Assembly: GCA_035084275.1 (NCBI GenBank)
Contig: CM068747.1
Coordinates: 16,120,001 to 16,184,000 of the forward strand
Direction: 5' to 3'
DNA from: Hydrolagus colliei
Lineage: Eukaryota
Length of the DNA stretch: 64,000 nt
Part shown: positions 1 to 64,000 of the stretch, in pieces
Layout of the letters: each line of letters opens with the position of its first letter
Position numbering within the stretch: position 1 is the first letter of the stretch
Program-made: the position numbers and the translations under genes
Notes under the pieces: generated by a model
Seen by the model: only the letters and a program-made list of their open reading frames with translations
The model's database searches: none
Told to the model about the DNA's origin: nothing

Positions 1-912
1 GCTTGTGTTTCTTAGCTCTCATTCTTGCCTGCTCTATTTGGATCGTTTAATTAACGGATACTTCTTTTTTTAGAAGCAAAGAGTGAGTATGTTCCAAACT
101 GAAAATACAATCAGATTGTTCACAAAATATATCTTGGAGAAAAAGTTACACTGAGCACAAATTGAATAAATATTGTTTATTCAGAAAGTGGTGGTGTTTA
201 ATGGATGTGAATTTCAATCTTCTTTTACCTCTTCTGAATGCAGCAACATATACTGGGTGCAGTCGTCGGGTGTTTGTAACCTGGCTAGAACTATCCTCAC
301 AACCTCCCACCAACCCACTGCCCCTCCACCTAAACAAAATTGGTCATTCTTCATGCAGACAAATTGAAAACTAACACAAATTCATCATAGCTGAACCCAG
401 TCCTATCCTTCACTGAAAATAATAAATAAGCCTCACCTTTGAGAGAACTTATTTTATGTCAGGACGACAGCTCAAAACGTTGTACGGAATTTATTGTAAA
501 ATGAAGTGACTGTTTTTTTTGGCAGATAAACAAATGTGCTTTGCAGCAAAAGTCATTGGATACAAATCAGGTTCAGGACAAGTCATTTGCCTATTGGCAC
601 TGCTGGGAAATGTACCTTCCTTTCCTACTGCTTGAGCTCAGACCAGCTAACTCATCAGCACACGTTATGGAAATCTTCAGAGTATGTGTGCATGCATCTG
701 TTTTGCACTTGACAATGGTTTTAGCAACTCAGCCATCAGGGAAGCTGTTAACTGCTACTAAAATGGTATAAAAATTTCTTAACACATAAATTTGTTCTCA
801 ACCCACTGCCTTGGCATGACATCCTGCAGATTTAGTACTGCGTTTTCTGATAGGTTTGTACTACAGCAAATTCAGCTCTTAAATTCCCTTATATCTTTAG
901 TGCTTGATCGAT

Positions 913-1070
913 TTGGAAGCCGAACTTCTTAAACTGGCAGCTGGTTTTATCAGCAAACCATTGACATGTACAATAAATTTGTTTCAGTTCCCCGGTGTCT
1001 TTCCAACTAAGTGGAAAGCAGCCAGTGTTTATTTCCACTCATAAATCTGATGATAGATATTCTGAATAAC
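913..1070 (+). mobile_element. Old non-LTR retrotransposon RT fragment (CR1/L2 group, Crack/Daphne-like)
   Basis: Translation from 913 gives LEAELLKLAAGFISKPLTCTINLFQFPGVFPTKWKAASV, matching the pre-RT motif LLK.AA..I..PL...N.S...G.FP..WK.A.V; it then decays. Confidence 0.65.
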
Positions 1071-1349
1071 CACATTATTGTTACTGTATTTACATCATAA
1101 AAGATATACAGGATAGTTGGCGGGTTAGAGAAGGTAAACTTAGAAGAATACTTTGAGACTTGCGATAGTGCCACTGATTAAGAAGATCAAGTTTAGCAAA
1201 GGAGATGTAAGAGTCTATCTGAGTTATAACGTTTGCTTGCGCACTAGCAGTTTGTGGTAAATAGGTTAGTTACTGAAGTGAACAGTGTTGCAGGATTCTG
1301 TTGATTCAATTACCTCAATGGAAATCAATCGAGCTTAGTCCCAGGACCC

Positions 1350-1640
1350 CCGGCCCCAGACCCAGACACAGCCACATCCCCGCACCCCCGGCACCAGCTT
1401 CGTGACACACAGCCCTGGCTCCAAGACCAGCCCCACGACCAACGGCTTCGTGAAAAACAGTCCCGGCTTCAAGACCAGCCCCGCGACGCACAGCCCCAGC
1501 TCCAAGACCCACAGCCACGAGATTCACGGCCCTGGTCCCGGCTCCAGCCTCGACGTGGCGACCCATAGCCCGGACACACGCAGCCCCGTCGACCGGACCT
1601 AAAACCCACAACCCCAGCCCCGGTCAGGCTTCAGACCGCA
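1350..1640 (+). repeat. Degenerate tandem units in the L2 5' region (cccggctccaagacc / cacagccc-type)
   Basis: Recurring ggctccaagaccagcccc, ggcttcaagaccagcccc and gctccaagacccacagcc units. Confidence 0.6.
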
Positions 1641-1883
1641 ACGCCTCTGCATCCCCCAGCCGCGGCCTCATATCCCTTGGGATGATGCCGCCCCATTGAC
1701 CCTCGCTCCTGGTCCCCCGCGTGCGCAATATGGCTGCCGCCACGACCCGAGCTTCCCTCCCCCTATTCAAGCTTTTCCCCCCAACCCCCCCTCTCCGTTA
1801 TTTTTTCTCTACCCTTCTTTCTCTTCGCCATCCTCGTTTACTGTCCCTGCTCGACCCTCCCACCGCTTCCCTCTGTTCCAGTA

Positions 1884-2627
1884 TTGGAATCCTCCGTCGG
1901 GCTCACCGTGGCACTCGGCGCTGGCTGTCCAACAGCAGTCACACCAAGTGCCCTGTCCCCCACCATCACCGCCAGCCTCACCGGAAACAAACCCGGGGGG
2001 TCAACCTCTCCTCCCTTATTCAGATCCCCACCCACCCCGCCGACCATCCCAGCCCCCCCCTCACACCCCTCGGCCAACTGCTTTTTCCGCATCGGTCTCC
2101 AAAATGTCCGCTCTGTCTGCAACAAGACCCTGGCCATCAACGATCTCATCCTTGATGAGAACGTTGACATCATGGCCCTGACGGAGACTTGGATCATCCC
2201 AGGCGACACTTTCCCCCTCGTTGAAGCCACACCACCCAACTACACATTCCACCATGCTCCTCGACCCAACCGTCGTGGCGGTGGCGTGGCCCTCATCTCC
2301 AAGACATCCCTCGCCCTATCCCCCTATTCCTCCGGCTCCTTCCCCTCTTTTGAACATCTCACCCTCTCTCACTCCTCCCACAGTTCTTTCAAAATCCTAC
2401 TAGTTTATCGCCCCCCCAAACCCTCCCCCACTTTCATTTCAGACTTTTCTTCACTGTTAGTTTCATTTTGTGCCTCCTCTGATCGCCTTATTATTCTTGG
2501 CGATTTCAACCTCCATTTCACCCCCTCCTGCCCCATTTCCTCTGAATTTTCCTCTTTACTTTCGTCTTTCAACTTCTCCCTTCATATCAACACTGCCACC
2601 CACACGGCCATCCTCTCGATCTGGTGA
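1884..2627 (+). CDS. L2 ORF, APE endonuclease portion (frameshifted segment)
   Basis: Motifs [35 protein letters not shown]. The real start is probably ATG 1730 in another frame, and the frame breaks again at about 2604. Confidence 0.88.
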
Positions 2628-5035
2628 TCACCCGAGGCCTCAACGTCTCTGGCGTCACCATCACAGACAAGGCCATTTCTGACCATTTTTTCATTTCCTG
2701 CAACACCTCTATCCCTCCCCCCTCCACTTCCAAACCCACCACCATCTTCTACCGGCCCTGGAAGAAGATTCCCCCTCAAACTTTCACCTCTGCCCTAGAA
2801 ACCTCCGACCTCCTCCCACAATGGCATTCTTTTTGTACAGACCCATCCTCCGCCTCCACCGCCCTCCACAACACCCTCTCCACTACCCTCGACACCCTGG
2901 CCCCCCTCACCTCCAAAACCCTCTCCCATTCCCGATCATCACCGTGGTACACATCTCACCTCCGCTCCCTCAAAAGCCAAGTGAGAGCAGTTGAACGCAC
3001 CTGGCTCAAATCTGGCCTCACGGTCCACCGGCAAATCTGGCTGGACCGCATCAAAAATTACCGCTCCGCCCTAGCCACCGCCAAATCAGCCTTCTATTCC
3101 AGGATAATCCTGGAAGCGAAGGACAACCACCGCCTCCTCTTCGCCACCACCAACCAGCTCCTCCGCCCCCCCCCCCCCCCCCCCCCCCCCCGCCTCACCT
3201 CGCAGATCCTCTCCTCAAACGATCGTTGTGAGGAGATGCTGGATTTCCTCGAATCTAAAATCGAGAAAATCCGTTCTGCGGTTTCCTCCCCCCACCACTC
3301 CTCCACCTCAGCGCCCTCATCAGCAACCTCAACCCCTACTCACCCCCCATTTCACACTTTTAACCCCACCACCCCGCTTTCAATCACAAAAACAATCACC
3401 TCCATGAAACCCACCACGTGCTCATTGGACCCCATCCCCACCCCCCTCCTCCGCACCCAGCTCCATTTGTTAGCCCCACTCATTTCTGACACCATTAACC
3501 TTTCCCTCTCCTCAGGAACTGTCCCTACCTCCCTTAAAACAGCCACCATCACCCCAATCCTGAAGAAACCCTCCCTTGATGCGTCGCAACCATCAAGTTA
3601 TAGACCCATCTCCAACCTCCCGTTTCTATCCAAGGTCCTTGAAAGAGTGGTTGCCTCCCAGCTCCGCTCTTTCCTTTCAACTCATTCACTTTTTGAACCC
3701 CTCCAATCAGGTTTTCGCCCTATCCACAGCACAGAAACTGCCCTGGTCAAGGTCACAAATGACATCCTAACCGCCTGTGACCAGGGCTCCCTCTGCCTCC
3801 TCGTCCTCCTTGACCTGTCTGCTGCGTTCGACACAGTCGATCACACCATCCTCCTTCAACGTCTTTCCTCCCACCTCAACCTTCAAGGCACAGTCCTTGA
3901 CTGGTTCCACTCTTATTTGACCCATCGTTTACATTTTGTTTCTTCCAATGGCTTTTCATCAAACCCCCGCACAGTTTCCCATGGCGTCCCTCAAGGCTCT
4001 GTCCTTGGTCCCCTTCTTTTCACCCTTTACACGCTCCCTCTGGGCGACGTCATCCGCAAACATGGGGTAAATTTCCACATGTATGCGGATGACACCCAGT
4101 TGCACCTTTCTGCCTCATCCCTCAACCCCCAGACGATCGATGTTCTGACAGCATGTCTGTCCGACATCGAATCGTGGACGAGGGACAACTTTTTGCAATT
4201 GAACGTGAGTAAGACCGAGGCCCTCCTGATTGGCTCAAGCCAGCGCCTCCGCACATCGGGCGCTGCCAGCCTCAACATCCAAGGCTGCACTCTCCACCTC
4301 ACAAAGCCAATCAGGAACCTCGGCATCATGTTCGATCAAAAACTTTTCTTCCTCCCCCACATCCGCGCCTTGACCGGCACAGCCTATTTCCATCTGCGCA
4401 ACATTGCCAGGCTCCGCAACTATCTCACCCCCCGCGCTGCCGAAACACTCGTGCACGCGTACATCACCTCACGGCTGGACTACGGAAACTCTCTCCTAGT
4501 CGGCCTCCCCAGTTCCTCCATTCATAGGCTGCAGGCCATCCAAAACTCTGCAGCCCGTGTACTATCCCGCACCCGCCTCCGTGATCACATAACCCCCACC
4601 CTCGCCCGTCTCCACTGGCTCCCCATCCTCCAGAGGATCGAATTTAAGATCCTCGTCCTCACCTACAAGGCCTTACACGGCCTTGCCCCATCCTACCTAA
4701 CCGATCTACTCTCCCCCTACACGCCCACCCGGACCCTCCGTTCAACAGGACTTGGCCTGCTCCAAGCCCCCCGCCCGAACCGCCCCACCATCGGAGGCCG
4801 GGCCTTCAGTTTCTCCGCTCCCACCCTATGGAATGCCATCCCTCAATCCCTCCGTTTCGCCTCTTCCCTTTCCTCTTTCAAGGCCGATTTGAAGACTTTC
4901 CTCTTCGATCGTGCCTTTTGTTTCACCCCGAACTCTTTTACCTCCCCTTCGTGTTTCACCCCTTCCCAAACACTCCCCTCCCAGCTGGGGTCACACGCCT
5001 CTTGTTTAGCGCCTTGGGACGTCCTCCCGACGTGA
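2624..5035 (+). CDS. L2 ORF, end of APE plus reverse transcriptase and C-terminal domain
   Basis: 803-codon ORF with [65 protein letters not shown] and LHWLP, all typical of L2. Confidence 0.95.
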
Positions 5036-5234
5036 AAGGCGCTATATAAATGTAAATTGTTGTTGTTGTTATAGTAGCAACAAAATAATGAGAGTGGATT
5101 TTGCATCTCAAAGGGATAGATAAAAGGGATAGATTCGCTGGGAAGCCTCAGTTAATCAGTTTGGTCTCCTGAAGTGAAGATAGCATTCAGCAGTTAAAAG
5201 TTCAGAAGGTACAACATCAAATGGACACTGCAAT

Positions 5235-5446
5235 TTAATAATAATTATAATAATCGTTGAACTTGATATAGCGCTTTTCACATCTTATCAATGTCTCAAA
5301 GCGCTTCACAGAATATACTGTAAAGTGAATTGACTGTATATTCGTAGGCAACGTGCGGCAGCCATTTCCATACAGCAGTGTCCCACAAACAGTTGTGGGT
5401 TGAAATGACCAATTTTTATTATTTTTTTGGGGGGATGGATTATAAT
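5235..5446 (-). mobile_element. tRNA-SINE family, 3' half
   Basis: Reverse complement carries TGTGGGACACTGCTG...AATTCACTTTACAGTATATTCTGTGAAGCGCTTTGAGAC and a (TTA)n tail shared with full copies. Confidence 0.85.
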
Positions 5447-6061
5447 GTGTCAACCAGTTCCAAAGGAAGACATTATTGACAGTATACCAAACATAAGCCA
5501 TAGAATTGTTTATTTTGCTTTCTGACTTTCTAATTAACTTCTATGCAGCCTAATAACTTTAATGAAACAAATGGGGAATAAAAGACTGTTGCAAGCTAAA
5601 ATGGCTCAGCAAATGAACCAGTGAGCCATTATTTGGCACCATAGATCAGTATGCCTCATTACTATAAAATTAGATATGTATCCAGATATCAGAGCAGTAT
5701 ATTACATACTGATAGTTTGCACAGTGTTCCTCATTAGTTGTAGTAAAACAAAAATTATTAGTGAAAGCTATCTTTCAATCTTAGAATTTTTTTGCACCTT
5801 GTGTGAACAAACCTCATATTTTTTATCTAATTTATTTGAAAAGAAGATTAGAATCTTATTTCCAGAATGGTAAATAAGTAATTAGATATTGCAATGTTTA
5901 GAACTCCTGCTTATTTTTCTAGATAACATTTCATAAATTGTATTAATTATGTAAAAGCACTTTAATTTTTCAGACAAGAAGGTAATGTAATAAACGTTTA
6001 TTCATATAGGCAAATTTTGGTTTGTTTGCAAAACATTTCAAACAAACAAAGCATATCTTTG

Positions 6062-7700
6062 AAACAAAAACAGAAATCATTGGGAACACTCATGCAGCAT
6101 CTATGAAGAAAGGAAAAGTGAGTCAATGTTTTGGGTTCACGACCCTTCATCAGAACTGGGACATGTTGGGAGTGAGAGGCTTGTAAGGATTATGGGGTAA
6201 ATAGCAGGAGATTATAGGTTAAAGAGATGTTAATGTTGTGAAACAAAAGGGGGAGTTGGAACAAAACTGGAGAGAAGAGGTGTTAATAACGTTAAAATAA
6301 AATGGGGTACAATTGCCAAAGAACAGGCAGATCAGATGGTTCCAAAAAGAGGAGAAAAGTGAGCTGTTATGGTCTGAAATTATGAAAATCAATATTAAGG
6401 CCAGAGGCCTGTAACGTCCATAGCAGATGGATAAGGTGCTGCTCCTCGAGCTTGTGCTGCAGTTCATTGGAACAGAGTAGGAGACCTTGAATGGAGAGAT
6501 CAGAGTGAAAGTGGGAAGGAGAGTTGAAATGGCAAGAAACCAGTAGGTTAGGGTTCTATTAAAACAACAACAACTTCGATTTATATAGTGCCCTCCACGC
6601 CAGACGGCGTCTCAGAGCTCTATTAGTGGACAGAACGGTGCTGTTCAGCAAATCGGTTACCCAATCTACGTTTGACCTCCTCAATGTCGAGGAGACCACA
6701 TCGTGAGCAGCGGATGCAATATGCTAGTTAGTGATAGTACGTGTAAATCGCTGTCTCACATAAAAACTGGCTTGGGGCCTTGGATAGTGGTCTGGGAAGA
6801 GGTGAAAGGGCAGGTATTGCACCTCATGCATTGGCATGGGAAGGTGCCGGGGGAAGGGTAGCGACTGTTGGTATTGATGGAGGAATGAACCAGGGAGTCA
6901 CGAGGGAACGGTCTCTTTGGAATGCTGAGAGGGGAGGGGAGGGAAATAGATGCAGCCCCAACACAGTCATCAATGTACCTGAGGAACAGGTCAAGGAGCG
7001 GATCTGAATAGGCCTGAAACAAAGAGTGTTCCAGGTGGCCAACAAACAGGCAGGCATAGCTGGGACACATGCGGGTTCCCGTAGCAATACTTTTTATTTG
7101 GAGGAAGTGGTTGAAGTTGAAGGTGAAGTTGTGCAATGTCAGAGCAAGTTCAGCCAGGCAGAGGAGGGTAGTGGTGGATGGAGATTGGCTGTGCCGCTGT
7201 TCCAGGTGGGGAAATGGAGGTGTATAGAGACTGAACGTCCATTGTGAATAGGTAGTGTTCAGAACCACGGAACCGAAAATTGTTGAAGTGGCGGAGGGCG
7301 TCAAAAGAGTCACGGATATAGGTGGGTAAGGTATGGACAAGAGGAGCAAGAATGGAGTCCAGATATGGAGATCAGTTCAGTGGGTGGGAACTGGTTGAGA
7401 TAATAGGTCTCCGAGGACATTCCTGTTTGTTGATCTTGGGGAGGCGGTACGGGCAAGCAGTGCAGGGCTGGTGGACTATGAGGTTGGAGGCTGTGGGAGG
7501 AAGCTCGCCAGAGGAGATGAGGTTTTTGACTGTGCGGGTGATGATGGCTTGGTGTTGAAATGTGGGGTCATGGTTCAGGGGAAGGTAGGAGGAGTTGTCG
7601 GAGAATTGGCATTCAACCTTTGCCAGGTAGAGGCCCTTATGCCAAAATACGTCAGTGCCACCCTTGTCGGCAGGTTTGATAACGATGTTGGGATTGGTCC
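6062..7700 (-). mobile_element. Decayed Penelope-like element (RT + GIY-YIG + pLTR)
   Basis: Minus strand: HNFTFN..FLQ..IATGTRMCPSYACLFVG..LRYIDD (PLE RT); YCIRCSRCGLLDIEEVKRRLGNRFAE (GIY-YIG); KLEEQHLI..LQASGLNIDF; terminal repeat at 6062-6160 with a hammerhead-like CTGATGAAGGGTCGTGAACCCAAAACATTGAC. Confidence 0.9.
6562..6621 (-). mobile_element. Minimal L2-type 3' tail insertion (second tail family) inside the Penelope element
   Basis: Reverse complement of AGAGCTCTGAGACGCCGTCTGGCGTGGAGGGCACTATATAAATCGAAG(TTG)n, flanked by direct repeat TCTATTA. Confidence 0.8.
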
Positions 7701-8130
7701 CGAGGGAGTTATAATGAACACAACATCAAACACAAGAAGGGAAACTGATAGTAGAGAAGGCGAGTAGGGTAAAAGTGCAGATTGAAAGTCACTTCAAAGA
7801 GAAGAGCAGAACTTCAAGGTAGGCATTGCTAGAAGAGAAGTGGCAGTGAATTAAACATAAACAAAAACATAAGATACTGCAGATGCTGGAATTCTCTTTC
7901 TTTGGGTCAGCCAAAATGTTAAGATTGATATTTGAAAATTTATAAATTAGAATTAGTGCTGCTGTTTCATTGAATTTTGATGGCCAGCTATTGAATTTGA
8001 CAGATTATTTCTGAATAATATATTTTCTAAATATTATTCGCTGAAGTCAATATATGTAGCTTTGTTCACCAGGGAGATTGCCGTGCCAGGCTGTTCCTTT
8101 GATGAACAATTCAGTTGAAAGTTATTGTAG

Positions 8131-8535
8131 TAATAATCCTTGTGTTTGATACAGTTGGTACTTTATCACATCGTTAAAATTTCTCAAAGTGTTCCAAGGA
8201 TTTTGCCGTTTGACTGTGTATTTTCAGGCAAACACAATTGCCCAATGTGTGCACAACAATGTCCCACAAAGCACACCAATTAAATTTACCTTGGAGATTG
8301 TTGGCCAGGATACTGAGAGAAACTCCTTCTCCATTCGAATAGCACCAGAGTATCTTAACCTCTCACCTGAATGGGCAGATGGGACCTTAATTTAGTGTCT
8401 CATTTGAAGAAAGACAACAGGATCTCAGACAATGCATCACTCCACCAGCACTGCAATGGAGTGTGAACCTAAACTTAGAGCTCAAAGTCCTGACCCAGGG
8501 CTTGAACCGATAATCGTCCAGATTGGAGGTGACGG
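8131..8535 (-). mobile_element. DeuSINE (SacSINE1/AmnSINE1-like Deu domain) with L2-type tail
   Basis: Reverse complement CTCCATTGCAGTGCTGGTGGAGTGATGCATTGTCTGAGA...ATGAGACACTAAATTAAGGTCCCATCTGCCC..CAGGTG...TATTCGAA...GGAGTTTCTC..GTATCCTGGCCAA resembles the Deu domain as I recall it; B-box-like GGTTCAAGCCC in the head. Confidence 0.75.
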
Positions 8536-9257
8536 CATAAGAGAGTAGTCACCTACTATTGAATTATATTGCTGAATTACGTGCAATTTGGGAATAGAAT
8601 AGACAGTTCAGTGGAGGAAGTCAAGCTGGGGTTGACAATGAATTCAGCATGCTCTCACACTGCTAAAAGCTTTGTAATTTTATGAAGATTAGCCTAGAAA
8701 TTGTGTGAATTATTGGAATTACAATTAAACAATTCTTAATTGTTCATTATTGAAATTGCTGCAATCAGTGATGATGATTTAGAATTGATCTATCCATAGG
8801 TTACAACTCACGGATAATAAATATTTCCATTAGATGCAGACAAGCTCACAAACTGTTGTGAAAACAGATTGAAGAAATGCTGTTTGTTTCCTACCCTAAT
8901 TCATGGGATTGTTGTGAAGGGAAAAGGACAGTAGGAAGATTGAGAATGAGGAATGTTCTTTACAGAATTTATGTTGCATTGGAGAATAACAAAACTCGCT
9001 TTGTTAACCAGGAAAATTGAAACTAAACATATAAAACTGTTGCACGAGAAGAGAACCCATTGGATTTATTGTTATTCAATCAATAAGAATTAATAATGCA
9101 TTGCAAACTTCATAATTGTCAACCTGTGAATTGTTTTTAACAAAAAACTGCAAAAGATATATGTATTCTCTTCAGAATTATTGCTAGTGTGTGAAAAGAA
9201 TAATCCCCAAGCTCCTGGAGCACTGTGACTGTAAATTCTTGTAGATCAGGCATAATT

Positions 9258-9345
9258 GGAGTCCTGCAGCTCAAATATCTCGCCTTGTAAGTGAGAGACC
9301 TGGGTTTGATTCCCAGCAGGGCGAAACCTTGGTCAAGTTTCCCTA
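9258..9345 (+). mobile_element. tRNA-SINE head fragment
   Basis: GGAGTCCTGCAGCTCA...GAGACCTGGGTTTGATTCCC..GGGCGAAACCTTGGTCAAGTTTCC. Confidence 0.8.
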
Positions 9346-10029
9346 CAAATTGACTGCAGCATTTGCCAAACAATGCAAAGTTGCTACAGTTGAAAGCAAT
9401 TATCCGTAAAGCACTTTCGGACCTTATTATTATTATTATTGATGTTGCAGGCACTACTTCAAATGGACAAATGAGCACTATTATCAAATCTGAGGAGGAG
9501 AATGATGATAAGAGATACAAGAGCCAGAGATATTGACTATACACATCTCTAACACTCATCTGGAGGTCCTCTCCTGAATCCAGGACTCCAGCACTTATTG
9601 CAGTGGTCCTATTGCTGCCCTCATTGAGAATAGTGTGGATATGTATGTATGTGTTACAGACACACACATACGATTCTGGATAGATGTCTGCCTCGATGGA
9701 CTGAATGGCCTATAAATACATTGCAATTTCTGTGAATTTTTGATTGGCTATCTCAACAGAAAAATTATTATGCTTTGGACTTTCTTCAGTTGTTTAAGCT
9801 ATAAATGATTTCCTTCTGTTACAACAACAACAAAATTACACTTGTGTAGTGCCTTTCAAGTCAGGAGGACATCCAATAGCAATGGTTTCTGCTTGGTATC
9901 AATTTCACACTAATATTTATATTCCACTGTATCGGCAAACAAAATATTTAACCTCTGGCTTTAGTTGAGGCCATTTTTTTGTCCTTGTATCCTCCGATCA
10001 AAGTTAAAAAGAAACATCCTGCATACTCA

Positions 10030-10260
10030 TACATTATCCACCTCAGCAGTTTAAAGTCCTGACTCATGTTACTTCTCAATCTTCATTTCTCCAGTTAAAA
10101 CAAGCTCAATTCTGGACATGTCTTCCTAAGTAATAACTTCATGTTGTGTAATCTTCCTTGTCACTCTTCCTTGAAATCTTGCCAATACATCAATTCCCTT
10201 TTGAGGGTACAGTGTCCAAAACTAGATGAAAATATTCCAAATGTGGCTTTTTCTGAAAGC
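10030..10260 (-). mobile_element. Degenerate CR1 3' fragment
   Basis: Reverse complement resembles the CR1 C-terminal RPHLEYC.QFW.P..KKDI..LE region, heavily decayed. Confidence 0.5.
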
Positions 10261-11759
10261 TACATAGGATTGACTAATAGCAAATGTCTTCAAGATGAAT
10301 TTCATTGCTCAACTGGATTTACTCCGAGACTGAATAGTTCAAACAAATGGAGAATAATTTTACCTCAACCCATTCTTTTACCTCTTCTACTAACAAACAC
10401 CCATGATTTATGCTTCCTATATCAATAAACTTAACCTCTATATTTTCTTATTGAAATACATGTGTTATTCATCACACGATTAATAACAACAGACAAAATA
10501 CTTGAAATAATAATTATAATAATAATAGTTATTTGTTAGGGTCAGCAATATGAAATCTATTGAGTAAATTAATATACCAACACAGGGCTGCCAGGTGCAT
10601 TCTAGATGCATATTAATCAAATAGTTTTTTCAAGAGATGGAAAATTAAGTTTGAGACTGCCTTTGTGTGAGCCAGAAATCTTTTTTGTGATGGTAGTTAT
10701 CAGGATTTCTTCCCGTAGAAAGTTTATAACCCAAATTATTGTAGTTCCAAGGTTTCATGAAAAGAAACCTTTACAGAGGAGCTCTAGTTTTCAATAAATA
10801 GATAGCTATTGGTAGAACTCTGATTTATATCTGGTCAACAAATGGGCTTGCATTTTATAACTGAAACTGGCAGTATTTACGTTGTATATTGATAGTATGC
10901 CTTGCTCAAGGAGTTCTGATTTATTGTCAAAATGATAGAAGATCAAATTACATTTTGTTAAGTGATGTATTCAAACTTCTTAGGAAGGTGGTTTTGATTT
11001 GGGATTGATGCCATCGGTTGTTGCATTAATCCAATTTCACTTCAGCCAATTCCACAAACATTTCAACTTACTCTTAAGAGAAGTCAATTGATAAACTGTA
11101 ATATTTTTCATGTAATTGGAGAGACAGTTGCAGTTATGTCTCGTTAATGACATGAAAAATTAACCAGCGATTGGCAATGTTTAACAGAGTTCTTTATGTA
11201 TATTTACATTAGTGTTGGTCAATACATTAGCCACAAGTCATGTACGGTGAATTAGCAATCAAGATGCAGCTAAATTGCATTTTTGATGAGTAAAAAAAAA
11301 TAGACACCATCATTGGGCATTGTAAGAATAGGTTTAAAATCATTATTAAAATTATTGTTTGATACCCCAAAGTGAATGCAAAATAACTGGGACAATCTTG
11401 TTTGATCTGTGAGAGAAAGAATTTGAACCAAATGGAGTCTATATTTTCGAGCTCTGTGATATGTTTGATGAAAACTTGATGGATAGGTGTTATTCCTTTC
11501 CTTATTTGGAAGAATGGTGTCTAACAGTCTATCTCAAGTAAATGAAATGGACATTGTGTTGATACAAGAGACTTTACAATCAACTAAGAAGACCCAGAAG
11601 TCAACATTCACAAAATCAGAAATGTGTCGTTTCAAATTAACCTGACATTGTCCTGATTGATCAGAACTCTTGGTGTTTTGTAGTCTGCTTTGGACAAGAT
11701 CTTGAAAGGATTTTACAATGTGAAGGTATCAAGGAAGGACAATTAACTGAAAAATTTAT

Positions 11760-12075
11760 GGAGCCCTGTACTTCAGTGGTTAGAGCACTTTCCTCACAAG
11801 CGAGAAACCTGGATTCAATTCCAAGCAGGGCAAAACCTTGTGGAAGTTTCCTTACTCCACACACCCGATAATAATCCCTCAAGCAAAAAGAAACAATAAT
11901 AAATTAGTCACTTAATCCATGACTGTTTGTGGGACACTGCTGTGTGCAATTGTGCGCAATTGGCTACAGCATTTCGCTCACAAATATACCAATTCACTTT
12001 ACAGTATATTTTGTGAAGCACTTTGGGACAACTAGAAGACATGAAAAACACTATATTAAATCAAGGATTATTATT
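11760..12075 (+). mobile_element. tRNA-SINE, full length (short subfamily)
   Basis: A box CAGTGGTTAGAGC, B box GGATTCAATTCC, central TGTGGGACACTGCTGTG, tail AAGGA(TTA)n. Confidence 0.9.
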
Positions 12076-13123
12076 AAGGGGACCTGATATCAGGGGAACT
12101 CACAAATTCCTGAGATCAAAACCTTGATAAGCTTGGGGTCTCCCATGTGTGGAAAGATGATAAAACAATCAAACTGTGAACTTTGATTGAGTAGAATGGC
12201 CCCTGGCTACACATTCTTATTTCATTATCTGTCTGAACTTTGGAGTGAAAAAGAACCAAACAAATGTTTAGAGGTTGGATACCGTTGGGACATGGTGGAC
12301 ATTGTTGGACACAGTTAAACACTGAGATACTGCATCCCACGGGCCGTGTGGGTTCGCAGTTAAACAATTAGCCAAATAATTATTGGTGTGTTGGTGTCTC
12401 CAGGGAAGGTTGAGATCAGCCTGTCCTGAATCATTTTCTGTGGTTGTAAGCATGAAACTTGCAACTGTCCAATAACTGTATTTTATTAACTGTCTTTCCC
12501 CAGGGTTGTACCACATAAAAACCCTACAACATGTAATCTAAATATTCATACTTGCATGGTGTACACATTTATACTTTGACTCTTTCATGAGTTAGTTGAT
12601 AAAAGGGAAAGATGAAAACCAGATTGTGCAAGTGTTTTTTGATCATTCTGTGTGGTTTATTTCCTTGGTTACTGTTTATCGTTTACTTGCTGAAATGCAT
12701 GAGAAGCCTTTTAGATTTATCTTGCTATGAGAGAGATACAACATTAAAATATACATCATGCTTCCTTCAGGTGCATTTTCTGGTGACATTACTGGATGTA
12801 CCTGAGATATGCGGAAAACACGATTCAATTTCTAAACAGTTCTACAAATACTTCTGAAACTTTGTTATGTAAACCTGATAATTGTGGTGACACTAACTGC
12901 CCACTTAAATGTGCATTATTCTGCTGGCTTGTAAAAGCCACAATCTTGTTATCTGGCGTGAAAACATAATCTACATTCCATTTTTTCCAAAGGTTACATG
13001 TTTAAATGAATTAATTTGTACAGCTTTCCAGTTTGAATTCTGCAACATAATTTTAGCAATTGTTGGGGATAGTCTTTGACACTGGGACATAGCTAGTCAT
13101 GTTTGCTATATTATGTCTTGCAA

Positions 13124-13373
13124 GCAAGAAACCAAGCAGGGCGAAACATTGGGCAAGTTTCCTTACTCCATATGCCTAATAATGATCCCTCAAAAAACAT
13201 CTGGTCATTTCAATCCACAACTGTTTATGGGACACTGCTGTGCACAATTGGCTGCCGCGATTCGCTCAAAAGACATACAGTTAATTCACTTTGCGGTACT
13301 ATCTGTGAAGGGCTTTGAGATGTCTAGAATATGTGAAAACTGCTTTATCAAATGCAAGGATTATTATTATTAT
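13124..13373 (+). mobile_element. tRNA-SINE, 5'-truncated
   Basis: GGGCGAAACATTGGGCAAGTTTCC through to ATCAAATGCAAGGA(TTA)n. Confidence 0.88.
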
Positions 13374-13480
13374 GTCACATGCCTGGAGAATATCATTGCA
13401 ATCAAGCAGCAATAGTGCGATTTGCTGACACCACTCTTTGGAGAACGATATTTGGTTTCAAATCGTTTTGGAAGCCAGTT

Positions 13481-13801
13481 AAATAATAATAATCCTTACA
13501 TTTGATATAACACGTTTCACATCTTATCAACATCTCAAAGTGCTTCACAGAATATATTGTAAAGTGAATTGACTGTATATTTGTGAGTGAAACACGGCAG
13601 CCAATCGCACACAGCAGTGTCCCACAAATAGTCAAGGATTGAAATGACCAATTTTATTATTGTGGTTTTTTTTGGTTGGATTATTATTAGGCGTGTGGAG
13701 TAAGGAAACTTGCCCAAGGTTCGCCCTGATCTGCCTGGATTCGAAACAAAGGTCTCACACTTGTAAGGCGAGTGCTCTAACCACTGAGCTACTGGAGCTC
13801 C
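13481..13801 (-). mobile_element. tRNA-SINE, full length
   Basis: Reverse complement GGAGCTCCAGTAGCTCAGTGGTTAGAGCACTCGCCTTACAAG...TTCGAATCC and the shared tail; tail-to-tail with the copy at 13124-13373. Confidence 0.92.
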
Positions 13802-14754
13802 AGCTGCTAGATCAAAATAATTTGTTATAATAAACCCTGCATTTGATTTTGTGCCATTCACGTCGGGAGGAAGTTTCCTAGGTCTGATTCAGTGTTGCTA
13901 TGATTCTAGTTTCAGGGTTAGTTTTGGCTGCCGTGCTGTGAGTATGTAGTTATCCTGTAAACAATTGGCACATATTTAATCCACCCAGTAGCTCAAAACC
14001 TGACAAGACAATACTAATACGATTCTGTATACTTCCTAAAATAGCTAAGATTTCTTCCCACTTACTTTTGTCTGATTGATTGGTATGTTTCTCATCATGA
14101 TACGGTATGATAGTAGTTTCTATTCATAGGTTTCTGGAGTGTGTGTGTGTGTGCCTGTGTGTGAGATAGGGGAATTAAATTAATAGGTATTTTAACCTTT
14201 TTCGCTCTTTTCCATTTATGTAACTGTTGTATATTCTGAAATATCTGCTGGATTCCAGTGAACAGCAAGGCCTTTTTAAGTATTGCTTAGAATTGGTACT
14301 GAATCAATGGGGTTCACTGGTTGTAGCAAGCAAAATACACTGAAGAGCATAGCAGGCAGGTAATGTCCCACTGTTCTAATTGAGTAAAATCATTGATTAT
14401 TCTCTTTACAACTTCTGGTTATGGCTTATTTTCTTCTTGTGGTTTATTTGCTTCGAACGATTAGCAAAGAACTATTGCTTCGGATTCAATCTTGACACAA
14501 CATAATTGAATGTTGCTTTTGCTTGTTGTGTTCAGATGGAATTGTGATTTCCTTACCTTAGGGAAATGGCTTCAGAGTTGTATACAGCCCCAAAGCATGT
14601 GTTGATTAAATGAAACACTTGTGATGTATTTCTAATAAACCAAGTTGCACAAAATGCTTCCTTTCCCCTCTTATATCTTTTATCTAAGCACCTCATCAAG
14701 CATTCTCTTAAGTTTGTGTGAAGGGTTATGACTGCTATTGCAGTATTCTCAATG

Positions 14755-15133
14755 AGTTATGAGGAATAATTAGACAAGCTAGGCCTTTTCAGTCTTGAGA
14801 AAAAAAACATCTGAGGGAAAAAACATACCGAGGAGTTTAAATTATAGATAGGATCGAGCAACCTTTTGCAGATCAATATTTTAGGATGTAGCTTCAGGTT
14901 AGTGGATTACAGCGGCAAGGAGCAATTTCAGGATAGATAATACGTTTTTCCTAACCAAGAGGGTAATTAACAACTGATACATGTTCCCAGGAATTATGGC
15001 TCAGATCAGGACACTGGACTAATTTGAAAACAACTTGATGCTATGCTGGGAGGACAGTTGGGTGGGCATTCTGGAAGGATGAGAGCAGATGGTCCGAAGG
15101 GCACTCTTCATTCAAAGTAATCCTGTGATCTTG
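14755..15133 (+). mobile_element. Old CR1/L3 3' end
   Basis: SYEE.LDKLGLFSLEK..LRG motif, followed by a CR1-like 3' UTR AGATGGTCCGAAGGGCACTCTTC. Confidence 0.7.
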
Positions 15134-15267
15134 CAAAGTGCCAAGGACAGGAAAACTTGTAAAAACCCTGCTCAATTGATCAATCTTAATTTACAAGCAA
15201 TTATAATCACTAAACAAAAACAATGCCTGCTTATCATTTCACCAATATGGCTCATCATGCCTCGGAA

Positions 15268-16217
15268 TCAATCAATCAATCAAAACTTACATTTACATAG
15301 CGCCTTACACATTGAGAGGACATCCCAAGGCACTGTACAGTCAGGTAGAGACAAGAGCTGTGGGGGAGGGGTCAGAGCAGGATGAAGGAGAGTAAGAGAA
15401 TTGACTGTATATTTGTGGGCAAAACGCAGCAGCCAAATTGCGCACAGCAGTGTCCCACAAACAGTCATGGAAGTGGGATTAGGGGAGAAACTGGGGAAAG
15501 ATGGCAAGTGGGGGAGGCGTCATGGTAGGGGGAAGGAGAGCAGGAAAACCAACTGTATATTTGTGGGCGAAATGTGGCAGCCAAATTGCGCACAGCAGTG
15601 TCCCACAAACAGTCGCGGAAATGGGGCCGGGGAGAAAGCGAGAAAATAGGGTAATGACGGAGAGGGAAGGTAAGGGGGGAGAGGGAGGGAAAGGTGGGGT
15701 AAAGTCAGGGAAGAAGAGGGGGGTAATGGGGGAGAGGGAGGGAAGGGCGGGTGGGGGGCAAAATCAGGGAGAAATGGGTGTAAGGTAGGGAAGAGGGAGG
15801 GGAGGGGGAAAAGGGGGAGAGAAAGGAAAGTGGGGACAGGGAGGGAGGGAAGAAGAAGAAAAAGGGGGGGCAAAGGTTAGGGGCGGGGGATCAAACAACA
15901 ACAATAAACGACAAAAGCAATAACAATCAACAATCATCCAGCAACCGCTCCTTGTCCTCGCCGCCCGCCTGGACGATCTTTAAAATGGTGGGAACTGGGC
16001 CCAGTGTGGTGACAGGCCCCAAAACCGACCGGCTCCTCAGCTGGTGTAACCATTGACTGGGTGACGGCCCTGGTACCTCGGACACGGCGTGTCTGGCCAG
16101 CTCACCCGGCAGCAGCAGCTCGACCGCCATCTGGAATGACTTGTCTCAGAGTCCCAGCGCCTTGGGTCATTCTCCTGACATGAAAGGCGCTATACAAGTG
16201 TAATTTTGTTGTTGTTA
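15268..16217 (-). mobile_element. Chimeric insert: L2 tail (-), two SINE core segments, purine-rich tract, H2B fragment, L2 tail (+)
   Basis: (AATC)n plus an L2 tail on minus at 15268-15335; SINE cores at about 15401-15467 and 15551-15615; G/A-rich 15620-15890; + strand L2 tail at 16155-16217. Confidence 0.7.
16040..16136 (-). pseudogene. H2B: Histone H2B C-terminal fragment
   Basis: Minus strand reads [20 protein letters not shown]/(1-nt deletion)TRAVTQ/(8-nt insertion)YTS, versus canonical [30 protein letters not shown]. Confidence 0.85.
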
Positions 16218-17546
16218 TTATCCGACAAATCCAGAAATAGAGATGGCCTGTTCAGACCCAGGCTCATACATCAACATTTTGCCTCTTTGGGTTGTTAATA
16301 ATTCAGGGCTGTATACATCAAGTATACCACAAATAGAATATGTACACATACACATATATATGGTTATTAGTGTTCGCTTCACAATTACATGCAAGAAACA
16401 ATACTATTCCTAATTACTCAAACAAATAAAGAAGACAACAATATACTCACCTCTACTTCTCTGCACCCTCAGAGACTGACTTTTGAATTTTGACCAGGCA
16501 CCGGTACTTTAGAAGGCTCTTGAAAAACTCCCTTCTCAACTGCTCCTAAGAACACCTTGCAGCCTTCCTCTCACAAATTACCCCAACACTTCTCCTCTCC
16601 CCGAAGTATGTTCTGAACACTGGACTCATTTGAAAACAATGCTAGCTGAGGACTGCGGGCTGGTGCACAACAGGTCTTGGAGAATTCCATTCTCAACTGC
16701 TCTTAAGAACACCTTGCAGGCTTCCTGTCAATCACAAGTTATCCTAATACTTCTCTCCCTGAAGTACGCTATAGGTCAGTACCTCTCTATTCTTCACACC
16801 CTACTCACTGTAGTCAGAGAATATTGTTACCCTGCCTTCTCACACGGATCAGATGAAAAGTATACTACCAGTTCTGGTGATGGTCTCGTAGCAATTAGAT
16901 TTTTCGGACAACAGCGGCAGACTGGAGATCTTAGATCACACCTTGAGGTCCCTCTCTAACTGTTGTGTCTATCTTCCCTGATGTCCTAAGTTGTAAATGC
17001 TTGGCAGGATCCAGGACAGTTACCAAATTCCTATCCCATGGCTGCCTATCTGTCTAGTATTTCAGTCCTCATTATCCATAATGTATATTACCTTACCCTT
17101 AGATGTGCACGCTTCTCAGCATCCATTGTTAACAGGGAGGTGACAGTCTGACATATTCCTGCTTCCCTGATATTCTCTTGTCTTTGTTTTTCTTCCTGTA
17201 GTATGTCTAGAGGTGTTGCACTGTATGCTTTTGATAGATTTAAGCAGTTTATCATTTGTCCTAAGCCTGCCTGATCCAATGCCAGCCTGCCTGAGGGTGC
17301 GGAGCAGCCCACGTCTTTAATGTACATTGCCCATAACATACTCACACAGCTTACTCAAATAAACTATCACTAATCTATCATTGAATAAAATACAAACACA
17401 TAAAATATTTAACACTCTTTAGCAGCCTACTTTTACAGGGTCTAGGGGTGAAGTCATATCTTCCTAAGGGATGATTCTATATTGAGACTTATCTCAAGCG
17501 CTCAAAGGTGCTGTCCAATGTGAAGAGCACTATTTAAATATAAGTT

Positions 17547-17634
17547 CCCAGGTAGTAAGCCCATGTAGGGCCCATATGGACATGGATCAACTCAATTTGT
17601 CCCATATGGGGCCCATATGGGCTTGTTACCTGGG
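17547..17634. mobile_element. 88-bp MITE with CCCAG...CTGGG termini and 2-bp TT flanks
   Basis: About 35-bp imperfect TIR: CCCAGGTAGTAAGCCCATGTAGGGCCCATATGGAC versus reverse complement CCCAGGTAACAAGCCCATATGGGCCCCATATGGGAC. Confidence 0.8.
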
Positions 17635-17684
17635 TTGTGGTTAGCTGAATTTCATTGTTTCAACATCACATTGAGCTTGCAACT

Positions 17685-17978
17685 GGAGTCCTGTAGCTCA
17701 GTGGTTAGAGCACTCGCTTTACAATTGTGAGACCTGTGTTTGATTCCAGGCAGGGCGAAAACTGGGGCAAATTTCGTTACTCCACACACCTAATAATAAT
17801 CCCTCAGAAACAATTGGTAATTTAAATCCACGACTGTTTGTGGGATACTGCTGTGTGCAATTGACTGCCGCATTATGTGATCAGTCAATTCACTTTACAG
17901 TATATTCTGTGAAGCGCTTTGAGACGTCTAGAAGTGAAATGCATCTATATCAAATGCAAGGATTATTATTATTATTAT
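17685..17978 (+). mobile_element. tRNA-SINE, full length (short subfamily)
   Basis: GGAGTCCTGTAGCTCAGTGGTTAGAGCACTCGC...GCGCTTTGAGACGTCTAGAAG...CAAATGCAAGGA(TTA)n. Confidence 0.92.
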
Positions 17979-18239
17979 TTCATTTCAATGATCATCAACA
18001 ATTCTCAAGGAAACTGGACTGGTTACAATTTTACTTGAAATGGACAAGACTTCAAACAGACACTGATCATAATGCTTGAATTATATTTTTTACAAATCAT
18101 GTTCGGTTTTGCTTCTATAATATCTGTACATTATGAGCCAAATTTTGACTTGCTAAAGTGCCTCGTAATGATCCGAAAAACAATCTCTGTGGATCATTTG
18201 CCTGTCATGACCATTTAATGACAGCAATTAGTTAATCTC

Positions 18240-18700
18240 ATCTGGAGGCTGAATTGAATGCTTTAGTATTGCTGAGCAAGGTAGGGCAAGGAAAATCAGG
18301 AACCCAGAGGACTTGTTTCTGATCATATCTAGAGATCCCTACTGGAAAGAGTTCATGGGTGGATGGATCAGCCTAGCTTTGAAGCTCGCTTCATCTGACT
18401 AATTCACCAACTCTAACCCTCAAGGCTCAAAAAAAATGACTTGTATTTATATAATGTCTTTCAAGTAGTTAAGTTCCTTTACGGTGGTGGAGGAATACCC
18501 AAGCTGTGTGGAGATGGGGAATGTTCAAAAATAAATGACCAAAGCATAGCCCAAAAGGTATGTTTTTTTTAGTAAGGTTTTGAAAGCAGATTGAGAGGGC
18601 ACAAACATAAATAATACCACTTGGATGTCAGATGTCTGCTACAGTCTGCGGTAAGAATACTTTCAGGAGAAACAGAAGGGAGAAAATTGAAGGAGAAAAT
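18240..18700 (+). mobile_element. Ancient AmnSINE2-like SINE interrupted by an L2 remnant (about 18430-18600)
   Basis: GGAAAATCAG...CTGATCATATCTAGAGATCCCTACTGGAAAG...AGGCTCA / CCACTTGG...TTCAGGAGA..AGGGAGAAAATT resembles the AmnSINE2 consensus as recalled. Confidence 0.55.
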
Positions 18701-18707
18701 AATACAG

Positions 18708-18887
18708 TAATAATAATCCTTGCATTTGATATAGCACTTTTCACAATTTACCGACGTCTCAAAGCACTTCCGAGAATATACTGCAAAGTGAATTGACTGT
18801 ATATTTGTGGGTGAAACCCAGCAGCCAATTGCGCACAGCGATGCCCCACGAACAATTGTGGAATGAAATGACCAATTTTTATTATTT
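18708..18887 (-). mobile_element. tRNA-SINE 3' half
   Basis: Shared tail and core on the minus strand. Confidence 0.85.
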
Positions 18888-19484
18888 ATAAAATAAATTG
18901 ATCAAAAAGAGAAAAATTTATTTTGAGATCTAATTTCATGCATGAAGCATATGGCTTAATAAACTGAATAGGTTTCTAATGTGTACATCAGTTCCATTAA
19001 GAAAAATTGCCAGACAAAACAAGACCAATGTCCATCCAGTTTGTCATCCATCATCCTGGCAGTGGTATGTACATGTCAGGTCCCAACTATTTGCTGTACA
19101 GATATTATATTATTTTCAAAATTAAATCCATCTAATTTGTTCTTGAAATAATATTTTAATATATACTCTTGTTCATCTGTGATACCCCCTTAAAGAAAAT
19201 AAATATACCATGAGTTATATTATAGTTCATATTAACATGAAATTTAAGCATGGGCCTCAACAATTGAAAGTCTAATTAACTTCCAGTCTTCCAGTTCAGC
19301 AACAGAGCTTGATTTTAGAGATTGTTTACCCACATTTCTCTGAGAACATGTACAGTATGTGCTTTAGTGGGAAAACAACATTGGGAAAGTTCTGAAGGTT
19401 TTGAATGTGGCAATTGAATATTCTTTAAAGAAAATTAATTACTATGCTGAGAAAATTAGCTTTTGTATTTAAAATTGGGGAGCT

Positions 19485-19752
19485 GTCCTGTAGCTCATTT
19501 GTTAGAGCACCATCTTACAAACGAGAGTGGGTTCAATTCCAGTCAGGGCGATACCATCGGCAAGTTTCCTTACCTGATAATAATTGCTCAAAAAAAATTG
19601 GTCATTTCAATCCACTACTGATGTGCACAATCGGCTGCTGCATTCACCCACAATTATACAGCCAATTCATTTCACACTGTAATCTGTGAAGCACTTTGAG
19701 ACATCTAGAAGATGTGAAAAGCACTATATCAAATACAAGGATTATTATTATT
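19485..19752 (+). mobile_element. tRNA-SINE
   Basis: GTCCTGTAGCTCATTTGTTAGAGCAC..GGGTTCAATTCC plus the shared tail. Confidence 0.85.
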
Positions 19753-19884
19753 AAAGGAATGGGAGATACTTTACCATCCAAGTACAGTCGGTGAATTTTT
19801 TATGATTGTTTTTGAACAGAATTTTTTTACTGAAGAAATGCTTGGGGCAGTTAATAATAATAATTTAATAATAATCCTTGCACT

Positions 19885-21420
19885 AGAATCATGGTACTGT
19901 ACTGTATATACAACAAAGAATGTGCCGGCTCTTATTGTTAGTTGTTATTGAATCGATTTGCACCACCCTTTCAGGCAATGCATTCCAGAACCAAACAACT
20001 CGCAGTGTGAAAACATTTATTCTCATCTACCCACTGTTTCTTTGAACAACTATTTTAAATCAGTGTCCACAGGTTACTAGCCCACCTGCCAGTGTTTCAT
20101 ATTTACCATAACAAACCCCTTCATAATTTTGAAAACTTTTACTAAGTCTCTTCTTAACCGTCTCTGCTCCAAGGAGAATAAATCTTAGCTTCTCTAGCCT
20201 CTTCTCATGACTGCAATCTCTCATTCCTGGTGAACCTCCTTGAATTAACTTCCTAAAATGTGGTTTCCAGAACTGAACAAACTACTCCAGCTGAGGCCTA
20301 ACCTTTTAAAGATTTATCTTAACTTCCTGACTTTTATATTCTATAACCCTATTGATATAGCTTAGTATCCGATATGCTTTTTTCTTTTAAAAAAAGGTTT
20401 ATCCACCTGTCCTGCCACCTTCAAAGATTTATCTATATGTATCCCCAGTATCCCTGTTCCTTCACCCCCTTTAAGATTCAACCACCTAGCTTATATTGCC
20501 TCTCTCATGCATCTCTTTGCATTTCTCCAGTTTAAACTTCATCTGCCACAAGTCTGCCCATTTTACCAGTCTGTCTATGTCATCTTGCAATCTGCTACCA
20601 TCCTCGTCACAGTTTACTATTTTTCCTAGCTTTGTATCATCTGAAAACTTGGAAATTGTACTCCCTATACCCAAGTCCAGTTCATTTATATACCGGTAGA
20701 TCAAAAACAGGAGAGGTCCCAATACCGACCACTGGGAAAAAACATTGCATACTTCCCTCCAGTCAGAAAAACAACCATTCACAACAACCCTGCTTTCTGT
20801 TTCCCAGCCAGTTCTGATCCATGCTGCTATTCCTCTTTCATACTGTGGGCTTCTATTTTGGTTATAAGCCTCTTAAGTAGCACTTTATCAAACAGCTTTT
20901 GAAAATCCATACAAACAACATCAACTGTACTGCCTTCATCCACCCTCTGCGCTACTTCATCAAAAACTCTGTCAAGTTTGTTGGACATGATTTGCCTTTA
21001 ATGAATCTGTGTTGTTTGTCCTTTTATTAACCCATATATTAGGAAGTGAAAATTAATTTTCTCCCTGATTATAGTCTCCACAGGTTTCCCCACGACTAAT
21101 GTTAGGCTGATGGGATTGTAGTTCCCTGGTTTAACCTGCTGGGTTTAATCTTCTTTTTGTACGAGGGAATAAAAATTACAACCCTCGAGTCCTCTGATAC
21201 CACCCCAGTGTCCAAGGAAGAATGAAAGATTGTGGTCAGAGCCTCCATTATTTCTACCCTTACTTCCCTTTGGTAGCCCAGGATACATCCTGACCGGATC
21301 AGGTGCCTTATTTACCTTGAGCACCGTCAAACATTTTAGTACCTCTTTTGTTTATTCTTATCCTATCCAATTCCTCCAACCTCTCCTCCTATACTGTGGC
21401 ATTGGCTGCATGCTCTTCTA
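19885..21420 (-). mobile_element. CR1 LINE, 5'-truncated and decayed RT
   Basis: Minus-strand peptides [73 protein letters not shown]. Confidence 0.9.
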
Positions 21421-21424
21421 TTGT

Positions 21425-21742
21425 AATAAAGCCCCATATCACATCTTTGAGATGTCTCAAAGCATTTCACAGGATAATACTGCAAGTGAATTAACTGTAT
21501 ATTTTATGGTTGAAATGCAGCCACCAATTGCACAATCATGGATTGAGTAACTTCAGTTAAAAAAATATAATTTGAAGGGATTATTATCCCCAGAAAAGCA
21601 TTGAGCCAACTAACCAACAACTGGGTTCCCATTTACCGCTAAATAAACAAAGATATGTGGAATAAGGAAATTTGCCTAACGAATCGAACCCAGATCTCTC
21701 GCTTGAAAGGAGAGAGCGCTAACCACTCTGCTACAGGACTCC
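21425..21742 (-). mobile_element. tRNA-SINE (long subfamily)
   Basis: Head GGAGTCCTGTAGCAGAGTGGTTAGCGC..GGGTTCGATTC plus the internal GTTTATTTAGCGGTAAATGGGAACCCAGTTGTTGG segment. Confidence 0.85.
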
Positions 21743-24700
21743 ACAGTGCTGATTAATAAGAACATCTCAATACTGACATGCAATCGATGTGTGGTGGTGT
21801 TGGTCGAGTGTTTCCTGGCCAGTCGCCAGGAATTGGAGTGGCAGACTGGAAGCACTGGAAGCAGGGATGCTTTCCACTCAGCTCCAGTTAATTCTGCAAG
21901 CTAATGGTTAGAGTCGTCTTAGCTGCACATGCAGAGAGAAGCTTGCCAGATAGTCCGCATGTGAAAGTGTTTCTGCTGTGAAATCAGGTTGGGAAGTGTT
22001 TGGATAGTTCATTATGCTGAGCAATAGATCTTTCATCAATTTTTCTTCTTGACTGTTCAGGGTTATCTGCAGGAAGGAGGTGAAACTACTCAATGCAGAT
22101 CAGCAATTTTTGACACTGCATTGAAATGTAGCCCTGGTAATACCTTCAACACATTATTATATCTGAAAACATTTCTATGAAAATGGCAGATTTATGGTTC
22201 TCTCCATTTTTTTGTCCTACAGGGCAGCTCTAATTTATTTGTTTGGGTGCTTTGCTGAATGAGCAATTAAATTACTTTGGCAAACTTCCAGCAATTAAAA
22301 AAAAAGAGTACAGAACAATCATAACAGAACTCGATGGGTTACCAAACACAGCTAAAGAATGTCCGGCTCAAGAATCTGAAGAGCATTTTTCTATAAAGTG
22401 GCAAGTCCCATCAGGTGTCTTTATACCACATACTGATTGATTCCATCCACTACATTTAAGTAGGGTTTTAAAATATGTAAAATTCAATGAATATAATGAC
22501 TGCAATACATAGGAGGTCAGCATGGTAACAGACACACTCGACTCCGCGAAACATTACAAGAACTCTACATGATAGACAGCGCTGTACACTTCACTTCCTG
22601 AGACTCCATAGCAACGGATTGTCAGAATCCTATCCACCCTCTGTGGCGGTCTCGGTAGTCTAGTTCCTAAACCGTGCAGGTCAGCGGTACTTCAGGTCAC
22701 TGTTGATGACAGACAGTCCAGCACAGTTCATCAGCAGGGATTCTTCCCTGTCAGTTTATGTTAATACTGCAAGCCAAAATCCTAATAGATCAGGTGATGG
22801 AATGCTGGACAAGCAGAGAGAAGCTTGCAGACAATGCTCTCAAATGGCAAACCATATAAATTTAGCTTGTAAACTCTAGCAATACCTCAATTTATATTCT
22901 GGAGTCCTGAAGCCTTAACTGACTATACCTGAGAGCATAAGCACTCTTAGATATAGAGGATACATATTTCAGATTATATATCTATATATATCTATCTTTA
23001 TATATATATATATATAATAATCCTTGCTTTTCATATCGTGCCTTATCACTGCTTCGAGACGTCTCGAAACACTTCACAAAATGTACTGAAAAGTGAATTG
23101 CCTCTATATTTTGTAGGAAAAATATACAGGTAAGTGCTCTAAGCCGCTATCCCACATGAAGGAAGCTTTATAGCAATAATCCTTGCATTTGATATTGTGC
23201 TTTTCACGTCTTCTAGACGTCTTCACAGAATACATTGTAAGGTATTCTGACTACAATCCCATGATCCCTTGTTTAGTAACAACATACTACGAATGAATAT
23301 AAAAATGTTCCTTTAGTTTTAAAGAGGGAATAGAATGATGTAGGCGTTAATTTTTTTGTAGGTGAAACGCAGCAGCCAAGAAGATGTGAAAGCCGCTATA
23401 CCAAATGCAAGAATTATTATATAATCCTTGAATAAGACAGAAACTAATCACAATACTAACTACTGTACTGCTTTTTCTTTTCAAATCAGTAATGAAGCTT
23501 CATTTTAGTGTGCTCAGTTTACCTAGCAACGTGATCGGCCACATCAATTTTAATGAACCTGGAAAAGGAATCATGGTGTGATTGGGACATCCTCCTGATG
23601 TGAAAGGTGCTATACGAGTGTAATTTTATCGCTGTTGTTGTTATTGTAGTTATTTGAACAGAAGCGTCCCTGATAGAACAGACACCAGTCACATTGGACT
23701 TAGGAAGAATAAATACTTTTGTTCCCCCCCCCACTGATGTAGGTGTAAGTATTGCACTTGCCTTTATACTCTTCAGTAGTTATCACCTGAGTGCATGAAC
23801 AAATAATGTACTTCTCTCACTTCCTCAGAGCTTGATTTGAATCTCAACTCTTCTTAACCATTAATCGAGTCTCGTACACCATCCATCCCTCTGTAAAACG
23901 CTGAACAATTGAAAGGAAGTCCAAATTTTACCTCAATGCAACCTGACTGATTATGTTTCGGGACTAAATGAAAGGTAGCAATGAAACTAAATGAAACAAG
24001 CACCCTATCAACAAGATGCATCAAAAGCATTGGTTCATTTTTGTGGCCATTATGAACACTCTGAAGTGCTGATGGTCAAAGGTTAGACATTCAGCTCAGT
24101 TATAATGGTGAGGTCAGCAATAGCAAACACACTAAAATGCATCAAGATTGTTGGTTCATTCATCATGAGCAGACTGGAGCAGGTGGAACACAAGCACACA
24201 AATGAACTTTCTGTCCACTTAATAAACAAGGACAGCACAGATTAGATACATGACATCACATGCTGTGTGGCCTGAAATCTTGTACAAATACATTGTTTAT
24301 ATAATCACAGTTTCCTGTGCTATTACCTGGCCACACTCTCTGCATGCACAAGATGGTTCAAATGCAGAAAAAGGGAAACTACCTACAGTATATAATAATA
24401 ATATTCCTTGCATTTGATATAGTGCTTTTCACGTCTTCTGGACCAAGCCATTGACTGAGACACATTCATTTGTGATTTCTGATCAAATGTCAATGCCTCC
24501 ACGGAAATAGAGGACGGTTTTTCATCTTTGTGATTGCAGTATCAATTACTCATTATTTTCAAGTTATAAGTAGTAGCACGTCGGGTAGGTGGAAATTAAA
24601 AAGATATGGTCATTTAGATCAAGTAGCAGACAATTCATTCTTGTAGGGGAGGACAAGACACAAGTCAGTGAGAAAACAAAGACATTGCAGGTTGTTCTGG

Positions 24701-27700
24701 CTATAATCCCATGATCTTATTTAATAACAACATACCACTGTAGTAATAAATATAAAAACATTGTGTTAGTTTTAAAGATGCAATAGAATAATTTGGGCTT
24801 TAAAATCAGAATTTGTGGATCATTGGTGAATGCAAATTGTATATGAATTGTGCCTCCTAAATACACAAACACAATACTTCACAGTACAATCTTGTAAAAT
24901 TTCAAATGCATCCATTTGATTTGAATTAATTATTATCATTATTATTATTAATGTTAAATGTAACAATGTTATTTTGAACCTTGAATGCCCACACATTTTC
25001 TGATTTCGTTGTTACTAGGAATATTATTTTCACTATATCCTGAACTCTCCAGACTCCTCCTTGTCTATTAAATATTCTTAAACTATTAACCTAGACTGTT
25101 AAAAAAACACACAAGCTTAACTGCCTCAAGCCTTCCTAATCATATCAATTCCCTAATAAATGGAATCATATTGGTAACTTGGCTTTTTTGAAAGGTTCCA
25201 TGTTAAGAACTGTATATATATGATGGTTTCAAAACCAAATACAGCAAGAAAATATCTCCTTTGATTTGTTCCCTATCCACTGCTAATGGAAATCAATATG
25301 GGGTATGGCTGCCTTAAGCATTTCAGCTACTAAATCTAACTTTCAGTGGCTGAAGGGTGGAATTTATTGTCACGTTCATTTAAATAAATAAGGCTTTATT
25401 TCTTTCGATATGTATATTTGATGCAGCATGTGGATTTTAAATGAATTTAAATGTTGACATTCGGGGCTTTATCCTTCAATTTAATTTGAATGATTTGGAT
25501 CATTCAACTTAAATGTACCTACTATTTGAATGAAAGTTCCAGTTAAAATAAGATAAAAGGAACACCTAAACTTTCAGCAAATTCTCACTGCATACATCTA
25601 ACAATATTATTACCATTTTATTTAATACCGTGAAAAGAAATCTTGTATCTTAGTAGATGCATATATTTGTTTAATAAAAAATCAATTTCAATAAAAAGTT
25701 CCACTCAATTCTTCAAATATTAAATTGAAAGTAAATGTGACATTAGCCAAAGCTTTAGGACTGCTTAATAATTGATGATTTTTCCTCACCAATGAGCTGC
25801 AATAAAGTTGAGTTCCATTCAAAAGATGCGTTGAACTAAATTAAATAGCAAGGCACAAGGTGTGACATTTTACAACAGCTTTGATTAAATTGTATTTGTT
25901 ATGACAGAATGCATTTTTCACCCCTAATGTATTTAACAGAAAGAAGACCCATCTTTGTGTTATACATTAATAATAACCATAATAATAATCCTATTATCAT
26001 GTAACATTGGAGAATCTTGCTTGTGACGCTGCAAAGCTTGTTCCTTTAGCAGAGCTGTCAGGACTGAAAAAAACCCTGTACGTCCATATTTACCTTTTGG
26101 ATTTGGGAAGTTTTTTTCTTTGAAGATTCTGTCTTGTGAACACAATTCAAGGTATTGGTTAACAATGACAAAACAGTTCTGGAAACGCATCAATCAGGTT
26201 CTGAAACAGAAAGAGACAGGTTAACATTTTGTGTGTAACCTTCCATCTGTTGTTAAACGGGTTACACTCCTCAAGGTAGACATCTTGTCGAATCCCAATT
26301 TCATATAAAAGTTAGAATATTCTTACCTTTGTATTTTTCTCTCTAAGGAAGCTGGTAACATGCTAAATTAATACTAATATTAGTAGTAAAACTCACATAA
26401 ATCATATCAGTTGGGACGAAAACATTTAAGATTATAAAAGCAATGTCTTAGTTGCAGACAAATTTATATAAATTGTATAAAATCTGGTTTGAATGGATAA
26501 TCTACACTGCACTACTCTGGACGTCCACCTAACGTGAAAGGCACTCTATAAATGTACTGTTATTGTTTGTTGTTGTTGCACAATTCAATGCAACCAGTAA
26601 AATTTAATTTCAAGTGGTAATAATGAACCAAAAAGGGAGTACTTGAACTTGGTTTCAGTGAAAGTTGTGGTTTCTCAAGGCTTAGTAAATGTTTTGAATT
26701 CTGAGTGAAAAGTCTATTTCCAAAATGATGTGTTTTTAATAGGAAGACAGCAACTGAGTTGAAGCTGTGTGTAAAAATTATGTAAAAATCTAATAAACTT
26801 TCCTGTAAATAAAAGTATGATTCACCAAAGGATAAAAGTAATGCCATTTCATTTCAGGGCATGTATTTTAGCAGAAACATTTCTTTCTTCTATTAAAACC
26901 TGGATTTATCAATTCTGAAATTACTTTTAGAATCTGTTATTGAAGCAATTATTGAAAATGACCTCCTCTAATCCCTTAGAAGTTGCATCAGAACGTAAGC
27001 ATTTTGCCTTGCTATGGCATCGGATAGATCTATAATTTTTTTGTGTGGTGCTTATATTTCATTTCATCAAACATTGTAGTGATCCTCGCCTTTATTAAAG
27101 GTTATTGGGATTTTTCACGTAATGAGACACCTCCGAATGAGCGGTACTTCTGGTAGCTAATCAAAGAATTGTGAGTATTGACATGGTATGTGGGGTCAGT
27201 AGTGAGGATGGGTAGAATGCAATGAACATCACTCACTTTGTGCGCCACCACATCTACTTTCCTATCATTGCCTCTCTCTAGACAATTCATCTTATTCTGC
27301 TTATTCGGGTTTTAAGCACTCCATTAAAAATGAAGGGCACAATAATAATTCAAGTTATTGTTGTTGGTGGTGCAGCAAGTCTTGGAAAGATTTATGTTTT
27401 AGTTTTAAAATTATTTTGTCTTGTTTCATTGCAAGCAAATTTGTCTTGATAAGTTCATAGGACTGTTGTGGAAACTAGCTATACTATGTATAGAATTGAA
27501 TTAGCAACCAGCTCATGGTTGAAATGACAAGACCACTGAAGCAATCTATGTTAATGACTATATATATTGACATAAGTTCAGCTCCTCAATTTGTCACATC
27601 CAGTAACTCCTCCAAGCCAGTTCATTCTCACACGAGGTCGTTACCATCAGGATTTCCCTATTGCAGTACTTAGTATTCCAAAGTCAACAGAACATCAACC

Positions 27701-29385
27701 TCTCCCCCACCAAAAAAAACTAGTATTAATAATAAATTGCTTTCACTGATTTGATTTTAAAATGGATTACAGATGGTGAGAGCCCCTGCTGAAATACCAA
27801 GATGAATAAGCATTTACTGCAGTTTACACTTATTATTGATCCTGCTGGGCTTCAGACACCAATCCATCATGCAAACACTTCCAGGCTTTTTGCACAGATT
27901 CAAAGGTTTTAAGCAGGCCACCCAGGAAAAGAGACAAGCAGGCAAGGTAAGTCATACCATACATGATTCCTTACACTTACAGCCAGTATTTGACTTGCAT
28001 TGATTTTTTTCCAAGCATATTGCAGCTCAGCAGAATGCTCCTCGAGGAAACAAATGCATTTCCTTTCAAATAGAGGCTGCTGCGTATTCCTATGAGTATT
28101 TAGAACTCTCTGGCAATATTTGTATCAACATTGATATCTCAGGTTGTTTATAAATTCAAAATAAGCAGCCATGTATGCCTTCAGACACTGCTGTACTCAT
28201 TGTAACTCCAAAGAAGAATTGATTAGATTCCTTTTTTCAGTAATGCAATTGAAGGAACGATTGATTGATTTAATAAGTTAATCACTGGGGTCTAAATTAT
28301 GACACTTCAGGATGTCTGGAATTAAATCATATGAATCCACAGGAACTTAAATCCAACATAGTTTGGTTGCAAAATGAAGGGCTCGCTGTGAAAAGGCTCA
28401 ACCAACTCAAAGTAGCATTAGGCAACAACACAAAAATATGTTGCACGTACCATACGAAATGATTGACATATCTTTCAGGGTCCTAACACAATCACTTGGC
28501 CCAGTTCTCCAGCTTTAAATGGAGTTGTAAGGATACAGGTACAAATCCATCATTCTCAGTCCATCTGTTGTCCGGATGTGGAACAGAGGTGATCTGGCTT
28601 CTCACAGGGGGATGGAAACTCAGACAGTTCTTTAAAAAATGCCTTTGTTGACTATGTTATTTGATCAAACTCTATATCCTTCCCTCACTGTGTAGAGATT
28701 GCCATTACCTGTGCGAAGCACAGTACTGTCATCCAACGTTAAAAGGCGTTGTAAAAACAAGTCAATGTTAGTACCCCAGAGCAAGTGTGGGAGGTGTGAG
28801 GGTGGGGGAGGGTTCTACTTGTGTGGGAGGTGCTATATAAATGCAAGTTGTTGTTGTTGCAAAGTTGCTTTATACAATTTCTTGGAGGTCAGTTAGCTCA
28901 ACAAAGATGGCAGGGTACAGCCTTTACAATCAATGCAGATTAAAAATTTGGGGGATGAATACAGATGGATATTCAAAACAAAAGAAAGAGCCATGATTCA
29001 AGCTTCTAAGGATACCACCACTGGTAATAGCAGAAGTCTGTAACTAACGAGTTGATTGAGTTAAAGAACTGCAAGTGTGTTCCAGGCATCTATGGTTCAA
29101 GTAGATGAATTGTAGATATAAATGGCATGATCTCTTGCTATGTTCTTTTGGGCACACTATAACTGTTTGCTAATGCACTAAGTTTCTGTAAGTTACGCCC
29201 TGGATAAAAAATAAATGTAATTACTACAAAAATATTCCTCTTATCCTCCTTGTTATCTTGTTGAGCTTGCAAACAATCAATAATGACCAGATGTATTCTG
29301 CTAGTGGTTAGTACTAGTCAAGACAACTGCATTCCCCCCACGTCTCTATCCACTCCCCATCAATGTAACTTTGTTTTGTACAAAA

Positions 29386-29713
29386 TAATAATCCTTGCAT
29401 TTAATATAGCACTTGATCCTGTCTTCAAGATGCCTCAAGCGCTTTCCTGAATACATTGTTAAGTGAATTGACTATATATCTTGTGGGTGAAATGCAGCAA
29501 CCAGTGGCACACAGCAGTGACGCACAGACAGTTTCAGTGACCAATTCTTTTTTGAAGGAATTATTGTTTCCAGGAAAGCGATCCGCTACTTGGCTAATAA
29601 ACCAGGTTCCTACTTAGTGCTAGGTAAACAGAGTGTTCAACATTATGCTCTTCCAGGAGTCGAACCCTGGCCTCTCACTTGTGAGATGCGTGCTCTAACC
29701 ACTAAGCTACAGA
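29386..29713 (-). mobile_element. tRNA-SINE (long subfamily)
   Basis: TGTAGCTTAGTGGTTAGAGCAC..GGGTTCGACTCC, internal TGTTTACCTAGCACTAAGTAGGAACCTGG, shared tail. Confidence 0.87.
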
Positions 29714-30416
29714 ATAATCTGAACTCATTACAATGATGTAGACAACAGCTTGACAAAAGTATAAGACAGTCAATTTTCTTTGTGGAATTTCTTTCCCCAG
29801 ATGAACCCAAGTGAAAATGTCACCGAGCCTGGGATTCAGACTTGTTTTGCATTTGAGTATTTAAAACTCTAGTGTTATAGTTAAGTATTGTGCTGGCCAA
29901 TATACATTAACGTAGCATATTCCTTTTTGGACATACGACCTGGTCATCTGAGAGCCTGATTTCTCCATTTACTGCTCTTATTGGAATTATAACTCTTTTG
30001 GGACGGTCGGGTGTCTGACACATGCAGAACCCCATCACCGTACTTAAGAGTATCAAATCCAAGCTGAATTTCCATGCATCCCACCTACAGATGGAATTAC
30101 CAGAGATAGATTGTTGAATGGAATGCGCATGCTCTCCCTGGAGGGGCACATCCTACTAACCGAAATCGCAAAAGTATTAGGTGCAGGTTGGTAAGAACCA
30201 AGGCTTGGGGATCCCAGAGTGTGTGTTGGGATATTCCTAGAACCAAGCTAGATAAAACCGCATAGCTCGCCATTCATATTCATGTAGTCAAGATTTTCCA
30301 TTGCTTGTCCAGCTAGGACCATCCCACACGTTGCAGTTAACAGGAGCTGAGTGGGATGACTCCCTATCCCCAGTGACTGGTCTGTCCTTCCAGTTCCTGC
30401 TGATGAGCCACACTGA

Positions 30417-30733
30417 CTGTCCTATAGCTCAGTCCTGTAGCACTCACCTTGCAAGCGTGAGACCTTCGAATCCAGGCAGATCAGGGCAAAACCTTGGGCA
30501 AGTTTCCTTGCTCCACACTCCTAATAGTAATCTGTCCAAAAAAAAACACAATAATAAAAATTGGTCAGTTCAATCCATGATTGTTTGTGGGGACACACTG
30601 TGAGTGATTGCCTGCCACGTTTCACCCACAACTATACAGTCAATTCACTTTACAGTATATTCTGTGAATCGCTTTGAGATGTTGATAAGATATGAAAAGC
30701 GCTATATCAAATGCAAGGATTATTATTATTATT
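30417..30733 (+). mobile_element. tRNA-SINE (short subfamily) inserted into an older repeat
   Basis: Head, core and (TTA)n tail are present; the flanks belong to one older element (see findings). Confidence 0.87.
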
Positions 30734-30944
30734 ATCATCAGCAGAGCCCCAGAATTCAGCAACTCTGCCTGTCTTAGGAACCGGACTACCATAGAGGGCT
30801 TCCTCAATTCTGCCATTCCATTGCCAAGCCTGTCACCTTGATGCTAGTTTAGCTCCAAGGAGAACCCACTTATCTCCCTCCCATGAAGGAAAGTTTTATT
30901 GCGATGCACAATTTATTCCCTCCGCATTACTCTTTTTTAAAAAA

Positions 30945-31180
30945 GAAAACTTTTTGTGATAGCTGGATATTGGAGGACTAGAGAGTATGAATTCCAGATT
31001 GTTTCTACAAGAGAAAAGGAGAGGACCTTAGGAGCTTCTTCTCTCAGAGGGTTGCAACTGTATGGAGTGATTTCCCAGGTGAGACTGTTAAAGCAGAGTT
31101 GATTGGAACATTTTCTGAAAGAATTGGCAAGCACTCGCAGTGGAAGGAAACTGGAGAGTCTGCAGAAAATTTTATTTTGG
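30945..31180 (+). mobile_element. Degenerate CR1 3' fragment
   Basis: GGACTAGAG..TATGA...AGGAGCTTCTTCTCTCAGAGGGTTG...TGGA (TRGH / FFSQRVV..W motif). Confidence 0.55.
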
Positions 31181-31517
31181 TCAGTCATGTGTCTGACACA
31201 TCTGGAAACCCATGTTTAACACCGAAACCAAACTTAGAGTTCCATGAATTCCACCTACACACAGAAATTTCAGAGATATTTGTTGGAATTGAATGCACAC
31301 TCTCCATGGAGTGATGCATCCTGCTTATTTAATTCTGGAAAGTATTCATTGCAGGTTGGCAAGAGCTAAGGCTTAGAGACCCCAGAGTGTGCTTTAGAGT
31401 ATTAGAGCCCATGCTTCCCTGCAGCCAATTCCTTGTTTGCCACAAATGTAACATACTGCTGGATGCTGGAATTTGGAAATAGACTCTTCGCTGCACCCCA
31501 AGAGCTTGAATTCATGT

Positions 31518-31873
31518 GGAGTCCTGTAGCTTAACGGTTAGAGCACTCACCTCACAAATGAGATAACCTGGGTTCAATTCCCTGGCAAGCCGAAATGTTG
31601 GCCAAGTTTCTTTACTTCACATGTCTGTGTTTACCTAAAAGTAATGGAGGTAATATTCCCATCAAGCAAGGGATATAATCAAGCAAATTATATAAATATA
31701 ATAATTTGATCACTCAATCTACGACTATTTGTGGGACACTGCTTTGTGCAATTGGCTGCCACGTTTCGCCAAGAAAATATACAGTGAATTCACTCTGCAG
31801 TGTATTTTGTGAAGTGCTTTGAGATGTTTCAAGAGTGATAAGCTGCTACATCACATGCAAGGATTATTGTTAC
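31518..31873 (+). mobile_element. tRNA-SINE, full length (long subfamily)
   Basis: GGAGTCCTGTAGCTTAACGGTTAGAGCAC..GGGTTCAATTCCC, core and tail. Confidence 0.88.
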
Positions 31874-32429
31874 TATAAAAAAGGAGAACTGTTTGCACAA
31901 GTTTTGAATGCCGCAAGCTTGACCTGCATTGAGACTTTGCTGGGCCTGAAGAGAGATAAGCAGGAACAGAGTGCCCTTTGCCCCCTTCACAGCACTGTTC
32001 TTCAAGACAGTGCCCATACAACAGATGGCACAAGGTTTTGCTCAGCTGAAAATCGAACCCAGGTCTCTTACTTGCAAGGCGATTGATCTAACCACTGAGC
32101 TACAGGACCTCTATGTAGGTTTACAAATGCACAAATTATAATGCATGACTGTATTGCACGATAAAGAATTTCACCTTTTCTAAATTATGCACTTTCGCTA
32201 GCTCTCATTAAATCCTTGTATTCAGTATAGATATCCAAAAATTAGTTTGCCAACCAACGTGCTGCTGAAGATTAATGCATTTTTTAAATAAATCAATGCT
32301 CCAGATGATGTGTTTAAGATTCAGTTGCAACATTTGGTAATTAGAGAATGGTCTATCATTACCCCACCAGTAATTAATTATGTAGACAATAATAAATAGG
32401 ATAGGGTGAATTTGTTTTCTGCTCTTTTA

Positions 32430-32780
32430 TCCATTTTCTCGCTTCCTCCCTTAAGGTTGGTAAATCATGCAGGGATATATTTCCTCAAACTTCTGGCAGA
32501 TCTCCAGAACCTCACTCAAGTGACCATTATTCATATATGAACCTAAGCACTGAGCGTTGGCAGATTTTTTTAATGTTGGAGTAAACGTTAAAGCCAAGCC
32601 AGATCCAAGCCTCACCCAATGACTTTACGTATGTCTTTTGAAAGTTAATGGCTGGATAGCAGTTAGAAACATTAATCTTGCTTTACTTTCACTTCATCTT
32701 GCCCGGGCCAATTGTTGTGGCCACTTCACAAATTAATTAAGTTTACCTAATATAGGGAATAAAAATTGTGATCTTATTGG
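32430..32780 (-). mobile_element. Ancient AmnSINE2-like SINE
   Basis: Reverse complement: ACAATTGGCC..GCTATCCAG..TGGGTGAGGCTTGGATCTGGCTTGGCT..CTGCCAACGCTCAGTGCTTAGGTTCATATATGAATAATGGTCACTTGAGTGAGGTTCTGGAG..GAGAAAAT. Confidence 0.6.
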
Positions 32781-33564
32781 TTTGAACTCCAGCTCAGCCA
32801 AAACTGTGTGTAACAGCTTGGAGTTTTATAGAGTCTATAATTTAAGGTAATGTCTCAAAACACTTTGCAGAGATGGCGCAGAAATCCAGTGTTGTTGGTG
32901 GTCAGGGAGGTGGGGAGGTGACTGGAGGAGAGATCCGGGACATCCCCTTTTGGATGTCCTCCCGACGTGAAAGGCGCTCTATAAATGTAATTTTGTTGTT
33001 GTTGTTGAAGAGGGGATATACCCATAGTAGGCACAAGAGAAAGATTTGCAAGAGACTTTTAAACAGAGCAAGAGACATAGACACACACACACATACACAC
33101 ATACAGAAAGAGAAAGGAAGATAGAGAGAGGGAGAGAAGAGGTGGGGCGGGTGGGGTGCAGGGGTGCTTTTTCACAGCACGTGTTGTGCACTGTACATGG
33201 AACCATAGAAATTTATGACACTGAAATTTACAGTGATTTAGCCCATTACGTCTGCTAGTGCATCCAGTGCAATCCTTTCACTCCTTTCAATACCTCTGAA
33301 AATTCTCCACATATTCCTGAGGCTGATTCTTGCATCATGTTAGTCATAAATATTTTACATAACCGTCATCAAACCATGTACAGCAGGGGATAAATAAGAT
33401 GCTCTTCTTTCCAAGGGGAGGTAAGGAACCCAACTCTGTAACTTTGGGTTGGCTTCCACCAGTTCCTATCTCTCAAAACACAAAATACTGCAGATGCTGG
33501 AAATCGGAAACAAAAACAGAAATTCCTGGGAAAACTTAGCAAGTCGGGCAGCATGCATGGAGAA

Positions 33565-33612
33565 AGGAAAGTAAGTCAACGTTTCGGGTCCACGACCCTC
33601 CGTCGGAACTGG
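33565..33612 (-). ncRNA. Minimal hammerhead motif, antisense copy with mutated core
   Basis: Reverse complement CCGACGG-A-GGGTC-GTG-GACCC-GAAACGTT: perfect stem II and palindromic ACGT, but the CUGANGA box is altered. Confidence 0.5.
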
Positions 33613-33659
33613 AAGGGTTCTGATGAATGGTCGTGGACCCGAAATGTTGATCACTTTCC
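33611..33659 (+). ncRNA. Minimal type I hammerhead ribozyme motif (Penelope-associated)
   Basis: CTGATGA(33620-26)-A-TGGTC-GTG-GACCC-GAAA-TGTT; flanks GGAAGGGTT and GATCACTTTCC could form stem I. Confidence 0.65.
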
Positions 33660-34479
33660 GTTCTCCATGGATGCTGCCTGACCAGCTGAGTTTTCCCAGC
33701 AACTTCTGTTTTTGTTTCCTATCTCTCTCAGTTTGGAAATGACAGAAGGAGCCAAATGACACAAGCAACCCTGTGTGATAGTCAACTGAGACTCAGTCTA
33801 ATATCCTTCTGGTTTGGAGTTAAGATCTCAACTATTTTTATTCCCATGTTGCAAGGTTTCATGTTCTAATTGAATTGTCCTCATCTATTTAGCTTGCTAT
33901 TGCTTTGAATCTTATCAGATTGTCTTTTTTTTAAGAATTAAAAATGTTGCAGTCACTAGATCCTAACATTTATGCTACAGAAGCAATAGGGTAGATATTC
34001 AAAGAAAACCTGTAGGGGGCTCTCATGTACAGTTTATATACTGCTCTATACATAAAAAATTACACTTCCCAGTTGCAGTGCAATAAATGCAAACCTTACT
34101 AAGCATTGTATTGTACAAAAAATTAAATACAACAAATTGGATCAGGAACATATTTACTTGTAAGACTTAAAAATCTAAACGGAAGCGACTTACAGATTGG
34201 AAAACAAATATTGTGGTTCTGTTTTAGAATCCCTAAATTGGCAAAGCTGAATAGATGTTACCAATGACATTTTAAGAACTGAATTACAAAATTTAAAGGA
34301 TATGACAGCAGGAAGAGGAAATGTCCATTCAACTATTTTATACAAGTTTTCTGGAGTAATATATTATGGTAATTTTCTCTTTGAAATTTGGTAATCGACA
34401 GACCATTAATCATATATCAACACTGAAACCACTGGTGCTTTGCCTAAATTAGGAATTAATATAGTGTGTTATGAATTGC

Positions 34480-36120
34480 TGAAGTGGAAATCGAGCAAAC
34501 TGAAACATTTATTAAAAATAAGAGATACAAAGAAAATAATAATAGGTGTAACAAGGGAATGTGAGAAAAAAAACTTGAAAGGAATATCAAGGGCAACAGC
34601 AAATGTTTTTATAAATATATTAAGAGAACGAGAGTGGTAAATGGTCATGTGGGCCCATTAAAGAAAGATGTAGGTTAGACTATAATGGATAATAAGGAAA
34701 TTGGAGGCTTCAATGAATATTTTGCTTCTGTTTTTCGCACCAGAGAAATAGGACAAATTACCAGTGTCACAGCGGAACCTACAAATAAGCTAACAACAAC
34801 TTCAATTTATATAGCGCCCTCCACGCTGGACAGTACCTCAGACTTATTTTAATAAGATTCCACACAAGAGTTTATTAGCAAAAATAAAAGCACATGGAAT
34901 CTGAGGTAACTTTGTGACATGAATTGGTAACAGAGAATAGGGATATAAGCAATGTTATCTGATTGGAGGGGAGTGATAAGTGGTGTTTTCCAAAGGCTTG
35001 AGTTGGGGCCTCAGTTTTTCACCATATTTTATACCACTTGACACGTCTCGCCAATCAGATAACGTTCCTTTTATTCCCTATTCTCTGTTTATTTCTATAA
35101 ATAAATGGCTTGTGTGAAGCAGTAGTGAGTTTTATATCCTAATTTGCAGATAACACAAACTTAAGATGCACTGTAAATTGTGTAGATGGGAACACAAAGT
35201 TACAAAGGGAAATAGATAGATTAAGTGAAAGGGCAAAACTGTGGCAGATGGAATTCGATGTGGAGAAATGTGAGTTCCTCCACCATGGGTCCAAAAATAG
35301 CAAAACAGAATATTTTCTAAATACTGTGGATGAGCAAAGGGATTTGGATGTCCACGTACACAAATCACAAAAAATAAACTCACTGATACAAAAAGTTATC
35401 AAAAAGGATAAAACGATGTTGGCTATTATCTCAAGGGGCCTGGAATATAAAGGAGAGTAAATGATGCATTAACTATATAGAGGCTTGGTCAGACCCCAGT
35501 CCCGGGATCTACTACTGTGAAGCGCTCTGAGACGCCGTCTGGCATGGAGGGCGCTATGTAAATCAAAGTTGTTGTTGTTGTTGTGTTCAGTTTTCAATAC
35601 CACACCTTAGCAAGGATATATTGAATCTGGAGATGGTGCAGCGTAGAATCACCAAATGATACCAGGGCCAAAAGGGTTAAATTTTGAGGACAAGTTGCAT
35701 AAACCTGGTCTCTATTCCCTTGAGTTTAGATGGTAACAGGTGATTTGATTGCGGTTTTCAAAATAATAGATTTGATATGGTAGATACTAGATACTGAAAA
35801 ACTATTTCCTTTGGTGGGGGAATCCAGAACAACTTGCATAATCTTAAAATTAGAGCTAGGCCATTTAGGAATGAAATTAGGAAGCAGTTTTTCACCTTTT
35901 CAAGAGTGGTGGAAATCTAAAACTCTCTCTCCCAAAAGATTGTGAATGCCTGATCCATTCACATCTTTAAATCTGAGGTGATAGATATTTGTGAGGCAGG
36001 GTGTTAAGTGATATGGGGAAATACCAGGTAATTGGAGTTGAGGTTCAGATTAGCCAGGATCTTATAGAATGGCAGAACAGGCTCGAGGGGTTGAATGGCC
36101 TACTCCTGTTTCTGTGCTTC
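34480..36120 (+). mobile_element. CR1 LINE, decayed and internally deleted
   Basis: KCFYKYI, NEYFASVF, F.K.PH..L..KIKAHG, FAD.T.L, WQMEFDVEKCE.LH.G.KN, ISRGLEYK; 3' UTR GGCTCGAGGGGTTGAATGGCCTACTCCTG. Confidence 0.9.
35499..35583 (+). mobile_element. Short L2-type tail insertion (second tail family) inside CR1
   Basis: GTGAAGCGCTCTGAGACGCCGTCTGGCATGGAGGGCGCTATGTAAATCAAAG(TTG)n. Confidence 0.8.
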
Positions 36121-36719
36121 TAAATCCAAGGTGTTTTGATTCAGAGGAATTTCAAATAGAACATTTAAACACAGATTGTAAAAAATATGTTTTACACAAA
36201 AATAACTCACATTTATATATCACCCTTTACGCAATGTAGCGTCTTGAAGTGCTAAACAATAGCTTGACACTAATAGCTAGAGAGAGAGAGAGAGGAGGTG
36301 AACATTTGGTTGAAGAGGAAGGTCTTCAGGTGTGATTTGAAGATGGCATTTATTAAAGTAGAGAGTTCCAGAGTTGTGTGGCTTAGTAGTTGAAAGCTTA
36401 GCTGCTGAAGGCAGGAGCCAGTTCAATGATGGGCAAGCAAGTTGGAGAGATTGGGAGTCGTCAGCACATGAGTATATGAATGTAACTGAAACATAGTTAG
36501 TGATGCCTAAGATGCAATTGCAAACTAATTGATACCGGCTTAAACACCAAAAAGGGAGTGTATGACAATCTAATAAGAATTGCAAACAATTTAACATCCT
36601 TATTGATTAGACATCTCTAGGGCAGAAACATTTAATAGCAATGTGATGCAATAAGCTGCATTCATTTTTCTTCAGAAGGCTGATTAGTTAGTCGATTGGG
36701 GGTAATAATTAACTTAAAT

Positions 36720-36903
36720 ACAAATAAATTGGTCACTTCAATCCACGACTGTTTGTGGGACACTACTGTGTGCAATTGGTTGCTGTGTTTCACCAACAAA
36801 ATATACAGCCAATTCACTTTACAGTATATTTTGTGAAGTGTTTTGAGGCATTTTGAACAAGTGTTAAGGCACTATAATAAACTACAAGGATTATTATTAT
36901 TAT
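36720..36903 (+). mobile_element. tRNA-SINE 3' half
   Basis: Shared core and tail. Confidence 0.85.
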
Positions 36904-37578
36904 CATAGCCTTGCAGTTTTTTGATCCACGTGCTACAGTCTTTCCAAAAGTAAAATGGACAGGTTTCATTTTTCTTTTGGCATTGTTGTGTACGAATAAG
37001 CAGATGAATCTCTTGTGGGAGAATTATGTGGTGTGTTTGGATTCTGATCACTGTTTTCGATCAATTCATAGGATTCATTAAATTATGCAGTGCAGAAAAT
37101 AATCATGAAGTTATCTGAATTTAGGTTTCTGGTCTGTGACTTTTATGACTCAAACAATATACTATATATCTGGGAATTTATCCAGCAATCACAGTACTGT
37201 AGTTGTCTTCCGAATGATGTATTAGTTTTGAGGTACATTATTTGTTCATCTTTGTGAATATGTAAAAAATAAGTAAAGATGATTTTTATTGGTGAATCAC
37301 TGAACAAACACCAAATTCTGATAGCTGAAGCCTCTTTATTTGTGGAACTATAAATCTCTTTCAGTCAAAATGATAGTGTAAGGTCAATATTAATCATCAG
37401 AACCAGAATACATTACAATTCATTCAACTAGGCTTTGAATATCCCTTGGAATTGGATTTTATACTAGCACATCAAATTATTGGATTTTTCAAAGAAACAA
37501 AGTGTAAGTAGTTATACACCAGGTGTATGTTACATAAAGGTTGGTACTGCATGATAATTGGAACATACAGATATTCAG

Positions 37579-38087
37579 TTTCAAAAAGCACTGGTTTCTT
37601 CCTCTAGTTTCTAATTGTTTCTAGGTGAGAATATAGGTATTATTGCAATTGGAGTTAACCAATAAGGAACTGACCATTGAAGCTGAGCAGTGTAGTCCTG
37701 AGAGATAATTTGCACTGAGGAAACCTTGAGCAAGTCAATTTAGCATCACCTGTACCACACCATCCAAGTACTTTCAATCAATTTTTTGAAAAATGTTACA
37801 TAAGAGCATATTATGCGAATAATATGTTGCAACAACCTGTGCTTATATTGTGCTTGTCAGGTAGAGTATGTCTTAGAGCACTTTACAGATATTGTGCTGG
37901 ACACAGAGGGGTAGGGCTGGTGACCGTATTTCAAAAAGCACTGGTTACTTCCTCTACTTTCTAATTGCTTTCTAGGTGAGATCATAGTTATTATTGCAAT
38001 TGGAGTTAAACCAATAAGGAACTGACCATTGAAGCTGAGCAGTGCAGTCCTGAGAGATAATGTGCACTGAGGCAATCTTGAGCGAGT
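37579..38087 (+). repeat. Direct duplication of about 158 bp (37579-37735 and 37929-38087)
   Basis: Both copies read TTTCAAAAAGCACTGGTT...CCAATAAGGAACTGACCATTGAAGCTGAGCAGTG.AGTCCTGAGAGATAAT.TGCACTGAGG. Confidence 0.9.
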
Positions 38088-39004
38088 ATTAGAATAATTC
38101 GATTTTTTTTGGCAGTTTTTGAAAATTGGTGATGTGAGTTCCAGAAGCTGGAGTACAGTGACTGAAGGTTTGGCTTCTGAAAGTCGTGTAAGGAGGAAGG
38201 GGCAAACAGCAGGCCTAACTTTACCCAGTGGAAGAGGCAAAATCTTATGCAAGTTTCCTGACTCCAAACACACATCTCTGTATACCTAGCAATAAGTTGG
38301 AACCCGATTGTTAGTCAATTGGTGGATCAGTTTCCAGGGCTAATAATCCCTTCAAAAATAAGAATAAAAATTTGGTCAGCCAATCCACAACTGTTTTTGG
38401 GACACTTCTGTGCATAATCGACTGCTCCATTTCACTCACGAAAACACAGTTCCTACACTTTATGTTGTATCCTGTAAAGCACTTTGAGACGTCTCGATGA
38501 CATGATAAGCCACTAAATCAAATGCAAGAATTATTAGTATTTTATTATTTTGTGGAAGGGTCAAGCAGAAAAGTTTTAATATTAAAATGCAAAACACCAA
38601 AATCCAAGCCCTGCACATAAACTTAGTTACTCTAGTCTGAAACTATCTCTGCTGCCAACCACTAAATAATCAGCATGAAGCATACATCAGGTTTCCAGCT
38701 CTGCATTCTTCTATTGCTGGAAGAGATATTGCTTTGCTTGCAGTGGTATAAACCAGGCAGAACAGATTAAATTATTTGAAGGAAAAACAGAAGAGAACTG
38801 GGAGGATTCTGTCAATGATATTCTGTTATTGGCTGACCAAACACAAATACAGGAATGTAGATGTTGCAACGGTTTTGCACACTCCCTGAAATCAGTTTAG
38901 CCAAATTCTAAATCCTCATTCCAACCAAACACACACTATCCTTGGGATACAGCATGCCGGAAACTTCAATTAGTACCACTCTGCTCTCCTTCCCTTGATA
39001 ATAA

Positions 39005-39337
39005 ACATAATCCTTGCATTTGATAAGGCGCCTTATCAAGTCATTCAGATGTCTTAAAGCGCTTCAGAGAATATAATGTAAAGTGAATTAACTATATTTT
39101 GAGTGTGAAATTTGGCAGCCAATTGTGGATTGAGGGACCAAATTCTTTCTTTCAAAGGGGTTATTACCCCCCCCCCCCCAGAATGTGATCTGCCAATCAA
39201 CTAACAATTGGATTCCTACTTACTTCTGGGTAAACAGAGATGTGTGCAGGAAGGAAACTTGCCTAGTTTTGCACTGGCCAGGAATCAAACCCGATCTTCT
39301 CGCTTGAGAGGCGAGTGCTCTGATCACTAAGCTACAC
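39005..39337 (-). mobile_element. tRNA-SINE (long subfamily)
   Basis: Head TGTAGCTTAGTGATCAGAGCACTCGCC..GGGTTTGATTCC, internal TGTTTACCCAGAAGTAAGTAGGAATCC, shared tail. Confidence 0.85.
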
Positions 39338-40976
39338 TGCACAGGCATCAGTGGTTTTCTCCTCCTTCCTAAATAGTCCTGCTTCGAAATGCTGCAAAGC
39401 ATCTTCTAAACATGTGTACCACAAAATACGTTCATATTTTACGAAAAATTCAATAAACCATTTGTTTGCCATAGGCTGCTAATATAAAAACTTCTACGGA
39501 TGACTAGAGATAGTAAAACGCACTCAAGGCAGATTACTAAATGCCAGTTGAGGATACAATATAGTGCTCAGCTAAGTTAGTGTTCAATGTAATTGAGAAT
39601 TTCCTTAATCATTCAACCTGAAGCCTTACCTGAAACCTCTGAGCTCTTCAACCTAAAGCTTGTAGAGCTGATAAATGGCAACAGTTTTATCTTAAGTTGT
39701 GCAGTGCAAATGGTGCTGAAATAATATGTTAAACTGATTCATTTGTGACTGTTAGTAGCCATTAAGTGAATTGTGGCATAAATTATCCATCAAAGATCTG
39801 AATTCCGAGCAGTCTGGCCATCTGTAGTCACTATCCTTGCCTAAACAATGCATATCCAGGCCTCAGTATTGAACCTACCTGACACCTGCTATTAGTCAAT
39901 TGGGGTGGTTAAAAAGACTGAAAGACTTTGTGGGGGATGGACTTTAAAATTTCCTCCATCAGTCTCAAGTACTCTTGTTTGACAGTCATCTAAACATACA
40001 TTGTATATACCAAATACGGTACTTGCACTTCAGAGCATTTAGTTTGGTCGCATCCAGTGGCAAATGCAATGCTTTTCTCTTCTTTCTGTATTCTTACTGC
40101 ATTAAAAATAGTTGCCCTCAGTCTTTTTCTGCCAGTTTTGTTACTGTGCAAATTAACATGAAATATAACCTGTGTTGTTATGTTTGTAGTGCATATTTAA
40201 AAAAAAGTGTAATCTCTGTACATCTCTACATCTGGTAATATACTCTCGCTATTTCAGACGGCCTGTTTCTGCTAAATTTTGTATCTCATTTTCAATGGAG
40301 ATGCTTGAATATTAAATTACAATTGATATATGCAAATGCAATAGTAGGTTACAGTGGTTGCTCATTAGATTGCTTGAAGAATAGAGCCACCGTATCAAAA
40401 ACACAAATAAAACCATTAAATGTTACCGATTGAAAACAGTCCAGAGTTATTGTTGGTCGTCTAAGGGTTAAATACTGGGTTGAAGTGAGCAGAACTCTGA
40501 ACTTTACAACTGTGTCAGCTTCTTATTAATGACATGCTATTCTTCAATGCAGTCTGCAACTGCATTTTTATCTATGAATAGATTTGGCCTAATGTGTCAA
40601 GCAACCCTCGTTTATTTTTGCCTCAACCCCTGATTTTTCAGTCTGGTCATCAGTGCAAATAAGTGTTTCCCTGCTCAATGTGCTTGGTTTGTCCTCACTT
40701 AAGCCACTAGATGGAGCATCACACCATGGTGAAAAAGTGACACTGTTATACACTGAAGGGCGATGGGAGGTAAAAGACATGAAAAAGACTAGCTAAAAAA
40801 CAAAAGTTAGGTAAAAACTAGACTGGAAAGGCATTACATTTCTTTTTGCCCTAAAGGTTAATTATATTTTGTACATGTAAACACAAAGTATATGCTGTGA
40901 GACGCTGTGTGACATCTTGAAGATGTGATAACAAGAACATTACATTTGCATTGTGTCTTTCACGTTGGAAGGACGT

Positions 40977-41538
40977 GTAGGAAGTCTTGCTGCAATTGTA
41001 TAGGGCCTTGGTGAGTCCACACCTAGAATGTTGTGCGCAGTTTTGTTCTGCTTTTTTAAGAAAGGACATACTCGCCTTATAGTGCAGTGGAGATTCACTA
41101 GGTTGGTTCCTGGGATGAGGGGGTTGACCTGTGAAGATAGGTTGAGTAAACTAGGCCTATATTTCTAGAATATAGAAGAATTAGAGGTGATTTTATAGAA
41201 ACATTTAAGATTCTTAAGGGGCATGACAAAGTAGGCAGTGGGAGACTGTCTCCCCTGGTAGGAGAATCTATAACTAGGGGTCATAGTCACAAGATTAAGG
41301 GTCAGCCTTTTACGAACAGAGTTGAGGAAATATTTTGTCACTCAGAGGTAGTGAATTTATGTAATTCTCTACCTCAGAAGGCTGTGGATGCTCAGTTCCT
41401 TGAACATATTCAAGACTGAGATTGATAGATTTCTAAAGCATAGAGGGATAAAGGTTAGAAGATTAGCCATGATCTTATAAATGGTGGGGCAGGCTCGAGG
41501 GCTGAATGGCCTATTCCTGCTCCTTTCCTTATGTTTTA
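40977..41538 (+). mobile_element. CR1 3' end, nested in an L2 tail
   Basis: EVLLQLYRALVSPHLECCAQF..KKDIL; 3' UTR GGCTCGAGGGCTGAATGGCCTATTCCTGCTCCT. Confidence 0.9.
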
Positions 41539-41539
41539 A

Positions 41540-41890
41540 TGTCCTAGGCACCGGATAGTCAGTGTTTCGGACCTGACTTGGGGTCAGGATCGGGGAGGGT
41601 GGAAGGGAGTAGAAAGGGGGTGGCCGATGACACAATCGAAGAGGAGGTTCTTGAAATGGGACTTGAAAGAGGCTAGGGAGGGGCGAGGTAGAGGGATTGC
41701 GGGATGGGGCGCAAATTCTGATGTTGGGGGCAGAATGGCTGAAGGCTTACGTGCTGATGGTGGGTTGGGTGGGTCGGGCTAGATGGAGCAGGCCATAGCC
41801 TGCTGAGCGGAGGGAGCAGACAGTTTGGTAGGAGAAAAGTCAGTCGCAGAGGTAGGACAGGACAAGGCTATGGAGGGCTTTAAAGTTGGG
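41540..41890 (-). mobile_element. L2 3' fragment (its tail continues at 40930-40976)
   Basis: Reverse complement FKALHSL.LSYLCD...LRS.GYGLL..SLASFKSHFK..LFD. Confidence 0.8.
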
Positions 41891-42499
41891 AACCGGGATA
41901 AGGTGTTATATCAAATGCAAGGAATATTATTATGTTTATTTGTTGTCACGCTGCCAATCTATAGTGAAAGCATACATCTCTCTCCCTGTCTCTATCTATA
42001 TATAGAGAGAGAAGCAAAAATCTGTTGAATAAACTTGCTTTACTTTGAATACTGATATACAGTGGAAGTTTTTTTTGCATGAAAGAAATATCGACTCTTG
42101 AAATGCATTTTGTTTTAAAAATTCTAAATGTCATTGATTAATTTCACTCATTTGAATTGTTTCCTGATCGTGATACACAAAATAATTAAATAATGCTAAG
42201 AATATTGTATTGATTTTAATATTTTTTTCAGAAATATGGGCAAATATGGGGTTAATGCTTTTATGCACATTATTTTAATAGGGTTGCAAATTTATATTGT
42301 GCAATTAAAATGTGTGGTTATTGTGGTATTTGAAATCCTTTCACCGGGGACAATTTTTGAGAACAAGGATAATCCAGAGGATAATTTGAAAACCCAAATG
42401 TTCAAGGACATGATTTCAGTCCTGCAGCTTCATACATTTGCAGGTATCACAGAATTTATCCTGAGCTTTTAGATGTGCAATAGAGGTTGCAGCATTGCT

Positions 42500-42894
42500 T
42501 TGTTACAAGATACAAATTGAAGGCAATAGAGATCCAAAAGCTTCTCAGTTTATAACTGCGCTTCTTGCTGGTTGAATGTCTTACACGAGGCAGTGAATCT
42601 GAATGGTTTTGATACAGACCGGCTGTGTGGTAGATTCCATGATTAATCAGTGAAATTCCATCCTCCAGCATCATTCACTGCCCTCTTGTGATGTAAGACC
42701 AGACGTACACTGCATTGAAAAGTCAAGACACACACTGCACACATACACCTACAAATTCTGCTGAAAGGAGAGGAGGGAGATCGGCTCATTTAGCAGAAGA
42801 ATTTCCTTTGACATTTCTAGATTACGCAGCCCAGCATTGGTTCTCTGCTGACTTACTGAGTGTGCAGCGAGGCAACACAGCTTCATTTGTCGCA
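42500..42894 (+). promoter_or_regulatory. LRP1B: Putative LRP1B promoter / 5' UTR
   Basis: Repeat-free, modestly CpG-retaining sequence immediately upstream of the start codon; the TSS cannot be determined from sequence. Confidence 0.5.
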
Positions 42895-42976
42895 ATGTCT
42901 GAGTTTATTTTAGCTTTGGTAACAATATCAGGATTATTGCCCATCATCAAGGCTGTCTCAGTTCTAGTCGATGAAG
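42895..42976 (+). CDS. LRP1B: LDL receptor-related protein 1B, first coding exon (signal peptide)
   Basis: GCAATG start; MSEFILALVTISGLLPIIKAVSVLVDE plus 1 nt, then donor G|GTAAG. Matches the human LRP1B N-terminus [27 protein letters not shown] in sequence; the 82-nt phase-1 length agrees with my recollection of human exon 1. Confidence 0.9.
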
Positions 42977-44389
42977 GTAAGAATACTTTATTTATTGAAA
43001 TGCTAATCTGAAGAAGTCTTCAAACTTGTACGTTTTCATATGTTATTCATGTCTGTGTAGCGCTGCTATATTCTAAGCAGAGCTTCTAGCTACTGTGCTT
43101 AATTACTGCTTCTTTGTAACCCTTGAGTGACTGTCTTGTTTAAAGAATGAGTACAGTACTGTATCCTGAAAGCATTCTGCATCTGGTGAGAAAAAAGGAG
43201 CGTTGTGATTTTTTCTTCTCCGTTGAACTATAGCAACTGTGCTCACTGAGAAGTTCAGTGCATTTGACTTTAATTCAGTGCTTTACTTGGGTCTCCGAGA
43301 GCTCTTTTAAATGTATTAAATCATGTTTTAGTACACAGTCTTAGCGGGTTGAATAATTTATTTCCTTCCTTCCATCTCTGTTATTGCTTTTCTTCATTAG
43401 CGTGGTTTGTGCTATCTCCTTGGGAGGCATCTGATGTTGTCTTGATTTGTTTGTCATGTCATGAAAATCATTGTACGTGCTATCATTAAACATAAATGCT
43501 CCACATAGATTTTTATGCATTATATGAAGGGCGTCCTATACATTTGCACCTGTGTTTGCAAGTGTAACACCAGGGATTTTACATTTTGCCTGGGCTTTGG
43601 AGTTATATAACTAAACATGGCCATGTCTCGAATCTCAAAAAAGCCAAATATAAACGTTCAGTTACTTCCTGCCACTTTCACTATTGCCTTCGTATGTGTG
43701 GTTTCTATTCTGTGCCATCGAGAAGTACGCCGTGGAGTCAAAAATCTACTTATTTTCTATGCAATATTAAACATGTAATTACCCTTAATATGTAACATTA
43801 AGAGCATAAGTAAGTTGTAGTTTTGATGATGATCTACAACAACTCATTGTGTAATGATGTTTATTAGTTATGACTTTGCCCATTTCTTTGATGAAGGAAT
43901 CTCTTGTGACTGTTTGTTATGTGTTTTGCTCAGAAACAGCAATTCAGTCATTTTCTGCAATGTTGACTCTGGTTTCTTAAGAATGGTTCTTGCTGAATTC
44001 TGCATTCCTATTTCATTCACTGCACTCTGAAGAGAGTTGAAGCTGATCTGCAGAAAAATATATCAGTTGATTTAATCACCTTTATACATTATCACATTCA
44101 TAATGTGTATAATGCTTTTTAGCCTGAACATAAAAATACCTTTATTTGACTTACAAAACATGCACAGGTGTACATGTTTTTAGTTAGAATGAATACAATG
44201 ATTCATCAGTGGAAAAGTTTAAATGTTACATTAAACATTGGAAAAAAGCAAACTTTTGGGGGAGATTTTATTTCCAAGGAAAGAATAAGACTGTAAAAAA
44301 CATTCTTGTAGCAAAAGTCAATGTTTCAAAATAAGAAAACAATTCCTGCATTTCCCTCAATTTGTTTCATTATAATGAATAAAAAGTGA

Positions 44390-44562
44390 ATAATAATAAA
44401 ATTGATCATTTCAATCCACGACTGTTTGTGGGACACTGCTGTGCACAATTGGCTGCCGCGTTTCGCCCACAACTATACAGTCAATTCACTTTAAAGAATA
44501 TTCTGTGAAGAGCTTTGAGATGTGAAAAGCTCTGTATCAAATGCAAGGATTATTATTATTAT
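44390..44562 (+). mobile_element. tRNA-SINE 3' half (little diverged)
   Basis: AATCCACGACTGTTTGTGGGACACTGCTGTGCACAATTGGCTGCCGCGTTTCGCCCAC plus the tail; CpGs retained. Confidence 0.9.
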
Positions 44563-45559
44563 TAAGGATAGTGAGTGTATAATGTACGAATATGCAAAGA
44601 ATCATTGAAATTGATACTTTAATCTTTCAGCTTTGAAAAATAGCCAGGTTCAAAAACCTATGACTGTGGTCATTCGAGGGACCTGATTGATCATGTCAAT
44701 CATAAGCCATTCGTATAAATTTTGATGCAAAAGTTATTCTGAACTTTATGGCTCTCCTATTCTGGAATAGTCATTCGCCAAAAGATATATTTTGGCAGTC
44801 GTACAACAAGAATATTACAATCAGCAGCATGTTAAACAGAAATGTGAGGTGTTTTTTTTCATTCGGAAAAGAACTGTGTGCAATGTGTTATTTCAGCTGC
44901 TTTGGCATACTGATGCCACAGTAAAGATTTCATATGGTATAGTTTCTGCTTGTGATTAGCTGATTCAATGATTGATAAATAGGATATTCCTCAGACATCA
45001 GCCAACATCATTCTAAAGCCAGCATTTGTAAATAAATGTGAAGTAAAACTGTAAATTTTCTTTTTTCTTCTTCATGTATGTTAAAAGCATGCTCTCTGCA
45101 CATTCCCAACATGAGCTGTTTAAGTGACAATTAATATATACATGGCTTTTAAAATCAACGTGATGGTAGCAAACTACATTAAAAGGTTTGAAGGAAGTTG
45201 CCAACGCCAACATTACATTAAAACTTTGGTTTAGTACCCAATGATGACACGCTGTACATTCATCTATCAGTTTATCATTTTGTTTGTCGAATAATGAGCT
45301 GCTTCTTGCTTTCTCTGTCTTGCTTGCTATGCATGCCATTTGCAGTTCCCTCTTCTGGGAAGTTAGCAAAAGTGACCTAGTAGTGATATTCTCTCTCCCT
45401 CTCCCCGCTCGCCCTTTGGATAATCTTCTGCCCTTGGCTCAGTGAGATGGTGGTCTCAATGTTTGGGGTGCAGTGGCAATCCTATGTAGGGGGCCTGTGG
45501 CATGACCCGTAGCAAAAGCACAAAATGCCACTGCAGCATTGTGTTGGCCTGGCATTATT

Positions 45560-45895
45560 GGAGTCCTGTAGCTTAGTGATTAGAGCACTTGCCTCGTAAG
45601 CGAGGGATCTTGGTTTGATTCCCGGCAGGGCAAAATGTTGGACAAGTCTCCTTATTCCACTCGCTTCTGTTTACCTAGCAGTAAGTAGCATCCTGGTTGT
45701 TAGTTGATTGGCGAATCAGTTTTCCAGGGGTAATAATCCATGTTTAAAAAATAATAATTTCAGCCCTTCATTCTACAACTACTGTACTATGCACAATTGG
45801 CTGCTGTATTTTGACCACAAAACAAATAGGAAACTCACTTTACAGCAGATTCAGTGAAGCCCTTCGAGACTTCTAGAAGAAGGATTATTATTATT
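45560..45895 (+). mobile_element. tRNA-SINE, full length (long subfamily)
   Basis: GGAGTCCTGTAGCTTAGTGATTAGAGCAC..GGTTTGATTCCC..TGTTTACCTAGCAGTAAGTAG plus the tail. Confidence 0.87.
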
Positions 45896-46089
45896 AGTGT
45901 CTGTTAGAATATGTATTGAATTTATTATCCAGATATTAGTGAATAATTTACCCTGCCTGATTAATAATTTTAATATTTCTGATTCCAGCATCTAATTTAC
46001 TAGCAAATATTGTACAAGTGATCTAATTGTTACTCTGAAACACGTATGTGACTAATTGTTTTTGTAATAGGAACAGTTAAGCATAAAAA

Positions 46090-46167
46090 GGTATGATTCT
46101 GAGAATGGTCTGGAGTAACAAATGCATTCTTAATTGTTACTCTCAGACCATTCTCAGAATCATATCC
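46090..46167. repeat. Near-perfect inverted repeat (about 31-bp stem, 12-nt loop)
   Basis: TATGATTCTGAGAATGGTCTG-GAGTAACAA pairs with TTGTTACTCTCAGACCATTCTCAGAATCATA, with one bulge. Confidence 0.9.
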
Positions 46168-46545
46168 CTAAACTGGTTAGTCAGTAGTATTTGTCTTTTC
46201 ATTCTTTTTCCTTCCAATTCTGGTAATTGGAGCGAACTTGCAGCCCGTTCACTGATCTTTGTGATTTGAGAATGCTATTGTCTTAGCCAGCCGCTAGGGG
46301 TGTGGTTACCTTCAGATTAGACAATATTTTTTAGTATTTTATGGTATGGTTCCACTTTCCACCTGGGCATCTTCCCCAACACCAACACTCAACAACAACA
46401 ACAAAATTACACTTGTATAGTGTCTTTCATGTCAGGAGGACGTCTAAAGGCACTCAACACAGTAGATGGAAACAATTCAAAAAATAAAAATAATAATCCT
46501 TGCATTTGATATTGTGCCTTAGCATGTCTTTGTGATGTCTCAAAG

Positions 46546-46955
46546 TTCAAAATTCTTGTCCTCATCTTCAAGTCCTTCTATGGCCTTGCCCCCACCTACC
46601 TCTCCGATCTCCTAACCATTTATCAACCAGTCTGCTCCCTCCATTCAACAGGCTCTGGCCTGATCCATCTCTCCCGCCAGGCCTGCCCCACGATTGGGTG
46701 GTCGGGACATAAGGCTCTCTGCCCCTACCCTCTGGAATACCATCCCACAATCCCTTCACCTTGCTCCCTCCCTTGCCTCCTTCAAGACATGCCTCAAGAC
46801 GTTCCTCTTCGACCATGCAACCCTCCTACCCACTCTGCCCTCCATGCTCCCTAATCCCAAACCTCCCCACTTGGTTCCTAATCCCTAATCCCTGACCGTT
46901 CAGCAAGGACATCCTCCCCATGGAAAAGGTGCTTGCAAATGCAATTTTGTATTGT
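46546..46955 (+). mobile_element. L2 3' fragment
   Basis: FKILVLIFKSFYGLAPTYLSDLL..APTLWNTIPQSL..SFKTCLKTFLFD plus a degraded tail. Confidence 0.87.
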
Positions 46956-48843
46956 ACTTACCTGGTTAAAAAGGCTGCCTCCTAGTGAAGGGAATACGGG
47001 TTCAACAAAGAATCCAAGAAGCAGTCAGATTCTGTAGAGTGATATGAGCTTGATGCCGTAGTAAAATGGAGAAGATTGTTCAGGTCCCAGAGGCGGACCC
47101 GCTGATCAAAGTAGTCTTTCCTTCACTTTAGATGGTGTAACGTGATATAAAGACTGTTGCTTATGCAAATCACATTGGCAGTTGTCGAATAGACTCCTAT
47201 TTTTGCTACAATTTTGTTGCCTAGTCTGGCACGGGCAAACTGTTCATTGAAGCATAGTTCACTTTGCTGTAAGAAAAAACATAGTTAAATAGTACAATAG
47301 ATGGCTTCACATTTTCTTAACTCTCTGTTTATTTTGCCTTCACAACAGAGTAATTGACAACACTTTGAATAGAAGCACTTTGCGAAATGAGATTAATTAA
47401 AAACGAAGGAAATGTTATCAGAGAGGCAACTCATTTGCATTGGCAATACCGTACAAACAACTATGAGATAAGTGGAAAATTATTTTAGAATGTGGGTGAA
47501 TTTAGATGAAGACACAATATATGCAGTATCTGGAAAACTGTGGGAAACATTTTACACATCTTTCTGGCTGGAAAAATCTAAATGTATTCATCTATGTCCT
47601 TGTTCAGATCTTGACTGTATCAATGTAAAGGCAATACAACTTTCAGTCTAGCATGTGGCCTGAAGCAAAACCAACAGAGTGGGTTAACAGCTGCATAATT
47701 CAGAAAAATCCTACCTGATGCTTTTCCTTGGAGTTGTATGATCCCAGTGGTTTTTATCTGTTGTGGTCTGCATGCTTTTGTCCAGCTGACTCTTCCAAGT
47801 GACTCTTCCACAATGCGTGCATCCTTCTTGGGGAATTGGTGATCTATTTAAATCTCCAAATACCAGAAGACCAGCAGGTACACACTCACTTACACATCTT
47901 CTCCTTCGTCTTCTCCTTCAGCATATTACTCCCAAGCCATCACCAATATTAATCTTCTCTGACTTATAGGTATGTGAGCATAGTCTGCTGGGATCTCTTC
48001 CCCACAGCAATTGGAAACTCAGCAAAGAAGGGGAATGAACCTTAGTCCCACTATTCTATGATACTACGCATCATCTGGCGCAGGGGCCTTAAAGGCAAAA
48101 ACCAAAGAGAATCCTTTAAGAATTAAAGAAAAGAAAGAGCATTCTGCTAAGAATCCAGGATAATTTTGCCCACAAATATGCAGTCAATTCACTTTGCAGT
48201 ATATTCTGTGAAGTACTTTAAGACGTCGATAAGATGTGAAAAACGCTATATCAAATGCAAGGAACATTATTATTATTATAATAATGCCTTAATTAAAAAA
48301 ATAATTACTTGATCTTTTGGTCACTTGATCCATGACTGTTTGTGGGACACTAATGTGTGCAACTGGCTGCCCCATTTTACCCACAAAATATACAATCAAT
48401 TCACTGTATATCCTGCTTGTTGGCCTCCCCAACTCCTCTCTCCATTGGCTGCATATCATCGAGAACTCTGTAGCCCATGTCTTCTCCCACACCAAGTCCA
48501 CGACCCTATCACCTCCATTCTCGCCCAACTCCACCGGCTTCCCAACCACCCAGCATTGTTGTGTGATAATTTGTGCAATGTGCTTTTTTTTAGTCAGCTG
48601 AAAACCCATCACCGTGCTTAATATTATCCAAGTCAAATTGAGAATATCATGCATCCCACCTACACATGAAAATTCCCAAGATAGATTGTTGGAATGGAGG
48701 TGTGTATCCTGCTTACCTAATTCCGGAAAGTATTCGGTGTAGGTTGGCAGGAGACAATGTTTGGGGACCTCAGAATGTGTGGGGCTGGAGACTAACTAAC
48801 CAGGTAAAATGTGTTCATAGCAATATGAACTATTCCAATTTGT

Positions 48844-49080
48844 GGAGTCCTCCAGCTCAGTAGTTGGAGCACTGGCCTTGCAAGCAAGAGACCTGGGTTC
48901 GGTTCCCAGCAGGGCAAAACCTTGGGCAAGTTTTGTTACTTCACACACCTGATAATAATCCCTCAAAATAAAATAATAATAAATTGGTCACTTCTATCCA
49001 TGACTGTTTGTGGGACACTGCTGTGTGCAATTGGCTACCGCGTTTCACCCACAATTTTACAGTACAATATATTCTGTGAA
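48844..49080 (+). mobile_element. tRNA-SINE, 3'-truncated
   Basis: GGAGTCCTCCAGCTCAGTAGTTGGAGCAC..GGGTTCGGTTCCC plus the core. Confidence 0.87.
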
Positions 49081-49463
49081 GATAAAATGGAAACCCACAG
49101 CTAAAACAACAAATTGAAACCGCACTGTCCTTTGAATGGTCCAACATTGATTTTCACATAAAATAAGAGAGGAATTTATTTTTTAACCAAGCACCAAGAT
49201 TGTTTTAAACAATCAACACCTGGCATTCAATGCTGAATGCTGTCTGTGTGAAATGTGGTTTTATTACCATTAACAAAATGTACCACACTTGCAATAATGT
49301 ATATGTTAAAGCCTATAAAACAGCTAACAATACAGTTAGTGTGCACGTTAAATAGTCCACAAATTCATCTGGTGATAATGAAGTGAAAATGATCGAATGC
49401 TAAAATTGGAAATGGCATGTTTCAGACAAGAATGTACATGGTAATGTAACATCCCTTTGTTCT

Positions 49464-49797
49464 GGAGTCCTCTAGTGTGGTGGTTAGCACATTTGCCTCA
49501 CAAGCGAGAGACCTGCGTTTGATTCCCGGGTGGAGCAAAACCTTAGGTAAGTTTTCTAACTCCAGAAACCCGGTTGTTAGTCAATTGGCAGATCACGTTC
49601 TGGGGTGTAATATTCCCTCCAAGAAAATTTAAAAATAAGTTGATCACTCAATCCACATTTGTGGGACGCAGCTGTGTGTGATTGGCTATCACATTTCGCC
49701 CGCAAAATACAGTCTTTACAATATATTTTGTGGAGCCCTTTGAGACGTTTCAGCAACGTGATAAGATGATATATCAAATGCAAGGATTATTATTATT
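49464..49797 (+). mobile_element. tRNA-SINE, full length
   Basis: Head, partial long-subfamily insert, core and tail. Confidence 0.87.
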
Positions 49798-50000
49798 GTT
49801 TTAATGGTAGACATACTCTCCAATTTCCCGAACACCCATCCTGCTGCCACATTTTGTGATTGAGGCCAAGGTAAATACAAAGCCAATCAAAGGGCAGCAT
49901 CAATTCTGGCTGTGTCACTACCTGGCAGGATGTGAAGAAAAATCAATGTAAAGTTTGATAATTATTTTGCAGAAAGTGGGCAGATACCCTGTGATATGTC

Positions 50001-50305
50001 TAATAATAATTCTTGCTTTTGATACAAGTACCTTTTACATCAGGAGGACTTCTCAAAGGGCTTTACATAATATACTGTAAAGTCTAGACTATGTATTTTG
50101 TAGCATATGGGACAGCTAGCTTATCCCACAAACAGGACATTAAGGAAATGGTGACTTTTATCTAGGGAATTGCTGGCCAGGTTACTGGAGAAACTCCCTT
50201 TTATTTACAAATGGTGACATAGGATATTTAATGCCCAACTGCACAAACAGACAGGAGGACCTCACCTTAACATCCAAAGGACAGAACCTCTGACAATGTA
50301 GACCA
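50001..50305 (-). mobile_element. DeuSINE fragment
   Basis: Homologous to 8131-8450: CTGGCCAGG..GAGAAACTCC..GGATATTTAATGCCCAACTG..CAGACAGG..AAAGGACAG.ACCTCTGACAATG. Confidence 0.65.
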
Positions 50306-52333
50306 GTGCACCATCAGCAGGATTCTTTAATTCGGCAACCACATCATGTAACTGGAAACTCATTCCTTGGATGTATGTCATGCAAACGTAAGGAGGTTAG
50401 CATGAACCTTTATTATCCGTAATCTACTTTCAATTGAATTTTCACCGGTGATTCAGAATTTTAATATAAATAATAATTTCTCTTGATATAGAGCCTTATC
50501 ACATCATTGCAACATTTATTTGAGGCATATCGAAGATGAAATAAGGCACCGTACCGATTGCAAGAATTAGTGTTACTATTATTACTATGATTTCCATGCA
50601 TTTTATAGGATCTTCTAATAGAGTGCAGTGAATGTGTCCTTATAGATGAATAATATTACCTAAATATTATCCGGTAGATCCTGATAGGCTGAATAGCTAC
50701 ACTGACGTATAATGTAATATATTTAAAAACTGAACAGTTATTATAAATGATAATGGACATATCACAAGGAAAGAGTTATTGTTTGTGGGACAATACTGTG
50801 CGCAATTGGCTGCCGCGTTTTGCCCACAAATACACAGTCAATTCACTTTACAGAGATATCCGACAAACAGTCGCGGATTGAGTGATCACCCCCTTTCTTT
50901 CAGGAGGTGGGGGCAAACCAAAACTGCTCTGAAAGATCAATTCTTATCTTCTAGTAACCTTATAATCTACCTGGTTTATAACACATTTAAATTGGTTTTA
51001 ATGGAATTTTCCCATTAGAAATGGACATCGTTAAAGTGGTAGCAGTTGGAATTTCAGCACACAAATCAAAATACAGCTACTCCACACAGCAAATTGAGTC
51101 ATGGATTACATACGTAACATTCATATTGCAGTATTTTAAGTAATTTGTTTGTGTTGAGTGCATCACGGTGTTTTATGCATGTTTATTATTCATTGGACAA
51201 TTTTCTCCAATAAACTAAAAGGCAGCACATTTAATCGCACAAAAATGTGACCTTGCAATATCGCAAGATACTGAAGGAACAATTGACAATCATTGTGTAT
51301 TGTTTATTCCACACCTTGCTGTAAAAAATTGCCAGATGAATAATCACAACTTTCATTAAGAATAATTACTCACCAATTAACAAACTAACAAATGATCTAA
51401 ATCAACAACTAATTCAAAAACGTTTTAAACAAATCAATTTGCTGCCTTTTGAATGAGTTATTGTTATGGGTTGCCTGGAAATGTGCTGAATTGATTGATC
51501 AGATGGAAGCCTTGATGAATTAATTCTTGTCCTTGTATTTTGACTTGTCTGGATTTACGCCAATGTAGGCTTACGTCCAAGTCTACTTAATGTAATGTAA
51601 TAGAAACAAAAATATAATCTAAACTGAAGTTTACCAAAGGTGTATTGTGGATTTGCAATGCTCGCTTTGACTGAACAAGTGCTCTGGGCCTCTATCCTGC
51701 ATAAGAAGTGGTTTATAAATGCAAGTTGCTGTTGTTGTGCTGTTATTTGAAGGTGCTTGATAATTTTTCAAAAGTTATTGTGTGTACATATATTGAAATT
51801 TAATGGTTTGCAAGGTGAAAACTACCTAGCCAGTTGACTTCATGATTCAGTTAAATTTTAAAAAAAAAACTTGCTTTAGTCATCAGCACAAAATATCCCT
51901 GGGAGATACTTTACAAACCAGCATTGCAAGATACAGTATATATTTTTTGCTTCATTGAATAATATTGCAAGTATATTTAAATGGTGTTCAACAAAACATA
52001 TAATTTTTTAAAAATCTTAACATTAACTATGCAATTTTCATTGAACTTTCTTGCAACAGTCAAAACACAAAACAAATCTGTTTACTGGAATAATTGCATG
52101 CCATTTTCCTGGATTTTCTGCTTAAGTGCTCAAAATCCTGGAGGCATGCATCAATACAAGACTGCTTTGTGTCATTGAAAATTAAGTGTTCCTATGACTA
52201 GCGTCAAATCAAATCTCGCAATATCACCATGTGGGAGTCTGATCATTGAATCTCAGGCACTGATCCTCAGGCCAACTCTCGTAAATCAGTATCCCCCTCA
52301 GCCGTAGATCAGTTAACTCATTAGAAACTCTGT

Positions 52334-52498
52334 GGAGTCCTGCAGTGGGACACTGCTGTGTGCAATTGACTACCGCATTTCACCCACAAAATATACAGTG
52401 AATTTGCTTTACAGTATGATAATCTGTGAAGCACTTTGAGACGTCTCAAATTCATGATAAGGGTCTGTATGAAATGCAAAGATTATTATTATTATTAT
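52334..52498 (+). mobile_element. Internally deleted tRNA-SINE
   Basis: GGAGTCCTGCAG joined directly to TGGGACACTGCTG core and tail. Confidence 0.8.
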
Positions 52499-53565
52499 TT
52501 AATAAATCCTTATCCAAATAAAATTGCGCATTGAATTCATGGCTATTTGTGGGACTTTGCTGTGCACGTTTGCCTACAATGTAAGTCACTCCATTTCACA
52601 GCAATTCCTGTGAAGTGCTTTGCAACATTCCACCAATATGTTGAGGAACACAAATGCAAGTATTATTATGATTAATCTCAATGCGAGTCAAGCATTTTTT
52701 AAATAAAGTAAATCCAACAATACCAGTCAATATGACCTTGTGAAAATCATATATAAGTAATTAAGAAAATATTTCTGTCCTTTCCCTTTCTACCCTGTGA
52801 TTTCTCATGTCACATCTACAGAATGTACTGACAATTTAATGTCAGTGTCAGGACATCATTGTACTGTCGCCCTGCGTTTACTTGCAATTGTACACGACTG
52901 ACAGAACTCATTTCCTCTGCAACCCTTGAGAGCTTTAACAGTTGCAAATAAAGAAACCGTCTGGGTAGGTATTAAATTTGGGTCTGCAAGAGCAGTGCCT
53001 TGAAAACTTACTTACTATATTACTGAACTCAATCCTACACAGTTGTATTTTTTCTTAAAAAGGTTAAAGGAAATACATAAACAGTGTGATGGTAATATAC
53101 TTTTAATAATATATATTTTGTTCAAGCAATCTTTTTCACGTGGAGCGTAACTTTTTTGTTTTAGATTTGTGGTTACCATTTGGAATCACAGAAACGTTAG
53201 TTGATAAGCAGTTTGTTCAGTCTATCAACCCCACAACCCCACATTGTGTTAACCCCACAATGGGCCCTTTTTTTATTTGGTAAGAAAATACCTAATGTAG
53301 CATTTTAGACAAATCTGTAACACTGGAATGCGACACGTTTTATGTACAAACTGACCTACACAATGAGTCAAACAGAATCCAACTTTGATTTAAATCTGGT
53401 TTGGAAATATTCCACTTTAATAATAAAGCTTGACTTGGCATATAACTCCAGAATCAATATTGAAGTGAACACAGCTCACAAAAAAGTTGCCAGCAGTAAA
53501 AATTAAACATTAAAGTTGGTTTGTTTTAACCAAGTGCAGGATTTTAGTTTTTGTTATTTGGAGAC

Positions 53566-56110
53566 AACTACAACAATTTATTTACATTTATGGAGCACCT
53601 TGGGATGTCAGGAGGACGTCCCAAGTCCTCCTGACTTGGGACGTCAGGCAACTGAAGGCAACGATCAAACAGGAGGGTCTTGAGACCATCCACGAAGGAG
53701 GCAAGGGAAAAGTGAGGCGGCAGGTCTGTGGGATGGAGTTCCAGAGTGTGGGGCAGAGAGGCTGAAAGCTCAGCCACCGATGGTAGGGCAGGTCAGGCGG
53801 GAGATATGGAGCAGACTGGAGCCAGCTGAAAGGAAAGTACGGGCAGGTTCGTAGGGAGTCAGCAGGTCAATCAATCAATCAATCAAAATTATATTAATAG
53901 AGAGCCTTTCATGTCGGGAGGTCGGAGAGATAGGAAAGGGCAAGGCCGTGAATGGCCTTGAAAGTGAGGATGAGGATGTTGAATTTGATCCTCTGTGGGA
54001 TGAGGAGCCAATGGAGCCGAGCGAGGGTGGGAGTGATGTGGTTGCAGAGCTCAGTGTGGGAGAGGACATGAGCTGCAGAGTTCTGGATGATCTGCAGCTT
54101 GTGAAAGGAAGAGCTGGGAAGGCCGACAAGGAGGGAGTTTCCATAGTCAAGCCTTGATGTGATGAATGCTTGGGTGAGGGTTTCAGCAGCCTGAGGGGTG
54201 AGGCAGTGGCAGAGTCTGGCAATGTTACGCAGGTGGCAGATGTCATGGCGCGGATGTGTGGGAGGAAGTATGAGAGCGACAAGTTTGGGGTCAAACAAGA
54301 CACCCAGGTTGCTGACTGGCTTTGTGAGATAGAGTGTGCAGCCATGGATGCTGATGCTGCTAGCGCCTGCGGTGCAGAGGCGCTGACATGAGCCAATCAG
54401 CAGTGCCTCAGTCTTATTGACATTCAGCTGAAGAAAGTTGTCCCTCGTGCAGGACTTGATGTTAGACAGGCAGGCAGTCAGGATGCCGGTTGTCCTAGAG
54501 TTGAGGGTGGAACCGGAGGTAACAATTGGGTGTCATCCAACAACAACAACTTCGATTTATATAACGCCCTCAACACCGGATGGCGTCACAGAGTGCTTCA
54601 CAACAACAGTTCCCAGAACCGTGTATATGTGGACATTTACCCTATATCTGCGGATAGTGTCACTGAGGGGAAGCATGAAGAAGAGGGGACCAAGGACAGA
54701 GCCCTGAGACCCGCCACACGAGACGTTGCGGGGGCTGGAGGAAAAGCTGTTGGTAGAGTCACAAAGTGGAGACAAATGGTCAGTATATCATTTATGACTT
54801 TGGCCAGAGCGGTTTTCATGCTGAGTGCAGCACAAAAGCTCAATTGGAGGGGCTCATGGAGGGAGTGGGATGAGAGAAAAGAGAAAAGCTGGAAGGCAAT
54901 GACTCTTTCAAGGACTTTCGACAGAAAAGGGAGGTTGGAGAGGGCCAGTAGCTTGAAAGCTGTGATGCATCAAGAGAAGGTTTCTTCAGAAACCTTCAGG
55001 TGATAGTAGCGTTTTGAGGGGGTGGGAATGGTGCCGGATGAGAGGGACATGTTGATAGTGACAGCTAGTATTGGGGCAACAATGTGAAGCTGGGAGGCAA
55101 GGAGAGGGGTGAGGATGGGGTCCAAGCAGCAGGTGGTGGGCTTCATGGCAGATATGGTGGTGATGACAGAGGAAGGGGGACAGGTTTGAAGATGTGGAAG
55201 GAGGGATGGGTAGGAGTCGGAGTATGGGAAGGAGGTGGGGAGGGGTTGGAAGTTGCAAGGGTGGTGATAGCTCGAGGAAACCCAGCATCTCCTCACAGTG
55301 GGAGTTAGAGGAAATAATCTGTGATGCATGGTGGGGAGGGCAGAGGAGCCGGTTTGTGGTGGAGAAGAGCAGTCGAGGATTGCCCTTTACCTCCAGGATT
55401 ATCCTGGAGTAGAAGGATGATTTGGCGGAGGCCGGAGCACAGCGATAAGTTTTGATGCCATCCAACCAGATATGCCAGTGGACTGGATTTGAGCCAAGTG
55501 CATTTAGCGGCCCTCACCTGGCCCTTGAGCAAGCCGAGGTGGCTGATGAACCAAGGTGAAGTTCGACAGTAGGAGGTGGTGAGGGAGGCATGTTGAGTGC
55601 AGTGGAAAGGGTGTTGTGAAGGAGATTAAGTGCAGAGGATGGGTTGGTACGGGAGGTGGTCCAGAAGGGGAGGAGTTTAAAGGACTACAAGGCAGCGGAG
55701 AGGTATTGTGGGGAGATCTTCTTCCAAGGATGGTAGAAGATGGTGGTAAGTGTGGAGGTAATGGGGAGAGGGATAGAAGAGTTGAAGGAGATGAATTGGT
55801 GATCGATGATGGCCTTGTTGGTGATGGTGAAATCCGAGACACTGAGGCCCAGGGTGATCACCAGGTCAAACAGGTGGCCATTCATGTGGATGGCAGAATG
55901 GATGTGGAGGGAAAGGTTGAGAGAAGAGAGGAGAGAGAAGTCCGAAGAGTTGGAGCAAGAGTAGGTGAAATGGAGGTTGAAGACGTTGAGGATGATGAGG
56001 CAATCGAACAGAGGAGAGTGGAGATATTGGAGATGAAGGTGGGGGAGGATTTTGGGGGTGGTAAATATGGAGAATCGAGAGTAAGAGATGGTGGCAGAGG
56101 ATGAGGTGTT
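53566..56110 (-). mobile_element. Older decayed L2 copy (APE end + RT + tail) with nested tail insertions
   Basis: Minus-strand peptides [68 protein letters not shown]; colinear with the L2 at 1330-5070. Confidence 0.93.
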
Positions 56111-57381
56111 CAACAAACATATGTAGCACAAATTCATCTGCTTAATTGATTAAAACAAAATGGAATAAATACATTATGAATACTACTGATAATTAGTTTC
56201 TGCTCCTAATTTTGAAAGTTGTTTCAGCCATTCAATTGTGCTACAAATGTTTGTTGAACCTCGAGATAGATTTCACTGCTATTTAAATGGTTGCATCAAA
56301 TAAAAGCTGCAAAAATGGCATCATGCTGATATCCTGGACAATTAATTGTTTGTTGCATTTGTAAACTAATGATGAGTACAAATGCTAAGCCAAAGGTGTT
56401 ACAAGATAACTCACAAACATGCTGTTTTTTCACTCATGGAACATACCTGTACCAAATAATCACATATGTTCTACATGGAGGTTCATAAGATTCAAGGTCA
56501 CATCACAGGATTGCATGATATTATGTAAAATGTCATGTACTTATTGCTTTACTATGAACCAAGCAAGAAACGCTTAATTGATTGAATTGAAAAAATATGG
56601 AGTAAATACATTATTTAACCAGTGGTTCTTGTTTTCACCATTACATGGTCTCTAATTAATAACTATATACTTGACCTGTTTCATGTGTGTGATATTAATC
56701 CTCAGCTGTAGCAAGGCATTGTTGAATAATGTATAAATTTCACATGCACAAATTGAACCACATAGGCACTGTTAATCCCCTGAATACTAACTGTTACTAA
56801 CAACTATACTGCTTAATAATAAAAACAATCCTTATATTTGATATAGCATCTTTCATGTTGAGAGGGTATCTCAAATCGCTTCACATGAATTGCTGGTAAG
56901 TGTAGTACTATAATTATTTATTTTATATTGCTTAATAGAATATCTGCCATAATATAAGAAAACAAACAATATTCAACAGATGAACACACACAAGATTACA
57001 AAATTTAGATGAAAAAGGTCCTTTATTTCTTCACAAAATTGCTTCTCTCTTTATGTGTTCATTCCATTTTTGTAAAATGTTTATTTTTCTTATTTCATTT
57101 ATAGTTTCTATGGCTTCTTCTGTTACAAATCATGTTTTCAGCTTACGACTTCTTTCCTTCTGTTTCTAGTTGAGTTTCTCCGGTGTATTTTGCTTTTCTT
57201 TGCTTCATTTTTTGACCATTTAAATCATTTTTCTCTCTCGCTTGGTTATTTCAAAATACAGCGTGACCAAAAAGTTGTGATAGCTACTCTTATCTAAACA
57301 AAAATCACAATTTTTAAAAAACATTATAGACATTGTAATGGTATCACAAAATTTTTGGACACACTATTATATTATAATATA

Positions 57382-57798
57382 TAGTAAAAGCTTTGTTATC
57401 AGGCACCCTCAGGAACCTGACCGGTGCCGGTTAATCAAGCATGCCAGATATTCGAGCAGCAAGTTGCTGAAAATCCTACACAAAAAATTAACTTATTTTA
57501 AGACATACCATATTAATAATAGACTAAATAATAACAGAATATTGTGTGGATACTTACCAATAAAGCATACATAAATAGTACAGTCAACCCTTGCTGAACA
57601 TGGGGGTTACGTTCCTGGAAAACAGTGCACTCGGTATAATCGCGTTCCGTAAGTTTAATAAGTGCGCATGCGCATGCATGTGCAAAGTGAGCATATGTGC
57701 GGGGAAAACCGCGTATACTCAAATTTTACTTGTATTGGGAAATACAGGTTGGTTGAGCGTGCCGGTTGGTTCGTTGCCAGATAACCAAGCTTTTATTG
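57382..57798. mobile_element. Tc1/mariner pogo-Tigger-like MITE with a nested Tigger-like fragment from 57581
   Basis: TIR TAGTAAAAGCTTTGTTATCAGGCA versus reverse complement CAATAAAAGCTTGGTTATCTGGCA, with TA flanks; nested TA|CAGTCAACCC..GGGGTTACGTTCC. Confidence 0.75.
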
Positions 57799-57824
57799 TA
57801 TTATACTTTTCCTTTACAATAATA

Positions 57825-58168
57825 CCGTAAAACCTCGATAATCCGACATTCCAAAAATCGGCAACTCCCTAAACCTGGCATGATTTCGAAATGCAACAAC
57901 AACAAAACAAAATACATACAGTATTAGATTTTTTTCCCTTTGTCAGCAAATCTCCTGAAATTCGGAACAGCTGCTTGTAGTTCCCGGCGTGTCCGCTCTA
58001 TTATCCGGTACAGTGGGTGCATCACCAGCATCGTTTGGCTTCAGTGCTGTGTTTACAGCACATGTGGTGTATGTGGCAGGGCTTCCCCAGCCATTTCTAG
58101 GTACCGACAAACTCTAAATTCCAGGAAGTAAGTGTGCCCAACCAGGTTGGATTATCAAGGTTTTACTC
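57825..58168. mobile_element. Second pogo-Tigger-like MITE
   Basis: TIR CCGTAAAACCTCGATAATCCGAC versus reverse complement GAGTAAAACCTTGATAATCCAAC, with TA flanks. Confidence 0.75.
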
Positions 58169-58959
58169 TACATAAAAAACCTTGATGTTGCAGTGGGTAA
58201 ATACACTCTGTGGTGTAAAATTTAATGAGAAACATAACAGACATTTCCCAGAATTGATGATTGGTCTATTCTAGGTTTGCAGATCTCTGCTGAGACAACA
58301 ACAAACATGTTACATTTGCCTCCAGAATGTCACTCAAGGGATGGAAGGATAATCATTCCAGGTTCCTGACTGCTATCTGGGAATCACTGCTGGGATCATC
58401 TATATCGTGGATTATGAATGAAAAGAGGGTCAGTATCAGAGTAGAGACATTACAGTCAAATTGTAACTGGTTGTTCAGATTGGCATATGGAATATATTGG
58501 CCTGTTTTAGATCTGACTTCACTGCACTCAATATGTAATGCTGTGGTTATACTGCATATTTTGTGTTGTGTTTTGTAGCAGTTCACCACCAAATAATGCA
58601 GTATAAAGGGGGTGGCAGACATCATATATCATACTGAAGTTATATTCCTGATATCATCTGAAGCAGCTGGTAAAGTATCAGGAGCAGTGTGATTCATGCC
58701 CAAGCAGCATAAACATGGCATGTCTGATTCACATTCCACCTGTTTTGCTGCGTGCCAGTCATCATTTGGGTAGAGTGATTTGTTTGTTACTCTCATTCTG
58801 CATATTGAGTTTTAGATTTAATGTTACATCCTTAGAGTTCAGAGTTATTGCAAATTTGGTTATGTTGGGAGGGCTGGGCAAGTTTCATGTGTTTCTTAAA
58901 GGGGGTAAAAGAACAAAGAGACTTAGGTACTCATATAAGTAAATCTTTGGAGGTGGCAG

Positions 58960-59286
58960 GAAAGGCAGGACAAGGAGATTTACCAGGATGGTACCAGGAA
59001 TGATAGCCTTCAGGTATCAGGAGAGGCTAGAGAAGCTAGGATTATTCTCACAGAAGGTTATGAGGAGAAATATTAGATTTTTCAAAATTATTGGGATATT
59101 TGATAAGGTGAATGAGGAAAAACTATTTCCACTGGTGAGTGGGTGGATGATGTGAGGACACAGAGTTAAAATAGTTGTTGAAAGAAACAGAGGAGAGGTG
59201 AGGAGATTTTTTTCATGTAGCAAGTTGTTTGGATCTGGAATGCATTGCCTGAAAGTGATGGAAGCCAATTCAATAGCAACCTTTAA
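58960..59286 (+). mobile_element. CR1 3' fragment
   Basis: RRFTRMVPGM..F.YQERLEKLGLFS..EVRRFF..WNALPE motifs. Confidence 0.8.
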
Positions 59287-59659
59287 CAATAACATCAAAA
59301 TTACATTTGTATAGTGCCTTTCATGTCGGGAGGGCGCCTCTATATCAAATGTAAGGATTATTATTATTTTGTTATTTAATAGTTCCAGAGTATGAAACAC
59401 AGATAGAGTATTGAATCAGAACTGATTTACAATATTGTGGTCAATTGTGGGCACCCTATTTTAAAGGGATATCTTTGTATTGAAGAAAGTCCAGTGCCAA
59501 TTCAATAGATTGATAAGTGACTAGAGGGACACAGCTATGAAAAGAAATTGGGTGAATGGGTGACGTGATTGAAGTGCTTCAAATGATAAAAAGGACTTGA
59601 CAAGGCAGAAGGGGAACAGCTCTTGCCTCTGGTTGGGCAATCCAGAACAAACTAATATA

Positions 59660-60748
59660 ATCTCGACCTCTCCACCGCCTTCGACACTGTCGACCATTCC
59701 ATCCTCCTACACCACCTCTCCTCCTTCCTCAATCTCTGCGGACCTACCCTTGCCTGGTTCGACTCCTACCTCTCTCATTGCCTACACTTTGTCGCCTCCA
59801 ACGCTTTCTATTCCGGCACCTGGGCTCTGTCCTTGGCCCCCTAATTTTCAACATCTACATGCTCCCACTTGGTGACATCATCTGCAGACATGGGGTTAAC
59901 TTCCACATGTATGCGGATGACACCCAAATCTATCTCTCTGGCTCTACCTTCGACTCCAGGACTACCACTGTCCTGACAGACTGTCTGTCAGACATCGAGT
60001 CCTGGATGAGAGCAAACTTTCCACAGTTGAATGTCAACAAGACCAAGGTTCTATTGATTGGCTCGCACCAGCGACTTCTTGCATCAGGCGCTGGCTGCAT
60101 CAACCTCCATGGTTGCTCACTCAACCTCACCAAGCCAATCAGGAACCTAGGTGTCTTGTTTGACCCTCAACTGTCATTCCTCCCCCACATCCAAGCAATG
60201 ACTCGCTCTGCCTTTCCCCACCTCCGCAACATTTTCCGACTCCGCCATTACCTCACCCCCAAAGCCGTTAAAACCCTCCTCCATGCCTTCATTACATCTC
60301 GGCTTGATTATACAAATGGTTGCTGGTCGGACATCCCAATTCCTCCTTCCACAGGCTGCAGATAATTTAGAACTCTGTGGCCTGTGTCCTCTACCATTCC
60401 AAACTCTGTGATCCCATCTCCCCCATCCTTGCCCGACTTCATTGGCTCCAGCAGGCTCTGGCCTGCTCCACGTCCCCCGACCCACCCGCCCAACCTTTGG
60501 CGGGTGAGCATTCAGCCACTCTGCCCGCAACCTCTGGAATTCCATCCTGAAGTCCCTCCATCTCGATCCCTCCCTAGCCTCCTTCAAGCCTTGCCTCAAG
60601 ACTCTCCTCTTTGATGGACCCATCGGCAACTCCTCCCCCCCACCCTTTCCTCAGCTCGGATCTGAATCAATAACTGTCCAGCGCCTTGGGATGTCCTTCT
60701 GACGTGAAAGGGCCTTTACAAATGTAATTTTGTGTTGTTGTTGTTGTT
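59660..60748 (+). mobile_element. L2 RT and 3' fragment
   Basis: [39 protein letters not shown]; tail CAGCGCCTTGGGATGTCCTTCTGACGTGAAAGG..(TTG)n. Confidence 0.92.
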
Positions 60749-60954
60749 TATCCGACCAATAAACAGTAACATTCTTATGAAAAATTAGAACTATGACCAT
60801 TATAACAATCCCTCCAAAAAAATTGGTCATTTTTTGGAGTCTGCAGCATCTTTGGTATGTAGAATCCCTAGAATTTTACAAATCTGCCATCAGAATCTGT
60901 GAAAATTAAAGTGAATGCTGCAAATTGTGGAGCAAAGGCAGAATTGTTCTAGGA

Positions 60955-61350
60955 AGAGTTTTTACCTTTAAAGCCCTCTTTGGCCTTCCCCCACTGTATC
61001 TCTGCGACATCCTAACCCTCTACCACCTGCCCGCTTCCTCTGTTCAGCAGGCTCCGGCCTACTCTTCGTCTCCCGTCTCACCGGCCCCATCATCCACAGC
61101 CAAGCCTACAGCCACTCTGCCCCCAACCTCTGGAATTCCATCGCACAATCCCTCCATCTCCCCACTCCCTAGCCTCCTTCAAGTCCCGCCTCAAGACCCT
61201 CCTCTTCAACGGTGTCATTGGTCACTCCCCTTGCCCTCCCTTCCCTCCACTCTCCCCGATCCCGACTCCAGCTCGGGTCTGAAATACTCACTGTCCAGCA
61301 CACTGACCTTTGCCCAATGTGAAAAGCGCTATACAAATGTAATTTTATTG
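60955..61350 (+). mobile_element. L2 3' fragment
   Basis: TFKALFGLPPLYLCDIL..LWNSI plus tail TGTGAAAAGCGCTATACAAATGTAATTTT. Confidence 0.82.
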
Positions 61351-61751
61351 CTTAACGTTTTGGCTGTAATCCTTTACAAGAACACAAGCATATTGCTTAC
61401 GGTTTTATGCTGAGGATATTCAAAGCTATAGACGGTTCAGAAAAGTTCAGAAAAACTTTTATTTTAAAAAATCCGTAAACGTGAAGGTTCCATTGGTTCC
61501 AATATTATTTGGCTGGTCACAACTATTGCAAAGTTCATTGAATTCAGCACTTCAGTGAATTGTGCACTTAAACGCCAAAACCAATTACCTTTAACCTGCA
61601 TTTCTGTTTTCCTTTTATTGTGCTATTTTGGTTTTTAGTGCATCGTCCACATTAAGCCCCCGCCCTCCCTTCTCTCCACACTCTGAAAATGGATTGAGTT
61701 AGAATGGAGTTCCTGCCTGTCAACATGACTCAATTTAGGATTCCCTAAATT

Positions 61752-62085
61752 AATAACGATAATAATCCCTGCATTTGATGTAGTGGCTGTCTATATCATT
61801 CTAATGTCTCAAAGTGCTTCATAGAATATTCAGTTAAGTGTAGTGACTCTATTTTGAGGGTGAAACTTGGCTGCCAATTGCGCACTGCAGTGTCCCACAA
61901 ACAATCATTGATTTAGTGACAATTTATTTTAGGCTATTATTACTCTCGGAAAGCAATCCGACAGTTTCCTAATTATTGCTAGGTAAATAGAGGTGTGGGG
62001 AGGAAAGAAACTTGTCAAAGGTTACGCCCCACCTGAGAATCAAACCTGTGTTACTCTCAATTGAGAGGCAAATGCACTAACCAAT
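61752..62085 (-). mobile_element. tRNA-SINE (long subfamily), diverged
   Basis: Tail, core and head GGTTAGTGCATTTGCCTCTCAA..GGTTTGATTC on the minus strand. Confidence 0.8.
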
Positions 62086-62359
62086 AAATTAAGTAAATTT
62101 GGTTTGAAATTGCTGCATTAAGAAGCTTACACAATAAATCAAGTATGACCCATTTTTGAAGTCATTGATGAGAAACAGATGGCTCTCGATTTGTGATACG
62201 GATCTTGAGAGTTGTGCACATCAGTTATCTGTAAGCAAAAAGATATCCTTGAAAATGCATGTGGGGGAATATAACAATATTAATGATAATGATGATCCTT
62301 GCATTTGATATAGTACTTTTCAAGTCTTTTAGACGTCTCAAACTCTTGCATTTGACATC

Positions 62360-62830
62360 CAACAACAACAACAACTTACATCTGCACGAAGGGTAGTATC
62401 TCAGAGCACTTAACAGTGGAGAAGCCTGACTCCGAGCTGCAGAGGTGGGGTTGGGGGTAGGTGGCATATTTGAAGCGGAAGGTCTCAGGCGGGACTCGAA
62501 GAAGGGAAAGAGGAGGCATGGTGGAGGCATTGAGGGAGACTGTTTCAGAGTTCAGGACCTTAGTGGCTGACAGCACGACGTCCGATGGTGGGGCAGTGGA
62601 TGAGGGGGACGAGCAGCAGGCAGGTGTCAAGGGAAGGGCCTGGTGGTGGATTAGGGAGTGAGGAAGTTGGAAGGGTAGCAAAGTCCCAGGGAGTGGAGAG
62701 ATTTGAACTTGATTGTGGTGTCGAAGTCGATCTGTTTGGTGATTGGGAGCCAGTGAATTCTGGTCAGAACTGATGTGGTGGAGGTACGGAGTTTGGTCTG
62801 GGGCAGCATGTGGGCCACAGAGTTTTTAAC
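62360..62830 (-). mobile_element. L2 3' fragment
   Basis: KNSVAHML..LTRIHWLPI..IDF..FKSLHSL plus a (TTG)n tail. Confidence 0.82.
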
Positions 62831-63664
62831 ATAGCAGCTTATCACTTCTTTGAGACATGCAATGTCATTTTGAATGTCAGTGCAGTACTTAGCTTGCAGT
62901 GTTTTTTTTTAGCTAAGACGACATAGAGTCTTGTGGTCTATGAAACTCTCAGTAGGTTAATTGATTTTTTGAAATCAAAGTTACATGATTGTAGCACATT
63001 TGAGTTATGTGATAAAATTGCACAAGTTGAATTCAGGAAAGATTCTTAACCGTTTTTTTTTTTTAATTAACAATGTCAGAGACCAGTGGAAGGAACACTG
63101 TTGCTAATCAAGATGTAATCTCAAGTATTGTTGCTTCAAAAAAAAGTGCAAAATGGATATGCTCACTTCCAGTGCAGCATGACATGATTTATATTTCATG
63201 ATGTGACAACCAAACATGACTCTGCACTCGTGTATGTCTGCGGTTGTTCTCAAGGTAAGAGTCTGTAAAAGTTAAAAGCCACAGAAGGTGCATTGAGCTT
63301 GATTAATTTAGACAGCAGAGTTTTTATTAGATCTCATTCTTCTTAGTTTTGCCAAAGCACAGAGAGCACAAAAACAAGGAGTCCAGAAACCTGTCAGAAG
63401 ATTACAGATATTGCGCATAACCTTTGTGATGATCCTTTAGAGGACAATATTTTACTTAGAATAAATGTAAAATATCAGATGCTATAACCATAGAGATGTT
63501 TTGAGAAATTTTCACAGTTCTGGAACGGATGAAGTCCTGGATGGGACAAGGCATTTGCTTTTTCCTGTTAAATTTACGATTTGTTCCTCATTTTCCCTTC
63601 TCAATATATACACTCACACACACTTCTGTCTCTATTCCATGCTCTCACACTCACTCAATTTGTT

Positions 63665-63820
63665 TTTGTGGGACACTGCTGTGCATAATTGGTTGCTGCC
63701 TTTCACCCACAAAATGAGTTTCTGATCTGCAAAAGACACAGTCAATCTCCACTTTTTGAGATGTCTCAATGGCATAATAAACCGCTATTCAAATGCAAGG
63801 ATTAGTATTATTATAATTAT
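63665..63820 (+). mobile_element. tRNA-SINE 3' half, diverged
   Basis: TGTGGGACACTGCTGTG..CAAATGCAAGGATTAG. Confidence 0.75.
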
Positions 63821-64000
63821 AATTCAATCTGTTGCCACACTGGGATTCCTTACTCTCCGTACAAAATTCTTACATCCCTCTCACAGTCTTGCTATAGTCA
63901 CACACATCTTTTCTTTCTCTGGCCCATTCAGCTCATAATTCCAAGTCAGGAATCAATCATTTAGTGTTCGTAATAAATGTAGCTTATTTAATATTCACTC

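Follow-up and report, generated by a model that had tools for sequence, protein, structure and literature searches.

Head-to-head Penelope-like ends with minimal hammerhead motifs in a 241-bp insert of Hydrolagus colliei and in genome-wide hairpins of the same family

INTRODUCTION

Insertions of endonuclease-positive (EN+) Penelope-like elements (PLEs) are described in passages of PMC8557442 as carrying an inverted, 5′-truncated copy and a one-sided tail of 30–40 bp, and the origin of the inverted pLTRs is called undefined there. In the rotifer element Pen2a_Av, an inverted pLTR and a tail occur together with target-site duplications (TSDs) of 8–10 bp, and either fold-back self-priming or an antisense template was proposed as the source of the inverted pLTR (passages of PMC3846280). 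For a Penelope-type protein, cutting and extension of the two target strands was found, RT starting at two sites that delimit the tail and ribozyme cleavage being dispensable (PMC11167929). PLEs also bear minimal hammerhead ribozymes (min-HHRs), and passages of PMC4209133 mention dual ones that lie on opposite strands ∼100–700 bp apart and are tied to truncated PLEs. A further protein-free kind, the non-LTR retrozymes, is pLTR-derived, has type I hammerheads and depends on PLE enzymes, and its members are head-to-tail tandems with at least two consecutive hammerheads on the same strand (passages of bioRxiv 10.64898/2026.07.22.740005).

Here we describe an insert in a 64,000-nucleotide stretch of the H. 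colliei genome (the window; contig CM068747.1, positions 16,120,001 to 16,184,000 of the forward strand), which an earlier note had read as a mobile, protein-free ribozyme retroelement. Very probably, the insert consists of two head-to-head pLTR ends of a Penelope-like retroelement with RT and GIY-YIG domains; one insertion event likely placed it there, and it has likely been dead from then on. A literature search on Penelope, cartilaginous and hammerhead ribozyme returned no match, and Repbase, Dfam and subscription papers, which lay outside that search, may already name the family.

RESULTS

Structure of the insert

The insert occupies 33475–33715 (241 bp) between two 12-bp TSDs, TTCCTATCTCTC, at 33463–33474 and 33716–33727 that are 100% identical, confirming the size and the perfect direct repeat given in the earlier note. 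One sequencing run spans both insertion junctions, and no empty insertion site was seen among the joints listed from the sequencing runs, 50 further joints being outside that list. In runs presumed to be of RNA, contig coverage was confined to repeat parts. The left, tailed arm (33475–33612, minus strand) is a 5′-truncated Penelope-like 3′ end that stops at the 5′ edge of a hammerhead motif, as judged from the same sequence lying 3′ of frames for RT and GIY-YIG at two other loci (L073 and L074). Since the hammerhead strand is the coding strand, this arm represents the element 3′ end on the minus strand. It opens with a ∼34-nt Penelope tail (33475–33508, minus strand), the sense 3′ end of the element, which has no counterpart in the right arm and makes the insert asymmetric. 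A junction filler (33613–33616), unique in the genome, leads into the inverted second arm without a tail (33617–33718, plus strand), the last 3 nt of which are common to the right TSD, i.e. the first 3 nt of that TSD match the element too.

The inverted arms include stretches of 73 nt (86%) and 34 nt (85%), the gap being 7 nt, and are 82% identical across 217 aligned columns. That both are copies of a pLTR also found elsewhere in the window was borne out as well: the insert matches at 77% the tail-less pLTR (6061–6159) that forms the 3′ end of a longer decayed family copy (6061–7894, minus strand), which has the tail at its 5′ end (7864–7894) and contains RT-like remnants. The long hairpin that had been expected upon transcription is supported by the predicted fold of the plus strand, at −154.7 kcal/mol versus −65.2 kcal/mol for shuffles (z = −18.6, with 0 of 200 shuffles as good).

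The parent element

Pfam searches on the window's own decayed frames gave nothing (0 of 4 proteins), and better-preserved copies replaced them for identifying the domains of the parent. Among 20 loci related to the window copy at 6061–7894, L073 and L074 carry the pLTR 3′ of RT (PF00078, E 4e-6) and GIY-YIG (PF01541, E 0.002 and 0.005) frames on the same strand, with the scores of both domains below the Pfam cut-offs. The earlier view of a Penelope-type pLTR with a minimal hammerhead that was inserted with a TSD is right. Translations of L245, L073 and L074 have a CX2-5CxxC linker between RT and EN and two cysteines inside GIY-YIG, which by the linker definition of PMC8557442 would place the parent with Neptune/Nematis. 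No intact parent ORF was found in 150 scored RT matches, the longest open frames of close RT relatives being 513–603 aa.

A pLTR 3′ of RT and GIY-YIG, an adjacent inverted pLTR, a one-sided tail and a TSD of variable length were thus all found, and the layout is the one published for endonuclease-positive PLEs in passages of PMC8557442, PMC3846280 and PMC8969392. Like the window insert, the complex insertions in passages of PMC8557442 and PMC3846280 have an inverted 5′-truncated pLTR head to head with a direct pLTR, a one-sided tail and a variable TSD. In contrast to them, both halves here are reduced to the pLTR alone, so that no ORF is left; the TSDs of the present family are mostly 12–15 bp rather than the 8–10 bp given for the rotifer in passages of PMC3846280; and a hot spot of stops, described below, is found here, whereas none is given in the passages of PMC8557442 and PMC3846280 on such insertions.

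The family is abundant. Its 29-nt tail motif has 1,236 exact matches in the genome (control 0), and when 400 kb, taken as 40 stretches of 10 kb each, was searched with a profile, 12 elements were found, four of which had an inverted partner. At this rough rate, a Gb would hold about 30,000 elements (∼30 copies per Mb) and 10,000 inverted pairs. At L220, L224 and L229, the sequence returns to the pLTR start after the tail and ∼130 nt of element body, giving head-to-tail units of ∼270 bp that are nearer to the non-LTR retrozymes than the hairpin is. In the pLTR and the first 40 nt past the tail, several sense-strand pyrimidine tracts that end in AG resemble splice acceptors, and a subfamily has a change in one of these tracts. 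Separately, six RT matches of near-equal scores and 37% identity to the family RT (C3:78777, C38:53629, C238:13940, C24:80646, C18:21350689 and C520:88958 of G000) have stop-free frames of 625–783 aa, five of them lying ≤90 kb from a contig start, and possibly represent a separate, young, subtelomeric Penelope-like family.

Hammerhead motifs

Hammerhead core boxes are present on both strands where the earlier note had placed them. The minus-strand motif (33574–33611) has CCGACGG at 33600–33606 and GAAACGTT at 33578–33585, with changes at U4 (33605) and A9 (33600), and its predicted cut site lies between 33578 and 33577 on numbering taken from the min-HHR model (PMC4209133). The plus-strand motif (33617–33652) has CTGATGA at 33620 and GAAATGTT at 33641, with a CpG transition in the palindromic loop (33645) and G10.1 changed to U (33628); this last change had been missed before. 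With U4 and A9 changed on the minus strand and G10.1 on the plus strand, the window copy has no intact foldable core. An Rfam scan of the window, the kind of hammerhead search that the earlier note had proposed, gave no family, and hence no hammerhead, at E ≤ 1. Since minimal motifs lack helix III, this result is not evidence against the motif, and the hammerhead call rests on the core boxes and the min-HHR description in PMC4209133.

Across the family, the commonest core is CUGACGA (74 of 100 arms) with a stem II of 5 bp, and the motif has the CUGANGA and GAAA boxes, the G10.1–C11.1 pair in stem II and the palindromic 15.2–16.2 of a minimal type I hammerhead. With the metazoan PLE min-HHRs in passages of PMC4209133, it has in common the type I core, the extra base between 9 and 10.1 and the palindromic 15.2–16.2. 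Compared with the min-HHR pairs described there, the two cores of the insert lie only ∼14 bp apart on opposite strands, and both are damaged. Owing to the opposite strands, a transcript of either strand has one sense motif and cannot form a dimer by itself. The predicted pairing probability of stem II is 0 on both strands within the hairpin, and 0.96–0.98 for the left and 0 for the right arm when folded singly; the hairpin is predicted to sequester the sense hammerhead copy.

The near-intact motif has 1,629 exact matches in the genome (control 0), and among the first 100 listed there was one head-to-head pair, 49 bp apart. All core bases are kept in 32 of the 88 arms covering the motif; both cores are kept in 5 of 29 hairpins, and both cores plus the palindrome in none of the 29. 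Differences from the family majority amount to 5.1% at core non-CpG positions and 4.4% at non-core ones. By these counts, the hammerheads appear to be passengers that decay at about the rate of the remaining arm, and nothing in the sequences suggests selection on the motif after insertion. A head-to-head pair at G000:C1:6139821-6139901 has both motifs and palindromes intact and would be a better natural test case than the window copy.

Hairpins across the genome

Other copies, whose absence was to count against the reading of the earlier note, do exist, as many hairpins in the genome have TSDs of their own. When the whole insert was used as the query, 40 of 2,310 candidates were scored and all matched near full length; the whole-length matches, at 28 distinct loci, mostly had their own TSD, and no identical centres occurred. 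Such uniform lengths and independent TSDs favour a palindrome that acts as a non-autonomous ribozyme retroelement, transcribed and then reinserted whole by the Penelope RT and endonuclease, and the short outer ends of the inverted arms could correspondingly be 5′ truncations of a hairpin RNA.

The uniform length, however, arises from the query together with the stop hot spot. In a position-order sample made of the first 90 of the 1,236 tail-motif matches, 43 hairpins, 6 distant inversions, 40 copies without an inverted arm and 1 double-tailed copy were counted. From the rows used in the analysis, L024 and L029 (repeats of L005 and L002), L137 (identical with L136), L141 (identical with L016) and the double-tailed L145 were left out, and the comparison of arms also omitted L122, L155 and L193, whose arms are longer than the reference. 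The 43 hairpins spanned 98–416 bp (median 182), only five falling within 225–260 bp, and both cores were covered in only four; their junctions contained filler in 28, overlapped in 12 and were blunt in 3. A uniform ∼240-bp family, as seen with the whole insert, was rejected as a query effect on the basis of this spread. A query of the tail and outer arm only revealed adjacent hairpins at 15 of 30 loci.

The 18-nt junction of the window copy, at ≤1 mismatch, had three matches in the genome, itself and two outside any pLTR (control 2), and so is without a sibling. One junction did recur (L154 and L191), with 18 matches in the genome, a point in favour of unit copying. These 18 copies nevertheless form no clade: nine carry the tail on the short arm, six on the long arm and one on both, with two unclear; the subfamily letters are mixed, and the between-copy distance of 0.11–0.13 is like that of unrelated hairpins. 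The join itself sits on a microhomology and is favoured by it. Whole-hairpin copying was not supported on this, the one recurrent junction tested.

The arms themselves were compared in 77 hairpins. Within one copy their distance was 0.091 versus 0.117 when shuffled (0 of 2000), and subfamily variants common to both arms of a copy numbered 82 versus 25 expected. No fixed left-versus-right difference was found, and the between-copy distances were 0.110 (left-left), 0.115 (left-right) and 0.117 (right-right); the left arms being no nearer to left than to right arms, no master with distinct arms is seen, and no single internal structure inherited from a master was found. The varied junctions, the missing left/right differences and the variants common to both arms together indicate that the hairpins were likely made anew at each insertion. 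The claim of a mobile non-autonomous element did not survive the differing junctions, the unique window junction, the spread of lengths and the lack of fixed arm differences; for the window copy it is largely refuted, and we regard it as highly improbable. The insert resembles the non-LTR retrozymes in its pLTR origin, its type I hammerheads, its freedom from proteins and its dependence on PLE enzymes, but it is head-to-head with hammerheads on opposite strands, rather than a head-to-tail tandem, and bears no sign of unit copying.

Arm ends and target sites

TSDs were found in 45 of 70 hairpins, where they measure 9–17 bp, and in 8 of 39 single-arm copies, compared with 5 of 325 mismatched flanks as the control, and 42 of the 53 found were 12–15 bp long. 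At L012, L019, L025, L028, L129 and L188, a near-identical target sequence lies inside another repeat, hinting at a preferred target.

The inner ends of the arms were concentrated at a hot spot. Of the 47 tailed arms at risk, 22 stopped within reference 130–139, against 49 of 739 for the remaining 10-nt bins (p 1e-12), and 19 of 24 inverted arms stopped there as well; among the upstream pLTRs that continue into the element body, 6 of 29 start at 134–139. Within stem I, the hot spot falls on the 5′ strand, immediately upstream of the core, and both arms of the window copy run to this boundary. At the predicted cleavage site (reference 101–105), there was no excess of ends, with 3 falling there among 89 for the tailed arms and 1 among 43 for the inverted ones. 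A splice junction, considered for the CAG just upstream of the hot spot, was rejected as no common sequence occurs past the boundary. From the position of these ends, the hot spot is likely the 5′ end of the element RNA, and RT stalling is a possible other cause.

At the outer side, the inverted arm ended at reference 25–39 in 23 of the 43 hairpins. Microhomology to the TSD at the tail-less end averaged 1.5 nt versus 0.61 nt when shuffled (maximum 1.0 in 2000; n = 42), and at the tail end, where the reference is poorly defined, 0.90 versus 0.79. The inner ends of the two arms of a hairpin were uncorrelated (rho 0.11, p 0.47, 43 hairpins), and in 25 of 43 the tail-less arm reached beyond the tailed arm in the 5′ direction.

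These ends also bear on a different course of a single insertion from the same parent, in which a single cDNA folds back and primes itself to yield the second arm, or an antisense template supplies that arm, and the tip is then lost asymmetrically. It would produce the same head-to-head layout and account for the variants common to both arms, double-tailed copies exist (L145 and L259), and self-priming is on record as a proposal in passages of PMC3846280. However, in the 25 of 43 hairpins just mentioned the tail-less arm holds sequence that is missing from the tailed arm, both arms pile at one inner boundary, and the outer end clusters at the tail boundary, matching the second RT start site in PMC11167929; a fold-back origin is therefore unlikely.

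Genomic neighbourhood

At 42895–42976 (plus strand), 9.2 kb from the insert, is an ATG exon whose leader is hydrophobic and which has a GT donor; this agrees with the distance of ∼9 kb given in the earlier note. Of 150 scored LDLa matches, 15 lie on the same strand 120–580 kb beyond the exon (C14:16.28–16.75 Mb), and the exon would fit as the first exon of an LRP gene of very large size. This gene is presumably LRP1B, the name that the earlier note had put forward. The very stable predicted hairpin at 9.2 kb upstream of the ATG exon could invite the idea that the window copy was recruited to serve this neighbour, either as a regulatory hairpin or as a source of small RNA. Between its arms, though, 13 of 95 non-CpG sites differ, a proportion exceeding the family median (0.092), which means that pairing is not being kept, and with the ∼30 family copies per Mb such a distance is unremarkable, so that co-option is exceedingly improbable.

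Elsewhere in the window, twelve degenerate tRNA-like matches (9260, 11762, 13733, 17687, 19484, 29645, 31520, 32038, 39270, 45562, 48846 and 49466) are probably heads of a tRNA-derived SINE. Long frames at ∼1300–5030, 53900–56100 and 59660–60360, including an 829-aa open frame at 2546–5032, look to us like LINE endonuclease and RT remnants.

DISCUSSION

In the explanation that we consider very probable, the insert would have formed as follows. The endonuclease of the element would nick both target strands, 12–15 bp apart, and each free 3′ end would prime one cDNA on element RNA, one cDNA starting at the tail end and the other ∼34 nt further in. Synthesis of each cDNA would then proceed toward the RNA 5′ end, which appears to be a small number of bases upstream of the hammerhead core, and end-joining via filler or microhomology would connect the two. 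When both cDNAs reach the RNA 5′ end, a product of ∼240 bp with one hammerhead per strand would result, as in the window. We infer the two-ended priming and the RNA 5′ end from DNA fossils only.

Several observations count against this explanation. Of 70 hairpins, 25 yielded no TSD; in 17 of 43, the inverted arm has its outer end at reference ≥45, off the expected second start site; and one junction type is present in 18 copies. Moreover, a central asymmetric deletion in a fold-back palindrome could also uncorrelate the inner ends, microhomology suits end-joining equally well as priming, and gene conversion could account for part of the similarity between the two arms of a copy.

In L1 twin priming, the opposite target strand supplies a second primer, and the outcome is a 5′ inversion that has microhomology to the TSD. 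Its two parts derive from neighbouring segments of a single RNA; in contrast, both arms of the insert repeat the same segment. A literature search for Penelope twin priming returned no title on the subject, and the reading proposed here was not found stated in the passages of the papers cited. Poseidon of Anolis carolinensis (PAc; PMC11167929) resembles the present family in having a tail bounded by two positions and a hammerhead ∼100 nt upstream of the end, and the lack of an end excess at the cleavage site here is in line with an uncleaved RNA template. While PAc was tested in vitro (PMC11167929), the present family is known from sequence alone, and its parent has the Neptune/Nematis CX2-5CxxC linker that Penelope/Poseidon lack.

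The insert is a real feature of a known kind and likely a dead copy. The locus itself is of little weight, being one of roughly ten thousand similar hairpins and with its ribozymes broken, and annotators should be cautious, as whole-length queries make such hairpins resemble MITEs or mobile ribozyme families. As a class, these stubs record, in a form that can be counted, an insertion reaction that is poorly understood, and they predict both the start position of the element RNA and priming by both target strands. Whether they are the fossil record of a reaction in which cDNAs, primed by both nicked strands at the start sites on either side of the tail, each run off at the RNA 5′ end is, in our judgement, an evenly balanced question. 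If so, the inverted pLTRs of the class, the origin of which is called undefined in passages of PMC8557442, would be explained, the ribozyme would mark the point at which the transposon RNA begins, and the uncleaved RNA would be the template in vivo.
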